A stretch of DNA of 64,000 nucleotides, from NCBI GenBank assembly GCA_035403465.1, contig DAONFG010000005.1:4479-68478 (forward strand). The letters run 5' to 3'. This DNA comes from Spirochaetota bacterium. GTDB taxonomy: Bacteria; Spirochaetota; UBA4802; UBA5550. The notes under the pieces were generated by a model. That model was not told the origin of the DNA. It made no database searches and saw only the letters and a list, made by a program, of their open reading frames with translations. A program made the translations under genes and the position numbers. This document shows positions 1-64,000 of the stretch, piece by piece (position 1 is the first letter of the stretch; the number at the start of each line of letters is the position of its first letter).

Positions 1-1462
1 GGTAACTCCAGGTCTCTTCAGTAACATGGACATACTTTTCATAATATGCCGTAGCAGGGACAAAATACTGGTAGAACGCGCCGATATTGATATCAAGATC
101 TTCATCTATACTGAACTTTGCACCTCCTCCGACCTGGTGAGAACGGAGGAGCGGATCAACCTCATTGCGTTTGTCGGATTTAATTCCGAAATCATTGTAG
201 AGGTAGCCTGTACTGAGTGTAATTTTGGGATTGAGTATAAATTCAACTCCAAGCCCGCACTGATATCCAAGGTTGTAATCCTTCTCTCTGCCGTCAAGAT
301 CGCGCATCTGGCGCAGTGATATCTGCGCTGAAGAGAGCAGCTTGATCCAGTCTAAAAGAAGATATGAAAGCCCGAAATTAAGGGTTGTTGGATATGTGGC
401 TTTCAGAACCTTTGACCCATTACCATGATTGTATACCATATCATCTGACGCGGAGCCATCCTTGAATATGTCAAGATTGCCACTTGTCTCAATCGCGGCA
501 GGGGCGATAAAACTGTTTGTCGTTTTTTGAAGCTCCATGGGCAGATAGTATTCAAGTCTGAATGTTGCATCAAGACCTTTCAGTGCAGGAAGGAGCCCCT
601 CAGGCCTGAAGTGAGTGCTTAGAATGACACCGAAACCAAAACCCTCAGTATCAGTATCAACATCCCAGTCCTGACCCTGCTCATGAAGCAGAGACAGATC
701 AGAAAGATTATCATCATAGTAATAATGAATATTATCTATCTTTACCTTCATATTACCCTGGGCATGGATAATACGCAGTCCGCCGCCTGCTGAAATCCAG
801 TTCATGATCTCGTAAGCGCCGCCAAGGGTTATCCCTATATACATTTCATTCCTGATAGCCTCTGCATTTGAAGAATACCCCACCAGGGTATAGTCATCCA
901 TAGAAAAACCTGTTTCAAACGCCAGAAGGTTTCCCCAGTCAAGAACTGCCAGGCCATCACCATAGGTCATATTAATTGCAGCCTGCATTACAGCCAGGTC
1001 AAAGAATGCAGCCCATTTATCCTGCTTCCATACAATATCAAGTCCAGGTAGAACCGGTACAGTAAGCTCTGCCGGATACTCATCAGGCAGAGTTCCGACA
1101 AAGTAAGGCTCTCCCGTATCCGGGTTTATGACACCATGGGGCGGCGGAGTAACGTCCCCGAATTCACCTTTTTTAAAAGCGTAAAAATCCAGTGTATGGG
1201 TCTTCTTTACATAATATGTCTGGCTGGAAAAATTTATATGCAGCCCGTCCTGTGACATAAAAACAAGTCCCGCGGGATTGTAGAATGCGGCGTCAGGGTC
1301 TGTTGATGTATTCCTGTTCAGGGTACGCACATATTCCGTTGAATGATTGGAGAGTATCCCGTCCTCCTGGTTGAGGTCGGTTGCCAGACCAGCCACCGCC
1401 TGGAGAAACAGCAGCATCGATAGTCCGGCCTTCAGGTAACTATTCTTTATCAATTTCGGCAT
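1..1462 (-). CDS. OmpP1/FadL-family outer-membrane long-chain fatty acid transporter, 3'-truncated by window edge (absent from ORF track)
   Basis: Manual translation from ATG 1462: MPKLIKNSYLKAGLSMLLFLQAVAGLA (signal peptide), then ..LSNHSTEYVRTLNRNTSTDPDAAFYNPAGLVF, the typical FadL hatch motif. The same frame reads open at the window edge (..PATAYYEKYVHVTEETWSY); the middle was not fully translated. Confidence 0.8.
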   Translation of the reverse strand, partial: MPKLIKNSYLKAGLSMLLFLQAVAGLATDLNQEDGILSNHSTEYVRTLNRNTSTDPDAAFYNPAGLVFMSQDGLHINFSSQTYYVKKTHTLDFYAFKKGEFGDVTPPPHGVINPDTGEPYFVGTLPDEYPAELTVPVLPGLDIVWKQDKWAAFFDLAVMQAAINMTYGDGLAVLDWGNLLAFETGFSMDDYTLVGYSSNAEAIRNEMYIGITLGGAYEIMNWISAGGGLRIIHAQGNMKVKIDNIHYYYDDNLSDLSLLHEQGQDWDVDTDTEGFGFGVILSTHFRPEGLLPALKGLDATFRLEYYLPMELQKTTNSFIAPAAIETSGNLDIFKDGSASDDMVYNHGNGSKVLKATYPTTLNFGLSYLLLDWIKLLSSAQISLRQMRDLDGREKDYNLGYQCGLGVEFILNPKITLSTGYLYNDFGIKSDKRNEVDPLLRSHQVGGGAKFSIDEDLDINIGAFYQYFVPATAYYEKYVHVTEETWSY

Positions 1463-1542
1463 TATATTATGAACCTTCCTTTTTCAGATTTAGTTGAAAT
1501 CCCGCCCCGGCAATCATACCGGACCGGGATTCAGAATATTTA

Positions 1543-3498
1543 TCACAATCCGTCTGACCATGATTCAAACCAGTTGTATGTTGCGGTAAACGGATATGGT
1601 TTGGTATCCTTAAAAGGCATTGTCAGCCAGTCTGAACCGAGATACTTCATCCTTGTATATGAATCGGCCTGTTCCGCAGGATCGCTGTCATCAATCCAGA
1701 GATGGTAATCCAGCTCTGCCACGTATTCCCCGCCTGCAGTCTTAATAAGGAACGGTGGATTCGCTGTCAGGTCCCAGCCGTCCTTCACAGTAATGCTCTT
1801 CAGATCCGCCTTATGGGTACCGTTTATAATTATACCGCCGTCATTATACAGGAAGTCAAGTTTGCCGTCATTATAACCTGTCAGGGTTATTGTGCTTGTG
1901 GGAGTTGTTGTAACAACCCACTTTACATGTCCTGCCACATAGCCGTCACGCTCAAAAGTACCGGGTACAGGCTTAGTCCATGTTGACTTGGACTTATCCA
2001 TTGAAGGAGCATAAATGCCCCAGTAGAATTCTTCAGCGTTAAGCAGCTTGGCATGGAGGTTATAAGTCTTCGTTTTCCCGCTGGCGGCTTTTACTGTTAT
2101 TGTGACCGTTGTGACACGTCCCTCAACAAGATTGATCGCTGCTGCTGCTGTACCGGAACTGTACGTTGATGTTACAGTCGAGGGGCTTGCTTCACCGAAC
2201 TGCTGGGCCGTGAACACAACACTCTGGGCAGTTGCATCATCAACTACTGCTGTGATGTTCATTGAACTGTAACCGTAAATTACTGTTACATAGTCAGTTT
2301 TCGTCTTATCGAACTTGACAACATTCGGATCATGATAATTTGCTCCGCGCACAAATGTTCCGGGGTATATAGGCCTGCTGCTTATTGTTCCAATTCCGAC
2401 CTTGAGGCTCTTCAGGTCCGCATTTGCGCTTGAAGTGGTGCAAAGCACTTCTATTGAATATGTTTTGACTATGGCACCATTCTTCACTGTAACCTCAATA
2501 TAGTTGTAGCCATCTTGCAGCGTTATTGCGCCAAAATTTGCCGGAGCCACGCTTACAGTATTAACTGTCACGGAAATCGTTGCTGTGGATGATTCAGCCT
2601 GGGCTACAAGTGCAACAGGTGAATTTGCAATACTCATTGAGGCCTTATACGAAAGTGTATCCTTATCGAATGTTTCATCGAATGATACTTCATTTAAATT
2701 TCTGTCCTTTATTGACAAAGCAACAAGATCAGCAGTGGTAGTTGTCTGCTGGCGGAAAATGTTCATTGTGTATATCTGTGTATTGCCGTCGCCACCAGTG
2801 CATCTTGCCTCTATGGTATTCATACCTCCGATAACAGGAATAGCGGTCCAATTGGAATACTCAATTCCATTGGACAATATCTCAAGTTTTTTAAATTCTG
2901 CAGAATTTGCCTCAGCAGTAACATTTATCGTATTTGTATTAACGTTTCCCGAGTACGCAGTTATGCCCGGATCAAATAGCGGAGAAAGTGTGATATCCGC
3001 AATGGATAGTGTAGAAAGAGTGGCATCCGCATACGCTTCAGTATGTCGCGTAACGTTAATTGTATAATCCATCTGCTGTTGATCCTGGGATACAACAATT
3101 ACTTTGATTACATTCAAGCCGGGATTAAGCGTAATGGGGCCTGAAGGACTGCCGCTGGCAAGTATATTGGCCGGATTAACTTCGTTCAAATATATTTCAG
3201 CCCACTTGTGATCCTTGGTCGGAGTAATTGTAATTATATCTATTGACTCCGGCACATGAAGTACATAACTCCATGTTGTACTATCAAAGTCATATGTAAA
3301 ATTAAGCTTTGCTGAATTGGGATCCTCCTCATTATATAAGGCAGGAGCTTCAACCGTAAGATTTGCAATAAAATAGTTAGAGCTAAGCCCGTCACTAACA
3401 TCTCCGGCTATAACTCCTGCTATGTCTTCACCACAGCCCGAAAATGCTGCAATCGATGCCATGATTATCATGAATAAATATTTTCTAATCAGTTTCAT
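1543..3498 (-). CDS. Surface lipoprotein with four cadherin-like beta-sandwich repeats plus an unknown C-terminal domain
   Basis: Lipobox IAAFSGC; repeats of A-x-L-xx-L-S/K-I/V...FD..T..Y (ANLTV..FDSTTWSY, ATLSTLSI..FDPGITAY, ADLVALSI..FDKDTLSY, ADLKSLKV..FDKTKTDY). Confidence 0.75.
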   Translation of the reverse strand: MKLIRKYLFMIIMASIAAFSGCGEDIAGVIAGDVSDGLSSNYFIANLTVEAPALYNEEDPNSAKLNFTYDFDSTTWSYVLHVPESIDIITITPTKDHKWAEIYLNEVNPANILASGSPSGPITLNPGLNVIKVIVVSQDQQQMDYTINVTRHTEAYADATLSTLSIADITLSPLFDPGITAYSGNVNTNTINVTAEANSAEFKKLEILSNGIEYSNWTAIPVIGGMNTIEARCTGGDGNTQIYTMNIFRQQTTTTADLVALSIKDRNLNEVSFDETFDKDTLSYKASMSIANSPVALVAQAESSTATISVTVNTVSVAPANFGAITLQDGYNYIEVTVKNGAIVKTYSIEVLCTTSSANADLKSLKVGIGTISSRPIYPGTFVRGANYHDPNVVKFDKTKTDYVTVIYGYSSMNITAVVDDATAQSVVFTAQQFGEASPSTVTSTYSSGTAAAAINLVEGRVTTVTITVKAASGKTKTYNLHAKLLNAEEFYWGIYAPSMDKSKSTWTKPVPGTFERDGYVAGHVKWVVTTTPTSTITLTGYNDGKLDFLYNDGGIIINGTHKADLKSITVKDGWDLTANPPFLIKTAGGEYVAELDYHLWIDDSDPAEQADSYTRMKYLGSDWLTMPFKDTKPYPFTATYNWFESWSDGL

Positions 3499-3518
3499 AC
3501 ACCCTCCAGATCAACAAT

Positions 3519-3572
3519 AAAAACCGACGAGACGGTTTTTTACAAAGTAGCAAATCCGTCCAATTGGGTCAA
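3519..3572 (-). promoter_or_regulatory. Sigma70-type promoter of the lipoprotein-fadL unit with two palindromic operator candidates
   Basis: Minus strand TTGACC (3572-3567), 17 nt, TACTTT (3549-3544). CCAATTGG palindrome lies in the spacer. AAAAACCG-N6-CGGTTTTT at 3519-3540 lies just downstream. Confidence 0.55.
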
Positions 3573-3807
3573 GAATATTTCAAATTTTTTGGACAAAAAG
3601 TTAACGGTGTACAGGTATAGTATACTATGACAAAACTTCCGGCATACACAACAGGATAGCTAAATAAATAACGCCATTCGTGTAGATTAATTTACAGTTA
3701 ATTTATCATAGTAAAGTTTTTCTGCTTATATAATCAACTATTGGCCAGTAATTAAAGGGGTACTAATATTACCAGCTTAGAAAAATGTATGCGGGGAATT
3801 ACTTTGT

Positions 3808-4440
3808 CTACTTTTCAGACTGGAACATATTAAAACAGTTCTGTGTGAACAGAATGGCTTCATTGGTAAAACTGCCTATGTCCTGATTGCTGAAACTCTC
3901 TTTTTTCATGACAAAATAAAAATATGCCACACGCATTATACCGCCAAGAAGCCCGTTTGCCCTGAGCTCTTCATTAAGGTCCGGGTTGATATGTCCAAAC
4001 TTCTTACCGAGCTTTATATCATTAATAATAGCCTTAAGGACCGAATCTTCGAAGATACCGATTACCTGTTCAATAACCTCGTTGACCCCAAGGCTCATCC
4101 TGAGAATTATTTTAGTCCTGTCCTCATTTCTAAGAAAAAATGCGATTGTTTTGCCCATCCTGTGGCGCAGGTAGGCCCGCGCATAATCCTGTGAATCACC
4201 TGAACCAACGAAGTCGCCAAGATTAAGCCCGACTTCTTTTTCCCACTCATTAACATATTTTTCAATGAGGGAGACGAAGAGCTGCTCTTTAGTTTCAAAA
4301 TACTGGTAGATTGTACCTTTTGCAATGTGAGCCATGTTTGATATATCTGAAACCTGGGCCTGGTAATAGCCCTTTTGTGAAAAAACCTTTTCAGCGCATT
4401 CATAAATACGCTGTTTAGTCAGTTCGCCTTTTGTTGGCAT
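3808..4440 (-). CDS. TetR/AcrR-family transcriptional regulator
   Basis: N-terminal HTH: RIYECAEKVFSQKGYYQAQVSDISNMAHIAKGTIYQYFETKEQLF. Confidence 0.93.
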   Translation of the reverse strand: MPTKGELTKQRIYECAEKVFSQKGYYQAQVSDISNMAHIAKGTIYQYFETKEQLFVSLIEKYVNEWEKEVGLNLGDFVGSGDSQDYARAYLRHRMGKTIAFFLRNEDRTKIILRMSLGVNEVIEQVIGIFEDSVLKAIINDIKLGKKFGHINPDLNEELRANGLLGGIMRVAYFYFVMKKESFSNQDIGSFTNEAILFTQNCFNMFQSEK

Positions 4441-4473
4441 GAGTCGTTCCTGTTTGTTTTTTTTATATTGTAT

Positions 4474-4501
4474 ATTTTATCCCAACTGGATTGCAAGTCA
4501 A
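4474..4501 (-). promoter_or_regulatory. Putative tetR promoter with operator-like CCCAACTGGA in its spacer
   Basis: Minus strand TTGACT-16-TAAAAT. 4481-4490 matches the 3559-3568 motif at 9/10 in reverse orientation. Confidence 0.45.
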
Positions 4502-4793
4502 TTATATTTGAAGATATTTTTTATTATCCAAAAAAGCACTCTATTTGTGCAAAAATTGTCCCCAATCAGCCATTCAACGCTTTTGCAGTGCCCATCCTTA
4601 CATCATATAGATCCTCACAAATATCTGCCGCAGCCCGGGTCTTCTCTACCAGTTCTTCTGCAGGTCCTGGCACGCCAGCTTCCATATCCCATGGCAGCAA
4701 CCGTAAAATCCTGTTTTATTGCAGTATACATCTTGACAGAGCCTTTGTTGTATAACCAGGTATTGCACAGGACACGCATCCAGGCAGGAAGAT

Positions 4794-5252
4794 ATGGCAT
4801 CAGACCAGAAAATGGATATTCTCCAGACAAAAAAACCGGCAGTGATAAAAGTATTCGGCATACTTAACATCATACTCGGACTTTTCGGCCTCACTGTCTC
4901 AATATCAATAGCTTCCATGGCAGCACATCTTACGGATAAGACCGCAGGAATAACCGTTGCAGTCATGGGACTTTCCGTTGCGATTCCCATGATTGCAGGG
5001 GGAATCGGATTACTTATGAATAAAAACGCAGGCAGGATTCTGAGCCTTGCTGCCTCATATATCGCGCTCGCTGCAGGAATAATTTATATAGGCATTGTGA
5101 TCACCGCACTTTACTATATATATGACCAGCTTGCAGGCCCGCAGCGGTTGAAATTTATTATGCGCATAGTGACCGTACTCTGTATATGCATCTATCCTGC
5201 ACTGAACCTTTTTTTTATGCACAGCGGAAGGGTACGGGCTGCTATGAAATAG
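4794..5252 (+). CDS. Hypothetical membrane protein, about 4 TM segments
   Basis: Four hydrophobic stretches in 152 aa; no recognised motif. Confidence 0.65.
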   Translation: MASDQKMDILQTKKPAVIKVFGILNIILGLFGLTVSISIASMAAHLTDKTAGITVAVMGLSVAIPMIAGGIGLLMNKNAGRILSLAASYIALAAGIIYIGIVITALYYIYDQLAGPQRLKFIMRIVTVLCICIYPALNLFFMHSGRVRAAMK

Positions 5253-5317
5253 CATCATTCAGGTTCAGGCTGCGTGCTTAATCAGCCGTTAATAAATAAA
5301 GTTTTTGCACTTAATTT

Positions 5318-5833
5318 TTGAATCTAAGTTTAATGAGAAATACAGATCAACTTAAATGGCGGGTTAAGGTTTATGGCAACAGGATAATTATTTCCATTAT
5401 CACATTAATTGTTGTAATGACAGCAGTGCTGATTGTAATCAAATCAGGCACCATAATTCCTTTAGACCGTCACGGATCATCAATATCAAATATGGCTATT
5501 GTTTCAATTTTCATCTCGGTGCTCTGTATGCTCATCTTCAAGATAGTGAGGGCCACACTGGACGAAACAGAAAATAAAAACAGGCAGCTTGAGAAATACC
5601 TTGCTGAAATAAACGAAATCGTGAAGACATGCACGCCAGTTGCCCTGACACTCAGGAACACCGCTGATGATCTTGTGTCCAACGCATCGTCATTTTCGGA
5701 CAATGCCCAGACCAAGGCCGCCAGCGCAGAGGAGATCAGCGGCATATCTGAAAGTCTTGTGGGATCGACATGGCTGCTTAATGATGTCCTTACAAAAAAC
5801 GAAGAGAACAAGAAAGAAGAAACGATTGAGTAA
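5318..5833 (+). pseudogene. Truncated methyl-accepting chemotaxis protein-like ORF
   Basis: Two TM segments, then MCP-like heptads (ADDLVSNASSFSDNAQTKAASAEEIS), ending before the signalling hairpin. Confidence 0.5.
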
Positions 5834-5837
5834 AATA

Positions 5838-6488
5838 TTATTCCAGGGTAAATGTAATTGGCAGGTAGTGGGCCATCTTTACCCTCCTGCCGGACTTGTA
5901 CCCCGGCGAAAACCTCATGCGTTTCACGGCCTTGATGGCCTGTTCATTAAAACCATAAGGAGCCTTTCCCGACATTATGTTTGCTGAAACAAGTGATCCG
6001 TTCTCGTCTATCTGCACAAGCACAGTAACCTGGTATTCCCTTATGTTTGCATCCAGCGCCTCGCGCGGGTAATACTGGCGCAGGTCAAAGTCCACAATCG
6101 CACGCGGAGATGCATCGCCATTGAACGAGAAGAGGTAGCCGTCTTTGTCTGTACCGTCACCTGATATCTGGTTCGTGTTGATGTCGCTCTCAACCGGGTC
6201 ATCACCCTCCTTCTTTGCACCCTCAATCCATTCCTGTTTCTCTACCGGTGCCGGTGTTGTGTCCCCGCCGATCAGTTCAGCAGGTATATCCATTTCTATA
6301 TCGGGCCGCTCAAGCTCAAAGGTGTTCTGGAATTCAAGGGTCTCTTTTGAAGTTCCATTGCCTGTAAAAAAATATCCGGACGCGGCGATTACATGGACAA
6401 GCAGGGATATTACGATAGACAGCCTGAACAGGTGCTTAACAAAAAACCTGCGGTTCCTTATACTTATTATAACAGATTCATCGGCCAA
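5838..6488 (-). CDS. tonB: Energy transducer TonB
   Basis: N-terminal TM with SxxxH (SLLVH); C-terminal TonB domain (YYPREALDANIREYQVTVLVQIDENG..AVKRMRFSPG). Confidence 0.85.
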   Translation of the reverse strand: MADESVIISIRNRRFFVKHLFRLSIVISLLVHVIAASGYFFTGNGTSKETLEFQNTFELERPDIEMDIPAELIGGDTTPAPVEKQEWIEGAKKEGDDPVESDINTNQISGDGTDKDGYLFSFNGDASPRAIVDFDLRQYYPREALDANIREYQVTVLVQIDENGSLVSANIMSGKAPYGFNEQAIKAVKRMRFSPGYKSGRRVKMAHYLPITFTLE

Positions 6489-6492
6489 CGCT

Positions 6493-6897
6493 TTACCTCT
6501 TCACCGACAGCGCCATCCTGGTTACGCCTGACCTTCGCAGAAGCCCCATGACCTTTGACACTGTGCCGTACGAAAGGTTCTCGTCTGCAGAGAGCGTGAC
6601 GCGCATATTAGGCCGGTACTTTGACTCGCGCGACATCTCCGTCACAAGTGCAGACTCGGTGATTGAACGCCCCTCGAGAAAGAGCTTCCCGTCCTTTGTT
6701 ACAGCTACCTGTTTGGACTCCTTGATGTTGGGGTCCGCAGACGCCACTTTCGGGAGGTTGATGTTGATCGATTCCTTTTTGAGGAAATTCGCCGTTACCA
6801 TGAATATTACCAGCAGTACGAGTATTACATCAACCATCGGTGTAATGTTTATGTTGCTTATTATTCCATCTTCGTTGTCGTCAGATCCCGCACCCAT
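6493..6897 (-). CDS. exbD: Biopolymer transporter ExbD/TolR
   Basis: INITPMVDVILVLLVIFMVT motif and ADENLSYG. Start moved to ATG 6897 behind GGAG. Confidence 0.92.
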   Translation of the reverse strand: MGAGSDDNEDGIISNINITPMVDVILVLLVIFMVTANFLKKESININLPKVASADPNIKESKQVAVTKDGKLFLEGRSITESALVTEMSRESKYRPNMRVTLSADENLSYGTVSKVMGLLRRSGVTRMALSVKR

Positions 6898-6910
6898 TAC
6901 ACGTTCTCCT

Positions 6911-7522
6911 TCATTTATTTCGCGTGACGCATGCAAGCGCCTCTTTAGCCATGATTTCAAGGCTCTGCATTATGATTTTAAGTCTCCTGCTGAAGTAGTT
7001 GTTCAGCATAACAACCGGTATGGCGATCAGCAGTCCGCATGCTGTCGCGAGGAGCGCGGTGGATATACTGCGCATGACCACCTCGGCCCCGGTGTTCCCC
7101 AGCGTACCCAGGTTATAGAATGCCTTTATTATACCGAGAACTGTGCCGAGCAGTCCAATGAACGGCGCGTTGTTTCCAAGCGAAGAAAGAATTACAATCC
7201 GCTTCTCAAGGAACATCCTCTCTTCAATGAGCTTTCCCTCCATCATATGCGAAAGGGCCGCCTCCCCGGAAGGCGCATGTTCCGCTATGAATGATGCGAA
7301 CCTGGCATAGACAGATTCAGGGTACTGCACAACGTACCGGCCGAAATCCGAAAGGTCCCCCGACCTGAACTTTGCTATGATACCGCTGAAAATCTTTGCC
7401 CCGATCTTCCCGTTGTGCCTGAATATGAGCCCCCTGTCGATCACCACTGCAAGCGCAAGCACGCTTGCCAGTCCCATGACTGAAAAAATTGTACGCTCGC
7501 CTAAAGTAAGCAGGTTTTCCAT
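6911..7522 (-). CDS. exbB: MotA/TolQ/ExbB proton channel protein
   Basis: APFIGLLGTVLGIIKAF and ALLATACGLLIAIP motifs. Confidence 0.92.
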   Translation of the reverse strand: MENLLTLGERTIFSVMGLASVLALAVVIDRGLIFRHNGKIGAKIFSGIIAKFRSGDLSDFGRYVVQYPESVYARFASFIAEHAPSGEAALSHMMEGKLIEERMFLEKRIVILSSLGNNAPFIGLLGTVLGIIKAFYNLGTLGNTGAEVVMRSISTALLATACGLLIAIPVVMLNNYFSRRLKIIMQSLEIMAKEALACVTRNK

Positions 7523-7543
7523 TTATCTACTCCGTAAAATTTA

Positions 7544-7897
7544 TTACTGCAAATATCTTATCACTTTACCTCTAACACGCACGACGTTCACCACGCCGAC
7601 AATATAAACCCTGGTCTCACTGTAGTAGACACACTCGATGAGGTTGTCACCGCCAAGGCTGCGTATGGCCTGGTCAACAGCCCGCTCCGGGTCCAGGCCC
7701 GGTGTAACATTGAATATCCCCAGGAGGGTAAAACTGCTTGAAGCACCTTCCGCCTCGCCGAGTACCTGGTACGCGGAAGAACGCATGACCTTCGCGCCCG
7801 GTTCAATCGCCAGCGGGTGGACCCTGCCGTACAGGCACCCGCACATGAGTAGCGGCGGCAGTATAGCAGAGAGCCTGGTTAACCGGTACAGTCTCAT
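7544..7897 (-). CDS. Small TRL/Bor-like lipoprotein (paralog 2)
   Basis: Lipobox LLMCGC; GEAEGASSSFTLLGIF..AVDQAIRSLGGDNLIE pattern shared with the neighbouring paralog. Confidence 0.65.
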   Translation of the reverse strand: MRLYRLTRLSAILPPLLMCGCLYGRVHPLAIEPGAKVMRSSAYQVLGEAEGASSSFTLLGIFNVTPGLDPERAVDQAIRSLGGDNLIECVYYSETRVYIVGVVNVVRVRGKVIRYLQ

Positions 7898-8289
7898 TTT
7901 CCTTTACCCTTTTTATCATCGGCAACTGCAGGTTCTGCAAACTTTACCGCGTCCCCTTCAACAGTCACGGTAGTTGTGCCGAAAAACAGGAAGTACCCGT
8001 ATGTTTCATAGCACCGCACGTTTATCATGGTGTCTCCCTTTTTACTGTCAAGCGCTTCCTGTATGGCAAGGTTAATATCGGGCCTGCCTATCATGTAAAT
8101 TCCGAGGATGGAATACGCGGTATCGCTCCCCTTGCACTCGCCCAGGTTTTCTGTTACAGTTTTGCCCTGGAGCGGAGTAAGACTCGATGTAACACACACT
8201 GGTGACGTTACACAGCCGTTAAGGATCAGGACGGCGTTTATTGCTGCAAGATAAAATATTACTCTCTTCATAGAGTTCTCCATAAACAC
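7894..8289 (-). CDS. Small TRL/Bor-like lipoprotein (paralog 1)
   Basis: Lipobox ILNGC; GECKGSDTAYSILGIY..AIQEALDSKKGDTMIN; 4-nt overlap with paralog 2. Confidence 0.65.
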   Translation of the reverse strand: MFMENSMKRVIFYLAAINAVLILNGCVTSPVCVTSSLTPLQGKTVTENLGECKGSDTAYSILGIYMIGRPDINLAIQEALDSKKGDTMINVRCYETYGYFLFFGTTTVTVEGDAVKFAEPAVADDKKGKGK

Positions 8290-8303
8290 ATGATTCCACT
8301 TCA

Positions 8304-8421
8304 GTCACTACGAACTATCCTGCAGGGAGTGAAGTAATCTGTTTTTTGAACCGGCAGAGTTCTGATCAACTAAATAAATCATTAAACAGATTGCTTCGTC
8401 GCTGACGCTCCCCGCAATGAC
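8304..8421. repeat. 118-bp nested inverted-repeat (REP/MITE-like) element
   Basis: GTCACTACG (8304-12) pairs with CGCAATGAC (8413-21) at 7/9. GAAGTAATCTGTTT (8331-44) pairs with AAACAGATTGCTTC (8384-97) at 13/14. Confidence 0.6.
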
Positions 8422-8439
8422 AGAAATTTAAAAAACGTT

Positions 8440-10839
8440 TTAAAACTTAACCTCTACACCAAAGTTGGGCAGTAGCGTAAGTCCGCCCTCGTCTGCTGTA
8501 ACCTTGGGATTATCTTCGCTGTAGGGCCGGTCATATCTCCATTTGTACGCTTTTGAATGATACCATTGCCCGTATACGTTAATGACCTCAACATACCAGC
8601 TTACATATCCCCATTCGTAGCCTGTCCTGTGAGTGTACCTCAGGTCAAGCTGGTGATCAAATGGGAGGTGTTTTGAGTTCGGGTGATCGATATCATATTC
8701 GGGAGCATACCTGCCGTTAACGGGCGGCAACGATCCTGTTATAGGCGTGTAGGGAAACGATGAGTATAGCTGAAACTTCCCGCTGAATGTATGCTTACCC
8801 TTTCTGTACCCTGAAACTATTTTAAGTGAATGGTTCTGTTCGTATCCTGAATGGATCCACCTGTCCCCGGTCGGATCGAACGTCACAGGCAGCCCTGATT
8901 TTCTTTCGGCATTAGTAAAAGCATAACTGCCCCAGCCGAAAAATCCGTCACCCTCTCCACCCTCTCTTTTGAGGAGGAGCTCGATCCCGTAAGCTCTCAT
9001 CTTCCCGGAATTGATCCCGGGCACTGTGACGCCATCCTCGATATGCTCATACTGCTCCACGAGATCATAGAAATAATTATAAAAGACCTCCATGTTTGCC
9101 GTAAACCCTGTAAGTGCCTGTTCTATTCCAAGGACGCTGTGCCATGCCTTTTCAGGTTTAAGGGAATCACCCTGTGATGCGTAAGTCGGGTCCTGCTGGA
9201 ACACGTACGGGTTTGCCTGGAAAAAAGCACTGTAATGGCCGCCGGCAATTGAAACAGTGGTGTCAGATTCAAACCTGTAGCTCATCATACCCCTTGGGTC
9301 TGCTGTAACAGACCCGGTTCCCCTGAGCCACTCGCTTCTGAACGAAGGCATGAAAACAAAACCGCCGGGCGTGAACCGCTGCTCAACATAGCCGCCCATA
9401 ACAAGGCTTGTAAAATTCAGATCAAAGGGTATTACATCAAACGCGCCAGGGTCCATGGGATCAGTAACCCCGGGGTTAAGCCTGAGCGAATCACCCTTTG
9501 CATCGAAGTGATACCATGTCGACTCGATCCCTCCTCGCAGTTCCGCAAGGCCGCTTATCCATTCCCATTTAAAATTATCCTTTGCTCCAAGTATCCATGG
9601 TACTGTGTCAATGGTGATGCCCTTAAGCCAGTGTCCGGCCGGGAGTGAAGCTGAATCAAAATACATATGGGTATAACTCCATGAACTATATACCATCATA
9701 GTATTTTTAATTTTTACATTATCAAAAGTGTAATAAAATCCCTGGTTATGAAACTGCTGGTCATACTTCATGTTTATATCCGAAAAGAAGGGATCGGCCC
9801 CCTCCTCCTGTTTAACATCTTCATCGTCTATTACAACTCTCCAGTAGTCAATGCTCCCCAGGCACAGCACTGTAACCGAATTCCTGCTGTCCAGGAAATA
9901 CTTTGCCTTAACCTGGTAGTCCCAGTATTCCGGCAGTATATCAAGTTTTTCATTGCTGATCAGTTCATATATCGGCGGTATAAGCAGCGAAAGATACCCC
10001 ACCCTGCCCGACACTATCAGGTACCCCGAGTTCTCATCCTTCACTTCGCCTTTTTCATCGATTACTTTTTTTGTTACAGGGCGTTTAATAAGGGCCGCAG
10101 CGGAGATCAGGCCCACGTCTGACCACCCTCCGAATTCATCAACTTCATCAATCGTATTGATATTTATAACAGCCGCGAGCGGTCCGCCGAAGTCAGAGGT
10201 ATATGATGACGCGTAGAGGTCAATCTCGCTCATGAGGTCATTGGCGATTACAGAGTGTACGCCTCCAAAGTGCAGAGGGTTGTCAATAGGCATGCCGTCA
10301 ATGTAGTACCTGTTGTATATGGGATCAGAACCGCGGATAACAAGGGGCCCGAAGAATCCGCCAGGCGCTGACCGTATAACACCTGGCAGGCTGGTAAGGG
10401 CATTGACCGAATCTCCGAATGAAGCCGGGACCTCTTTAATCTCATCTACCTTCATTGTCCTGCGCGAAATTTTCTGTATCACGCGCTCACCTTTTATTAC
10501 AACGCCTTTCCCTTTTGACGCATAGGGATTAAGTGTGAAGTCGCGCGATACATTGCTGTTCACTGTTATAGTTGTTGTAATGGTCTGAAGCCCCCGGGAC
10601 TGGACCTGTACAGTATATGTACCTGCCTGCGGGAGCTCGGTGTAGTAGTTTCCACCGGCGGCGTTGACCACAATACCCGCCTCTTTTATGATCACTATGG
10701 CAAACCCGGCATTCTTTTTTGTGGAACCGTCGATTACCCGGCCCTTGAGTGAATACTGCTGTGCGTATGCGGGTATTGCCAGTGCAAAGAGAAATACACA
10801 TAAGCAGGAGTATAATATGTATGGTTTCAACCTGTTCAT
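8440..10839 (-). CDS. TonB-dependent outer-membrane receptor with N-terminal extension domain
   Basis: Signal peptide; plug motif DSVNALTSLPGV..LVIRGS..NRYYIDGMPI..HFGG..IDLYASSYTSDFGG; C-terminal LLPNFGVEVKF. Confidence 0.92.
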   Translation of the reverse strand: MNRLKPYILYSCLCVFLFALAIPAYAQQYSLKGRVIDGSTKKNAGFAIVIIKEAGIVVNAAGGNYYTELPQAGTYTVQVQSRGLQTITTTITVNSNVSRDFTLNPYASKGKGVVIKGERVIQKISRRTMKVDEIKEVPASFGDSVNALTSLPGVIRSAPGGFFGPLVIRGSDPIYNRYYIDGMPIDNPLHFGGVHSVIANDLMSEIDLYASSYTSDFGGPLAAVININTIDEVDEFGGWSDVGLISAAALIKRPVTKKVIDEKGEVKDENSGYLIVSGRVGYLSLLIPPIYELISNEKLDILPEYWDYQVKAKYFLDSRNSVTVLCLGSIDYWRVVIDDEDVKQEEGADPFFSDINMKYDQQFHNQGFYYTFDNVKIKNTMMVYSSWSYTHMYFDSASLPAGHWLKGITIDTVPWILGAKDNFKWEWISGLAELRGGIESTWYHFDAKGDSLRLNPGVTDPMDPGAFDVIPFDLNFTSLVMGGYVEQRFTPGGFVFMPSFRSEWLRGTGSVTADPRGMMSYRFESDTTVSIAGGHYSAFFQANPYVFQQDPTYASQGDSLKPEKAWHSVLGIEQALTGFTANMEVFYNYFYDLVEQYEHIEDGVTVPGINSGKMRAYGIELLLKREGGEGDGFFGWGSYAFTNAERKSGLPVTFDPTGDRWIHSGYEQNHSLKIVSGYRKGKHTFSGKFQLYSSFPYTPITGSLPPVNGRYAPEYDIDHPNSKHLPFDHQLDLRYTHRTGYEWGYVSWYVEVINVYGQWYHSKAYKWRYDRPYSEDNPKVTADEGGLTLLPNFGVEVKF

Positions 10840-10880
10840 TTAAAATATTAACCATGGTGCCGACAATAGCGGCAGGGTCA

Positions 10881-10939
10881 ATAATAGTATGAAAAGATGC
10901 GTTGTCAATATTTATTATCATAACGATAACTATTGACAA
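10881..10939. promoter_or_regulatory. Divergent promoter region of the TBDR operon and methyltransferase, with a palindrome and a Fur/Zur-like box
   Basis: TTGTCAATA (10902-10) and TATTGACAA (10931-39) are inverted arms. Minus strand TTGACA-16-TATTAT. TTATTATCATAACGA (10912-26) is a near 7-1-7 palindrome. Confidence 0.4.
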
Positions 10940-10989
10940 TCCGGACAACGCGGATCACATTTTCAGCAAAAAAATCCGGGAGAATATCC

Positions 10990-11631
10990 ATGCATAACAG
11001 TAAACGCGATTTTGACCTTGCAGCCCTGACATGGGACGAAAAGCCGCAGAGGCTTCAGCTTAACCGCGACATATTCAGAGCCATTGATCAGACTGTACAG
11101 CTGACAGATGGCATCTCCGTCCTTGACTTCGGCTGCGGTACAGGACTGCTCTCGCTGCAGATACTTGAACGCACCGGCAGTGTAACCTGCGCTGACAGTT
11201 CTGCAGGAATGCTCGAAGTCCTTGAATCAAAGGTAAAGGACGCCGGAATAGACGGCGTTACAACAATACACCTGAAGTCCGATGATGCTGAAGGACTTAC
11301 GGGAAGCTATGCTTTAATCACAAGCAGCATGACTTTTCACCATGTGCAGGACGTCCCGCAGCTTGTGAAGAAACTTGCAGGTCACCTGGAGTCCGGCGGA
11401 ACATTATGCGCGGCAGACCTTGACCCTGATGAGGGAAAGTTTCACGAAGACAACACGGGTGTGCACCACTACGGTTTCACGAGAAAAAAGATGATGGAAT
11501 ACTTCCGCGATGCGGGACTCGCTGACGTGAAGGCCACGACAGCTGCGGCAGTTGAAAGGATGAATGCGGCAGGGGAACAGGTGAGTTTTACAGTGTTCCT
11601 TGTTACCGGGACTAAACCTGCTGAACGATGA
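10990..11631 (+). CDS. Class I SAM-dependent methyltransferase
   Basis: VLDFGCGTG motif I, DSSAGML, SSMTFHH; start taken at ATG 10990. Confidence 0.9.
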   Translation: MHNSKRDFDLAALTWDEKPQRLQLNRDIFRAIDQTVQLTDGISVLDFGCGTGLLSLQILERTGSVTCADSSAGMLEVLESKVKDAGIDGVTTIHLKSDDAEGLTGSYALITSSMTFHHVQDVPQLVKKLAGHLESGGTLCAADLDPDEGKFHEDNTGVHHYGFTRKKMMEYFRDAGLADVKATTAAAVERMNAAGEQVSFTVFLVTGTKPAER

Positions 11632-11990
11632 CTCCCGGCAGCGCGCTGATCAGGAATATGCAGTTCAGCAGATCCGGTATTTCGAACATTTTTTCATCTC
11701 CCGGTTTACAAAGTGTGAATATAATTAATGTTCTATTGCGAAACGGTCTCCCGCACTTGCGGGCACTCCCTGATTCGGCAAACCCGGTACGATGCTGTGG
11801 GGGAAAACGGGATGGATTGACTTTTTATATCAACAGTAAAACTTAATTGACACCGGGCACTGCCCTTATCTATACTAATAAGATAAAATGTAAAGTTGCG
11901 TCATTTTCATTCAGCACAAAATGGTACCTGGCGCATAATTAACAGGCAGACCGTAATGAAAAAATCATCCCTGCAAAGAGATATTCATAA

Positions 11991-12965
11991 ATGAACGAGG
12001 AAAAGGTTGAACTTCTCCGTAAAGTGGATATATTTTCACAGCTTGCGGAATACGAGCTTGATACCATTGCAGAATACAGCGAGTATGTGAAGCTGAAAAA
12101 GGGCGCTGCCGTTTTCAGCAACGGTGCGGAATCTAATGAACTGTATGTTGTGGATCGCGGCCGCATAGGTATCATCGGGTTTGAGACCGACGGTGATGCC
12201 ATGATAGCGCAGATTGTCGAAGGGGAGTCTTTCGGTGAGTTGGATTTCCTCGGGCGTACCCCGCGCAACGCCGGCGCATTCGCAGAGGAGGATTCCATGC
12301 TGCTCTGCTTCCCCGGTAAAAGTTTCAAGGCTGACGAAGTATTCCTGAAACATCCGGTCATATTCGCCCGCATGCTCTACAAGCTCCTTGCTACAATATC
12401 ATGCCGCATCTGGAACGTCAACAAGATGCTATACGGAAAAACCGGGTGGCTCCTTGATCTCCACAAGCAGCTTTTAAGCGACAAGATGACCGGGCTGTAC
12501 AACCAGACATTTCTGAAGGAAGATTTCATGAATATGCTTCCGGACATAGGTAAAAGCGTCTCGCTGATTATGATTAAACCTGATAATTTTAAAGAGATTA
12601 ATGATATCTACGGGCATGTTGCAGGCGACCAGGTCCTGAACCTGATGGCAATTTTTTTACAGTCCGAACTGGGAGAGGATGATATTGGCGTTCGCTACCG
12701 GGGTGATGAGTACGCAGCCATACTTATAGACACTGACAGGGACGAGGCCGTTGCAAAAGCCGCGGAAATACGAAAAGCATTCAGGGAGATGGACATATCA
12801 CGAATCACAGGTTCGGGAAAATTGGTTATAACAACAAGCATAGGGATTGCGGTTTACCCCGATGATGCGGACAACAGCTCCGACCTTGTAACAATAGCAT
12901 ATGACAGGATGTACGCCGCTAGAAAAAGCGGAAACATCACATTGGCACAGAACGGGACACCATGA
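11991..12965 (+). CDS. cNMP-binding domain plus degenerate GGDEF domain (RGDEY)
   Basis: FGELDFLGRTPRNA phosphate-binding cassette; SDKMTGLYN; IKPDNFKEINDIYGHVAGD; RYRGDEY at 12693-12713. Confidence 0.88.
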   Translation: MNEEKVELLRKVDIFSQLAEYELDTIAEYSEYVKLKKGAAVFSNGAESNELYVVDRGRIGIIGFETDGDAMIAQIVEGESFGELDFLGRTPRNAGAFAEEDSMLLCFPGKSFKADEVFLKHPVIFARMLYKLLATISCRIWNVNKMLYGKTGWLLDLHKQLLSDKMTGLYNQTFLKEDFMNMLPDIGKSVSLIMIKPDNFKEINDIYGHVAGDQVLNLMAIFLQSELGEDDIGVRYRGDEYAAILIDTDRDEAVAKAAEIRKAFREMDISRITGSGKLVITTSIGIAVYPDDADNSSDLVTIAYDRMYAARKSGNITLAQNGTP

Positions 12966-13924
12966 TAAAATACTTCAGGCAGCTTGAAATATTCAAAGCA
13001 TTAAGCGATGAGGAGCTTTCCCTGCTGGAGCACTGCTCCTCTGTAAAAACATATAATACCGATGACGTCATACTCGGTCACAGCAGTACAAAACGTGACC
13101 TGTACATAATTCTCAGCGGCCGGGTGCTCAGCACCCTTAAGCTGCCCGGAACCCTTGACCGCAAGTTCGGAGAGCTGGTGTCCGGAGATTTCTTCGGCGA
13201 GAGTTCTGTCTTCGGGAACCTCCCCCTTTTCAATACATACACCGCGGCAGACAAAGCTGAACTGCTCATCATAAACGAAAAAGGATTCTCCGGACTGATC
13301 GAAAAAAATCCGGCTGCCGCAACAAAACTCATCTCGGTTCTTCTGAGCGGAACCATCAGGCAGTTCCGCAAGTCGAGCGGCTTCCTTGCACAGGTTGTAC
13401 AGTGGGGAGAAAATGCAAGCCGCCGCACAATCACGGACGAGCTGACAGGTATTTATAACCGCGCATTCCTTGACGATGCCGTTGAAAGTTTTTTCAACAT
13501 ATCAAAGAGCAACTACAAGCCGGTCTCACTTCTCATGCTCGATGTTGACAACTGCCGTAAAATCAATGAAACGCTGGACCATGAAACAGGCAACAGGGTG
13601 ATCTGCGAATTTGCAGCAATCATAAAAAACATAATAAGCAGGCAGGGGATAATCGCAAGGTACGGCGGGGACGAGTTTTCCATACTTCTGCCTGAAACCA
13701 ACAGGGAGCAGGCGCTGGCTATTGCCGAAGAGATACGCAGGACAGTTGATGATTATGATTTTTCAGGGTTTCTGAAGGGGAACGATATAAAAATCACAAC
13801 AAGTATCGGGGTCAGTTCGTTCCCGGAAACGGCAACTGAACTTGAAGCCTTCAGGACAAAGGCGGACGATTCCCTTTACAGGGCCAAAGAGCAGGGGAAG
13901 AACCGCATCGCATGCGTTGATTAG
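12962..13924 (+). CDS. cNMP-binding-like domain plus GGDEF diguanylate cyclase domain
   Basis: FGESSVFGNLPLF (no Arg); TDELTGIYNR; LDVDNCRKINETLDHETGN; GGDEF at 13664-13678; ATGA overlap with the upstream gene. Confidence 0.88.
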   Translation: MIKYFRQLEIFKALSDEELSLLEHCSSVKTYNTDDVILGHSSTKRDLYIILSGRVLSTLKLPGTLDRKFGELVSGDFFGESSVFGNLPLFNTYTAADKAELLIINEKGFSGLIEKNPAAATKLISVLLSGTIRQFRKSSGFLAQVVQWGENASRRTITDELTGIYNRAFLDDAVESFFNISKSNYKPVSLLMLDVDNCRKINETLDHETGNRVICEFAAIIKNIISRQGIIARYGGDEFSILLPETNREQALAIAEEIRRTVDDYDFSGFLKGNDIKITTSIGVSSFPETATELEAFRTKADDSLYRAKEQGKNRIACVD

Positions 13925-14040
13925 ACTGAGGCCGCGAAGTTCCCGGCGAAACTCCTCCTAAAGGCTTGACAAAAAATTCCCGCATCCGATACCTGTTATA
14001 TTTCCGCTGAGAAATCCGCAGTTGAAACAGGAACTGATAA

Positions 14041-14598
14041 ATGATATACACTGTAACAAGCCTGGTTCTTATCTTCCTTGCCAGGGTCACTGATGTCTCC
14101 ATCGGCACATTCAGGATCATACTCGTGTCGCGGGGATACCAGCGCATAGCCCCATTTCTCGGGTTCTTCGAGGTGCTCATATGGATCACTGCAATCAGCC
14201 ACGTCATGAAAAATCTCAACAGCGTATGGAGCTACATTTTCTACGCCGCCGGTTTTGCCACGGGAACATTTGCCGGCATGAAGCTCGAATCCATAATATC
14301 CATAGGCTACCAGTCAGTAAGAATAATACCGACAGAAAAGGTCACGGCCCTTCCCCTGGTGCTGCGCGAGGAGGGTTTCGGCATAACCACGGTCTCCGGC
14401 AGGGGAATGAAAGATAACGTCGTGATCATATATACCACCGTGCCCAGGAGCAGGGTGAAGCAGCTGCTGCAGATAGTTGAGACGTTTGAACCGAACGCGT
14501 TCATAACCATCGAGGATGTACGATCGCACAAATCCGGTTTTGTATCGCAGCCCGGATATTCCGCGAAGACGGAAAAAGGCATTGCAAAAAGGAAGTAA
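14041..14598 (+). CDS. DUF2179/DUF5698 (YebE-like) membrane protein
   Basis: LARVTDVSIGTFRII..GFFEVLIW..YAAGFATGTFAG; C-terminal GFGITTVSGRG..PNAFITIEDVR. Confidence 0.85.
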   Translation: MIYTVTSLVLIFLARVTDVSIGTFRIILVSRGYQRIAPFLGFFEVLIWITAISHVMKNLNSVWSYIFYAAGFATGTFAGMKLESIISIGYQSVRIIPTEKVTALPLVLREEGFGITTVSGRGMKDNVVIIYTTVPRSRVKQLLQIVETFEPNAFITIEDVRSHKSGFVSQPGYSAKTEKGIAKRK

Positions 14599-15022
14599 AT
14601 TATCTGAATGCAGCTGCCCGCAGTGCATAAGCGCATGCAGACAGGATCCCGGCAGGCTTGTGCCGGCCGACCTGCCCGTGCTTGCCGCGTTCCTTGACCT
14701 CTCTGTTGATGAACTCATAGCCGCGTACCTTGTCAAGATCCCGCTTTCAGAGAAGGAGAAGGTCTATGCACTTGCCCCTGCAAAACTCAAAGGGAAAAGG
14801 TTCCTCGCAGACCCGGGAACAGTTGTACGGGCATACTATACGTCAGAGCGCGGCACCTGCGTCTTTCTTGACGAAAACGGTCTCTGCACTGTTCATGGTG
14901 CCAAACCATTTGAATGCGGCGCGTACATGGGATGTAAAAATACATTCCTTGGAAAACCATACAGGGAAAGACTGGTCGAAGAGTATTTCATGCAGAAGTG
15001 GAAAAAGTTCAGGCAGGTATAA
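14582..15022 (+). CDS. YkgJ-like Cys-cluster (putative Zn/Fe-S) protein
   Basis: CSCPQCISAC..CVFLDENGLCTVHGAKPFEC; probable TTG start at 14582 (ORF track start 14516). Confidence 0.7.
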   Translation: MQKGSKLSECSCPQCISACRQDPGRLVPADLPVLAAFLDLSVDELIAAYLVKIPLSEKEKVYALAPAKLKGKRFLADPGTVVRAYYTSERGTCVFLDENGLCTVHGAKPFECGAYMGCKNTFLGKPYRERLVEEYFMQKWKKFRQV

Positions 15023-15296
15023 ATGCAGTCCGCGGGCATGATTCACTTCTTATCCGGAATTCCGGGATAGAGTTTTTCAGCGCAGTCCGGGCATTAATCC
15101 GGTTTTGCGAATAAAGTATGACCTCCCTGGAAAGCTTCTGCGTAAGCATCCGCTGCCTGCCAAGCAGGTTAATCCTGATTCCGTCATATTTCTGTTTTTG
15201 AACAAACCCGGCCGCGATCACAATCTGGGCAGAAAGCAGTGCAACGACAACAGGATATAACACATATGCGGGCCTGATCCTGCTTTTTCTGGTCAT
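15009..15296 (-). pseudogene. N-terminal fragment of a PilJ/NarX-like sensor
   Basis: TM followed by DGIRINLLGRQRMLTQKLSRE (P-box-like); ORF stops at 95 aa with no output domain. Confidence 0.55.
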
Positions 15297-15422
15297 TGGA
15301 ATTCCCTTTATAACTATTAAGTATTAATTGATGCAATGCATACTCACATCATTCCAGTGTGATAAACCTGACTGAACTTTGTTACCGCAGGATGATTATA
15401 ATATCTCCGCCTACTGGTATAA

Positions 15423-16562
15423 TCAATCAAGTCTGAAAGTGATATTGATAGATGTTCCAGTGGCTCCTTCAACATGGAATTCACCGCCGATCTGCTCTGC
15501 AAGCATGCGCACAAGCATAAATCCCATGCTCCCGGTTGTGTACGGATCAAATCCTTCCGGGAGCCCGGATCCTGAGTCCGAAACATGGAGGCATGCCGAG
15601 GATCCGTCTGCATGGAGGCGCACCATGATCTCTCCCGGCACATTCCCGGGATATGCATATTTCAGCGCGTTTGTAATAAGCTCATTCAGTATAAGGCCCA
15701 GCGGAACAGCGCGCCTGGTCTCGATCCTGATGTCTGCGAGTTCTGTCGAAAGACTGATCCTGCCTGTCTCGGGCATGTATGTTTTCAGAATCGAGCCTGC
15801 CAGGTCTCCTATGTAAAGGTTCAGGTCGATGTGAGTGACATCATCCGAAAGATAGAGCCGTTCATAAATCCCCATAATTGACGAGATCCTGCTGCGCGCA
15901 TCGGCAAGAATACTCCTTGCAAGGTCATCTGTAACCCGTTCCCTCTCCAGGCTCAGCAGCCCTGACACCACCCCCAGGTTATTCTTCACGCGGTGGTGCA
16001 GTTCCTTCATTAAAATATCCCTGTGCGAAAGGAGCTGCCGCATTGCAGCCTCATCTTTTTTGAGCTGTTCATTCGCAGCTTCAAGTTCACGGTTTGTCCT
16101 CTGCAGTTCATCTATGGTCTGCTTCAGCTCAGCGTTCACTACCTTGATCCGGTGTTTTCTCTCCTTCAGGTCTTTATGCGCATCGAAGAGTTTAAAGGCC
16201 ATCTTGATTGATGCGTCAAGTACGCGTATACCTGAGTTCTTTACAACGTAACCGTACGAGGTGATCTTTTCAGTCCTGCCGACCACATCCTTTTCGGTAT
16301 GCGACGACAGGAAGAGTACGGGGATGTCATGGTTGAAAAGTATCCTGTTTGCGGCTTCAGTGCCGTCGATTCCTTCACCAAGGTCAATATCTATGAGGAT
16401 CAGGTCGTACAGGTCACACTTTTCATCAATCACCCCTACTGCTTTTTCCCCGGAATTTACATGCGTCACCGCGTAACCCTCATTACGCAGCTGCTGTGTT
16501 TCGAGCAGCGCTATTACAGGTTCATCCTCAACAAGCAGAATCCTTTTAAAATTACCCTCCAT
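15423..16562 (-). CDS. Receiver domain plus HisKA_2 histidine kinase
   Basis: ILLVEDE..LILIDIDL..K receiver; coiled coil; ELHHRVKNNL; NELITNALKYA, DSGSG. Confidence 0.9.
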   Translation of the reverse strand: MEGNFKRILLVEDEPVIALLETQQLRNEGYAVTHVNSGEKAVGVIDEKCDLYDLILIDIDLGEGIDGTEAANRILFNHDIPVLFLSSHTEKDVVGRTEKITSYGYVVKNSGIRVLDASIKMAFKLFDAHKDLKERKHRIKVVNAELKQTIDELQRTNRELEAANEQLKKDEAAMRQLLSHRDILMKELHHRVKNNLGVVSGLLSLERERVTDDLARSILADARSRISSIMGIYERLYLSDDVTHIDLNLYIGDLAGSILKTYMPETGRISLSTELADIRIETRRAVPLGLILNELITNALKYAYPGNVPGEIMVRLHADGSSACLHVSDSGSGLPEGFDPYTTGSMGFMLVRMLAEQIGGEFHVEGATGTSINITFRLD

Positions 16563-16578
16563 GCTGCAGAACCCGGCT

Positions 16579-17118
16579 CTACTGGTATGCGCCTTTTAAC
16601 AGGCCGGGGATGTTGTAGAGTTCTTCAATCCTGGCTATTCCAGTCACAGTGACGTCAAACTGATCCAGCTCCCTTCCCATCTTCTCAATTGAGGCCTGGT
16701 CCATCTTTGAATCAGCAAGTGGAAATAATTCATGGATTTCCTTCTCAATATGTAAGCGCGCCCTGGCAGTATAGTCTTCCGCAGCCTTAATAAACTTGTC
16801 CCTGTGAAAGGGTATGTGAGTCAGTGCATCCTCCATGAGACGTGTGTAACCCTGCAGCGCGTGGTGCTGCGCGGTCAGGGCTTCCAGCATTCCGTTCTGG
16901 TGAAGTATACCTGCATTCTCCATCGCAGGGAACACAATGCTCTCCTCCCTTGCCCGGTGATACTTCCCGGTGAACGAAACAATAAAATCAAGGATTATAG
17001 TCAGGTCTTCAGCAGGGACATCGTTCCCGGCTTCCATATTTCTGCAGACAGACTCAAGAACTTCCAGAAAATCAAGAATGGCATCATGTTCTCTTTTAAG
17101 AAGATCAGCCGTTTTCAT
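16579..17118 (-). CDS. Hemerythrin-domain protein
   Basis: LKREHDAI..YHRAREESIVFP..AQHH..LHIEKEIHELFP. Confidence 0.8.
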   Translation of the reverse strand: MKTADLLKREHDAILDFLEVLESVCRNMEAGNDVPAEDLTIILDFIVSFTGKYHRAREESIVFPAMENAGILHQNGMLEALTAQHHALQGYTRLMEDALTHIPFHRDKFIKAAEDYTARARLHIEKEIHELFPLADSKMDQASIEKMGRELDQFDVTVTGIARIEELYNIPGLLKGAYQ

Positions 17119-17283
17119 AGAATCCTCCCCGGATATTTACAAAATAACCGGCTGGAAAGAAAATTTCCAGAAAATGCGCGGTTTTGAATGACGGAAATTT
17201 AAATATAGCCGGATCATACAAACCTTTTTTTATTGCCGCACCCCGGTCTCAACTGTTATTTTACAGCACAGGAGGATCACCTG

Positions 17284-19206
17284 ATGGCAGATATCAAGGA
17301 CATGCTTCAGTGGCTTTTAAACGAAGTCAATATATGGATAACCAAGGGAATCATCACGCCTGAACAGAGAGACCGGATTCTAAAGCTCTACAAGGTGCAG
17401 GCGCAGAATTCAATTAAACCTGCGGCTCAGAAGGCTGCGGTAAAACATACGGGCCGCATCAACCTGGCAAGGGTCATTCTTGTTCTCGCTGTGGTGTGTA
17501 TAGCAGTGGGGCTTGTTATATTCTACGCGTCCAACTGGCGCAGGATGCCGCCGGGTGTCAAGATGGCACAGGTCTTTCTCCTGATCCTTACATGCTATGG
17601 TGCATCATGGTTCCTGCTCTTTGTTAAAAAAGAGATCTTCATCGGCAGGCTGATCCTGATGCTTGCAATGGTCACCTTCGGTATAGGCATAATGCTCGTT
17701 GCGCAGATATACCACATAAGTTCGCACCCCACGAACGGGCTGCTTGTCTGGGCAATCGGCACTCTGCTGCTCTCAGCAGTTTTGGATGAACAGTGGGGAT
17801 ACTACATGTCCCTTGCCCTCTTTACAATTTGGGACTACTGGGAGGTTGTGGAATACGGGAATGCCGCTTACCTGTTCATTGCCCCGCTGCTTGTTCTTGC
17901 ACTGTTTTACTACAGGCGCAGCGACAGGACAGGTCTTGTGCTCTCTGTATCGCTCATGATAATATACTTTTTCCAGGTTAACATACACTGGGCTGGTGCT
18001 GCGGATTATAACAATAAACATGTGACTGAAGCCGCTTTCATGTACATGCTCTACGGGTTCGGGCCCCTGCTGATGGTTGCAGGAAGAATGATGCGCTTCA
18101 ATGAGAAACTTGAATATTCAGGATATGTTGTTACGTTAACCGGATGGATCACTTTCATGGTCCCCCTGCTTACACTCTCATGGCCTTATAAAATACCTGA
18201 CACAACTCCGCTTATACTCTTCCCGCGGGGCACATGGATTCAATCGGGGCAGTTTGCAGCCTTCATTCTTTTATCCGCAGCAGGCATACGCAAGCTGTCA
18301 TCCATGGATGTTAAGCCGCATATATACATCCCTTTTATTCTCACTGCTTTAATCCTCGTCATGGTTCCGCATTACAGCACAACAGCACGCATGATATCGA
18401 CACACATTGCCATTGTCGGGCTGATAGCATCATCACTTTCATTCGCATACCTTGTTCCCGGCGAATGGCACATTGAAAAGGGGATGGCCTTCCTTTTAAC
18501 AATCGCAATGTTCATTGTCAAATGGCTCGGGCTCACCGGGAGCGCATTCGCTGACAACGGGTACATGGTTGCCTACCTTGTGGGATTCGTAATTTTTGCC
18601 ACGGTATGTTTTCTTGTTAACAGGCTTGTTAAACACCTGGCTGAGGGGAAATCATATCCTTCAATGATCATGGACATCATTACGGCAGTCGCGATCTGGT
18701 TTACGCTATACACTGCGTCATTTAAAATCGAAAACCAGGTGTCGATATTCAAGGCTGATACAGTGGTAATCGTAATGCTCTTCCTGTTCATAACACTTGC
18801 TGTTATATTGTACATGGTCCTCATGGCAAGGCTGAAGCAGAACAGGACAATCATATACCTCTCGATGATAGTTTTTATTACATCGGGCATTGCACTCTTC
18901 ATCGCGCGCGGAGAGGTGTCGTGGATTGCCTACTCGCTTATATTTAACATCCTGCTTTTTATCGCTACTGGAACCGCAATCTACTACAGCACGGTGATAC
19001 AGTCCAGGGCGCTCCTGAACGTGGCTGTATGCGCCTTCATAGTCCACATAGGCACGCGGTATTTTGACCTCTTCTGGGACATGCTCTCTGGATCGGTTCT
19101 CTTTATCACAACAGGCATCATAGGTTTAGCGGGCGGGTATATCCTCGATAAGAAACGGCGTCAGCTGATAAACACTTTTGATTCAGCGGAGGGAGACCAT
19201 GAATAG
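17284..19206 (+). CDS. DUF2157-family multi-pass membrane protein
   Basis: WLLNEVNIWITKGIIT..FYASNWRRM..GIMLVAQIYHI; many TMs; RYFDLFWDMLSGSVLF C-terminus. Confidence 0.85.
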   Translation: MADIKDMLQWLLNEVNIWITKGIITPEQRDRILKLYKVQAQNSIKPAAQKAAVKHTGRINLARVILVLAVVCIAVGLVIFYASNWRRMPPGVKMAQVFLLILTCYGASWFLLFVKKEIFIGRLILMLAMVTFGIGIMLVAQIYHISSHPTNGLLVWAIGTLLLSAVLDEQWGYYMSLALFTIWDYWEVVEYGNAAYLFIAPLLVLALFYYRRSDRTGLVLSVSLMIIYFFQVNIHWAGAADYNNKHVTEAAFMYMLYGFGPLLMVAGRMMRFNEKLEYSGYVVTLTGWITFMVPLLTLSWPYKIPDTTPLILFPRGTWIQSGQFAAFILLSAAGIRKLSSMDVKPHIYIPFILTALILVMVPHYSTTARMISTHIAIVGLIASSLSFAYLVPGEWHIEKGMAFLLTIAMFIVKWLGLTGSAFADNGYMVAYLVGFVIFATVCFLVNRLVKHLAEGKSYPSMIMDIITAVAIWFTLYTASFKIENQVSIFKADTVVIVMLFLFITLAVILYMVLMARLKQNRTIIYLSMIVFITSGIALFIARGEVSWIAYSLIFNILLFIATGTAIYYSTVIQSRALLNVAVCAFIVHIGTRYFDLFWDMLSGSVLFITTGIIGLAGGYILDKKRRQLINTFDSAEGDHE

Positions 19207-19738
19207 TTACAAAAAAATACTCATGCCGGTAATAGTACTGCTTCAGGTAGCAGTACTGGTGTTCATGGCCGCGAAGCAGGAGTACATACTTGCTGCAGGC
19301 GAAAAGATACTGCTCAAGTGTCAACCCGTTGATCCGCGAAGTCTCTTCAGCGGCGACTACGTTATCCTGAACTACGAGATCACGCGGACTGACCTGGAGA
19401 CAATTACTGTAAAGGACGGTGAAAAACGGTCCTTCGACATCAACGAAACGATTTACATTGCGCTCGATAAATCAAAGATGGATAAATACTGGAAGGCGGC
19501 TGCCGCATCGCGTGATATTGACTGGCTCAGGTCAAGGTACAAAACAGTTATCCAGGGACGGATAGACCAGTACTACAACATCAAGTTCGGGCTGGAGGAT
19601 TACTTTGTTCCCCAGAACGAAGGCAGGGAGCTAGAAAGAGACCTGGACAATGTCCACGTTGAAGTTTCGGTGATGCCCGACGGAAGCAGTGCCATATCAA
19701 GACTGTTTCTTAATGACAGGGAGGTGAGGTTCTACTGA
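19199..19738 (+). CDS. GDYXXLXY-domain protein
   Basis: PVDPRSLFSGDYVILNY literal motif; usual partner of DUF2157 proteins. Confidence 0.9.
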   Translation: MNSYKKILMPVIVLLQVAVLVFMAAKQEYILAAGEKILLKCQPVDPRSLFSGDYVILNYEITRTDLETITVKDGEKRSFDINETIYIALDKSKMDKYWKAAAASRDIDWLRSRYKTVIQGRIDQYYNIKFGLEDYFVPQNEGRELERDLDNVHVEVSVMPDGSSAISRLFLNDREVRFY

Positions 19739-19964
19739 ACCCCGCCCTCACCTCTACTGTTCATAAAAAATTATATAAAATCAGCGTGCTTATACCCGGT
19801 TACAGACCGTAATCACAGTAAAGTATCAAATTTATTAATTTTTGAAAGTTTTTTACTGTGGAAATCATCATTTTCAATAATTCCGTTACCTGTACCAGCA
19901 AAGCACTGCTGACATCATCAGAAAGATATGAGTTGTCGCACATGTAACTGAACCACGAGTGGAG

Positions 19965-20033
19965 GCTCTGACCCTCTTGCAAACCAACATGGCAGGATAT
20001 AAAATGATAACAAATAAAAAAATGCTCTGACCC
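19965..20033 (-). repeat. Two GCTCTGACCC copies upstream of the transposase
   Basis: Exact 10-mers at 19965-19974 and 20024-20033 (reverse complement of GGGTCAGAGC). Confidence 0.6.
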
Positions 20034-20067
20034 CGGCAAAATCTTTTAATTATCTCCACCTTAAAAA

Positions 20068-20098
20068 CGTATAGATATCAGATACTGATATTTATACG
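20068..20098. promoter_or_regulatory. 31-bp palindrome abutting the transposase RBS
   Basis: CGTATAGATATCAG-ATA-CTGATATTTATACG, 13/14 pairs plus one G-T; GGAGG starts at 20098. Confidence 0.55.
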
Positions 20099-20107
20099 GA
20101 GGCTTGT

Positions 20108-20698
20108 ATGCCCAGACCTTTAAGGACAATAATGCAGGGTGTAACCTATCACTGCTACACAAGATGCCGCGGAAAGCGGGACTTGCTGAAAGGCAGGTAC
20201 GGAAAGAGGTACTTCATCGAATCAATACATATGTGCCAGGAAAAATACGATTTTGAACTCATCGCCGCGGAAACAGTTGCCAATCACATCCATCTCATAA
20301 TAAAAACTGTTGAGGCTAAGGAGACAATATCGCTCATCATGCAGTTTATTAAAGCGCGAATGGCTGAGAAATACAACCGCGCAACAGGTGAATCGGGGCC
20401 GTTCTGGAACGAGCGTTTCGGTTCCACGATAATTGAGGAATCCGACAATCCTGAAGATTACCTGCTCTGGTTATTGTGGTATATCGGGTATAATCCCGTG
20501 CGTAAAGGGCTCTCCCGCGATCCTCGTAAAAACGAGATCGGCTTCATAAACTGCTACCTCGATGAAAATTTCGTATCACCACTGCGGTTTACCCTGCATG
20601 AATATTTTCACAGGCTGGGCCGGAATTTTAAGGAATGTGCTGATAAATTCCTTGTATATGAGGATGCGTACCGGAAGAGGTTTGCTTTGTGGATTTAG
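20108..20698 (+). mobile_element. REP-associated tyrosine transposase (RAYT, Y1/HUH, IS200-related)
   Basis: MPRPLR start, YHCYTR, HUH motif NHIHL, FWNERF, catalytic Tyr in YIGYNPVRKGL. Confidence 0.85.
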
Positions 20699-20705
20699 GG
20701 GGGGC

Positions 20706-20720
20706 GGGTCAGAGCCCGGA
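20706..20720 (+). repeat. GGGTCAGAGCCCGGA copy directly after the transposase
   Basis: Identical 15-mer recurs at 21433-21447. Confidence 0.65.
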
Positions 20721-20736
20721 GATTGCGAGAAGCTAT

Positions 20737-21384
20737 CTACTGCTCATAAACAGTAACAAGTCTGTCACAATCATAAATCGACTGCGGTGAAATGACAATT
20801 TCATCAGCCGGTATAGAATTATTTTTCCCGTAACGCTTCTCGATCAGCCTGCGCACCACCGGATCATTAAGGTTCATCTCCTGCGCTCTATGCAGCCTGC
20901 CCACTTCGATTCCCGCACCGTATTTATAGATTTTCCATACAAGCTCAGAGCAGTAGATCCTTTTGTCATCCCAGCGGAATTGATAATCGTAATTTTTACC
21001 AAGGTATTTTTTACCCTGAGCTCTCATTTTTTCAATGGTTCCCGGGGTAAGGACTGAATCACAATCCCTTAACCTCTTTATTACAAAGCTGTTTCCGCCG
21101 CGCCTTGCGAATTCTGTTATCGATGTGATCTTCACCGGCTGCACTGCCTCGAAAACCATAAACCTTCCTTTATATTTAAAAATGATCGCCATATGGCTGA
21201 ACCTTGAATTTGTTGCAATTCTCACTGCCTCTGACTGGTCAGAGTGCGACTGGTGGAAAATAATGTCGCCCTCCTTAAGGATTGAAGGATCAAACTTGCT
21301 CCCGCTGGCTTCAACTGCCGGGTTTAAAGCTATAAAAATACAACCGATTGTAATAATTATTATGATAAAAATAATTTTCTTCAT
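20737..21384 (-). CDS. YiiX/YebB-like permuted papain-fold (NlpC/P60) hydrolase, exported
   Basis: LKEGDIIFH, SRFSHMAI, GKNYDYQF, IYCSELVWKIY; signal peptide. Confidence 0.88.
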   Translation of the reverse strand: MKKIIFIIIIITIGCIFIALNPAVEASGSKFDPSILKEGDIIFHQSHSDQSEAVRIATNSRFSHMAIIFKYKGRFMVFEAVQPVKITSITEFARRGGNSFVIKRLRDCDSVLTPGTIEKMRAQGKKYLGKNYDYQFRWDDKRIYCSELVWKIYKYGAGIEVGRLHRAQEMNLNDPVVRRLIEKRYGKNNSIPADEIVISPQSIYDCDRLVTVYEQ

Positions 21385-21404
21385 ACAAACTCCTTCTATT
21401 ATAA

Positions 21405-21447
21405 GGCTCTGACCCTTCTCACAATGCTGAAAGGGTCAGAGCCCGGA
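21405..21447. repeat. REP-doublet-like hairpin
   Basis: GGCTCTGACCCTT (21405-17), 13-nt loop, AAGGGTCAGAGCC (21431-43): perfect 13-bp stem. Confidence 0.7.
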
Positions 21448-21467
21448 TCTCCATCAACGTATAGGGA

Positions 21468-23462
21468 TTATTTCCTCCCCTTCTCCTTTTCCAGCGATTC
21501 CATAACCGCATGTATGGCATTTACCCTGTCGCCCGCAGTAATTTTATTTTCCATGTACTTCATCTTCAAAACTTCAGTATCGTCTATTATCTTTGCCTTG
21601 CGCGTCCGGCTCAGGAGCGGCATGATTGCCTGCATCCTGTCACCAGCATCAAGCATAACAAGGCAGAGGTCACGGTCGCTAACCCTTGTCACCGCAAGCT
21701 GCCGTATGTTATACGGCAGTCCATCGAGCGATACAAACGGTTCTCCGGATTGTTTAAGTTGTTCCAGCTCTTTCCTGTACCCGGCCTGTATGGCGTCATA
21801 GAACTGGTTCCTCAAAATAAACATGGCCCTGGAGGAGAGCAGGAGCCTGCCTGAGTCCGCGGCCTTGAACAGGTCCATCATGGTCTGCCTGTTCAGCGCA
21901 TCAAAGTGATCCGCACCGGTCCACTGTATATTGGCCTCGGCATCTTCAAGTACATTGCGGGGCAGAAATTTGTTGATCCTGTTCCAGTCAGAATCAACGG
22001 TGTAAAGCTTGGAGCTTTCAGTGCCCGGTGACGAATGATCCGCAACGCCGATCCTGAACAGGCACATGTACGTTGAGGCGAATACGGGAAGTATGAAGTT
22101 CTGCGCGATTATCTTCAGGTCGCTGTCGCTCACGAGTTCCATGAACTCGTAGAAGGGCATGCACGAAAATATGGCCGGAATGTTTTTGCCGCCGCCACGG
22201 TAACTGTTAAGGAAACTCCCTATCCCCCGCGAGAAGAATGCGCTGTTGACCGAAAGCACGCTTAGCAGCCTGTTGCGCGAAGAAGACTGCAGCAGGTTTA
22301 CCTCCCACGGGCTGAGTATATTCAGCGCTATGAGGTTCAGAAAACGCGCGGGAACAGCTACGAGAGTGCTGACAGGTGTAAAGTTTATCTTCAGTTCAGA
22401 GTGCAGAATAACAGCGCTGGTCACAGGCTCAGGCGCAGGTGATGCGTTGTACCTGATTCCTGCCACTTTAAGTTCAGGGCACGCAGTCTTCAGGCTGGAA
22501 AGGATCTCCCGGAGAATCGGCTTGAACAGGCCGTCGAATGTTACGAATTTTTCATTAAACGTATTCAAGCTATAACCCTCAAAGCAGTACCATAGCCTGT
22601 AAATTTCTTCATCCACTTTTATATCAAGGGAGACCTTGAAGCATCCTGATGCCGGCATGTCAGTCCCGGCTGAAATCTTTTTAAAGGCAGAACTGACAAC
22701 AGTTCCCTCAACTTTCAACAGCGCAGGTAAAAATAATCTTCCCAGTACAAATTCCTTCGGCCTGGTTATGTCGATCGAGACCGGGACTTCTTCGACCGCC
22801 GTGTCAGCCCCGCCTGTATATTCAGTGACGGCGATGCTGCGCAGCCTCCAGGCGAAGTCCTTATCCTTTACACCTGCGGACAGGCCACTCCAGACAAACT
22901 GCGGGACTGCAAGGTATGCTGTGAACTCCGCGGCCCTGACCTGGAACACCACGCAGTCAGACACGCCCCACATAACGGCCTGCGCGTCAGAAGGTTGTAG
23001 TTCACGCTTTACACGCAGGTGCTCACCTGAATCACCCTGCCTGGGAAGGAACATATGGTAAAGGCTACCCTCTGCCCATTCAATAAGCAGGTTAAGCGCG
23101 CTACACTGGTCAGCAGGGATGTCGCTGTGCACGGACTTCATCTGGCTGTAAAGGTACCGGACGAATTCTCCGGGAATAAAAAACTGCGAGCATGGAGTCT
23201 CCTCTGCGCCGTATGTGGATGATATGTATCCTGTGGCGCCTGAATTAAGGAACTTTTCAAAAAGTTCATGCTTCACCTTTGTCACGGCAGTGTTCATGTC
23301 ATCGCCAGTGACAAACTTCAGGTTAAGGGAAAAGCTGTCTTTTATTATGTCCGCGAGCACTGCATCGGGTGAAAGCACTGCAGGTGCCGGCTGCCTTATT
23401 CCGAACAGTTTTTTTACCAGTTCAAGTAATTTCATGGGAATGATTATACCCGGCCTTGCCAT
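21468..23462 (-). CDS. Hypothetical 664-aa protein with FliG C-terminal-like tail
   Basis: Long ORF. C-terminal FVSLDGLPYNIRQLAVTRVSDRDLCLVMLDA..IMPLLSRTRKAKII..AIHAVMESL resembles the FliG_C pattern. Confidence 0.5.
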   Translation of the reverse strand: MARPGIIIPMKLLELVKKLFGIRQPAPAVLSPDAVLADIIKDSFSLNLKFVTGDDMNTAVTKVKHELFEKFLNSGATGYISSTYGAEETPCSQFFIPGEFVRYLYSQMKSVHSDIPADQCSALNLLIEWAEGSLYHMFLPRQGDSGEHLRVKRELQPSDAQAVMWGVSDCVVFQVRAAEFTAYLAVPQFVWSGLSAGVKDKDFAWRLRSIAVTEYTGGADTAVEEVPVSIDITRPKEFVLGRLFLPALLKVEGTVVSSAFKKISAGTDMPASGCFKVSLDIKVDEEIYRLWYCFEGYSLNTFNEKFVTFDGLFKPILREILSSLKTACPELKVAGIRYNASPAPEPVTSAVILHSELKINFTPVSTLVAVPARFLNLIALNILSPWEVNLLQSSSRNRLLSVLSVNSAFFSRGIGSFLNSYRGGGKNIPAIFSCMPFYEFMELVSDSDLKIIAQNFILPVFASTYMCLFRIGVADHSSPGTESSKLYTVDSDWNRINKFLPRNVLEDAEANIQWTGADHFDALNRQTMMDLFKAADSGRLLLSSRAMFILRNQFYDAIQAGYRKELEQLKQSGEPFVSLDGLPYNIRQLAVTRVSDRDLCLVMLDAGDRMQAIMPLLSRTRKAKIIDDTEVLKMKYMENKITAGDRVNAIHAVMESLEKEKGRK

Positions 23463-23574
23463 CGAGTCAAGTTATTTTAACGGGTACGGGCAGGGTCAGA
23501 GCATGCCGTTCCCTCATTTGCCCGGCTTCTATATTTTCCTTGCACTATTGGCCTTATTGTATACTTTCAGTTCC

Positions 23575-24483
23575 ATGAAAAACAGCCGGAACATGCACCT
23601 GCAGAGAATCTGCGACAACATATACCTTGTAGAGGCACCCGAGCAGGGAAGGTTCCCATACTGTAACGGATTCCTTTTTACCGGTGATGAAAATATACTC
23701 ATAGACGCCGGAATGGATGATGAGCAGATCCGCGGCATTGACAGCAGTATGGACATTGACACACTGGTGATTTCACACACGCACCCTGACCACATAAGGC
23801 GCTGGCACCTGTTATCTCACAGAAGAATCCTACTGCCAGCTGAAAGCCCGGACTCGGTGTTCAACATGGAGACACTGGCTGCAAGGTATGTCGGCTCACC
23901 GGAAAAAGGCCGCCACTGGATCGAGGTAATCGGGAAACTGACGGGGCTCAGGGCTTTAAGAGAACCGGATGCAAGGTTCACCAGCGGTGATATAATAGAA
24001 AACGGAACATCGCGTATCGAGGCAATACACGCACCCGGCCACCTTGACGACCACTACTGCTTCTTTGAGCATAATACAGGGACTCTTTTTTCAACCGACA
24101 TAGACTTTACCGGGTTCGGACCATGGTACGGCAACCCTGAAGGAAAAATTAAACCGTTTATGGAGAGTATACGCGGAGTGATGAAACTTCCGTACAAACG
24201 GGTATGCACATCCCACAAACCGCCGCACGAGGGTGACGCTACATCACGGTTCGAATCATACCTTGCGGCATTCACCACGCAGAAGATGAAAGTACTTGCC
24301 GCCATAGGCAAAGGAAAAACACTCGAAGAACTGACAGCCGTATCACCATTCTACAACAACCGCTTCATGGATCTAAAACTGCAGAATTACTTCGAAGAGC
24401 ACATGATATCCGAAAACCTCGCCATGCTGATTGAAGAAGGGCTTGTACACGAAGATGGAGGGATGTTTATTGCTGCACACTGA
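23575..24483 (+). CDS. MBL-fold metallo-hydrolase
   Basis: LIDAG, SHTHPDHI, APGHLDDH, STDI, TSH; start taken at ATG 23575. Confidence 0.88.
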   Translation: MKNSRNMHLQRICDNIYLVEAPEQGRFPYCNGFLFTGDENILIDAGMDDEQIRGIDSSMDIDTLVISHTHPDHIRRWHLLSHRRILLPAESPDSVFNMETLAARYVGSPEKGRHWIEVIGKLTGLRALREPDARFTSGDIIENGTSRIEAIHAPGHLDDHYCFFEHNTGTLFSTDIDFTGFGPWYGNPEGKIKPFMESIRGVMKLPYKRVCTSHKPPHEGDATSRFESYLAAFTTQKMKVLAAIGKGKTLEELTAVSPFYNNRFMDLKLQNYFEEHMISENLAMLIEEGLVHEDGGMFIAAH

Positions 24484-24645
24484 TTTGCTCACACCGAAAA
24501 TATTTAAAAAAAATTTCTGCATTAAGTAGTTCATTGCTGTTAAATAATGTATACTTGTCTGATGGTGATAATCTGCACAGTATCGATTTTTGGAGTGAAA
24601 AGATTAGATCGGGCTCCCGGAATCGGCTGTTATACGGAAAGATAA

Positions 24646-26262
24646 ATGTATAAAGACATGATAAAAGAAATCCGTGATGCTGAAGATATTAAAATTCAGT
24701 ATTCAGAAAATGAACGGAAAAAAACCCTTAATACTGGCCGGCTGGCTTCAGCGATCGGCATCATTGCGACAATTCTTTTTTTAATGCAGGATATCTGCTT
24801 GCTGGGATTTTATGATTTCCTGCCCTGGCGTATCCTCGGGATCTCGGCAATGCTGGGATTTTTACTCTTTTCATTTATATTATCAGACAGGTACCCGGTT
24901 ATGATTGTGCCGATGTACGTCATATCACTAACTGGCGTTATAACCATGACCTGCGGTATCACTACCATGGTTTTTTTTCGCAAGGATTACGGATATTATG
25001 AACTTAACGGCGTCTCTACCGCCCTGATAGTAGTTGTATTTGCCGTATTTATATTCGCTTCAGGCGCACGCAGGTTTATCCCCTGCATAATATTCATACC
25101 CATGCTCTCTTTCGGCATCATACTGTTCGTAAAGGGCGACATGTTGTTTCAGGACTGGATAAATCTCAGCAACCCGTTACTTGTCGCTGTCCTTGTTTCA
25201 ATCTCTTCAGTTTTTCAGGAGAGACTCAATTTCAGCGAGTTCCTTTCAAGAAAACGCGCAGAAATGAGCGACAGGATTATTTCCATTCAGCACAATTCCA
25301 TGGCAACGATGCTTGATTCAATTGACGAATCTGCTTTCCTGATGAAACCGGATGGAACCATTCTTTATGCCAACAAAACAATGGCTGAACGCGTGAACAC
25401 TCCCCACGAGCATATGCCCGGTGTGAATGCCTATGACGTTACACCACAGGAAGTCAGGGAGTCCAGGCGTGAGATGGCCACCCGCTGCACGGAAACAAAA
25501 GAACCGGTGCGGTTTATAGACGAAAGGAATGGACGCTCAATACTTAACAGCATAAATCCCGTGATCGACGAAAACAATGAAGTTGTCTATCTTGCGATTT
25601 TCGGGTTTGACATAACAGAAAGAATACGGTCAGAAAACGAAATCAAGCGTCTGCTCGATGAAAAGAAACTGCTGCTTAAAGAGGTTCATCACCGTATAAA
25701 AAACAACATGATGTCAATCTCAGGGCTGCTGACACTCAGGTCAGAGTCTGATGTAAACTCAGAGTGCGCAGCTATTCTCAAAGAGATGTCGGGCCGCGTC
25801 ATGGCAATGATGCGTATTTACGACAAGCTGTACCGCTCAGAGGAATACTCGCATATACATCTGCGTGAGTATCTCGGCGGTCTGCTTGATGAAATTTCAC
25901 GGACTTTTATTTCCGGTGATTCCATCAGCATTGCCCATGATATAGAGGATTTGTACATACGCCAAAATTCAGTTTTCGCCATAGGAATAATTGTAAACGA
26001 ACTTGTAATCAACGCCCTGAAGTATGCCTTCCCCGGTGGACGAAAGGGGATCATCAGCATCAATCTCAGAAATACCGGTGATAACGAAATTGAGATCGTC
26101 ATTTACGACAACGGTATTGGCCTCCATGATCCTGAAACGATTACTCTTAAAGCAGGATTCGGACTTGACCTTGTAAAAATTATGGTTGAGCAATGCGGCG
26201 GGAGAATGACAGTTTCCAGTGATAAGGGGACTATATTTACAATTAACATCCCCAACATATAA
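24646..26262 (+). CDS. Membrane PAS plus HisKA_2 sensor histidine kinase
   Basis: N-terminal TMs, PAS (DGTILYAN..GFDITE), EVHHRIKNN, NELVINALKYA, DNGIG. Confidence 0.9.
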   Translation: MYKDMIKEIRDAEDIKIQYSENERKKTLNTGRLASAIGIIATILFLMQDICLLGFYDFLPWRILGISAMLGFLLFSFILSDRYPVMIVPMYVISLTGVITMTCGITTMVFFRKDYGYYELNGVSTALIVVVFAVFIFASGARRFIPCIIFIPMLSFGIILFVKGDMLFQDWINLSNPLLVAVLVSISSVFQERLNFSEFLSRKRAEMSDRIISIQHNSMATMLDSIDESAFLMKPDGTILYANKTMAERVNTPHEHMPGVNAYDVTPQEVRESRREMATRCTETKEPVRFIDERNGRSILNSINPVIDENNEVVYLAIFGFDITERIRSENEIKRLLDEKKLLLKEVHHRIKNNMMSISGLLTLRSESDVNSECAAILKEMSGRVMAMMRIYDKLYRSEEYSHIHLREYLGGLLDEISRTFISGDSISIAHDIEDLYIRQNSVFAIGIIVNELVINALKYAFPGGRKGIISINLRNTGDNEIEIVIYDNGIGLHDPETITLKAGFGLDLVKIMVEQCGGRMTVSSDKGTIFTINIPNI

Positions 26263-26362
26263 ACTTATTCCCGCTGCATTCAATTTTTCAGATTGATACA
26301 AATCTTTGCAACCCAATTGACACCCGCCGTGTTATGTATAGTAAGGCGGCCCGAACAATACC

Positions 26363-28126
26363 ATGAATAATCTAACACAAACAAATAATCGTGTGCTCTT
26401 CACCTCTGTCTTCGGCCCTTACGGAATAAAGGATAAATACGCTGAAGCACTCGGGATGCAGATGGAACTTCTGAACAACCAGGTCACGCGGGCACAGGGA
26501 GTTCACTCACCGCGCCAGTCATACCTGAGCTTCGCATTGTACCTTCTTGCTGAAAATATTTCGGTACAGAGCACGGTGATCGATTTCCCTTCATGGAAAG
26601 AATTTACGAATGAGCTTAAAAACGGGTACACACATGTAGCCATTTCGTTCATTGTACCAAACGTGCTCAAAGTAAAACGCATGGCGGAATATATACGCAG
26701 GACATATCCAGGTATAAAGATACTGCTCGGCGGGTACGGCACGATTATACCAGACCTGGAAACTATTGTTCCCCACGATGAGGCATGCAGGGGTGAGGGT
26801 GTCCGGTGGTTCAGGGAATATTTCGGCGACGATACATCCGCTCCGCTTGTTCACCCGGTACTGCGGAACCCTGTGTACAATTACACCTACGGCATGAAAT
26901 CTAATCCCAGGGGATCAGTGCTGCTCACCGGTGCCGGATGCAAAAACGGCTGCACATTCTGCATCACATCGCACATGTTCAAAAAGGAATACCTCCCGCT
27001 GCTCGAGACAGGACACGACGTGTTCAATACCTGCGCCATGCTTGAAAGGAAACTCGGAGCAGTTAACTTCATGGTCATGGATGAAAATTTCCTCATGAAA
27101 AAAGACAGGGGTGTTGAGCTCCTCGAACTGATGGAGAATGAAAAAAAGACCTATTCTTTTGTACTCTTCTGTTCTGCCAATATCATCAGGCAGCTCGGCG
27201 TCGATTTCTTTGTAAGGATGGGAATAAGCAGGGTATGGGTAGGAGTTGAATCGAAGACCAACACCCATGACAAAGTTAAAGGTATTGACCTCAAGGAACT
27301 TTTCGAGGAGCTCCAGTCCCATGGCATAGCCGTGCTTGCATCAACCATTCTGTTCCAGGACCACCACGATGCAGATACCATCATCGAAGAGATCGACTGG
27401 GTAAACAGCCTTAACTCGGACATGGTACAGTTCATGAACTATACGCCATGGCCTACAACCGGGCTCTATGAAAAACTTGAAAGTGAAGGCCGCCTGAAGC
27501 GGATCCCCTACCGCAATCAGCACGGTGCGGGTGAACTGAGCTTTGATCACCCTCACTTTAAAAACGCCCGTGACCATGAAAAATATTTATATAACGCTTT
27601 CAAAAGCAAATACAGGAACGGCGGCCCGGCCATTATGAAGATGGCGCGCACGTCGGCGAGAGGATATATCAGGGCTGTGAGCGATTGTGAAATGCGTGAA
27701 AATAAGGGTCTTAAATGGAATAACATCACACTCTGTTATGAGGAGACAACAAGTCCCGTAAAGGATGATTTCATGAGAGCAAGAATCGCCATGATGCGCA
27801 ATGAAGCGCTCCGCTACAGGCCCGCACTTTTCGCAGCAATGATATTTTCACCTAATAGTATCACCCGCAGACTTTCGCTTGACACAATCAGGCTGTATAA
27901 TAATACATTCGGCAGACCGGATTTAAAGGATAAAATTAAATCAGCCGTAATACTTCTTTCTGCATGTATTGAATCGCTGAAAATAATATTTTCCAGGATT
28001 GCCGGCAGAGAAGGGATTATAAGACAGCCTTCACTTCACCGTATTGAGTATCCGGCAGATACATCTGCAGTTACCAGCGGATCAGGCGCACTATCGGGAA
28101 CAAGGAGAATGGTTATACAGGAATGA
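26363..28126 (+). CDS. B12-binding-domain radical SAM protein
   Basis: ILLGGYG (cobalamin-binding-like), CKNGCTFC (CxxxCxxC), DENF, GVES. Confidence 0.85.
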   Translation: MNNLTQTNNRVLFTSVFGPYGIKDKYAEALGMQMELLNNQVTRAQGVHSPRQSYLSFALYLLAENISVQSTVIDFPSWKEFTNELKNGYTHVAISFIVPNVLKVKRMAEYIRRTYPGIKILLGGYGTIIPDLETIVPHDEACRGEGVRWFREYFGDDTSAPLVHPVLRNPVYNYTYGMKSNPRGSVLLTGAGCKNGCTFCITSHMFKKEYLPLLETGHDVFNTCAMLERKLGAVNFMVMDENFLMKKDRGVELLELMENEKKTYSFVLFCSANIIRQLGVDFFVRMGISRVWVGVESKTNTHDKVKGIDLKELFEELQSHGIAVLASTILFQDHHDADTIIEEIDWVNSLNSDMVQFMNYTPWPTTGLYEKLESEGRLKRIPYRNQHGAGELSFDHPHFKNARDHEKYLYNAFKSKYRNGGPAIMKMARTSARGYIRAVSDCEMRENKGLKWNNITLCYEETTSPVKDDFMRARIAMMRNEALRYRPALFAAMIFSPNSITRRLSLDTIRLYNNTFGRPDLKDKIKSAVILLSACIESLKIIFSRIAGREGIIRQPSLHRIEYPADTSAVTSGSGALSGTRRMVIQE

Positions 28127-28977
28127 ATAAAAATACAGTATTTGAATCAGTTGTTTTTGCCGGGGGCGGCAGCAGGTGCTTCTGGCAGCTGGGTTTCTGG
28201 AACACCGTTGCACCGGCACTTAATATAAATCCGTCAGTTGTCTCAAGTGTAAGTGCAGGAGCTGCCTTTGCATGCTTTTCCCTTGCCGCTGATGCAGAGG
28301 ATGTACTGAGCTATTTTAAAAAAGCAACCGGTGTAAATAAAAAAAACTTTTACCTGTCCAATATGTTCCGCAGGGAGCCCATGTTCCCGCATTATAAAAT
28401 GTACAGGGACGCGATTCTTTACGGGCTGAATGATGATGTAATGGAAAAACTGAAAAACGGTCCCGAGATACGCATACTTGTATCAAGGCCCCCGTTCTGG
28501 ATGGGAGCACGCCTTGCGGCTTTTATCAGTGTTGTTGCATACAGCATTGAAAAGCATATCTTTTATCCGCTTCACCCGGTTTTCTCATCAAAAATCGGAT
28601 TTAAGGGCGAGGTCATAAATGTCAGGGAATGCCCGACCCGTGAAAATCTGGCGGATCTCATTCTCGCATCATCGTGTGCTCCACCGCTTCTTCCAGTGAT
28701 GCAGCTTGGTAAAAAGGTGGCATTGGACGGCGGCGTGATCGACAATGTTCCTGTAAAGCTGCTAGATGACTGCAGCGGGAAAAAACTGGTACTGCTTACA
28801 AGAAGGTACAAGGACTCGATACTACCCGAAGAGAACGGTGTAGTATATGTGCAGCCCTCTGAAGAGATAACGATAACAAAATGGGAATACACTGATCCCG
28901 AAGGGCTACAGTATGTTTATGACCTGGGCAGGCGCGACGGTGAAAAGTTTATTAAACTTTTTCCTGATAACCGGTAA
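28123..28977 (+). CDS. Patatin-like phospholipase
   Basis: GGGSRC, SVSAG nucleophile elbow, DGG; ATGA overlap with the radical SAM gene. Confidence 0.87.
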   Translation: MNKNTVFESVVFAGGGSRCFWQLGFWNTVAPALNINPSVVSSVSAGAAFACFSLAADAEDVLSYFKKATGVNKKNFYLSNMFRREPMFPHYKMYRDAILYGLNDDVMEKLKNGPEIRILVSRPPFWMGARLAAFISVVAYSIEKHIFYPLHPVFSSKIGFKGEVINVRECPTRENLADLILASSCAPPLLPVMQLGKKVALDGGVIDNVPVKLLDDCSGKKLVLLTRRYKDSILPEENGVVYVQPSEEITITKWEYTDPEGLQYVYDLGRRDGEKFIKLFPDNR

Positions 28978-28983
28978 AAAATA

Positions 28984-29012
28984 TTGACATGATTTTTACC
29001 CATGGCTAGATT
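28984..29012 (+). promoter_or_regulatory. Sigma70 promoter of the ilv leader
   Basis: TTGACA-17-TAGATT. Confidence 0.7.
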
Positions 29013-29035
29013 TGATTCACATTAAAGAAAACTCT

Positions 29036-29128
29036 ATGAACAGATTGCTGAACACATCATTAATTCTCGTAAACCTCGTACTTGTGGTCGTGGTGGTGTG
29101 CAATCATACATACTGGTCTGTACCGTAG
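29036..29128 (+). CDS. ilvB attenuator leader peptide, 30 aa (absent from ORF track)
   Basis: MNRLLNTSLILVNLVLVVVVVCNHTYWSVP: 6 Leu, 8 Val, 1 Ile. Confidence 0.88.
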   Translation: MNRLLNTSLILVNLVLVVVVVCNHTYWSVP

Positions 29129-29188
29129 GGAAACGATAATAGCGAAAAATACAAGCCCCGCCCGGTACAGACCGGACGGGGCTTTTTT
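29115..29188 (+). terminator. Attenuator: antiterminator and intrinsic terminator
   Basis: Terminator AAGCCCCG-C-CCGGT-ACAG-ACCGG-A-CGGGGCTT plus T-run (29153-88). GGTCTGTACCG (29115-25) is perfectly complementary to CGGTACAGACC (29163-73). Confidence 0.9.
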
Positions 29189-29212
29189 ATTTTAAGGCAA
29201 ATGGAGGCCCCG

Positions 29213-30880
29213 ATGAAACTTACAGGTTCACAGATTATTGTTGAATCACTCAGGAAACACGAAATATATGTTGTCACCGGCATACCGGGCGGATCGAACC
29301 TTCCGCTCTACAGTGCTCTGCATGAAAGCGGCATAGAGCACGTACTAGCGCGCCATGAACAGGGCGCCGGGTTCATTGCGCAGGGGATGGCTCGCTGTAC
29401 TGGAAAACCGGCAGTATGCCTTGCCACTTCAGGTCCCGGAGCTACAAACCTTGTCACCGCGCTGGCAGATGCAAAGATGGACTCTGTTCCGATTGTTGCA
29501 ATAACAGGACAGGTCTCGCTGCCCTACATAGGCACCGACGCATTCCAGGAAGTCGACATGTTCGGACTCTCCCTGTCCATAACCAAGCATTCGTTCCTGG
29601 TAAAAAAAATTGATGAACTCGCCGGAATCATGCGCGACGCTTTTTACATTGCGTCATCAGGAAGACCGGGGCCGGTACTCGTTGATATTCCAAAGGACAT
29701 CCAGAACCAGGTAATTGAAATCGACTCAATACCGGAACCGAGACCGCTCCCCGGGCACAGTAAACCTGATGACCGCGAGATTATAAAAATCGCAGAGGCA
29801 ATCAATAAATCAAAAAGGCCCGTAATTTACCCGGGCGGCGGCGTGGTGATTTCCGGCGCATGTGCCGTGCTGCGTGAATTCGCAGAGAAGACGTCGGTAC
29901 CTGTTGCAGTGTCGCTCCGCGGGCTTTCGTCATTCTACCATGACCACCCGTTGTACATGGGGCTTATAGGCATGCACGGCAACGTAAGTACGAACATGGT
30001 GATTGACGAGGCTGACCTTGTAATATGCATAGGCGCAAGGTTCAACGACCGGACAACAGGCACTACAAGCGGTTTCTGCCCTAACGCGCGGATAATCCAT
30101 GCGGACATAGATTCCTCGGAAATAGACAAGATCAGGCGGAGCGACATGGCTGTAACATGCGACGCCGGCGTGTTCCTTGAAATGCTCATGCCTCATGTTG
30201 AACATACCAACCGCAGTTCATGGCTTGCCAGGATTGATGAACTGAAAAAAATTCATGACGCGGGGATAAATCTTCCGCCGCAACACCCTGTTGAAATAAT
30301 ACGGACAATAAGCAGGTGCGCCCCGAAGGATTCTCTGGTTGCAACAGATGTCGGCCAGCACCAGATGTGGGTCGCGCGCACATACCCTTTCACTGTCGGC
30401 AGGACATTCCTGACATCAGGCGGGCTTGGCACAATGGGATTCGGGCTGCCTGCAGCTATAGGCGCCGCGCTTGCTGACCGGTCAAAAACTGTCATCTGTT
30501 TCAGCGGCGACGGTTCGATCCTTATGAACATCCAGGAGCTGGCGACACTGGCCGACCTGGACCTGAATGTAAAGGTAATAATATTGAACAACGGCCAGCT
30601 GGGACTTGTGCGGCAGCAGCAGGAACTCTTCTATGATAAGAAGTACATAGCATCAAGTTTCAGCACACGGCCGGACTTCAGTTTAATTGCTGCAGGTTTC
30701 GGCGTTAAAGGAATCAGCAAGGCATCGGGAAGCATTAATGAAGAGGATATCAAGACGATACTGAATGAACCGGGGCCATGTCTGGTGAACATTGACATTA
30801 CAGGCGAGTACAATGTCTATCCCATGGTGCCGCCCGGAAAGGATAATATTTACATGTTAACGGAGGACATGCATGAATAA
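29213..30880 (+). CDS. ilvB: Acetolactate synthase (AHAS) large subunit
   Basis: GIPGG, RHEQGAGFIAQGMAR, GTDAFQE, DVGQHQMW, GDGSILMNIQEL..NNG; GGAGG RBS at 29203. Confidence 0.95.
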   Translation: MKLTGSQIIVESLRKHEIYVVTGIPGGSNLPLYSALHESGIEHVLARHEQGAGFIAQGMARCTGKPAVCLATSGPGATNLVTALADAKMDSVPIVAITGQVSLPYIGTDAFQEVDMFGLSLSITKHSFLVKKIDELAGIMRDAFYIASSGRPGPVLVDIPKDIQNQVIEIDSIPEPRPLPGHSKPDDREIIKIAEAINKSKRPVIYPGGGVVISGACAVLREFAEKTSVPVAVSLRGLSSFYHDHPLYMGLIGMHGNVSTNMVIDEADLVICIGARFNDRTTGTTSGFCPNARIIHADIDSSEIDKIRRSDMAVTCDAGVFLEMLMPHVEHTNRSSWLARIDELKKIHDAGINLPPQHPVEIIRTISRCAPKDSLVATDVGQHQMWVARTYPFTVGRTFLTSGGLGTMGFGLPAAIGAALADRSKTVICFSGDGSILMNIQELATLADLDLNVKVIILNNGQLGLVRQQQELFYDKKYIASSFSTRPDFSLIAAGFGVKGISKASGSINEEDIKTILNEPGPCLVNIDITGEYNVYPMVPPGKDNIYMLTEDMHE

Positions 30881-31124
30881 CCGGACCCTTATAATCAAAG
30901 CAAAAAAACATACAGGCGCCATTACCCCGCTTGCATCATTCTTTTCACGCAGGAACATCGCAGTGGAAAAGATGTCATGCTTCGCATTACGCGGTGCGGG
31001 CGAAATGGTATTCACAGTGACCTACGCACGCACCGAAGGAGGGGATAACTTTGTGCCGCACCTGTCAAAAATGTATGATGTAATCGAGGCATATTACCGG
31101 GAGCCCCTGGAGCGCATGGGGTAA
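30873..31124 (+). CDS. Single-ACT-domain AHAS regulatory subunit (IlvN/IlvM-like)
   Basis: 83 aa overlapping the ilvB end; FFSRRNIAVE..LSKMYDVIE pattern. Confidence 0.7.
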   Translation: MNNRTLIIKAKKHTGAITPLASFFSRRNIAVEKMSCFALRGAGEMVFTVTYARTEGGDNFVPHLSKMYDVIEAYYREPLERMG

Positions 31125-31306
31125 GCAGGGCATTTATCCGCGCGCAGGAGAGTCCGAAAAATGGTAACGGATAACTTTTATGTTCGTTCAGACGAAGAGT
31201 TGCTCCAGAGGTATCTTATGATGTGCGGACAGGAGTAGTGAAATATAAATTAAAATGTCTTGATTTAAGAAAGATACAAAAATACATTATCGTTGAGGTG
31301 TATAAT

Positions 31307-31525
31307 ATGAAAGCTGCGATGAAAAATAAAATTATATCCGAGATTAATGACATCCCGGACAGCAAGGCTTCAAGCCTGCTTAACTATATCCGGTTTTTAA
31401 AATATGAGGACGAATTTAGAACTCCAAATGCTGTGACAGAAAGAACTTTTAGAGATACAGATAAAGGTAAAAATATTAATGCTCATAAGTCACTTGATGA
31501 TTACTTCAAAATAATGGAATCATGA
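31307..31525 (+). CDS. Antitoxin-like protein (DUF2281-like N-terminus, DinJ/RelB-like C-terminus)
   Basis: PNAVTERTFRDTDKGKNINAHKSLDDYF; lies 3 nt upstream of yafQ. Confidence 0.6.
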   Translation: MKAAMKNKIISEINDIPDSKASSLLNYIRFLKYEDEFRTPNAVTERTFRDTDKGKNINAHKSLDDYFKIMES

Positions 31526-31528
31526 TCA

Positions 31529-31807
31529 ATGCTGATTATTCAGACCACAGGTCAATTTGACCGTGATTTCAAACGAATCTTAAAATCCGGCGATAAAGAT
31601 ATTTAAAAAATAAAATCAGTAATGCGCCAGCTTGCAGAACGCCGTCAGCTTAACCCAAAACATAAAGACCACAAACTTATCGGTAATTACAAAGGCCGCC
31701 GCGAATGCCATATTGCTCCGGACTGGCTGATGATTTACCAGTACATCGGCGACAATGCAGTACTTTTCGAAAGAACAGGGAGTCATTCCGAGTTGTTTAA
31801 GAAATAA
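31529..31807 (+). pseudogene. yafQ: YafQ/RelE-family toxin with an in-frame stop
   Basis: MLIIQTTGQFDRDFKRILKSGDKDI*KIKSVMRQL..KDHKLIGNYKGRRECHIAPDWLMIY..RTGSHSELF; TAA at 31604-06. Confidence 0.85.
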
Positions 31808-32035
31808 AAATGCCGCATCATCCCCGCAATGCCCTGAGCGCACCCTGACGGACATGGAAGGACTAATGTCGCGGTGGATGGCAAGGAGCGACCTCTCCCA
31901 TCGAGTCACGATAACGGCAGCATTTACACATTACAGGAAGAGGGCATTCCTTAATGTATTTAAAAAATTACTATTAAACTCTTATAGTTAAACTGATATT
32001 TGTTTTATACTGATGCATACTATTCGGGGGAATAA

Positions 32036-32271
32036 ATGCCCACAGTTCTCATAATCGGTAATATCCGGTTCTTTTAAAACAGTCGCGAGGAAACGAACCG
32101 GCACATACATATTGAAACACCGGATAGTACAGCTAAATTCCGGCTTGAACCCCATGTCTATCTTGATACATTTTATAATCTATCCGAAAAAAACTTAATA
32201 GAATCGAATCTATAATTAAGGAGAAACAGGATGATTTCATCTATGAATGGAACCGGCACTTTAAAATATGA
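32036..32271 (+). pseudogene. DUF4160-family gene, decayed
   Basis: MPTVLIIGNIRFF*NSREETNRHIHIE..TAKFRLEP, then a frameshift in an A-run near 32186 to LNRIESIIKEKQDDFIYEWNRHFKI*. Confidence 0.75.
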
Positions 32272-32492
32272 AATAACAAATATTGAACGATTCGGAAGCT
32301 GGCTTCTTGCAGATGATAAGGAATACTATATCAAATTTGAAGATTATCCTGCCTTAAAAAAACCTCCGTCGAACAATTACTTAATTTAAAAAGGATAGGT
32401 CCTTCTCAGTTCAGATGGCCTGACCTGATGAAGATATTGAACTTGAGGCGCTTGAAGATCCCGAAAAGTATGTTCTGCGGTATGAGCGATAA
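32243..32492 (+). pseudogene. DUF2442-family gene, decayed
   Basis: MNGTGTLKYEITNIERFGSWLLADDKEYYIKFEDYPAL, frameshift, SVEQLLNLKRIGPSQFRWPD, frameshift, DEDIELEALEDPEKYVLRYER*. Confidence 0.75.
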
Positions 32493-32556
32493 AAAATCCT
32501 CTATCGATATGCTCATACCCCTGATCGAACTACTGAGTACCTGTTTAATTGTTCAA

Positions 32557-34296
32557 TTAATTTTCAAAAAAACCAAGGTTAGTGGTTACATCTGTATCTG
32601 CATTGTACCAATAAATATTATAATCAGCCATCACTCTTTTTAAATGGATAATAGGATTTTTCTTATCAGTATCTTTTACTGAATACATGATAACTTTTAT
32701 TGCTATTTCTGGTGCTACTACACTTGCAATTGTTTTTATATCAAAAATTTTTTCGCTATTTGATAATTGAGAAGAAGCAGGTAATCTTCTATCTTGCCAT
32801 GATCTTCCATATTTTTGTGAATAGCATAGGTTACCATTCAAAAAATTATCAACTGCCGCAAATTCAACAGGATTCTCCTCATGTACTCTTACTGGATTTG
32901 CTTCATAGGAGGAATACGTATCTTCAAACAATTCACTTCCGTCATATCTAAAATCAATAGAGGTTTCATTTGAAAAAACATATCCAAGTTCTACTGATTT
33001 AATATAGTATCCATCAATTTCGTTACATACAATTTCAGGAAAATAATTGTCATGCAATTCAACATTCGAAACGTTAAGTAGAAATGACCATATATTTTGT
33101 GATACACCCTCAGTAAACTCGCCAACATCATATGTTGTCACAGTAACATCCACAACCGGTTTCGATTTAATACTGAATATACCAAGTGCTTTGTTGTAAT
33201 AGGATAATGTTCCGTGATAATCCGAATCAACTATTACTCCAGGCACATTGAATTCGAATCCGTCAATTGGAGCTATCTTCTTAATAGTTTCGTTTAAAAT
33301 AATATCGCCCATATAGTTCAAGGGTACCGGCTGTGATTCCTTACTGCCGAATATTCCTGAAGAAAAAATTCCCGCAATTACCCCGATCCAGGGGACTATG
33401 CTGCCTCCGGCTAACGAGCTGATGCTGCCAATATCATTAAGCAGATCGGAGTACCATGTGCCGCTTGATGCATTACAATAAATAAAGAATTTTTTTGAAT
33501 CTTTATAACATAATACTCCTTTTTTACCGGCAGTAATTAAATCCCCAGTGCTTATATTTCCCGAAGAATGAACCTGCCCATTGCCAAGTACCTGGTTAAG
33601 AGTTATATCTCCTTCAAGCATAATCTCCGATTCATCAATAATATGTACTGTTAAATACAAACACAGATTCTTCTTCTCTGTCACTGCCGAATCATATGCT
33701 ATCACAAAATCAGCAAAACTCCAATCCCTGCTAATTACACCTGTAATTGTAGTTAGGGTTTTATCGGCATCATAATCATTGGTAAAACAATCCTCATTGT
33801 CAAAAAATGAAAGTATAGAACTTGTACCGTTTATCTGCACTAGGTTTACCATGGCATAGCTGTGATCATTATATTCTTTTGAATTATAAAATACATATCT
33901 CAAGGTAGCAGTTGCCCTGTTATACAGTAAAAAATATGGCATGTTTGGAGCTTTGGTTATTGTACCAAAATCCGCTTTTATAAGTACCCAGCCATCTTCG
34001 GGGAACATATCCACATCAGTCCTGTTAGATCTGAATAAAACCTTCCCCGCTGGGCTTGTATCATCAAAAAATGGAAGCTGGACACCTGTATGTTTAGTGA
34101 TAGCCCCTTCGTTTGAAGAATCTTTAGAATAAAGTGTATACCCCTTCTCCTTATATTCATACCATTTCCAGTTCTTCATTCTGAACTGAACATCACCGGT
34201 ACCTTCCTTACCCATTGTCCCGTCTGAACACGCGGAAAATCCAAAACTTATAAAATGTATTACAACGGCAATATAGAGATGATTATAGAACCTCAT
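32557..34296 (-). CDS. Hypothetical AT-rich lipoprotein, 579 aa
   Basis: Lipobox FGFSAC; long ORF; DNA visibly more AT-rich than the flanks. Confidence 0.7.
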   Translation of the reverse strand: MRFYNHLYIAVVIHFISFGFSACSDGTMGKEGTGDVQFRMKNWKWYEYKEKGYTLYSKDSSNEGAITKHTGVQLPFFDDTSPAGKVLFRSNRTDVDMFPEDGWVLIKADFGTITKAPNMPYFLLYNRATATLRYVFYNSKEYNDHSYAMVNLVQINGTSSILSFFDNEDCFTNDYDADKTLTTITGVISRDWSFADFVIAYDSAVTEKKNLCLYLTVHIIDESEIMLEGDITLNQVLGNGQVHSSGNISTGDLITAGKKGVLCYKDSKKFFIYCNASSGTWYSDLLNDIGSISSLAGGSIVPWIGVIAGIFSSGIFGSKESQPVPLNYMGDIILNETIKKIAPIDGFEFNVPGVIVDSDYHGTLSYYNKALGIFSIKSKPVVDVTVTTYDVGEFTEGVSQNIWSFLLNVSNVELHDNYFPEIVCNEIDGYYIKSVELGYVFSNETSIDFRYDGSELFEDTYSSYEANPVRVHEENPVEFAAVDNFLNGNLCYSQKYGRSWQDRRLPASSQLSNSEKIFDIKTIASVVAPEIAIKVIMYSVKDTDKKNPIIHLKRVMADYNIYWYNADTDVTTNLGFFEN

Positions 34297-34652
34297 TTAA
34301 AACTCCTCATAACTAGAATTTTCAGTCCTTTGCATGAGGCAATCCGGGCTGAAAATTCCAAAAAAAATGTTATGGATTAATATTTTTTCAATTCCGGTAC
34401 TCTTATTTATCATTTATTGCTAAAAATGCAAGGCTTTTTCAGTGTTTTAGCTCATACCCATTGGAAATGACTACGGAGCGGGTAGCACAAATGAAAAAAC
34501 ATTGACTTATTTAATAAAAAGAAAGAGCTTAATACATCTGTTCAGCACCTGAAAAAGAATCTGAATCATTAAAGTCCTGGCTGTAGAATTCCATCTTTAC
34601 TTCCTCAGGGGGAACGGGGGCGGATAAACGGGGCTTCCGGAGTGATACATCA

Positions 34653-35636
34653 TTGGTTAGAATAATCACAATACTCCTGGTACTCCTGTCTTCAGCAGAC
34701 ATCGCCCATGCCGAAGAAACAAAAAAGATCAGCATGGCCATCATGGAATTCCGCGCCAATAACACCAAGGAGGCATTTGGTAAAGCGTGCGTTGACATGC
34801 TCTCTGAAAAACTCTTCGCCACTAACCTCTTTACCCTTATGGAAAAAAGTCAGATGGACAGGATCGCGCGGCAGAACGGATTCAAGGAATTCAACATGAT
34901 CGACACTGAGCAGATATCCAGGCTTGGCAAGGTCCTCAATGTAGACAAAATCATTGTGGGTTCAATTACATATATCGATTCATTTATTATAGATGTCAAG
35001 ATACTCAATGCCTCGACAGGTGAAATTGAGTTCAATGTTAAACGTAAAATCAGATCTATTGAAAAGCTTGAAGATGTGCTTGAGGATATCGCGATTGCCA
35101 TCGAGCGGTACTACCTGGGCTATGACAACCTTAGCGGAAACCTGGATATAGCCGTTGAAGTGCATTATATTTATCCCTTTGGCTTATTAGGAAATGCTGT
35201 GAATGCAGGCCCGGGTGTCCAGGCTGTTGTGCAGTTTAATAATCCATTTGATATTCCGTTTAATATACAGGCGTTAACCGGGTATTACAGCTTTACGCCT
35301 GGACGGGATTCAATGGATTACTTTTACATGTTTCCAGTTTATTTATGCACCTCGCATAAATTCAGTTTTTCACGAAACATGGATTTCATCCCTTCTGCAG
35401 GAATAGGTTATATTTTTTCAAAAGTTTCATCGGGTGATTCAGCAGAAACAGTTGGCCTATACTGGGAAAAAAACAAACTTTATCACAATCCATCTTTTCT
35501 GATAAGAACCGAACTGGACGTTCTCCTGTACGACAGGTGGTACCTGGTAATTACACCACAGTACACCATATTTTTTGAAAAGGACAAAGCCGGGCAGTTC
35601 GCGTCTATTGGAATAGGGTTGAAGATGCTGTTTTAG
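34653..35636 (+). CDS. CsgG/FlgO-like periplasmic domain fused to an outer-membrane beta-barrel
   Basis: MAIMEF..FTLMEKSQMDRI..LGKVLNVDKIIVGSI..ILNASTGEI; alternating aromatic strands ending GIGLKMLF. Confidence 0.7.
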   Translation: MVRIITILLVLLSSADIAHAEETKKISMAIMEFRANNTKEAFGKACVDMLSEKLFATNLFTLMEKSQMDRIARQNGFKEFNMIDTEQISRLGKVLNVDKIIVGSITYIDSFIIDVKILNASTGEIEFNVKRKIRSIEKLEDVLEDIAIAIERYYLGYDNLSGNLDIAVEVHYIYPFGLLGNAVNAGPGVQAVVQFNNPFDIPFNIQALTGYYSFTPGRDSMDYFYMFPVYLCTSHKFSFSRNMDFIPSAGIGYIFSKVSSGDSAETVGLYWEKNKLYHNPSFLIRTELDVLLYDRWYLVITPQYTIFFEKDKAGQFASIGIGLKMLF

Positions 35637-35699
35637 CAGTCGCTTGACAAACGTTCGCATAAAAAAATTGTAATTAATTTATAAATCTGACACATACAT

Positions 35700-36230
35700 A
35701 TGAAAAACCTATTTTCAGAAAGGACAAAAAAATTCAGTGAGATTTACAGCGACTATTATGCTGTTGCATATAACGCAATATATGCAAAGATTCACAATAC
35801 TGAAACAGCAGAAGAACTTTTGCAGGAGGTCTTTGCAAGATTTTACGAAAAGATGGATGATGTAGAAAATCCGCGCAAATGGCTTTTTGGAACTTTACGG
35901 AATGTGTTGTTTGAGCATTACAAAAAGAATACAGTGGATACCGCGGATATTGATGAAATTTTTTACGATGCGAATATAGGTTATGTAAACGGATTCAGGG
36001 ATACCAGGATTATTCTACAGGAGGCCTTTGAAGCTTCAGAAAACTACAAAGATGAAAAAGACCGTATCATATATCAACTTATCGCAATTAATTATTATAC
36101 CCGGAAAGAGGTTGCCTGGATGCTGGGCATTACAAAACGACAGGTAAATTATAAATATAAATGCGTGGCCGACAGGATTGTTGGCTATCTGAAAAAAAAG
36201 GGCGTAAATAACCTGGAAGAACTGTTATGA
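35700..36230 (+). CDS. ECF RNA polymerase sigma factor
   Basis: AEELLQEVFARF..KWLFGTLRN (region 2); RKEVAWMLGITKRQVN (region 4). Confidence 0.85.
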   Translation: MKNLFSERTKKFSEIYSDYYAVAYNAIYAKIHNTETAEELLQEVFARFYEKMDDVENPRKWLFGTLRNVLFEHYKKNTVDTADIDEIFYDANIGYVNGFRDTRIILQEAFEASENYKDEKDRIIYQLIAINYYTRKEVAWMLGITKRQVNYKYKCVADRIVGYLKKKGVNNLEELL

Positions 36231-36955
36231 ATAATGAAGAACTGCTCGGTGCTGTAATAAATAAGTATAAACTGGATGAACCGGTGCCTGCCGGCGTGCG
36301 CCGGTCAATGGAACAGTCAAGAAACGATAACCTTGTCAAAATACTCAAACAGGATGCACAGCACGCACTCTTCATCTCTGCTGTTGTTTCATTTTTCCTG
36401 TGGATAAAAAAGTTCGGCGTTTCAGTATCAATTGTTAAAAGTGCCGCTGCAGTGACTGCTGCCATTGCAATCGGTGCAGGTGCTATAACAGCAGCCGGCG
36501 TGTACGGTACTGTAAAAATAACCGGGTATTTACATGGAACAAATAAAGATGCAACAGGTACAGTGCTGACTGTCGCCCGTGAGGAAAAGGTCAGCGCCGG
36601 ACCTGAAGTGATAACCTACTCTCTTGCAGTTTCACAGGTTGAAATGGACGATGCAGCAGGCAATGTTCTGTCAGGGTATACTGATACTGTGATAAAGGAG
36701 CTTCGCCGCAGCAGTGGACCCAGGGCAGCCGTGAATTTTGACATGCTCGACAGTTTCCATAAGGCTGACAGGATTCTCAGTGTATCAATCATTAAGCTCG
36801 ATGAAAAATCACACTCTGTTTTCCGGATCTCTGCAAAGATTATCAGCAGCACAAATTCGCAGGTGTTAAAGCATGTGTCTGAAACCGTGAGCAGGGAAGA
36901 CGAAATTCCGGATGCTTTGCGAATCCTCGCAGTGAAAGTTTCGGCCGGGCTGTGA
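36227..36955 (+). CDS. Probable anti-sigma factor: cytoplasmic N-terminus, one TM, CsgG/FlgO-like periplasmic domain
   Basis: ATGA overlap with the sigma gene; Ala-rich TM; ADRILSVSIIKL..RISAKIISSTNSQVL. Confidence 0.6.
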   Translation: MNNEELLGAVINKYKLDEPVPAGVRRSMEQSRNDNLVKILKQDAQHALFISAVVSFFLWIKKFGVSVSIVKSAAAVTAAIAIGAGAITAAGVYGTVKITGYLHGTNKDATGTVLTVAREEKVSAGPEVITYSLAVSQVEMDDAAGNVLSGYTDTVIKELRRSSGPRAAVNFDMLDSFHKADRILSVSIIKLDEKSHSVFRISAKIISSTNSQVLKHVSETVSREDEIPDALRILAVKVSAGL

Positions 36956-37195
36956 CTTATCACCGCCCGGACTTATATTTAATCCCTGCACTGTTTTTCC
37001 CTCAAAACATTATTTACTTGCAAATATTCAGCCCGTCTGTAATATTTTAATAATCATATATTTTACACAAATATATCATAAAATATATGGGAGTTGCTCA
37101 AAAATATCACTATTATTAAAATGAAGTTTTCCGGTATAACCATGTTCAGGTTAATAATGGTTTGCGGATGACGCAATTATTATCCCGGGGACAGG

Positions 37196-39268
37196 ATGAA
37201 GCAGGATATAAAAAATGTTGTAAAAAAAATTATCATCACGGAAGGTGTGCGTGATTCCGTTGTAATCCCCGCAGGCATTAATGATGAAATAATTTTTAGC
37301 GTAAACCCCGTTGAGGTAATCGATTCGTTCATGCTTGAATCCGTCGACACGATCCTCTTCACCGTTCTTGTCATACCCATGAAGATGTACAAAGAGGTTT
37401 ACAAGCACCTCAACTTCGTTGACTATTCAAGAATTTTCTACCAGATGCTCCTGATCGGCGATGACAGGGAACTCATAGACCAGGATCTTGACAGGCTCTA
37501 CCACATATGCGATTTCCTGCCGTCAAGAGTAAGTGATACCAAAATGCGTTTTATCATAGATAAATCGTTTTCCATAATAGAAAAATATTTCCAGAACGAA
37601 CAGAAAAAAATCTGGTACTACAACAGGCTGGTTGACGCGCAGCGTGACCAGGAGGACCTGATAAACATCGGCAAGTCACTCTCCGGTGAAAAGGACATGG
37701 AGAAGCTGCTGCGGCTTATACTTTATCTAAGCAAGAAAATTACGGGAGCTGACGCCGGCAGTATATACCTGGTTGAAGAGGATGAATCAGGCACCAAGAG
37801 GTTGAGGTTCAAATATTCACATACGTTTTCACGAGTGATCCCGCTCGAGGAATTTGTCATGGACATGAACAAGAAGTCCATATCGGGATATGTTGCAGTG
37901 ACCGGCGAGGTCCTTAACATTCCCGACGCTTATAAAATCTCCGAGCTTGCTCCCTACAAGTTCAATCCCTATTTCGACAGGCAGCATAACTATATAAGCC
38001 GTTCCCAGCTGGTTGTACCCATGAAAAATCACCTCAATGAAATAATCGGTGTTATCCAGCTCCTTAACAGCAAGGAGGATCATCGTGCCGGAAAAAAATA
38101 CGAGAACGAAGCGTTCGAAATACAGCTAGACACGCTGAAAGATTTTGACGAATACGTTGTCACCTTTGATGAAAGGTATAACAGCCTGATGGAGGCTATT
38201 GCCGGCCAGGCCGCAGTCACCATCGAAAACAACAGGCTGATCAACCAGATACAGATGCAGTTCGAAGAATTTGTGAAGGCTTCGGTAACGGCGATAGAAT
38301 CCCGGGACCCGGCAACATCAGGTCACTCGTTCCGCGTAGCCGAGATATGCAAGGAGCTTGCCACTGCTGTAAATGATATTTCAACAGGCTACCTGGGCAG
38401 TTTCCACTTTACCGAAAACGACATACGGGAGCTCGAATTCGCGTCGCTTCTGCATGACTTCGGAAAGGTTTATATTGACCTGAATATTTTCCAGAAAGCC
38501 AAAAAGCTCTATCCCAAAGATTTGGAAAACCTGAAACTGCGCCTTGATTATCTCTACAGGTTTATGGAACTCGGCTATGATTCGCGCGAGATAGAAATGC
38601 TCGATTCCCTGACACGCGGCAGCGGCAAATGTACAGCAGACGACGTCAGGAACCTTCATGACGAGAAGACCGCCAGGCTCAACCGCATAACAGCAATCAA
38701 GGAAATACTCGTTCAGCTCAATGAACCTACGATAACCGACAGGGATCCCGAGACCATACTTAAAGAGATACTCTCTGAAATTGAAGGCCTTGAATGCATA
38801 GACCCATCCGGCGGAAAGATAGATGTACTCACACTATCGGACCGCACCAATCTCATGATTAAACGCGGCAGCCTTAACGACGAGGAACGCTGCGAGATTG
38901 AAAGCCACGTAATCGAGACATATAAATTCGTGAGCAAAATTCCATGGCCACCTGAATACAGGCGCATACCTGAGATAGCGCTGAGGCACCATGAAAAACT
39001 GGACGGAACAGGATACCCGGACAGGCTTAAAGGACGGGATTCGACATCGCTCCAGTCAAGGATGATGTCCATTGCCGACATATTCGATGCTCTCGTAGCG
39101 CAGGACAGGCCGTATAAAAAATCAGTCCCGATCGACAGGGTGATCAAGATACTAAAGGAGGAAGCCGGGGCCAACAAGCTTGACCCGGACCTTGTTAATC
39201 TCTTTATCGACAAAAAAATCTACATGAAATTTATAAGCCAGGAACAACGCGAGCAGATGCTCAACTGA
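37196..39268 (+). CDS. GAF plus HD-GYP cyclic-di-GMP phosphodiesterase
   Basis: ADAGSIYLV..IIGVIQLLN GAF; LHDFGK, HHEKLDGTGYP, IADIFDAL. Confidence 0.92.
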   Translation: MKQDIKNVVKKIIITEGVRDSVVIPAGINDEIIFSVNPVEVIDSFMLESVDTILFTVLVIPMKMYKEVYKHLNFVDYSRIFYQMLLIGDDRELIDQDLDRLYHICDFLPSRVSDTKMRFIIDKSFSIIEKYFQNEQKKIWYYNRLVDAQRDQEDLINIGKSLSGEKDMEKLLRLILYLSKKITGADAGSIYLVEEDESGTKRLRFKYSHTFSRVIPLEEFVMDMNKKSISGYVAVTGEVLNIPDAYKISELAPYKFNPYFDRQHNYISRSQLVVPMKNHLNEIIGVIQLLNSKEDHRAGKKYENEAFEIQLDTLKDFDEYVVTFDERYNSLMEAIAGQAAVTIENNRLINQIQMQFEEFVKASVTAIESRDPATSGHSFRVAEICKELATAVNDISTGYLGSFHFTENDIRELEFASLLHDFGKVYIDLNIFQKAKKLYPKDLENLKLRLDYLYRFMELGYDSREIEMLDSLTRGSGKCTADDVRNLHDEKTARLNRITAIKEILVQLNEPTITDRDPETILKEILSEIEGLECIDPSGGKIDVLTLSDRTNLMIKRGSLNDEERCEIESHVIETYKFVSKIPWPPEYRRIPEIALRHHEKLDGTGYPDRLKGRDSTSLQSRMMSIADIFDALVAQDRPYKKSVPIDRVIKILKEEAGANKLDPDLVNLFIDKKIYMKFISQEQREQMLN

Positions 39269-39277
39269 AAATCCCGC

Positions 39278-39706
39278 CTATCCTGGCAGCTCTGAACTGT
39301 CAGTAGTTACAAGCAGAATAATTGGAAGTTCAACTGATGCCGCAAGCGTGCGGAAAAGTACTACGGCAACGTCAAACCCGGACAGGGGTATACCGGGAAC
39401 CATACGAATCACCACAAATGCAACAGACCATGCGAAGTGAATATCCATCAGCAGGAGCTGAATCTTTCTGCTCGAGGGATTATCGTTAAACAGTATTATT
39501 ACATGCAGAGTAAGGAGCACGGTCAGGACAAGTCCGGCAGTGAGGGCAACCGGCTTACCGTACAGAAAGTTCAGGAAAATGAAAAGAAGTATGATTTCAG
39601 CGTAGAAGAGCGTTGAAATATATGGAAGGGCTGAATGTGCCCTGCTGCGCAAGAGTTCAAAATAGCTCATAATATTGTCCTGTGAATAATTGTCAATATT
39701 CCGCAT
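39278..39706 (-). CDS. Hypothetical membrane protein
   Basis: About 4 hydrophobic segments in 142 aa. Confidence 0.6.
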   Translation of the reverse strand: MRNIDNYSQDNIMSYFELLRSRAHSALPYISTLFYAEIILLFIFLNFLYGKPVALTAGLVLTVLLTLHVIILFNDNPSSRKIQLLLMDIHFAWSVAFVVIRMVPGIPLSGFDVAVVLFRTLAASVELPIILLVTTDSSELPG

Positions 39707-39818
39707 AAATACTGCCGTAAATGTATAATCCTGCCTGAAATTACAACAACCATAATGTAAATAAAATTATTGTCAACCAATACCTGTGTAATATACTGGC
39801 TGTAAGAGGGGAAACAGG

Positions 39819-40757
39819 TTGGAAGATAAAATTATTGTAGTAGTACCCGAAGAATACAACCTTGAAAGGATAGACCGTTTTCTTGCCGGCAACCTTGACG
39901 AGGACCTTTCACGTTCGCTTATCCAGAAATACATCAGGGACAGCCTTATAACAGTGAACAGCGCACCTGTGCGATCAAACTACAAGGTGAAAACCGATGA
40001 CGAAATCATCATCACATTCCCTGAAGTTCCGGAATGCGGAATTGAACTTATTCCCGAAAACATTCCCCTTGATATTATCTACCAGGATGAACATATCGTC
40101 GTGATTAACAAGCAGCCCGGACTTGTTGTGCATCCCGGCCACGGCAATAATACCGGCACGCTTGTGAACGCGCTCCTGTACCATGTAAAGCAGCTCTCGA
40201 CCGATGGTGAACCCGAACGGCCGGGCATTGTGCACAGGCTCGACAGGGATACTGCCGGACTCATGATCGCCGCTAAAACCAATGAGGCTTACCATGGTCT
40301 TGTTGACGGTTTTACTAAAAGGCTGATGGACAAACGATACCAGGCAATAGTCACCGGTAAACCTAAAAAAGAACATGGTATAATCGAACTCCCCATTGCA
40401 AGGCACAAAAAATACAGGCAGAAAATGTCAGTAGACGAAGACGGCAGGGAGGCTATCACCGAATACTGGATTGCAAAAATCTGGCAGAAGATGAACGGAA
40501 CCTTTACCCTCATAGACATCAAAATCCATACAGGGCGGACTCACCAGATACGCGTGCATATGTCCGCAACAGGCAACCCTGTTATCGGCGATCAGATATA
40601 CTCAAAGAAATGGGAAAAACATAAAGTGCCCTACCTGCTCCTGGCCTCAACATCGCTCAGCTTTGACCACCCTGTTACAGGTGAACGTCTTTCATTCACA
40701 ATACCGCTGCCGCAGCATATGGCTGAATTCATGGAAAAACTTGAGAGGATGGAATAG
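39819..40757 (+). CDS. rluD: RluA-family pseudouridine synthase (RluD-like) with S4 domain
   Basis: RIDRFL S4 domain; INKQPGLVVHPG; HRLDRDTAG; TGRTHQIRVH. Confidence 0.9.
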   Translation: MEDKIIVVVPEEYNLERIDRFLAGNLDEDLSRSLIQKYIRDSLITVNSAPVRSNYKVKTDDEIIITFPEVPECGIELIPENIPLDIIYQDEHIVVINKQPGLVVHPGHGNNTGTLVNALLYHVKQLSTDGEPERPGIVHRLDRDTAGLMIAAKTNEAYHGLVDGFTKRLMDKRYQAIVTGKPKKEHGIIELPIARHKKYRQKMSVDEDGREAITEYWIAKIWQKMNGTFTLIDIKIHTGRTHQIRVHMSATGNPVIGDQIYSKKWEKHKVPYLLLASTSLSFDHPVTGERLSFTIPLPQHMAEFMEKLERME

Positions 40758-40883
40758 CACGCGGGATTCCTGCTTCACTTGGGCTAGATCATTATTCTAT
40801 AAAAATTTGTTGACCGGAAATTAATTGCCTGCACGGAGTATTCTTTACCAGTCTGCATAATCTATACCGCCAGGAGAAGCCCG

Positions 40884-41516
40884 ATGGCCACACTACTCCA
40901 GAAATTCAGAAACACAGGCCTGCTGGTACTTATGCCTGTTGTTAAACTCATCGGGAAGATCATGCCCCCCTTCTCGAAAAAAGATCCCATGATCAACTTC
41001 TATAGAATACTTAGCCTGCTGCAGCCGATGGACATCATTCTCACTACATCGCGCGGGCACATGAGCAACCTGTTCAATCCCGGCAAATACAAGCATGCCA
41101 TCGCGTATATCGGTATAGAAAAGGGAATACCACAGATCATTGAATCAACAGGTGAAGGTGTAAACCAGCGTACACTCATCGAATGCATGTCAACCAAGGA
41201 TGCCATTGCAGTGCTGCGTCCAAACAAACAGGTGTTTGCAAACAAAAAGCAGCTACAGAAAGCAATTAACTGGCTCAAGATGCAGAAGGGTAAACCTTAT
41301 GATTACGTGTTCGACATGAACTCACAGAAAAAATTTAAAAACTTCTTCTGCAGCGAACTGATATACTATGCGATAAAGGAAGTGAATCCGGATACAAATT
41401 TTGTTCTCATGGAGACTTTCGGTGTGCCAACTGTTTCACCCATGGACTTCTACAAGGCAAAGAAAAAATTTGATCTTGTATATGAGACAGGCATGAGGGA
41501 TATGCTGAGTGAATAG
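40884..41516 (+). CDS. YiiX/YebB-like permuted NlpC/P60 cysteine hydrolase
   Basis: LQPMDIIL, YKHAIAY, GKPYDY, FFCSELIY. Confidence 0.85.
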   Translation: MATLLQKFRNTGLLVLMPVVKLIGKIMPPFSKKDPMINFYRILSLLQPMDIILTTSRGHMSNLFNPGKYKHAIAYIGIEKGIPQIIESTGEGVNQRTLIECMSTKDAIAVLRPNKQVFANKKQLQKAINWLKMQKGKPYDYVFDMNSQKKFKNFFCSELIYYAIKEVNPDTNFVLMETFGVPTVSPMDFYKAKKKFDLVYETGMRDMLSE

Positions 41517-41587
41517 TCTTATACTATAATCCAGGATGTTGACATGACCTGAGTTAAAATGAACATATAAAACATTTAACCCGGTAA

Positions 41588-42556
41588 TTAATAATTAATC
41601 CCCACGGCATCCTTGACTTTTTTTAATGTCACAACAGCAACCTCACGGGTCTTGTCGGCACCCATCTTCATTATCCTGTAGACCTCTGCGGGATCGTTCT
41701 CGTAGATTTTTCTCTTCTCCCTGTAGGGCCTGAAGTACTCAGTCATCAGTTCCAGGAGCTCCTTCTTTGCCTGGCCGTAACCGGTTCCGCCCTTCAGGTA
41801 GCGCTCTTTCATGTCTGCCAGCTGCGCGTCGCTGGCGAAGAGTTTATACAGTGCAAAGACGTTGCATTTTGACGGGTCCTTTGGTTCCTCGACCGGTGTA
41901 GAGTCTGTCAGAATGCTCATGACTTTTTTCTTCAGCGACTTTTCATCTTCAAAGATCTCGATGGCATTGCCGTAACTCTTCGACATCTTTTCTCCGTCAA
42001 TGCCGGGGATCACAGCTATCTCCTCCTGGATCTCCTCTTCTGGGATCACAAAAATCTCGCCGTACTTATGGTTGAACGACTGTGCTATGTCGCGCGTAAT
42101 CTCGATGTGCTGCTTCTGGTCCCTGCCCACTGGAACTATATTTGCGTCATAAAGTAAAATGTCAGCAGCCATGAGTACGGGATATGTGTAGAGCCCGGTA
42201 TTGGGAACAAGTCCCCTGGCAATCTTGTCCTTGTAACTGTGGCTCCTCTCGAGCAGTCCAAGCGATGTATGGCACGAAAGTATCCAGGTAAGCTCGGTCA
42301 CCTCTGGAACGTCGGACTGCACCCAGAAGTAGCATTTGTCAGGATCAAGGCCCAGCGCGAGGAAATCCATTGCGGCGTTAAGTGTGTTGCGTTTCAGTTC
42401 CGCACCGTCCTGCAGGCTTGTCATTGCATGGTAATTGACTATGAAACAGAAGAGTTCGCTCTTCTCCTGCATCTCGATCATCCTCTTCATCATGGCGAAA
42501 TAGTTACCTATATGAAGAGCACCTGACGGCTGTATCCCTGAAAGTACCCTGGCCAT
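41588..42556 (-). CDS. trpS: Tryptophan--tRNA ligase
   Basis: SGIQPSGALHIGNY (HIGH), VPVGRDQKQH, KMSKS; start ATG 42556. Confidence 0.97.
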   Translation of the reverse strand: MARVLSGIQPSGALHIGNYFAMMKRMIEMQEKSELFCFIVNYHAMTSLQDGAELKRNTLNAAMDFLALGLDPDKCYFWVQSDVPEVTELTWILSCHTSLGLLERSHSYKDKIARGLVPNTGLYTYPVLMAADILLYDANIVPVGRDQKQHIEITRDIAQSFNHKYGEIFVIPEEEIQEEIAVIPGIDGEKMSKSYGNAIEIFEDEKSLKKKVMSILTDSTPVEEPKDPSKCNVFALYKLFASDAQLADMKERYLKGGTGYGQAKKELLELMTEYFRPYREKRKIYENDPAEVYRIMKMGADKTREVAVVTLKKVKDAVGINY

Positions 42557-42743
42557 AAAAACCCCCGTAAACTGAAACAATAAACCGGTTTCCCGGACAA
42601 TGATTTAATATCATCAAGTTAAATGCGTTTCGCTGGACAAACCGCTAAAACTGCCTGTTATTGACTGCTAACAAAAAATGGTGTCAATAAAAAATTTTCT
42701 TGAATAGTCAAACGCTATAATGTATAGATACAAATGACTTGTA

Positions 42744-42808
42744 GCAAAACTCCGTTTTGCATTGGAAGGAGAGCCCCTGCGGGGCTCTTTTCGGGGGCTT
42801 CGCCCCCG
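42744..42808. other. Three tandem GC-rich hairpins in the trpS/DUF2892 divergent gap
   Basis: GCAAAAC-TCC-GTTTTGC; AGAGCCCC-TGC-GGGGCTCT-TTT; CGGGGGC-TTC-GCCCCCG. Confidence 0.55.
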
Positions 42809-42906
42809 GCCCCAGGTTAAAAAAGAGAAAAGCAGCAAGTCTATTTATAAAAACAGGCCCTTGGTGGCCGGTTTAAAAGAAATTATGTATTCTAAAGGAG
42901 TTTGCC

Positions 42907-43143
42907 ATGCAGGTTAATATGGGGAGCGTTGACAGGTTTATAAGGTTTATGGTAGGAGCAGCATTTTTAGTTAACATCATTATTCTTGAGCCGGGTGTAG
43001 CGGGCACAATAATTCTGCTGGTTCTCGGTGGAGTAATGTGGTTCAATTCATGGACAGGATACTGTCCCGCATACACACCGCTGGGAATCTGCACATGCGG
43101 CGGAACATGCCAGTGCGGATGTGACGAAAAAAAAGCTGAATAA
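42907..43143 (+). CDS. DUF2892 (YgaP-like) small membrane protein
   Basis: NMGSVDRFIR..TGYCPAYTPLGI; Cys-rich tail. Confidence 0.88.
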   Translation: MQVNMGSVDRFIRFMVGAAFLVNIIILEPGVAGTIILLVLGGVMWFNSWTGYCPAYTPLGICTCGGTCQCGCDEKKAE

Positions 43144-43147
43144 GCTG

Positions 43148-43182
43148 AAAAAAAAGTCCGGCAAAACGCCGGACTTTTTTTT
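43148..43182. terminator. Bidirectional intrinsic terminator
   Basis: A8-GTCCGGC-AAAAC-GCCGGAC-T8 between convergent genes. Confidence 0.9.
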
Positions 43183-44116
43183 ACCTGCAGCAGTTATCTT
43201 TATGACCTCCGCAGAATTTTCCGTATTCAGCCTGAACCGCAGAGTGATTAATAGCAAACTTTTTATCAAGCAGATCATTGATTTCCCGAATTACAATATC
43301 CGATGAACCTGAATTCTCCTCAAGGCATATGTGACATGAAAGAAAAACCTCTTTCGAATTAATTGACCAGATGTGCAGCCCGTGGAGGCTTTCCACTCCT
43401 GCAACCGAAAGAATCGCATCATAGACCTCATCAGTCTTTATATGTTCGGGAACTCCCTGCAGAAATATCCGTAGTGATTCCCTGATAATACCGAACGCGC
43501 TCCATATAATCATGACACCGATGAAGCAGCTTATTACTATATCCACCCAGTAATTGGATGTAAACCATATTATAATTGCAGCTGCTATTACCGCCACCGA
43601 TGAAACTGCATCAAAAAAAAGGTGCATTGAGGCTGCTCGGATATTCAGGCTCGTGTTACTCCCGTAATTAAGTATAAAAATAGAAATTACGTTTCCGGCA
43701 AGACCAATAAAAGCAACAGGAAGCATAATCCCGAGGTCAACCTGTTGCGGGTTAAGAAACCTCTCCACAGATTCATGGAATATAAAAATACCTATAACAA
43801 CAAGTGTCATCGAATTGATAAGCGCAGTGAGAACTTCGAATCTCTTTAGACCGAACGTATACCTGGCGCCGCTGCTTCTTCCTGAAATCTTTTCCCCGGC
43901 ATAGCCAAGCATTAATGAAAGTACATCTGAAAAATTATGCCCCGCGTCCGATATAAGCGCAAGGCTGCCGGACAGAACGCCGCCCGTATATTCCGCCGCA
44001 GTAATTATCATGTTGACTATTATAACAAGCAGCAGCCTGAAGCTTCCCTCAACATGATGCGCATGGCTGTGCCCGTGGTGGTGATCATGATCGTGACTGC
44101 TCTTGTTTTCCATCAT
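43181..44116 (-). CDS. Cation diffusion facilitator (CzcD-like Zn/Co exporter)
   Basis: His-rich N-terminus; SLALISDAGHN (HD site), ASMHLFFDA, LHGLHIWS. Confidence 0.92.
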   Translation of the reverse strand: MMENKSSHDHDHHHGHSHAHHVEGSFRLLLVIIVNMIITAAEYTGGVLSGSLALISDAGHNFSDVLSLMLGYAGEKISGRSSGARYTFGLKRFEVLTALINSMTLVVIGIFIFHESVERFLNPQQVDLGIMLPVAFIGLAGNVISIFILNYGSNTSLNIRAASMHLFFDAVSSVAVIAAAIIIWFTSNYWVDIVISCFIGVMIIWSAFGIIRESLRIFLQGVPEHIKTDEVYDAILSVAGVESLHGLHIWSINSKEVFLSCHICLEENSGSSDIVIREINDLLDKKFAINHSAVQAEYGKFCGGHKDNCCR

Positions 44117-44430
44117 AACTGATCCCGGTTTTCAAGTATGTGTTCAATCCCGAAGCTGAGAATTGTTTCTATGTGATCATCATCCAGGGAATAAAGTATG
44201 TTTTTCCCGTCACGCCTGGTCCTTACTACATGTGCCTGTTTCAGCACACGAAGCTGGTGTGATACTGCCGATTGAGTCATGTCAACAGTGCCGGAAAGGT
44301 CGTTAACACAGTGCTCCCCCTCCATCAGCGCAGTAAGTATTTTAAGGCGCGCAGGGTCACCAAAGATGCTGAAAAAATCAGCAAGCCTTTCAAATCTCCT
44401 CTCATCCGTTTTTATTCTGCGGCTTTTCAC
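44113..44430 (-). CDS. ArsR/SmtB metalloregulator, alpha5 site (CzrA/SmtB type)
   Basis: GDPARLKIL, QSAVSHQLRVL; DDHIETILSFGIEHILE = DxH-x10-H-x2-E. Confidence 0.9.
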   Translation of the reverse strand: MKSRRIKTDERRFERLADFFSIFGDPARLKILTALMEGEHCVNDLSGTVDMTQSAVSHQLRVLKQAHVVRTRRDGKNILYSLDDDHIETILSFGIEHILENRDQL

Positions 44431-44454
44431 ATCAATCCTCCAATCTTATGAACA

Positions 44455-44472
44455 CATGAACCATTGTTCATG
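44455..44472. promoter_or_regulatory. SmtB/CzrA-type operator
   Basis: CATGAAC-CATT-GTTCATG (TGAA-N6-TTCA), 25 nt upstream of the regulator and downstream of a minus-strand TTGACT (44490-85). Confidence 0.75.
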
Positions 44473-44547
44473 CGATTGCTTAAAAGTCAATAATTTAAAT
44501 AACAGAGCCGGTAAAATTTCATGACACCGAAACAATCCAGTTTCAGG

Positions 44548-44733
44548 CACAGAGAGCACAGAGCATTTCAATATTTTATTCATTTAATCTCTAATAATCT
44601 GAGAGTATGCATTGATAAGTCATGAAATGAATGATTATACATCGGTACATCATCGAATAATAGCTTATATAATCTATGCAGAATCTGACAGACCGAAATA
44701 TAATACAACTCTGCACTCTCTGCGCCTCTGTGG
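44548..44733. repeat. Inverted pair of CACAGAG-unit repeats
   Basis: CACAGAGAGCACAGAG (44548-63) faces CTCTGCACTCTCTGCGCCTCTGTGG (44709-33). Confidence 0.45.
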
Positions 44734-44813
44734 CAAATTACGTCAATAATATGATAAACCCTGATTTTTTTATTGACTGAATTTCCTCCCGGACATAACA
44801 CAAAGTATCCCTG

Positions 44814-45986
44814 ATGGAATTCCGGATGAACCTGTTAAAAAAACTCATAATAGCCATGCTCCTTTTCTATACACTGCCTGCAATAGCCGGCCCGCACGTC
44901 GCAGTGGTCAAAAGCAGGTATGACAACATTGAACTTGTACTCACCACGTACAGGATACCTTATGACCTGATCAGCTACAACGACCTCGGTAATGACGAGA
45001 CCTTTCACAAGTACAGGGCAATCTTTTTCCCCTCAGGCCTTGCCTCGGACTACGAAAACAACCTGGATGTAAGCTGGCAGGGGAAAGAGATAACATCTGT
45101 TAAACTGGGAAAAAACTTTTTCGAACTGGATGACCAAAAGTTCAGGGAAGACCTGAGAGATTTCATCAGGCGCGGGGGCTCCGCATACTTTTCAGGTTAC
45201 GCGTTCAGGGAGCTCTCAAAGGCTTATGATTATTTTGAATTCTTTGAAAATTTTCCCTACATGGGACTGCCCGGCAGACTCGAGGCAACTCTCTATGACG
45301 ACCTGGCCCGGTTCAGCCTTAAAAGAAAATACGCCCTGTACATGGACTATCCGGGATGGATAGCACTGAAGGATGTTGACCATGCACTCGTCCTGTCAGA
45401 GTCCTCATTCGACACACCAAAGGGGGAAAAGTCAGGGCCTGTAAGCGTACTGATCAAAGACGGCGCAGGTGAAATAATCTACACAAGCTATTACAGCACG
45501 GTGTACAGCGAATTCAAGCGTTTCAACATATACAGGGTAGCAGGCTACTCCCTTATGAAAAGGAACAGTTCACATGCCGATGAATTCTTCCAGGACGTAA
45601 CCGGCAGAATTACAGATGCGTTCCACGCAGGTGAGGCTTCACGGACTTACTACTTTGACCTTGGAAAGGGGATCAATACCTTCTACTTTCAGTCGGAGTC
45701 ATCACCGTATATGTTTGAAATTTACGACAGCAACCTGTCATTGGTGGCTTCTGTTGAAAAATACGAGCTGAGCCAGACCTGGACTATATCATCTGCAAAG
45801 ACCGATTACTGCTTTATAACAGTTTATCCCGGCGGGAATGGAAGATATGGAATGCATTCAATTATTTCTGCCAGCGGCACGCTTGTCCCTAAACCTGTAA
45901 AAACAGCGGCAAAAGTGCTTCTTTATACCCTGGGGATTATATTTGCAGCCGCTTTTATCAAGGTCGCCGCATCACGCTTTCTTTAA
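44814..45986 (+). CDS. Hypothetical exported protein with C-terminal membrane anchor
   Basis: Signal peptide; YRAIFFPSG..LRDFIRRGGSAYFSG (GATase-like flavodoxin pattern); C-terminal TM. Confidence 0.65.
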   Translation: MEFRMNLLKKLIIAMLLFYTLPAIAGPHVAVVKSRYDNIELVLTTYRIPYDLISYNDLGNDETFHKYRAIFFPSGLASDYENNLDVSWQGKEITSVKLGKNFFELDDQKFREDLRDFIRRGGSAYFSGYAFRELSKAYDYFEFFENFPYMGLPGRLEATLYDDLARFSLKRKYALYMDYPGWIALKDVDHALVLSESSFDTPKGEKSGPVSVLIKDGAGEIIYTSYYSTVYSEFKRFNIYRVAGYSLMKRNSSHADEFFQDVTGRITDAFHAGEASRTYYFDLGKGINTFYFQSESSPYMFEIYDSNLSLVASVEKYELSQTWTISSAKTDYCFITVYPGGNGRYGMHSIISASGTLVPKPVKTAAKVLLYTLGIIFAAAFIKVAASRFL

Positions 45987-46120
45987 TATTATTAAATATT
46001 TAAAATCCTGTAATAATAATAATTAATACAGTTTTTTTATTTACAGATTAGCTTTTCAATTTATTCATAAATTCTGCAATTTTTCAGCTACAAATCCGTA
46101 AAAAACAGGGGGAGTTTTCG

Positions 46121-46882
46121 ATGGGCAGAATCATCTCCGTTTCAAACCAGAAAGGCGGGGTGGGTAAAACCACTACAACCGTAAATATAGCCGCTTTTCT
46201 TGCAGATAAAGGCAAACGAGTCCTGATAATCGACATAGACCCCCAGGGTAATGCCGGATTCGGCATAGGAATAAACGCGGAGGAGATGGAGACCACACTT
46301 TATGAGGTACTTATAGACCAGATCCCCCTTGAAGAAGCTATATTTAAAACTGAAATCGAACGCCTGTCTATTATCCCGTCCAACATACACCTTTCGGGCG
46401 CACAGGTTGACCTGCTCGACGCGGACGGGAAGGAATTCATACTGAAAAAGAAACTTGAACCGCTGAAGAGCCGTTATGACTATATATTCATAGACTGCCC
46501 TCCATCACTGGGCATACTCACGCTCAACAGTCTTGTTGCAGCGGACTCTGTACTGATCCCGCTGCAGTGCGAATACTATGCACTGGAAGGTCTTAACCAG
46601 CTGCTCAGGATTATTGTCATGGTACAGGAAAGACTTAACAGGGCTCTCAAGATTGAAGGCGTTGTCCTTACGATGTATGATCCAAGGACAAACCTTGCGA
46701 ACCAGGTTGTTAATGACGTACGCGAGTATTTTAAGGACAAGGTTTTTGATTCGATCATCCCGCGTAATGTAAAACTTTCAGAAGCGCCGTCATTCGGCAA
46801 ACCCATAGGAATTTACGACAAGACATGCCCCGGCAGTATGGCATATGAAAAACTCGCAGAAGAGGTTATGAAAAATGACTAA
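46121..46882 (+). CDS. parA: ParA/Soj ATPase
   Basis: [26 protein letters not shown]. Confidence 0.95.
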
Positions 46883-47753
46883 GAAGGCTTTAGGCAAGGG
46901 GCTCGGGGCTATCATATCCACATCACCCACACCCGCCGATGACATGGAAAAAGTTGTTATCGGTGTAAGCAAGAATAATGTAATAGACCTCAACCTTGAC
47001 CGGATCATACCAAACCCGGACCAGCCGAGGACATACTTTGACGAAACCGAAATCCATGGACTGGCCGAATCGATCAAGTCAGTGGGACTCATACAGCCGA
47101 TCATCGTCCGCGAGAGGGAAGGACTGTATGTTATAGTTGCCGGCGAACGCAGGTACAGGGCGTGCAAGTTCAACGAGATGAAGAGCATAAAGGCTATCAT
47201 TATCGAGGCTGATGATGAGCAGAACCTGACCATGGCCCTGATAGAAAATATCCAGCGTGAAAGCCTTAATCCCATTGAAGAAGCCAAGGCCTACAAGGTC
47301 CTCATAAACAGGTTCAAGCTGAAACAGCAGGACCTTGCCAGGAAGGTCGGCAAAGAAAGGACTACCATCACCAATTCTCTCAGGCTGCTCAACCTTCCCG
47401 AAGAGATACAGGAAGGTATTGCCGATAAAAAAATAAGTTCAGGTCATGCGAAGGTTATCCTTTCTGTTGAGGAACCAGACAGGCAGCTCTTTCTGTTTAA
47501 AGAGGTTGTAGAAAAAGAACTCTCGGTGCGTGCCCTTGAGAATATTGTAAACAATGTTAAAGAGAAAAACCAGTCATCATCATCCCAGAAAAAATCCGCA
47601 TTAAAAACTGCCCAGATTAAAAAGATGGAGGATGAACTGGTCGCACGGCTGGGAACAAAGGTCGAGATAAAACATTCAGGCAGCAAAGGCCGTATTGAAA
47701 TAAGTTATTATTCACTTGATGATTTTGAAAGGATTATTGAGAAGATAAAATAG
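46875..47753 (+). CDS. parB: ParB/Spo0J partition protein
   Basis: [37 protein letters not shown]. Confidence 0.95.
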
Positions 47754-47785
47754 GTTTACTACGGAAGTGCGACGGGCAGTCAAAA

Positions 47786-48280
47786 TCAGATTTCGTCAAG
47801 GCTGATCTTTTCCACCCTGTCTGCTTCTATATCGAGTATTACCACAGATGATTCATCGTGGCCGTAAACCGCGCCCGGGTTGATTATCCTGCATCCGTTC
47901 GACACATAGTTTTCAAAATAATGTGTATGCCCCTTGATAATGTAGTCATACTTACCCGAGGCCAGGGCTCCCCTGTACATGGGCACATCGTTCCCGTGAA
48001 ACATTACAAAACTTTTACCGTCAAGGCTGAACTCCAGCATCTCCCCGACAGGGTTGAATCCCAGGGCCGCAGCTTTTGCCCTGATGTCATCTGCATCAAT
48101 GATGTCGCCGTTACCCAGGACAATGTAGCATGTAAAACCTTTAAGATACTCAAGCAGCCTCGGTGAAGTAATATCCCCCGCGTGTGCGATTACATTAATA
48201 CCACGCTCCCTGAAAAGCGCGATCGCCTTTTCTGTAGCCTCAATATCATTATGCGTATCAGCGATTATACCCAGAAGCAT
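47786..48280 (-). CDS. YfcE-like metallophosphoesterase
   Basis: IIADTHN, AHAGDI, LGNGD, GHTH, INPG; start ATG 48280 (ORF track extension overlaps metG). Confidence 0.88.
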   Translation of the reverse strand: MLLGIIADTHNDIEATEKAIALFRERGINVIAHAGDITSPRLLEYLKGFTCYIVLGNGDIIDADDIRAKAAALGFNPVGEMLEFSLDGKSFVMFHGNDVPMYRGALASGKYDYIIKGHTHYFENYVSNGCRIINPGAVYGHDESSVVILDIEADRVEKISLDEI

Positions 48281-48287
48281 ACATACC

Positions 48288-50210
48288 TCAACCCAGTCTT
48301 GCACCCAGAGGAATACTTTCATCAGCAAAAATAACAACCGGTTTATCCTTCGGACCTGTCTTTGCAGCCAGCAGCATTCCGTTTGAATCCTTGCCGAAAA
48401 TTTTAGCAGGCTTAAGATTTGCAACCAGCAGGATCTTTTTCCCCTTAACATCTTCAGGGGCATAATGCTGTGCGATCCCTGCAACAATATACCGCTGGTC
48501 GTAACCTGAATCAACTTTAAGGTAAAGCAGCTTATCTGAACCCTCTACCTTTTCCGCTTCAAGCACCTTTGCAACCCTGATATCAACTTTACCGAAATCG
48601 CTTATGTCAATAAGTCCTGTGCCTGCCTCTTTCTTCTCTTCCTGTTTCTTCGGTGCAGCTTCAGGCTTCTTCTCCCCGGACTTTACCTTTTCAATGCGCG
48701 GGAAGAGGATACCAAGATCCCCGAGCTTAAGCCCGGATTTCAGGTTGTCAAGTTTAGCAAGTGGAATCATGCCGGATACAGCAGGCGAGCCCAGTGCCTC
48801 GATAATCTTCGGTGCAAGCGTGATAAGAACAGGAGAAAGCAGCACCGTCACGCTGTATATGGATTCCAGCAGATTGCGCAGTACCGATGCCAGTTTACCT
48901 GTCTCTCCATCTTTTGCAAGCTGCCAGGGCTTGTGTTCGTCAACGTACTTGTTTAGCGACCGGACGAATTCCCAGAGTTTCTCTATGCCTATGCTTGTCT
49001 GGAACTTTGAACAGTGCTCGATGTATTCATCGGAAGCTTTTTTAAAGCCCGCAAGGAGTTCATCTCGCCCGGGATTATCATTTCCAAATTCAGGAATCAC
49101 ACTGTCAAAAAACTTCGTATTCATGTTGAACGTGCGGTTTATAAGGTTGCCAAGGTCGTTCGCAAGGTCGTAGTTTATGCGGTCCACGATTACATCCTCG
49201 TTGAACCTCGCGTCAAGACCGAATGTCATCTCGCGCAGGAAGAAATAGCGTATCTGGTCATTGCCGTATTTGGCAACCAGGTCATCAGGTGTTACAACGT
49301 TCCCCAGGCTCTTTGACATTTTTGCCTCGTCCATGTTCCAGTAACCGTGAACATTCAGGTTACGGTAAGGCTCGATCCCCGCAGCCTTGAGCATCGTAGG
49401 CCAGAAAACCCCGTGTGGTTTTAAAATATCCTTCGCAATGATATGCTGCACCGAGGGCCAGTACTTTTTATACTTTTCGCCGTCAGGGTAACCGATCGCG
49501 CTTACGTAATTGATCAATGCGTCAAACCAGACATATGTGACGAAGTTTTCATCAAACGGGAGCGGTATTCCCCAGGTAAGCCTTGATACTGGCCGCGATA
49601 TGCACAGATCCTCAAGAGCCTCGCCCTTAAGCATCGAAAGCACTTCATTTTTATATCGTTCAGGCCTGATGAAATCAGGGTTTGCATTTATATAATCTGC
49701 AAGCCACTGCTGGTATTTGCTCATCTTAAAGAAATAATTTTTTTCTTCAATGAATTGCGGCTCCTTGTTATGTTCAGGACACTTTCCGTTTACAATCTCC
49801 TTGTCTGTAAGGAACCTCTCGCACCCTACGCAGTAATTGCCGCCGTAACTCCCGAAGTAGATATCGCCGTTGTCATAAACCTTCTGCAGAATCTGCTGTA
49901 CTATCTTTTTATGCCGCGGATCAGTTGTCCTGATAAAATCGCTGTATTTAATACCGATCCTGTCCCATGCAGCCCTGAACTTTCCGCTTATCCTGTCAGT
50001 ATACTCCTGCGGTGAAGAATTATTCGCAGCTGCAGCCGTAACAATCTTGTCTCCATGCTCATCAGTCCCCGTAAGAAAAAATGAATCATGCCCCAGCATT
50101 ACATGGAACCTGTTCATAAAATCAGCAAGGATCGTGCTGTACGCATGGCCTATGTGCGGTTCGGCATTTACATAATATATAGGTGTTGTAACATAAAAAG
50201 TCTCTTTCAT
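48288..50210 (-). CDS. metG: Methionine--tRNA ligase with C-terminal tRNA-binding domain
   Basis: TTPIYYVNAEPHIGHAY, TGTDEHG, KMSKS, Trbp111-like tail. Confidence 0.97.
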   Translation of the reverse strand: MKETFYVTTPIYYVNAEPHIGHAYSTILADFMNRFHVMLGHDSFFLTGTDEHGDKIVTAAAANNSSPQEYTDRISGKFRAAWDRIGIKYSDFIRTTDPRHKKIVQQILQKVYDNGDIYFGSYGGNYCVGCERFLTDKEIVNGKCPEHNKEPQFIEEKNYFFKMSKYQQWLADYINANPDFIRPERYKNEVLSMLKGEALEDLCISRPVSRLTWGIPLPFDENFVTYVWFDALINYVSAIGYPDGEKYKKYWPSVQHIIAKDILKPHGVFWPTMLKAAGIEPYRNLNVHGYWNMDEAKMSKSLGNVVTPDDLVAKYGNDQIRYFFLREMTFGLDARFNEDVIVDRINYDLANDLGNLINRTFNMNTKFFDSVIPEFGNDNPGRDELLAGFKKASDEYIEHCSKFQTSIGIEKLWEFVRSLNKYVDEHKPWQLAKDGETGKLASVLRNLLESIYSVTVLLSPVLITLAPKIIEALGSPAVSGMIPLAKLDNLKSGLKLGDLGILFPRIEKVKSGEKKPEAAPKKQEEKKEAGTGLIDISDFGKVDIRVAKVLEAEKVEGSDKLLYLKVDSGYDQRYIVAGIAQHYAPEDVKGKKILLVANLKPAKIFGKDSNGMLLAAKTGPKDKPVVIFADESIPLGARLG

Positions 50211-50253
50211 CTGTTAATCCTTCTGCTTTATTTCAGGATGACCGGGCAGTGAA

Positions 50254-51114
50254 TCACTTGGACTGGTCATCATCCTCTTTTTTGAATATCTCCTCAAGAA
50301 GCTCATCCTTGATATGATACTTACCGTTACGGACCTCCATGTCGCCCGATTTTATTTCAACATACCTGTCACCCTCTTTGATTGTGACAGAGCCCCTGAG
50401 GCTGTTAAGCGAAATAACAGGGAAAGTTTTCCCGGCGGCAACAACCTCTCCCTCAGAGTCCGGCAGGTGCTCATTCATCTCGCGGTAGGTGTTGTATTCG
50501 AATCCAAGGCAGCAGAGCAGCCTTCCGCACATCCCTGAAATCTTCATCGAGTTCAGGTTAAGGCTCTGCTCCTTGGCCATCTTAATGGAAACGGGTTCAA
50601 ACTCCTCCCGCTGGTAAAGGCAGCACATCGGTTTGCCGCATGGGCCGTAACCGCCTACAAGCCTTGCCTCGTCACGCACCCCGATCTGCCTCATCTCGAT
50701 CCTTGTCCTGAACACCGCGGCGAGTTCCCGCACAAGTTCCCTGAAATCTATCCTGTTCTCTGCCACGAAGTAGAAGATGATCTTTGTCCTGTCAAAAAGG
50801 CACTTCACGGCAACCAGTTTCATGTCAAGTTTCTTGGCCTTCGCCTTTTCCCTGCAGACCGCAAACGCCCTCTCCTCAACTGATACCAGGTCAGGAATTT
50901 TTGCCAGGTCCTCGGGCGTGGCCTTCCTGATCACCTTGCCGTTTATGGGTCCATCAGGCTTGTGCCTGCATGATTTGATTTTAACCACTTTGCCGATATC
51001 GATACCATGTTCAATTTCAACAATGCAGTCTGTATTCTGATTCAGAAAAAAATCATTTGTATCAATAAAATATATCTGGTAGCTATTTCTTAACTTTACA
51101 GCTGAAACTTCCAT
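50254..51114 (-). CDS. ricT: PSP1-domain protein (RicT/YaaT)
   Basis: FYFVAENRIDFRELVRELA..RIEMRQIGVRDEAR..GPCGKPMCC..KISGMCGRLLCCL. Confidence 0.9.
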   Translation of the reverse strand: MEVSAVKLRNSYQIYFIDTNDFFLNQNTDCIVEIEHGIDIGKVVKIKSCRHKPDGPINGKVIRKATPEDLAKIPDLVSVEERAFAVCREKAKAKKLDMKLVAVKCLFDRTKIIFYFVAENRIDFRELVRELAAVFRTRIEMRQIGVRDEARLVGGYGPCGKPMCCLYQREEFEPVSIKMAKEQSLNLNSMKISGMCGRLLCCLGFEYNTYREMNEHLPDSEGEVVAAGKTFPVISLNSLRGSVTIKEGDRYVEIKSGDMEVRNGKYHIKDELLEEIFKKEDDDQSK

Positions 51115-51133
51115 TTAAACCTCATATTATATG

Positions 51134-52129
51134 TTATAACCAGGAAAAATCCGGACTGACCGGAAGTGAAGCATCAATTCCCCGGTATGAATAGAGCATC
51201 CCTTTAAGCATGTTCCTTATATTAAGATTGTTATTTCCCCCCTTCCTGATGGCAAGAAGTATTTTAACTATCTTTGCGGCATCCTCAATGCCGGGCACCA
51301 CTCCCGCAGGAAGAATACTGCTGCGTATACCTGCCCTCTCCCTGAGCGTATAGCTGTAAATATTGATCAGCACAGTCAATAAAAAATCATCATCCGCGCC
51401 TGCAACCTCCGAGGCAAACAGACGGTTTGCACTGCCGCTCTTCACTGCTGACGTAAGCGAAACTGCGAAATCCAGGACGCCCATCATCACCTTTTCATTC
51501 TTCAGCCTTATAGCACAGTCCATTGAACCGCCCGACATGGCAGCCATAAGGTCAACTGAAGATTCCTTTACACCGGATGACGCCAGGATCGATGCCACAT
51601 CCGTATCCGCAAGCGGGTTGAACGTAATATCCATGCACCTCGAAAGGATCGTGGGGAGAATGCCCGACCTGCCCTCGGAGAGCATGACAATCACCGCCTC
51701 GGAATAGGGCTCCTCAATTGTCTTAAGAAGCGCGTTCTGCCCCGCATCGGATATTGTGTGCACCCCGTCGATAAACACAGCGCACCTGCCTGTAACCGGG
51801 ACCCTGGTCATTTTATCAATCAGCCAGCGCACGGTACCCTCTGCAGGTTTCTCCCTGACTCCAACCGGTATCCTGCCCTTTTCATCCCTGTTCAGCACAA
51901 GGTAGTCGGGGAACGATCCGACAGCAATCTGCCTGCACGCGCTGCATTCCAGGCACGGCTTCTGCGTACCTGTACAGTAAAGTGATTTTATGAATCTTTC
52001 GGCAATCATTCGCTTGCCGATTCCGGACTGCCCGGACAATAGGATTGCGTGGGGTATGGACTCACTGCGTGCCAGGCGGTTCAGGAAAGCCCGCTGTTTC
52101 TCATGGCCTTTAATTCCGGAAAAATTCAT
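51134..52129 (-). CDS. holB: DNA polymerase III delta-prime subunit
   Basis: HAILLSGQSGIGK, PCLECSAC Zn finger, NALLKTIEEP, ILPTILSRC. Confidence 0.88.
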   Translation of the reverse strand: MNFSGIKGHEKQRAFLNRLARSESIPHAILLSGQSGIGKRMIAERFIKSLYCTGTQKPCLECSACRQIAVGSFPDYLVLNRDEKGRIPVGVREKPAEGTVRWLIDKMTRVPVTGRCAVFIDGVHTISDAGQNALLKTIEEPYSEAVIVMLSEGRSGILPTILSRCMDITFNPLADTDVASILASSGVKESSVDLMAAMSGGSMDCAIRLKNEKVMMGVLDFAVSLTSAVKSGSANRLFASEVAGADDDFLLTVLINIYSYTLRERAGIRSSILPAGVVPGIEDAAKIVKILLAIRKGGNNNLNIRNMLKGMLYSYRGIDASLPVSPDFSWL

Positions 52130-52150
52130 ACGGTCAGTTTCCGGATACTT

Positions 52151-52609
52151 TCAGTATATCAGATCAAAGATAAGTCCCCTTATCTCCTCGATCTTTTTCA
52201 TCAGCCCGAAGGCGTCACTCTTCACGGTAATCATCCTTGAAAGACCCACAAGGTTCTCATCAATCTGTTTTATGATTGTTTTTTCCGCCCTGCCCAGTCG
52301 TTTCTCTCTAGTTGTAGGTTCAAGTTTCTGCGACTCAAAACCCTGTTCGAGGATCATCCTCAGTATTTTTTTCACCAGGAGTTTATACCTCTCAAGCTCG
52401 TACAGCGACTGTGAATCAAGAAAACGCTTCTCCTGGTCCTGCAGGTCTGTCATAAGCTCGTCAATCCCGCCCGCGTACACGGAACTGATAATCCCCTCTA
52501 CTTCAGCAGCGAATTTAGTACCCGCAGTGCCGCTGATCCCGGACTTCTTTTTTGACCTTATCTCGGTCCTGGACTGCTGCTTAAGATCAGCTCTTGGAAT
52601 TTCTATCAT
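52151..52609 (-). CDS. YaaR (DUF327) family protein
   Basis: LERYKLLVKKIL..IIKQIDENL..KKIEEIRGLIFDLI; position upstream of holB. Confidence 0.8.
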   Translation of the reverse strand: MIEIPRADLKQQSRTEIRSKKKSGISGTAGTKFAAEVEGIISSVYAGGIDELMTDLQDQEKRFLDSQSLYELERYKLLVKKILRMILEQGFESQKLEPTTREKRLGRAEKTIIKQIDENLVGLSRMITVKSDAFGLMKKIEEIRGLIFDLIY

Positions 52610-52612
52610 TCG

Positions 52613-52972
52613 TTAGTCACCGGGCCTTTTATTAATATGACAGTTGCCCTCAAACTTCACACCCTCTTCCATTACCAGACTCGGTGTGATTATATTGCCC
52701 CGGACATCTCCGGTCGACAACAGAATTACACGCTCTGTCGCATAAATATTTCCCGAAACAGCGCCGCCCACAACCACGAGTCTTGCCTTGATGTCAGTGA
52801 TTGCGTCCCCGCTCTGCCCGATAAGCACCTTCCCGTGAGTATCAATCGTACCCTGAAATTTCCCGTCAATCCTCAGAAGCCCGTTAATCTTGAATTCACC
52901 TTTAAACTCAGATCCTGCGCCGATAATGCTGTTTACAATGCTGTCTTCATCAATCCTGTTTATTTTAACCAT
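52613..52972 (-). CDS. Bactofilin (polymer-forming cytoskeletal protein)
   Basis: SIIGAGSEFKGEF..LRIDGKFQG..GGAVSGNI..EEGVKFEGNC. Confidence 0.9.
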   Translation of the reverse strand: MVKINRIDEDSIVNSIIGAGSEFKGEFKINGLLRIDGKFQGTIDTHGKVLIGQSGDAITDIKARLVVVGGAVSGNIYATERVILLSTGDVRGNIITPSLVMEEGVKFEGNCHINKRPGD

Positions 52973-53508
52973 TTTTTAACTCGCCATGTTTATATTCACG
53001 ACATAATTCACATTCTGACGATCATTTCAAGCACAATTTTTACCTGATTCCAATGTATCCGCTCCATATATACAACAATATTTTTAGCAGAATAAATCAC
53101 AATATCCCAAAATAGCCATCACAAATGCATTGAAGTCAGCTCATCCCCTTCAATGATATCACAACAATGCTCTCACAATGAGTAACTGGAAGCAAATTAA
53201 TGGAGACCATAAAACGCCCGCCCCAGGTATCCATGCATGTGGTATATATTCAAAAAAAATGCAATAAGAGGTGATGTTTTCCTGCCGGCATAAAACGGGA
53301 TGTATTAAAAAACCGGCTGCCGTATTTTATGCCTCACAGGAACAGTAATCCAATACAAAATCATAAAGAACATTGCTATATTTACACCGTTATATTACTT
53401 ATATTATGTTGACAAATTTCCAATTTAACTGAATTTATTAATCATCGCGGCGGATTTTAAACAGTCCAGCCCGGTATTAATATAACTTTATTTCCAGGAG
53501 TTTTACAG

Positions 53509-53958
53509 ATGAAAAAAATTTTCCCCCTGGTGCTGTTAGTCACATTGCTGACATCATGCTCAATGTCATTTTTACGGAATGAGATGCAGATTAATGACCT
53601 GATCCAGTACAAGGAAAAAATAGACCATACGGATAATCCTGCCGAAGTCTATATAATCAAGGCAGACCTTTCTTCTAAGGTTATCAGCCTGAAAGGTCTT
53701 ATTGTCAAGGACATCATTGAATCTACCAACGTCGATTACCAGTTCTGTGTGGTATCCGAACTCCAGACAGGGAAGGGAAAAATTGAATGCTACATCTTCA
53801 CAAAAAATATACGCAGGATTTCCCACCTTGAGAAGGGTAAAACCATAATCGATGTACGAGGCGAATTCAACAGGTTCTTTTCAACGCTTGATAATTATTA
53901 CACAAAAGTCGAAATCATCAACAGCAGCATAACAATAGTTACACCGGACGGGAAATAA
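53509..53958 (+). CDS. Hypothetical lipoprotein, possible OB fold
   Basis: Lipobox LLTSC; ISHLEKGKTIIDVRGEF. Confidence 0.65.
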   Translation: MKKIFPLVLLVTLLTSCSMSFLRNEMQINDLIQYKEKIDHTDNPAEVYIIKADLSSKVISLKGLIVKDIIESTNVDYQFCVVSELQTGKGKIECYIFTKNIRRISHLEKGKTIIDVRGEFNRFFSTLDNYYTKVEIINSSITIVTPDGK

Positions 53959-53981
53959 ATCTCTGAAAATCGGGTTCTGAT

Positions 53982-56261
53982 ATGACACTGAAAAAGAAAT
54001 TCTATGTTTCAATTTTCACGGTACTCGGCATTATAATAATTGCCATTGCAGCATTACTTATAACATGGAACGTGATCAGTATATCCTATGACACAAGCGA
54101 AAAAATTGAACTGCTGGATTCACAGATTACCATTACACGCGGCGAAAATGGAATTCCGACAATCGAAGCATCTACCAGAGGAGACATGTATTTTGCCCTG
54201 GGCTATATCCACGCCAGGGACAGGCTTGATCTAATTGAAAAAAACCGCGCCCTTGCGACAGGCAACTCATCAGATTTTATTAATAACAAAGAGGAGAGCA
54301 GACTCTTTGACACACTGGCAGGCACAATCGGATTTACCCGCAGGGCGGAAGAAATATTTACAAAGCTATCACCCGAACAAAAAAAGTCCATTGAACGATA
54401 CTGTGCAGGGATCAACCATATCCGCAAGGACAGACCCTCCAGCTTTCTTCTTCCCAGGGACTGGTCACCACGGGATGTAATAGCTATCCTTGTTATGAAA
54501 GAATGGACAAACTCATACCTGAATAATCTCGAACTTGTAATAAACATGCCTGACGAAAAAAAGAATATTCCCGGCCGCGTAATTCCCGGGGATCAATACA
54601 TACATTATTACTCGGCAGAACAGGCAGTTTTTCTGAAAACACTCAGATCAATCAAAGATCTGATTATAAAGTATTCAGGCACTTTTAACAGGGGACTTTC
54701 TGTTTATGTAGATTCAACCCTTGATGCATCCGGGGAAAATTACTATTCAACATTTACATATTACGATTACTACTCCACATACCCCGGATGGTATCCTGTA
54801 AAAATACTGATGAACAATACCACAATAGATTCAATAACCTTCAGCGGACTGCCTTTCATGTTCGCATTTAAAAATTCAGAAATAACAATGCTGCATTTCA
54901 ATATTAACGCCGATACCCAGGATTTCATAATAGTTGATACCGCGGAAAAATCGAACAGAACCCAGTACAGGCTCAATAACACATGGCGCGATTTTAAAAC
55001 AGAACGTACACCGGTTGCTGCTGCCGACGGATCAATCAATAACGAAATTGTGTGGATAACCGACAAAGGTCCTGTACTGAATAATCCCGGCAGCAACAAC
55101 CAGTCACTGGACAGGATCCTTGTACTTAACTCGGTCTTTCCAGGCGCAGGTTATGTAATGATGCTGCTCGATACCCCGTTTACAGGCAATTTAGCTGACA
55201 TAAAAAAATATATAACCGGAACTGACGCTTCACTCAAGTGCTTTATGGTGATAAACGGGAATAATACACTCAAGGGATATTCAGGATATATCTCATCATC
55301 CCCTGATAAAAATGTTTTTAAAAACGGGAGTGTATTTATCCGCTCTGATTTTACCGGTTACAACTGGTTTAAAAACGGGATGGCTGCAGACTATGCGGGG
55401 AGTGATGTTCTGGCGCCCGGAGACCTTGTATCATACAGAAATTCAATAATTACCGAACCGCTTAAAAATGAACAGCTTAACCGAATGCTTGTGCTTAAGC
55501 GTGTATATTCTGAAGAAAAGATAATCGAAATTATTAATGATAACCACTCGGAAGCGGCAAGAAAATTCATCCCTGTATTCCGGGCAATAATTGAATCAAA
55601 TCCGCTCACTTCCGCAAAGATGACCAAAATCTACTTCAATGACTGGGACTACAACGTGCTTAAAACAAGCCAGGCAGCGTCAATTTTCTATACAACACTT
55701 AACTATTATATCAGAGAAACTCTGAAAGATGAATTCGGAGATGATCTTTCATACAATATGACGAATGCACATCTTCTATATAATGACTTTTTCAACATGC
55801 TGACAATGAAAGAGCAGCTGCTCTATGATAATCCTGAAACAGAAAATCTTGAAAACCGTGAAATGGTATTTGATATTTCATTTTTCAACGCCATGCGTTT
55901 CCTTAACAGAAAAACAGGCCCGCTGATGGATGAATGGGTACTCGGCAGAACCAATACTGCGATGTTTACCCTGCCCCGGCTTAAATACAATGTCCTGTCA
56001 TATCTTTTTAAACCTGAACCAATAGCTGTTGATGGAGGCCCGGATACTTTATCAGGTGTTGTTACTGATACTGAGTATCGTCCAGTATCCGGCGTTTCCA
56101 TAAGCGGGTATATGAACAGCAATGTATTTAAATTCTCAATGAATACCGGTTACTCAACATCGCTGCTATCGGATTTTTTCTATGGAAAAACAGTCCGTAT
56201 TCCTTTTACTGAAATAGGCAGCATAAACCCCATGTACAAAACCGTACTCTCAAAGAAATAA
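53982..56261 (+). CDS. Penicillin acylase (Ntn-hydrolase) family protein, catalytically degenerate
   Basis: ITRGENGIPTIEA..YFALGYIHARDRL N-terminus and TDKGPV are family-typical; no GSNNW/NDPH. Confidence 0.75.
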   Translation: MTLKKKFYVSIFTVLGIIIIAIAALLITWNVISISYDTSEKIELLDSQITITRGENGIPTIEASTRGDMYFALGYIHARDRLDLIEKNRALATGNSSDFINNKEESRLFDTLAGTIGFTRRAEEIFTKLSPEQKKSIERYCAGINHIRKDRPSSFLLPRDWSPRDVIAILVMKEWTNSYLNNLELVINMPDEKKNIPGRVIPGDQYIHYYSAEQAVFLKTLRSIKDLIIKYSGTFNRGLSVYVDSTLDASGENYYSTFTYYDYYSTYPGWYPVKILMNNTTIDSITFSGLPFMFAFKNSEITMLHFNINADTQDFIIVDTAEKSNRTQYRLNNTWRDFKTERTPVAAADGSINNEIVWITDKGPVLNNPGSNNQSLDRILVLNSVFPGAGYVMMLLDTPFTGNLADIKKYITGTDASLKCFMVINGNNTLKGYSGYISSSPDKNVFKNGSVFIRSDFTGYNWFKNGMAADYAGSDVLAPGDLVSYRNSIITEPLKNEQLNRMLVLKRVYSEEKIIEIINDNHSEAARKFIPVFRAIIESNPLTSAKMTKIYFNDWDYNVLKTSQAASIFYTTLNYYIRETLKDEFGDDLSYNMTNAHLLYNDFFNMLTMKEQLLYDNPETENLENREMVFDISFFNAMRFLNRKTGPLMDEWVLGRTNTAMFTLPRLKYNVLSYLFKPEPIAVDGGPDTLSGVVTDTEYRPVSGVSISGYMNSNVFKFSMNTGYSTSLLSDFFYGKTVRIPFTEIGSINPMYKTVLSKK

Positions 56262-56273
56262 ACAGCTGCACAT

Positions 56274-56305
56274 AAAAAAAGGCTGCCCATCAGGACAGCC
56301 TTTTT
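56274..56305. terminator. Bidirectional terminator between the acylase-like gene and groEL
   Basis: Minus strand A5-GGCTGTCC-TGAT-GGGCAGCC-T7. Confidence 0.85.
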
Positions 56306-56346
56306 CAGGACAAGGAGTTACAACCCCTTGTTCATTATAACCGGTT

Positions 56347-57984
56347 TTAGTACATACCCGGCATTCCGCCCATTCCGCCACCGCCGCCCGGCATCATCTG
56401 TTTTTCATCTTCCTTATCAGTAATGAGGACCTCTGTTGTACAGAGCATTCCTGCTACTGATGCTGCGTTCTGGAGAGCTGACCTGACAACTTTTGCAGGG
56501 TCAATGATTCCGGCCTCCATCATATCCACCCATGTAAGTGTATATGCATTAAAACCTATGCCCGGTTTTTCCTCTTTAGCCTTCTCAACAACAACAGAAC
56601 CCTCAAGGCCTGCATTAGAAGCGATCTGCTTCATAGGAGATTCGATAGCACGCCCGATTATTTCTGCGCCGATTTTTTCATCGCCTGAAAGCTTTGAAGC
56701 AGCTTCTTTAACTGCTTTCTGTGCATGAATAAGTGTAAGTCCACCGCCGGGAACTATTCCCTCTTCAACAGCTGACCTTGTAGCAGAGAGTGCATCTTCA
56801 ACTCTTGCCTTCTTCTCTTTAAGTTCAACTTCAGTAGCCGCACCTACGTTTATAACAGCAACGCCGCCTGCAAGCTTTGCTTTTCTTTCCTGGAGTTTTT
56901 CTATGTCATATTCAGAAGATGAGTCTTCAATCTGTTTCTGAATCTGGGTGATTCTGCTCTTAACTTCGGCCTGTGCGCCGGCACCTTCAATAATAGTAGT
57001 ATTTTCTTTATCAACGATGATTTTCTTAGCCCTGCCAAGCTGGTTAATAGTTGTGTTTTCAAGTTTCATGCCCAGGTCTTCAGAGATCACCTGACCGCCT
57101 GTAAGTATGGCTAAATCTTCAAGCATAGCCTTTCTTCTATCGCCGAATCCCGGAGCCTTCACAGCTACGCAGCTTATGGTTTTTCTCAGTGTATTAACAA
57201 CAATTGTCGCAAGAGCTTCGCCTTCAACCTCTTCTGAAATTATAAGAAGCGGTTTTCCAGCCTGTGCTACTTTCTCAAGTACCGGAAGAAGATCTTTCAT
57301 TGTAGAGATCTTTTTGTCATGGATAAGGATAAGCGCATCCTGGAGAACTGCCTGCATTGATTCAGGATCATTCGCCATGTAGGGAGATATATATCCCCTG
57401 TCGAACTGCATACCCTCAACAACCTCAAGAGTTGTTTCTATTGATTTTGCCTCTTCAACAGTGATTACGCCGTCTTTACCGACTTTATCCATGGCATCAG
57501 CAATGAGATTTCCGATTTCCATGTCGTTGTTTGCAGAGATTGCAGCAACCTGAGCTATCTCTTTTTTATCCTTGATCTCCCTGGCAATCGAGGCAACAAA
57601 ATTTACTGCAGCTTCAACAGCTTTGTCTATACCTCTTTTAAGGTCCATGGGATTTGCACCTGCAGTTACATTCTTAAGGCTTTCCCTGTATATTGCAGCA
57701 GCAAGTATTGTAGCAGTTGTTGTACCGTCACCTGCAACATCATTTGTCTTAATCGCTACTTCTTTAACCATCTGTGCACCCATATTTTCGAACGAATCGT
57801 CAAGTTCGATTTCACGTGCGACAGTAACTCCATCCTTGGTTACAGTGGGTGCGCCGAATTTTTTATCGATCGCAACGTTTCTTCCCCTGGGCCCGAGTGT
57901 CACCTGTACTGCATCAGCAAGCTTTACTACACCTTCAAGGATAGCCCTTCTTGCTTCATCATTATACTTTAATATTTTTGACAT
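56347..57984 (-). CDS. groL: Chaperonin GroEL
   Basis: [32 protein letters not shown] tail. Confidence 0.99.
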
Positions 57985-58014
57985 ATTATATCACCTCTAT
58001 ACCTTGTCAGATTC

Positions 58015-58299
58015 TCAGTCAATTACTGCTAGAATATCATGTTCGCTAAGGATAAGGAAATCATTATCCTCATATTTAAGTTCAGTCCCGGCATATTTGC
58101 CAAACAGAACTTTGTCGCCAACCTTGACCCTCATGGGAATAAGGTCTTTCCCTTCATAATGACCGTCGCCGACTGCAACGATTTTACCGCGCTGGGGTCT
58201 TTCCTTGGCAGTGTCAGGCACATAAAGTGATCCCACTTTAGAAAATTCCTCTTCAATAATCTGTACAACTACTCTGTCACCAATAGGTTTTATAGCCAC
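58015..58299 (-). CDS. groS: Co-chaperonin GroES
   Basis: IKPIGDRV..PDTAKERPQRG..VGDKVLFGKYAG. Confidence 0.98.
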   Translation of the reverse strand: MAIKPIGDRVVVQIIEEEFSKVGSLYVPDTAKERPQRGKIVAVGDGHYEGKDLIPMRVKVGDKVLFGKYAGTELKYEDNDFLILSEHDILAVID

Positions 58300-58341
58300 A
58301 TTAGCCTCCTTATAAATAAAAAATATTTGGTAATTTACTTA

Positions 58342-58383
58342 TTGAATTGTTAGCACTCACCTTAACGAGTGCTAACAATTCAA
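58342..58383. promoter_or_regulatory. CIRCE element variant (8-nt spacer, 17-bp arms)
   Basis: TTAGCACTC (58350-58)-ACCTTAAC-GAGTGCTAA (58367-75); arms extend to TTGAATTGTTAGCACTC / GAGTGCTAACAATTCAA. Confidence 0.85.
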
Positions 58384-58411
58384 ACTATATAAATAGGAGT
58401 ATTTATTTCAA
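58384..58411 (-). promoter_or_regulatory. Putative sigma70 promoter of groESL
   Basis: Minus strand TTGAAA-16-TATAGT directly upstream of CIRCE. Confidence 0.5.
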
Positions 58412-58470
58412 GATTAATTTTTTGGTTTTTACTTATTTTTTTTAAATCGTAGAATTAACACTAATAAAAC

Positions 58471-58947
58471 CTATTTCGAAGATATATAATCTGATTTCCC
58501 GCCCTTTTTTTCAATTAATCTGCAGTCACCAATAACCATATCCTTGTCTACAGCCTTACACATATCATATACCGTAAGCGCAGCAACTGAAGCAGCAACA
58601 AGTGCCTCCATTTCCGCGCCAGTCTTCCCTGAAAGCCTGATTTCACTGGTAATATGAACCAATAAGTTCTTTTTATCAATCTCAAGGTCTACATTGATGT
58701 AATTCAACAATAGCGGATGGCACATCGGGATAAGTCCCGAAGTATTTTTGGCAGCCATGATACCTGCAATCCTGGCAACCTCAAAAACTTCACCTTTGGG
58801 CAGCAGTTTCTGTTCAATTGCGGTAATGGTATCACTTTTCATGAAAACAGAAGCTTCAGCTTTTGCACTTCTTTGTGTGATATCCTTGGAACTTATATCA
58901 ACCATTACCGACTTTCCGTCAGAATTATAATGAGAAAAATCATCCAT
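58471..58947 (-). CDS. moaC: Cyclic pyranopterin monophosphate synthase MoaC
   Basis: MVDISSK, LIPMCHPL, GAEMEAL, YDMCKAVD. Confidence 0.96.
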   Translation of the reverse strand: MDDFSHYNSDGKSVMVDISSKDITQRSAKAEASVFMKSDTITAIEQKLLPKGEVFEVARIAGIMAAKNTSGLIPMCHPLLLNYINVDLEIDKKNLLVHITSEIRLSGKTGAEMEALVAASVAALTVYDMCKAVDKDMVIGDCRLIEKKGGKSDYISSK

Positions 58948-58989
58948 TTAAATATCCGTTATTATACAATTTGAGTATTATTGAATAAA

Positions 58990-59739
58990 TCAGGCCTTTG
59001 ACCGGCCGGCAAACCTGAACAGGTACCTGAAAATACCCCATAAAATATAGATCATTGTCACAACAAATACAGCCCACGCCTTAAAGATTACAAGCAATGA
59101 AATAAAAACTACAGTCGTTATCAATATCGCAGACTTACCCTTTTTCCAGACATCAGAAAAAAACTTGGAGTAGTCTATATTGGACACCATCAGCAGTGCT
59201 GCAGCAATAAATAATACTATAAAAGGGGCCATCGGCATTTCAAAGAAAATCTGACCCAGCAGAAGATTATTTGAAATAAGAAGAGCGGGCACTATGCCCA
59301 CAATTATACCCGCTGCGGGAGATGGCAACCCTTTAAAACCTGTACCTGAATCCTGACAGTTAAACCTCGCAAGCCTGTATATTGCACATATAGGGAAAAG
59401 AACCGAAAGAAGTGCGCCTGTCCCTAAACCGTAAAATGCCGGCAGTTTATAGAAATATGCCGAATATGCCAGTATTCCCGGGGCAATTCCGTATGAAACC
59501 GCATCTGCAAGAGAATCGAGCTGCATACCAAGCTCGCTTTCAACATTAAGCGCCCTTGCAACAGCCCCGTCGACAGAGTCAAAAATACTCGCAACGAATA
59601 TCAAAGTACCCGCGATAATCAGTGTTTCAACATTACCCATTTGAGGGTCATAATTCGCAGAATAGAGGATTGAAAAGAATCCCGCTATCATGTTTCCCAT
59701 GGTTACCATGCTTGGAATCATCGATTTCTTTTTTATCAT
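58990..59739 (-). CDS. pssA: CDP-diacylglycerol--serine O-phosphatidyltransferase
   Basis: IPSMVT, DSVDGAVAR..GMQLDSLADAVSYG, RLARFN, FKGLPSP. Confidence 0.88.
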   Translation of the reverse strand: MIKKKSMIPSMVTMGNMIAGFFSILYSANYDPQMGNVETLIIAGTLIFVASIFDSVDGAVARALNVESELGMQLDSLADAVSYGIAPGILAYSAYFYKLPAFYGLGTGALLSVLFPICAIYRLARFNCQDSGTGFKGLPSPAAGIIVGIVPALLISNNLLLGQIFFEMPMAPFIVLFIAAALLMVSNIDYSKFFSDVWKKGKSAILITTVVFISLLVIFKAWAVFVVTMIYILWGIFRYLFRFAGRSKA

Positions 59740-59790
59740 ATCATTACCTGAATTTTTCTTTTTTTAATCAAAATATAAATATTGTGTGTG

Positions 59791-60924
59791 TCAAGACAAA
59801 TAAGCCTTTTCCGGGCCCTGAAAAGCTGTGCGCAGCCTGTTCCTGTTCTCCCTTCGGTCAAACGCCAGGGCTATAAGTTTATCAAGAAGTGTATCATATG
59901 CCAGTCCTGAAGATTGCCAGAGCTTTGGATACATACTGATACTTGTAAAACCCGGGAGTGTATTTATTTCATTAAGGAAGAACCTGCCGGTATCTTTGTC
60001 CAGAAAAAAATCGACTCTTGCCATGCCTGAACAGTTCAGCGCCAGGTAGGCGTTAATAGCCATGCGGCCCATCTCATCCGACTTTGTCTTATTTAGCTCT
60101 GCAGGTATAAGAAGCTCTGCACCGTCTGAATCAATATACTTTGCCTCGTACGAATAGAACTCATGGCGCGGCCTGATTTCGCCCGGTCCCGATACTTCAG
60201 GTTTTTCATTGCCAAGCACAGAAAACTCAATCTCGCGCGCATTAACAGCCTGTTCAACCAGTATAGTGCCGTCCCATTCAAAAGCTTCATCTATTGCGCG
60301 TGCAAGATCAGATGCATCCTTCACCTTACTGATTCCGACAGATGACCCTGCGTTGCACGGCTTTATGAAACAGGGAAATCCGAACTGTGCAGTAACCGAA
60401 TCTGTCACCTTTACCGGATTGTCAACCCAGTCAATATTTCGAACCTTAATCCATGGGACAACCGGAATCCCGGCATCGCGCAGGAGCCTCTTTGCTATAT
60501 CCTTGTCCATGCCAACTGCAGAACCGCAGACATCCGCCCCTACGTATGGGACCATGGCAAGTTCAAGCAACCCCTGCAGCGTACCGTCCTCACAGAATGT
60601 TCCGTGCACAACCGGGAAAATAACATCTACTTCAACTTCTGCATTATTCTCACAGTTTCGGATACAGAGCTTACCGTTACATTCATAATGATTAACTGTC
60701 CAGCTGCCGGTTTTATTCAGTTTAAGTATATTCCCAAAATCTTTATCTTCGACAACTTCGGGTTCATCCTGAACATGCCATCTGCCGTCGCGGTCAATAC
60801 CTATTGCAGTTACGTGGTACTTAGCCCTGTCAAGAAACCTGATCACCGAAGCGGCCGAGCACCTTGAAACATCATGCTCGCCCGATCGGCCGCCGTATAA
60901 AACCCCAACCCTTATCATAATCAC
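59791..60924 (-). CDS. ddl: D-alanine--D-alanine ligase (DdlA-like)
   Basis: GGRSGEHDVS, HGTFCEDG, GSSVG, FYSYEAKY (Tyr omega loop), NEINTLPG. Confidence 0.95.
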   Translation of the reverse strand: MIMIRVGVLYGGRSGEHDVSRCSAASVIRFLDRAKYHVTAIGIDRDGRWHVQDEPEVVEDKDFGNILKLNKTGSWTVNHYECNGKLCIRNCENNAEVEVDVIFPVVHGTFCEDGTLQGLLELAMVPYVGADVCGSAVGMDKDIAKRLLRDAGIPVVPWIKVRNIDWVDNPVKVTDSVTAQFGFPCFIKPCNAGSSVGISKVKDASDLARAIDEAFEWDGTILVEQAVNAREIEFSVLGNEKPEVSGPGEIRPRHEFYSYEAKYIDSDGAELLIPAELNKTKSDEMGRMAINAYLALNCSGMARVDFFLDKDTGRFFLNEINTLPGFTSISMYPKLWQSSGLAYDTLLDKLIALAFDRRENRNRLRTAFQGPEKAYLS

Positions 60925-62144
60925 TGCGCTTCAATAAATGTCTTATGAAGTACCTTCGCCGCAAGTTCGGCATAAATCGCGTCGATAACGCAGGATATTC
61001 CTATTTCAGAGGTAGATATCATCTCGATATTAATATTCTGTTCGGAGAATACACTGAACATCTTACCCGCGACACCGTAGGATGAAAGCATACCCACGCC
61101 AACGGCTGATACAATCGCTATATCCTCTTTATAGTCAATCGCCGTACCGCCGAATTCCCTGTTAAGCGCTTCACAAATCTCTGTAGTTTTTTTCAGGTCA
61201 TCTTTCTTCACAGTGAATGATATCGATGTCCTGTTGTCATGACCTGTTGACTGAACGATCATGTTGACATATATTTTTGATTTTCCAAGTTCATTGAACA
61301 GCTTCGCGGAAATTCCCGGCCTGTCAGGTATGTCGCGAACAGTAACTTTTGCCTCATCCTGCTTTGAAGTGATTCCGCTTACTACAAATTTTTCCATCAT
61401 CTCCTCCATGGGCATAACAATTGTCCCTTCTGCGTCTGAAAAGCTTGACCGCACATGCAGTTTTATGTTGAACTTCTTGGCAAACTCAACTGACCGTGAA
61501 TGGAGCACCCCTGCCCCGAGCCTTGCAAGTTCCAGCATTTCGTCGTAGCTGATCTCATTAAGTTTTCTTGGTGATTTTATTACACGCGGGTCAGCAGTGT
61601 ACACGCCGTCAACGTCAGTATATATTTCACAGTCCCGTGTCTTAAGTACCGCTGCAAGTGCTACAGCTGATGTGTCAGACCCGCCGCGTCCAAGCGTAAC
61701 AATATTTTCATCTTCATCAATTCCCTGGAAACCGGCAACTATGACCACCTTCCCTTCTGCCAGCGATTTTTTTATACGCTCTGTCGAGATGTCAGCTATC
61801 TTCGCATTGGAAAAGTTTCCATCTGTCCGCATCTTTATCTGTGAACCGGTATATGAAATAGCGTCCACACCTGTTTCATGCAGCGCAATCGCAAGAAGTG
61901 CAACAGAAACCTGTTCTCCGGTTGAGAGGAGCATGTCCATCTCACGTTTTGACGGATTCTTCGACAGCTCGTTCGCCAGCACTATGAGTTCATCAGTTGT
62001 CTTTCCCATCGCGGAAACTACAACAACCACAGAGTATCCCTTATCCCTGTAGCGTTTTATCCTTTCGGCAACAGCCTTTATTCTTTCCGGATTCTTTACC
62101 GAAGTGCCGCCGTATTTCTGTACTATAATTTTTTCTTCTGACAT
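60921..62144 (-). CDS. lysC: Aspartate kinase
   Basis: VQKYGGTSV, LGRGGSDTSA, DVDGVYTADPR; two ACT domains. Confidence 0.96.
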   Translation of the reverse strand: MSEEKIIVQKYGGTSVKNPERIKAVAERIKRYRDKGYSVVVVVSAMGKTTDELIVLANELSKNPSKREMDMLLSTGEQVSVALLAIALHETGVDAISYTGSQIKMRTDGNFSNAKIADISTERIKKSLAEGKVVIVAGFQGIDEDENIVTLGRGGSDTSAVALAAVLKTRDCEIYTDVDGVYTADPRVIKSPRKLNEISYDEMLELARLGAGVLHSRSVEFAKKFNIKLHVRSSFSDAEGTIVMPMEEMMEKFVVSGITSKQDEAKVTVRDIPDRPGISAKLFNELGKSKIYVNMIVQSTGHDNRTSISFTVKKDDLKKTTEICEALNREFGGTAIDYKEDIAIVSAVGVGMLSSYGVAGKMFSVFSEQNINIEMISTSEIGISCVIDAIYAELAAKVLHKTFIEAQ

Positions 62145-62169
62145 GTATATGACCTGAATATTTTATTTC

Positions 62170-63525
62170 TTAAGGAACAGTTACCGGAGTTTCAGAATTA
62201 ATAGAGTTCCAGCTACCAACAAAAAGTTCCCTGTTGTTTAAAGGGGCAGAATGATAATATATGTAATAGGTACCAGGTTGAACATTATTGAAGATATAAT
62301 TACCTGAACCATCGGCTACAGTTAAATAAGGAGCTATCCTGAAATTTTCCACTGAACCTTCATATGTTTCCCAAGCCGCGATATAATCGGTGAATGGATC
62401 TGATCCGGTATAATCATCATATTTATCATTCCAACTATATTTATATTCTTCATAATTACAATAATAATCAAGAACACTTTCAATGTGCGCCCCGGAATAA
62501 ACGGGTGCCACGGGTAAATCCGCCCATCCAACACTGGTTCTCAATGCAGAACCTGAACTAGTTATTGAATATAACTCTTCATTTGTATCGGGAATAGCCA
62601 TAACATAGCAATTAGCCGCAGACACGTCAGTACGAGTAATCGTGCCGGTCTTCCCCGGAACATACGCCCTTGCCACTGCATGTATATTCCGCCCCATATC
62701 ACTTTCATCAGCCCTTACATCGCGAAGCCAGTCAGAGAGACCGTAAAAATGGCACACCTTGAATATGCCTTCATCGTAGTAGTCGTATTCATACATCTTT
62801 ATAAAGTTCTTTATAACAATGCGTATTTCAAGAATCGTCTCATCATTGCTGCGGTCATAGTTCATTCCGCCGATTATCGGAATCTCAAGCGGATAGATTC
62901 TTATTGTGCTCGAAGCATTATCGTGCAGACTGTCCCAGTATGAATTAACCTGCAGGTTGTTAAAGTTAAAACCATATACATCATCTTCATGGAATATAAC
63001 CTGCGCCAATTCCTCAAAATCAAGAACAGTACCTGTACTCCGATATATCCTTGCTCCGTCAAATATCATTTTTCTTATATACAACTGTACAGTATTATAT
63101 GACCCATTCCCCGGATCATCATTTTTAAGAGTTATGCCCTTACCATCAAAAAATGGTTCCGAATCATTAAGAGGAATAGTAAGAACCTGCCTGTAATTAC
63201 CTATTGCTTTGCCATTTAATTTTATCTCTGATATATCAAACATAAATTTTGAAGGCATAAAATCATTATCAATAGATTCTTGGTCGGTAATTTTTTCATC
63301 GTCGACTGAATCATCTGCATATGATGCTGCTGGAACAGCAGGCGTAAAATCAAATGTATCGGTTACCGGGTCTTCACTCTCCAGTGTCCCCTTTATAACT
63401 ATCTTCAGCCTGTTTGTTGACAGCTCCGTAAAGATCGGTTCAGCACCGCATCCTGCAAATAAAAGCATTGCAAAGGCACTAAACAGTAGAATCTTGTACT
63501 TGTTTATATTCATTAAGCGCACCAT
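62170..63525 (-). CDS. Hypothetical surface lipoprotein
   Basis: Lipobox LFAGC; 451-aa ORF without a recognised domain; prealbumin-like C-terminal tail (DGSGNYIFNNVQPGTYYI). Confidence 0.7.
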   Translation of the reverse strand: MVRLMNINKYKILLFSAFAMLLFAGCGAEPIFTELSTNRLKIVIKGTLESEDPVTDTFDFTPAVPAASYADDSVDDEKITDQESIDNDFMPSKFMFDISEIKLNGKAIGNYRQVLTIPLNDSEPFFDGKGITLKNDDPGNGSYNTVQLYIRKMIFDGARIYRSTGTVLDFEELAQVIFHEDDVYGFNFNNLQVNSYWDSLHDNASSTIRIYPLEIPIIGGMNYDRSNDETILEIRIVIKNFIKMYEYDYYDEGIFKVCHFYGLSDWLRDVRADESDMGRNIHAVARAYVPGKTGTITRTDVSAANCYVMAIPDTNEELYSITSSGSALRTSVGWADLPVAPVYSGAHIESVLDYYCNYEEYKYSWNDKYDDYTGSDPFTDYIAAWETYEGSVENFRIAPYLTVADGSGNYIFNNVQPGTYYIYYHSAPLNNRELFVGSWNSINSETPVTVP

Positions 63526-64000
63526 TTACAGATTAAAATTAAAGTAGAGTGAAATTGCAGCATTGATGAAATGCCCGTTTTGAGTTGCACCGTTCATATA
63601 CTCCTCGTAAATGAAGAGATAATCAACCCGCAATGCTATATTTGCAAGTTTGCCCGCGGGGAACGACACTTCTGCCCCGACCATCAGCATCGGGTCCCAC
63701 TGGTTTATACCGTCAGGTTCCATGTACAGCTTGCACATTCCTGCCCCGGCCTTTCCCTGGAGCCGCACAGGCAGATCAATGGGCAGAAGGTAAAGGGCAT
63801 TCATGTAAACAGGGAACATAGTGAGCCCGTTAACACCCTTAGACTTGTATTCCTGGTATGAAGTATCCAGCCCGAGCTTGACTGAATCGAAAGGAAGATT
63901 ATACCTGAAGAATAAACCGACACCCATATCAGGCTCAAGAAGTTCACCGGTTTTCAGTATCGGAGTTACCGGTCCGTACCAGATACCAAGCTGCGGTTTA
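63526..64000 (-). CDS. Outer-membrane beta-barrel protein, 5'-truncated by window edge
   Basis: Frame stays open to 64000 (KPQLGIWYGPVTP..); amphipathic strands ending AISLYFNFNL. Confidence 0.75.
   Translation of the reverse strand, partial: KPQLGIWYGPVTPILKTGELLEPDMGVGLFFRYNLPFDSVKLGLDTSYQEYKSKGVNGLTMFPVYMNALYLLPIDLPVRLQGKAGAGMCKLYMEPDGINQWDPMLMVGAEVSFPAGKLANIALRVDYLFIYEEYMNGATQNGHFINAAISLYFNFNL

Follow-up and report, generated by a model that had tools for sequence, protein, structure and literature searches.

Organization of the gene pair

The analyzed window, a 64,000-nucleotide stretch of a Spirochaetota contig (DAONFG010000005.1), contains two consecutive genes, A and B, whose features are listed in Table 1. 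Both encoded proteins combine a cNMP_binding domain with a GGDEF domain, and all four domains exceed the Pfam cut-offs of 27.5 bits (PF00027) and 23.8 bits (PF00990). The two genes share an ATGA start/stop overlap, implying translational coupling. The common architecture and the overlap had been described in an initial annotation of this DNA, and both descriptions are confirmed. Among related tandem A/B loci, the genes overlap in 39 of 78, by exactly 4 nt in 17 of those, when start codons are assigned mechanically. A and B align over their full length with 27% identity (E 7e-39), and the stalk segments connecting the two domains (residues 125–163 of A and 120–158 of B) align gap-free.

The best promoter match 5' of A lies in the 359-nt gap that separates A from a methyltransferase gene ending at 11631. 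On the other side, B is followed by a gene for a DUF5698/DUF2179 membrane protein. Homologs of this protein with 49–88% identity are encoded 3' of B in the two nearest related loci, and also directly 5' of an unpaired A-type gene in eight sister-clade loci. This gene may be linked with the A/B pair. It is the sole recurring neighbor: no counterparts of the window's TonB-dependent receptor, methyltransferase, response-regulator/kinase, or hemerythrin genes were found in the related loci. A comparison of the whole window with Rfam gave zero matches.

Table 1. Features of the A/B locus, in window positions
Feature	Position	Strand	Description
Sigma-70-like promoter match, best one 5' of A	11847..11876	+	TTGACA, 18 nt spacer, TATACT; 11/12; consensus match only
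Gene A	11991..12965	+	324 aa; A-type cNMP_binding and degenerate GGDEF (KPDNFK / RGDEY)
cNMP-binding domain of A	12087..12329	+	aa 33–113; PF00027 54.1 bits
GGDEF-fold domain of A	12477..12932	+	aa 163–314; PF00990 111.4 bits
A/B start/stop overlap (ATGA)	12962..12965	+	
Gene B	12962..13924	+	320 aa; B-type; degenerate cNMP_binding and GGDEF with all catalytic residues, N at D344
cNMP-binding-fold domain of B	13046..13309	+	aa 29–116; PF00027 39.1 bits
GGDEF domain of B	13430..13906	+	aa 157–315; PF00990 134.8 bits
DUF5698/DUF2179 membrane protein gene	14041..14598	+	117 nt 3' of B; Pfam

Sensor and catalytic residues of A and B

Residues were assigned in PleD numbering by aligning A and B with HMMER to GGDEF domains of known structure (GacA 6d9m, 3ign; PleD 1w25 among the matches) and from the sequence itself; the top PDB match of A is GacA. 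In A, the metal ligand D327 is lost and replaced by K196 (IKPD, continuing with P197 and D198), and G368 is replaced by R237, resulting in the signature R237-G-D-E-Y241, which departs from GG[DE]EF. K332 (K201), N335 (N204), and D344 (D213) are retained, while K442 and R446 are replaced by R311 and N315, respectively. The phosphate-binding cassette of the cNMP domain is intact, comprising F81, G82, and E83 followed by R92, N93, and A94 (PR92-N-A). The I-site position, five residues before the signature, reads GEDD and lacks the RxxD motif. The cross-dimer residue, which directly follows the N of the DxLTGLxN motif, is Q172. A is the subunit with the predicted competent sensor, its metal site being gone.

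B retains D327 (D194), D196, N335 (N202), and K442 (K309), and its GGDEF at residues 235–239 matches the GG[DE]EF signature. Substitutions occur at K332 (R199), G339 (D206), and R446 (K313). Furthermore, D344 is replaced by N211 (HETGN), which aligns with Ser348 of GacA, leaving N335 as the one guanine reader present. The cNMP cassette of B is degenerate (FGE...PL89), with Leu89 at the Arg position and Asn91 at the Ala position. The I-site position reads SRQG, again without RxxD, and the cross-dimer residue is R167. Neither protein combines an intact cNMP cassette with a complete GGDEF catalytic set. Below, the cross-dimer Arg and the trans-acting general-base Glu are given the roles that Hallberg et al. 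2019 (PMC6456294) put forward for them. Every residue statement made on A and B in the initial annotation proved correct; R311 and N315 of A, as well as both cross-dimer residues, had escaped it.

Conservation among orthologs

A set of 120 orthologous sequences was compiled for each protein. In A, Lys327, Pro328, Asp329, Lys332, Asn335, Asp336, His340, Asp344, and Glu371 are invariant (120/120), and position 368 is R95/K8/H7/G7. The cNMP cassette is also well preserved (G in 120, E in 116, R in 113, and A in 114 of the 120 sequences), and the cross-dimer residue is mainly Gln (Q88/R21 of 120). In B, D327 and GGDEF with its central Asp are present in all 120 sequences, R332 and N344 in 110 each, and the cross-dimer Arg in 119. 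The six commonest residues at the cNMP Arg position of B are S31, L25, P16, A12, V11, and G6 of 120, with Arg not among them; Arg at this position was seen at one related locus (L009). A is more conserved than B at 25 of 25 orthologous loci, with mean identities of 63.8% and 56.4%, respectively. Judged by these alignments, the substitutions in A and B are conserved far beyond chance and are not decay, since they are fixed in 120 orthologs of each protein. Scattered, decay-like substitutions were sought in the homologous pairs and not found.

The A-type/B-type family in Spirochaetota

Relatives were classified as A-type by KPD[ND]FK, K332, N335, D344, and a non-Gly, mostly Arg, residue at position 368, and as B-type by D327, GGDEF, and the cross-dimer Arg; in the family arrangement, the A-type gene lies directly 5' of, or is fused to, the B-type gene. 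The window pair (L001) carries these features and, by these motifs, is a member of a large, old, and so far undescribed Spirochaetota cNMP-GGDEF family. At 85 of the 104 A-type loci, among them all of the orthologous loci L002–L011, a B-type gene comes directly after the A-type gene. Among the 19 exceptions, about eight are truncated at a contig end or disrupted by a gap in the assembly, and about ten A-type genes with adequate flanks have no B neighbor. Single-chain A-then-B fusions were found at seven of the 85 loci and in 58 database protein clusters. The fused proteins, 642–686 aa in length, have the order cNMP-GGDEF-cNMP-GGDEF with the A half always first, and are confined to one clade. 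In the tree, one branch with a support of 100 splits A-type from B-type; the two lineages are shown to derive from a single ancient duplication, with the adjacency in the A–B order kept since. Of the interpretation given in the initial annotation, the analysis supports that the two proteins are evolutionarily locked together and that the functions they retain are complementary.

In the A-type proteins, D327 has become Lys, G368 and K442 have both become Arg, and R446 has become Gly or Asn; position 370 is Asn rather than Asp in one third of them. K327, K332, N335, and D344 are present in 104 of 104 members and E371 in 103, while the cross-dimer residue is variable (entropy 2.27 bits). The B-type proteins retain every catalytic residue as well as the cross-dimer Arg (87/87), and vary at positions 332 (entropy 1.45 bits) and 344 (D57/N30). 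The RxxD I-site is retained in many A-type and B-type relatives beyond the window's lineage. Some B-type relatives possess a C-terminal DHH/DHHA1 domain, which is missing in the B of the window. Treponema denticola ATCC 35405 encodes a pair (AAS13243.1 and AAS13242.1). The KPDNFK DNA pattern occurs in 71 of 301 sampled Spirochaetota genomes, approximately a quarter, which is an upper estimate because chance matches to the pattern occur, as in an ankyrin-repeat protein (L107) and a 1341-aa membrane protein (L110).

Lineage-specific traits and co-variation

Among the 85 pairs, the sensor Arg is present in both proteins in 49, in A only in 25, in B only in 11, and in neither in 0. The reciprocal loss of function noted in the initial annotation is true of the window pair, but it does not describe the family as a whole. 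The split into a dead A and a live B and the K332-to-Arg substitution in B are ancient family traits, and in other lineages, including T. denticola, the sensor Arg has been lost from A and not from B. Specific to the window's lineage are N344 and the losses of the sensor Arg and the I-site in B.

Co-variation was assessed on a tree of 85 concatenated pairs. Position 344 of B has changed between Asp and Asn at least seven times in the family. N344 shows no co-variation with the loss of the cross-dimer Arg in A or with the loss of the sensor Arg in B (phylogenetically independent pairs, median p = 1). In raw counts, 19 of the N344 pairs have a residue other than Arg or Lys at the cross-dimer position of A and 10 have Arg or Lys, an association explained by shared ancestry. 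In the host genome, the Pfam cut-offs are exceeded by 11 class III cyclase domains, which make a cNMP input plausible, and by 26 GGDEF domains. A search for c-di-GMP-I/GEMM-I riboswitches gave zero matches in this genome, the control genomes being equally silent.

A putative asymmetric GGDEF enzyme and its alternatives

We consider it reasonably likely that A and B are subunits of an asymmetric heteromeric GGDEF enzyme that is gated through the sensor of A, and the pair looks like an undescribed two-subunit second-messenger synthase. An A:B heteromer is favored because natural A-then-B fusions exist and because conservation is split by composite half-site rather than by protein. Also counted in favor of this reading are the fixed substitutions, the higher conservation of the dead subunit, the gene order, the single branch between A-type and B-type, the presence of the sensor Arg in at least one member of every pair, the gap-free stalk alignment, and the cyclase and GGDEF domains of the genome. 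In the proposed arrangement, A and B would pair through their cNMP domains and their helical stalks of equal length. The GGDEF domain of A would be unable to hold the catalytic Mg2+ but may still bind a guanine nucleotide, with Lys/Arg replacing the metal. The invariant Arg of B is expected to stack on the guanine held by A, and the variable residue of A would lie opposite the base bound in B. In the window's lineage, cAMP/cGMP would be bound by A alone; the ligand on A would therefore set the stalk register and gate the single complete half-site of B. Unlike Asp, Asn211 of B could form pairing contacts with guanine and adenine alike through their Watson-Crick edges, and the half-site of B is therefore probably purine-tolerant. 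Candidate products are c-di-GMP, formed via higher-order B:B encounters, linear pppGpN, and a mixed cyclic dinucleotide.

We regard as rather unlikely a more exacting form of this proposal, namely an obligatory asymmetric A:B GGDEF heterodimer whose half-sites divide the work, with a product other than c-di-GMP and control by cAMP/cGMP through A. Here, A would hold a metal-free GTP, with K196 and R237 standing in for Mg2+, and present its 3'-OH, while B, equipped with metals, a complete GGDEF, and Asn211, would supply the NTP under attack. Under the control of cAMP/cGMP on A, the enzyme would release either linear pppGpN or a cyclic dinucleotide that mixes G and A, and the DHH/DHHA1 domains fused to B-type relatives might represent the matching degrading activity.

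Several points stand against the heteromer. Gene adjacency and fusions are evidence of functional coupling and not of GGDEF–GGDEF pairing, and a fused chain that forms a parallel homodimer might just as well bring the two A halves together, and likewise the two B halves. A lone complete half-site is incapable of yielding a cyclic dinucleotide via the canonical symmetric mechanism. The A-type genes without an adjacent B (about ten) and the lack of co-variation between position 344 of B and the cross-dimer residue of A were also counted against the heteromer. It is possible, though we lean away from this view, that the proteins form two separate homodimers coupled only functionally. B2 would then be an ordinary diguanylate cyclase with a vestigial sensor domain, and A2 a receptor or regulator under cNMP control that uses its degenerate pocket to sense a guanine nucleotide such as GTP or c-di-GMP, comparable to PdeA/CC3396 and FimX; the genes would be adjacent or fused because enzyme and receptor serve one pathway. 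B indeed carries all residues for canonical catalysis, including the cross-dimer Arg, and GTP sensing by degenerate GGDEF domains has precedents (PMC8846402; PMC12943098). The unpartnered A-type genes, the RxxD I-site in many relatives of both types, and the zero cross-subunit co-variation fit this arrangement as well. An AlphaFold2 model of a natural fusion (P0241; 57-sequence alignment; mean pLDDT 80.6, pTM 0.44), in which the domains are good but their packing is not confident, does not show an A:B interface. However, such a B2 would, in the window's lineage, be a cyclase without a working sensor or I-site, yet its full-length cNMP fold is under selection. The trans-acting general base E371 of A, kept in 120/120 orthologs and 103/104 family members, would be needless in a pure receptor. 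The variability of the K332 position in B and its invariance in A would be odd for an autonomous B2, and not one of the pairs has lost both sensor Arg residues.

Another possibility is a Hypr-like, promiscuous B2 homodimer that produces 3',3'-cGAMP (or c-di-AMP) owing to N211, with A as a mere regulator. The alignment of N211 with Ser348 of GacA and the occurrence of N344 in 110/120 orthologs agree with this, as does the central Asp in the GGDEF of B, a feature of all natural Ser/Thr variants (PMC6456294). Hypr enzymes are, however, defined by Ser/Thr at the PleD D344 position (PMC6456294), where B has Asn, and B keeps the cross-dimer Arg (119/120), which biases the Hypr product to c-di-GMP. 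The repeated exchange of Asp and Asn, at least seven times in the family and leaving the partner unaffected, looks like that of near-equivalent residues. We consider this reading improbable, and the Hypr parallel drawn for B in the initial annotation was not sustained. A literature search for D344N/D344 mutants returned unrelated proteins only. Finally, A might be a decaying duplicate, a pseudo-enzyme whose substitutions have no function, as the loss of D327, G368, and R446 could suggest. The conservation data refute this explanation, which was rejected as having next to no probability: the substitutions are fixed in 120 orthologs and 104 family members with the frame intact throughout, A is the more conserved protein at 25/25 loci, and the A-type constitutes one old lineage.

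Significance

The published picture of GGDEF cyclases is that of symmetric homodimers. The word "heterodimer" is absent from a 2022 sensory review (PMC8846402), and in a full-text literature search no paper found used the term "heterodimeric diguanylate cyclase". If the heteromeric reading is true, the conserved dead/live pair and its natural fusions would be to GGDEF enzymes what the C1/C2 pseudo-heterodimer is to adenylyl cyclases. It would provide a natural system to dissect the roles of the half-sites, including the trans-acting general base and the cross-dimer Arg, and would tie cAMP/cGMP to dinucleotide signaling in spirochetes. A product other than c-di-GMP would mean a new signaling nucleotide pathway. 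Should the half-sites divide the work as outlined above, the pair would represent a novel class of second-messenger synthase, and roughly one in four of the sampled Spirochaetota genomes, that of T. denticola included, would encode it. Since T. denticola ATCC 35405, a cultured organism, has a pair, the hypothesis is open to testing in vivo as well as on recombinant proteins.

Comparison with known systems

In class III cyclases, such as mammalian adenylyl cyclase C1/C2 and soluble guanylyl cyclase alpha/beta, paralogous palm domains form one catalytic and one degenerate regulatory site. These palm domains are separate or fused in one chain, and belong to a different fold branch with a different reaction geometry from GGDEF. 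In GGDEF enzymes, each half-site accommodates an entire NTP, and two half-sites are required for a cyclic dinucleotide.

Degenerate GGDEF domains offer a second parallel. As in PdeA/CC3396 from Caulobacter and FimX from Pseudomonas, the GGDEF fold of A lacks catalysis, and nucleotide binding is predicted to be kept. PdeA/CC3396 and FimX, however, regulate an EAL domain of their own chain, whereas A-type proteins partner a live GGDEF paralog and have an invariant signature of their own, KPD[ND]FK and R-G-[DN]-E, with Lys/Arg in the places of metal ligands. In contrast to I-site receptors of the PelD/PopA type, neither A nor B has an RxxD motif. The combination of GGDEF and DHH/DHHA1 in some B-type relatives resembles GdpP/YybT (PAS, degenerate GGDEF, and DHH/DHHA1), but the DHH-adjacent GGDEF is the catalytically complete one in the B-type relatives.

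B is similar to the Hypr GGDEF enzymes, GacA of Geobacter and Bd0367 of Bdellovibrio, in that the Watson-Crick-edge reader D344 is replaced and the GGDEF has a central Asp. Hypr enzymes combine Ser/Thr with a usually non-Arg cross-dimer residue in the same homodimer, whereas B has Asn and Arg167. The non-Arg cross-dimer residue, a Hypr trait associated with mainly cGAMP, is found as Q172 in the putative partner A and not in B, and would face the site of B on the presupposition of a heterodimer. With regard to the cNMP input, a preprint describes the Hypr enzyme GacB of Myxococcus as cAMP-activated (bioRxiv 10.1101/600031). In XC_0249 from Xanthomonas campestris, which shares the cNMP_binding and GGDEF architecture, cyclic GMP on the cNMP domain raises cyclic di-GMP synthesis (An et al. 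2013, EMBO J, PMC3770947). Unlike XC_0249, which is described as a single gene whose protein has a functional sensor as well as a functional cyclase, the A/B pair has these functions split over two co-inherited paralogs, with the pocket of A remodeled and metal-less.

Residues and conservation of the window pair

The two proteins of the window pair, A and B, each carry Pfam cNMP_binding and GGDEF domains that score well above the cut-offs, and they share 27% identity over their full lengths. Their genes have four bases in common (ATGA, 12962-12965), and the stalks of the two proteins match in length and can be aligned gap-free. Residue equivalences, given here as PleD positions, were set by aligning both proteins with HMMER to GGDEF domains of known structure (GacA 6d9m, 3ign, and PleD 1w25). 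In A, D327 is replaced by K196, K332, N335, and D344 are present as K201, N204, and D213, and R237-G-D-E-Y stands in place of GGDEF. B retains D327 (D194), N335 (N202), and GGDEF (235-239), with K309 and K313 also present, and carries R199 for K332 and N211 for D344. The cyclic-nucleotide cassette reads FGE...PR92-N-A in A and FGE...PL89-F-N in B. Neither protein has an RxxD I-site, where A reads GEDD and B reads SRQG. The alignments and sequences bear out every residue observation of the initial annotation on A and B, and add R311 for K442 and N315 for R446 in A, both absent from its list.

More than 100 orthologue clusters were found for each protein at 50-90% identity, labelled as Spirochaetes or Spirochaetota metagenome bins where the source is named, and conservation was counted in alignments of 120 orthologues each. 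In A, K327, P328, D329, K332, N335, D336, H340, D344, and E371 are invariant (120/120). Position 368 is R95/K8/H7/G7, position 442 is Arg in 108, position 446 is G108/N11, and the sensor Arg position is R113/H7. In B, D327, D329, N335, and G-G-D-E are invariant (120/120), position 332 is Arg in 110 of 120, and position 344 is Asn in 110 and Asp in 10; at the sensor position, Arg is outside the six commonest residues (S31, L25, P16, A12, V11, and G6). The "dead" A is better conserved than the "live" B in all 25 orthologous loci, with mean identities to the window's proteins of 63.8% and 56.4%, respectively. Since the substitutions are fixed in both sets of orthologues and A is consistently the better conserved, the scattered, decay-type replacements that the initial annotation allowed for were not found, and the substitutions in A and B are, judging from these alignments, selected.

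A paired or fused family

In all orthologous loci (L002-L011), the A orthologue directly precedes the B orthologue in the same orientation, and most relatives also carry tandem pairs that are more distant. A scan with A-type peptide patterns (KPDNFKxIN and a second A-type pattern) covered one genome for each prokaryotic species. At least 598 stretches matched, at least 567 of which encode relatives of A; the top 80 among these relatives are labelled as Spirochaetota bins throughout, save one "Parachlamydiales" bin. Of 301 genomes sampled from the phylum, 71 contain the KPDNFK DNA pattern, some of them by chance (the reversed control gave about a dozen matches). The Treponema denticola ATCC 35405 chromosome (2,843,201 bp) is one of the genomes matched. 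Tandem pairs are common: the related loci hold 104 A-type units in 104 loci, and a B-type unit directly follows in 85, as a separate gene in 78 and fused in one ORF in 7. The fused form is real; its Pfam architecture is cNMP-GGDEF-cNMP-GGDEF, and it is represented by 58 clusters of proteins (642-686 aa; 51-100% identity). For about 8 of the 19 A-type units with no detected B, a contig end or assembly gap interrupts the locus, whilst about 10, from a sister clade, are genuinely unpaired. In a tree of 191 units, a single branch with support 100 separates A-type from B-type, which points to one old duplication, after which the two were inherited together.

Across the family, A-types share K327, D329, K332, N335, and D344 (104/104) and E371 (103/104), with mostly Arg at 368, Arg at 442, Gly at 446, and D74/N30 at 370. 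B-types share D327, D329, GGDEF, and the cross-dimer Arg (87/87) and K442 (86/87), and vary at position 332 (R65, H7, S5, G3, T3, and K2; n=87). Other features are special to the window's orthologue group: the losses of the sensor Arg and of the I-site in B, Gln rather than Arg at the cross-dimer position of A (Q88/R21, n=120), and N344 in B, which also occurs in 7 outside loci (L019, L020, L041, L058, L060, L076, and L100). Elsewhere, the sensor Arg is lost in A instead, as in T. denticola, whose B-type (AAS13242.1) retains it together with D344 and whose A-type is AAS13243.1 (322 aa each), and in the second pair of the window's own genome. Among 85 pairs, the sensor Arg is present in both subunits in 49, in A only in 25, in B only in 11, and in neither in 0. 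The reciprocal loss proposed initially thus holds within the window's lineage, but its two halves differ in age: the dead/live cyclase split is ancient and family-wide, and the sensor split a later, lineage-specific step. We therefore describe the window pair as the N344, sensor-only-in-A variant of a widespread paired or fused dead/live cNMP-GGDEF family.

The second pair in the genome is divergent from the window pair; its A-type reads KPDNFK and MGNEL with Phe replacing the sensor Arg, and its B-type combines GGDEF and D344 with an intact sensor Arg. Two pairs in one genome raise the question of how cross-pairing is avoided, and T. denticola ATCC 35405 offers a cultured organism for testing the family. 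One pair (L048, contig JAFGQY010000093.1, 4.3 kb) lies in a bin labelled Parachlamydiales, all remaining loci being labelled Spirochaetota; the Parachlamydiales label is probably a binning error, and transfer could be another source of the pair.

Genomic context

Coordinates of the pairs and neighbouring features
Feature	Location	Coordinates	Strand	Remark
ORF A	window	11991..12965	+	324 aa
ORF B	window	12962..13924	+	320 aa
DUF5698/DUF2179 membrane protein gene	window	14041-14598		117 nt downstream of B
CxxCxxCC-domain ORF	window	14516-15022		overlaps end of DUF2179 gene
Response-regulator receiver fused to HisKA_2/HATPase kinase core	window	15423-16562	minus	
Adjoining hemerythrin-domain protein	window	16579-17118	minus	
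Second A-type/B-type pair	same genome, contig 3 (L023)	3723-4712 and 4709-5677		4-nt overlap
T. denticola ATCC 35405 A-type/B-type pair	L105	4292-5260 and 3331-4299	minus	overlapping genes
Long DHH/DHHA1 B-type	L059	6972-9125		
Long DHH/DHHA1 B-type	L098	3797-5986		
Long DHH/DHHA1 B-types	L067, L077, L096, L097, L101			
Sister-clade DUF5698/DUF2179 homologues	L043, L046, L047, L050, L052, L056, L063, L080	about 5260-5990 in most		

For its size, the window's genome (3.46 Mb, 89% complete) has a very dense network of nucleotide signalling, with 26 GGDEF domains that pass the Pfam cut-off and 11 class III nucleotidyl cyclase domains. The DUF5698/DUF2179 gene also follows B in the window's two closest relatives, and its homologues (49-57% identity) lie directly upstream of an unpaired A-type in 8 sister-clade loci; this membrane protein may be functionally linked with A-type proteins. 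The sister-clade A-types without an adjacent B-type (those 8 loci plus L055 and L064) retain K327, K332, N335, D344, and the RxxD I-site, with G/Q/H/K/D at 368. Outside the same genus, the receiver-kinase, hemerythrin, and CxxCxxCC genes do not recur in the related loci. The B-type partner of several lineages (P0301-P0307 among them), likewise directly after the A-type gene, is a cNMP-GGDEF-DHH-DHHA1 protein of ~715-730 aa with a C-terminal DHH/DHHA1 phosphoesterase domain, which suggests that a DHH-type enzyme degrades the product of the module or a linear intermediate.

Composite half-sites and a proposed mechanism

In GGDEF cyclases, the fourth residue of the motif (Glu) is the proposed general base, which would act in trans on the 3'-OH of the NTP in the partner subunit (Hallberg et al. 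2019, PMC6456294). The cross-dimer Arg, which directly follows the Asn of DxLTGLxN, is present in 94% of cyclases and contacts the base of the other half-site by stacking; cGAMP results when Ser at the D344 position is combined with a cross-dimer residue other than Arg (PMC6456294). B falls outside the definition of a Hypr enzyme, since Asn stands where Ser/Thr is required and the cross-dimer Arg is retained.

Conservation in the family sorts by composite half-site, not by protein: the A-site (K332, N335, and D344 of A with the cross-dimer Arg of B) is invariant, and the B-site (332 and 344 of B with the cross-dimer residue of A) is variable. The main alternative, in which enzyme and receptor form separate homodimers, would also be expected to give adjacency and fusion, and the existence of unpaired A-types limits the heteromer reading. 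We consider this alternative rather unlikely; the half-site pattern, taken with the fusions and the retention of at least one sensor in every pair, makes an A:B heteromer the best reading of the sequences. An AlphaFold2 model of a natural fused A/B protein has confident domains but, at a pTM of 0.44, no confident packing of them, and an independent-contrast test found no co-variation of B residue 344 with the cross-dimer residue of A.

In such an A:B heteromer, the A pocket, having lost D327 (often also D370) and gained Lys and Arg, would probably bind a guanine nucleotide without metal. The sensor domain of A would receive cAMP or cGMP, as initially proposed, an input that the 11 class III cyclase domains of the genome make plausible, and the signal would run via the equal-length stalks to the single complete catalytic half-site, in B. 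By hydrogen-bond logic, Asn211 of B could pair with guanine (O6, N1-H) or adenine (N1, N6-H), so this half-site is probably purine-tolerant. One complete half-site would form one phosphodiester bond, which makes linear pppGpN a candidate product; a cyclic one would require that the intermediate flips or that the B subunits of different complexes meet. The initial interpretation of the pair is borne out in part; the most far-reaching reading, an obligatory asymmetric dimer making a product other than c-di-GMP, is judged unlikely.

Comparison with known systems

The paired or fused dead/live cNMP-GGDEF family is apparently undescribed. A full-text literature search for "heterodimeric diguanylate cyclase" returned no paper, and the word "heterodimer" appears nowhere in the 2022 review of sensory inputs, which for the cNMP sensor domain gives only Bd1971, a cNMP-EAL protein (PMC8846402). 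In two of the matches for "tandem GGDEF", on Xanthomonas oryzae and on Leptospira, the phrase denotes GGDEF-EAL proteins. GTP-sensing degenerate GGDEF domains are known, placed ahead of EAL domains (PMC8846402; PMC12943098). The closest characterised protein to the window pair is XC_0249 of Xanthomonas, a cGMP-stimulated cyclase with the same cNMP-GGDEF make-up in a single gene (PMC3770947).
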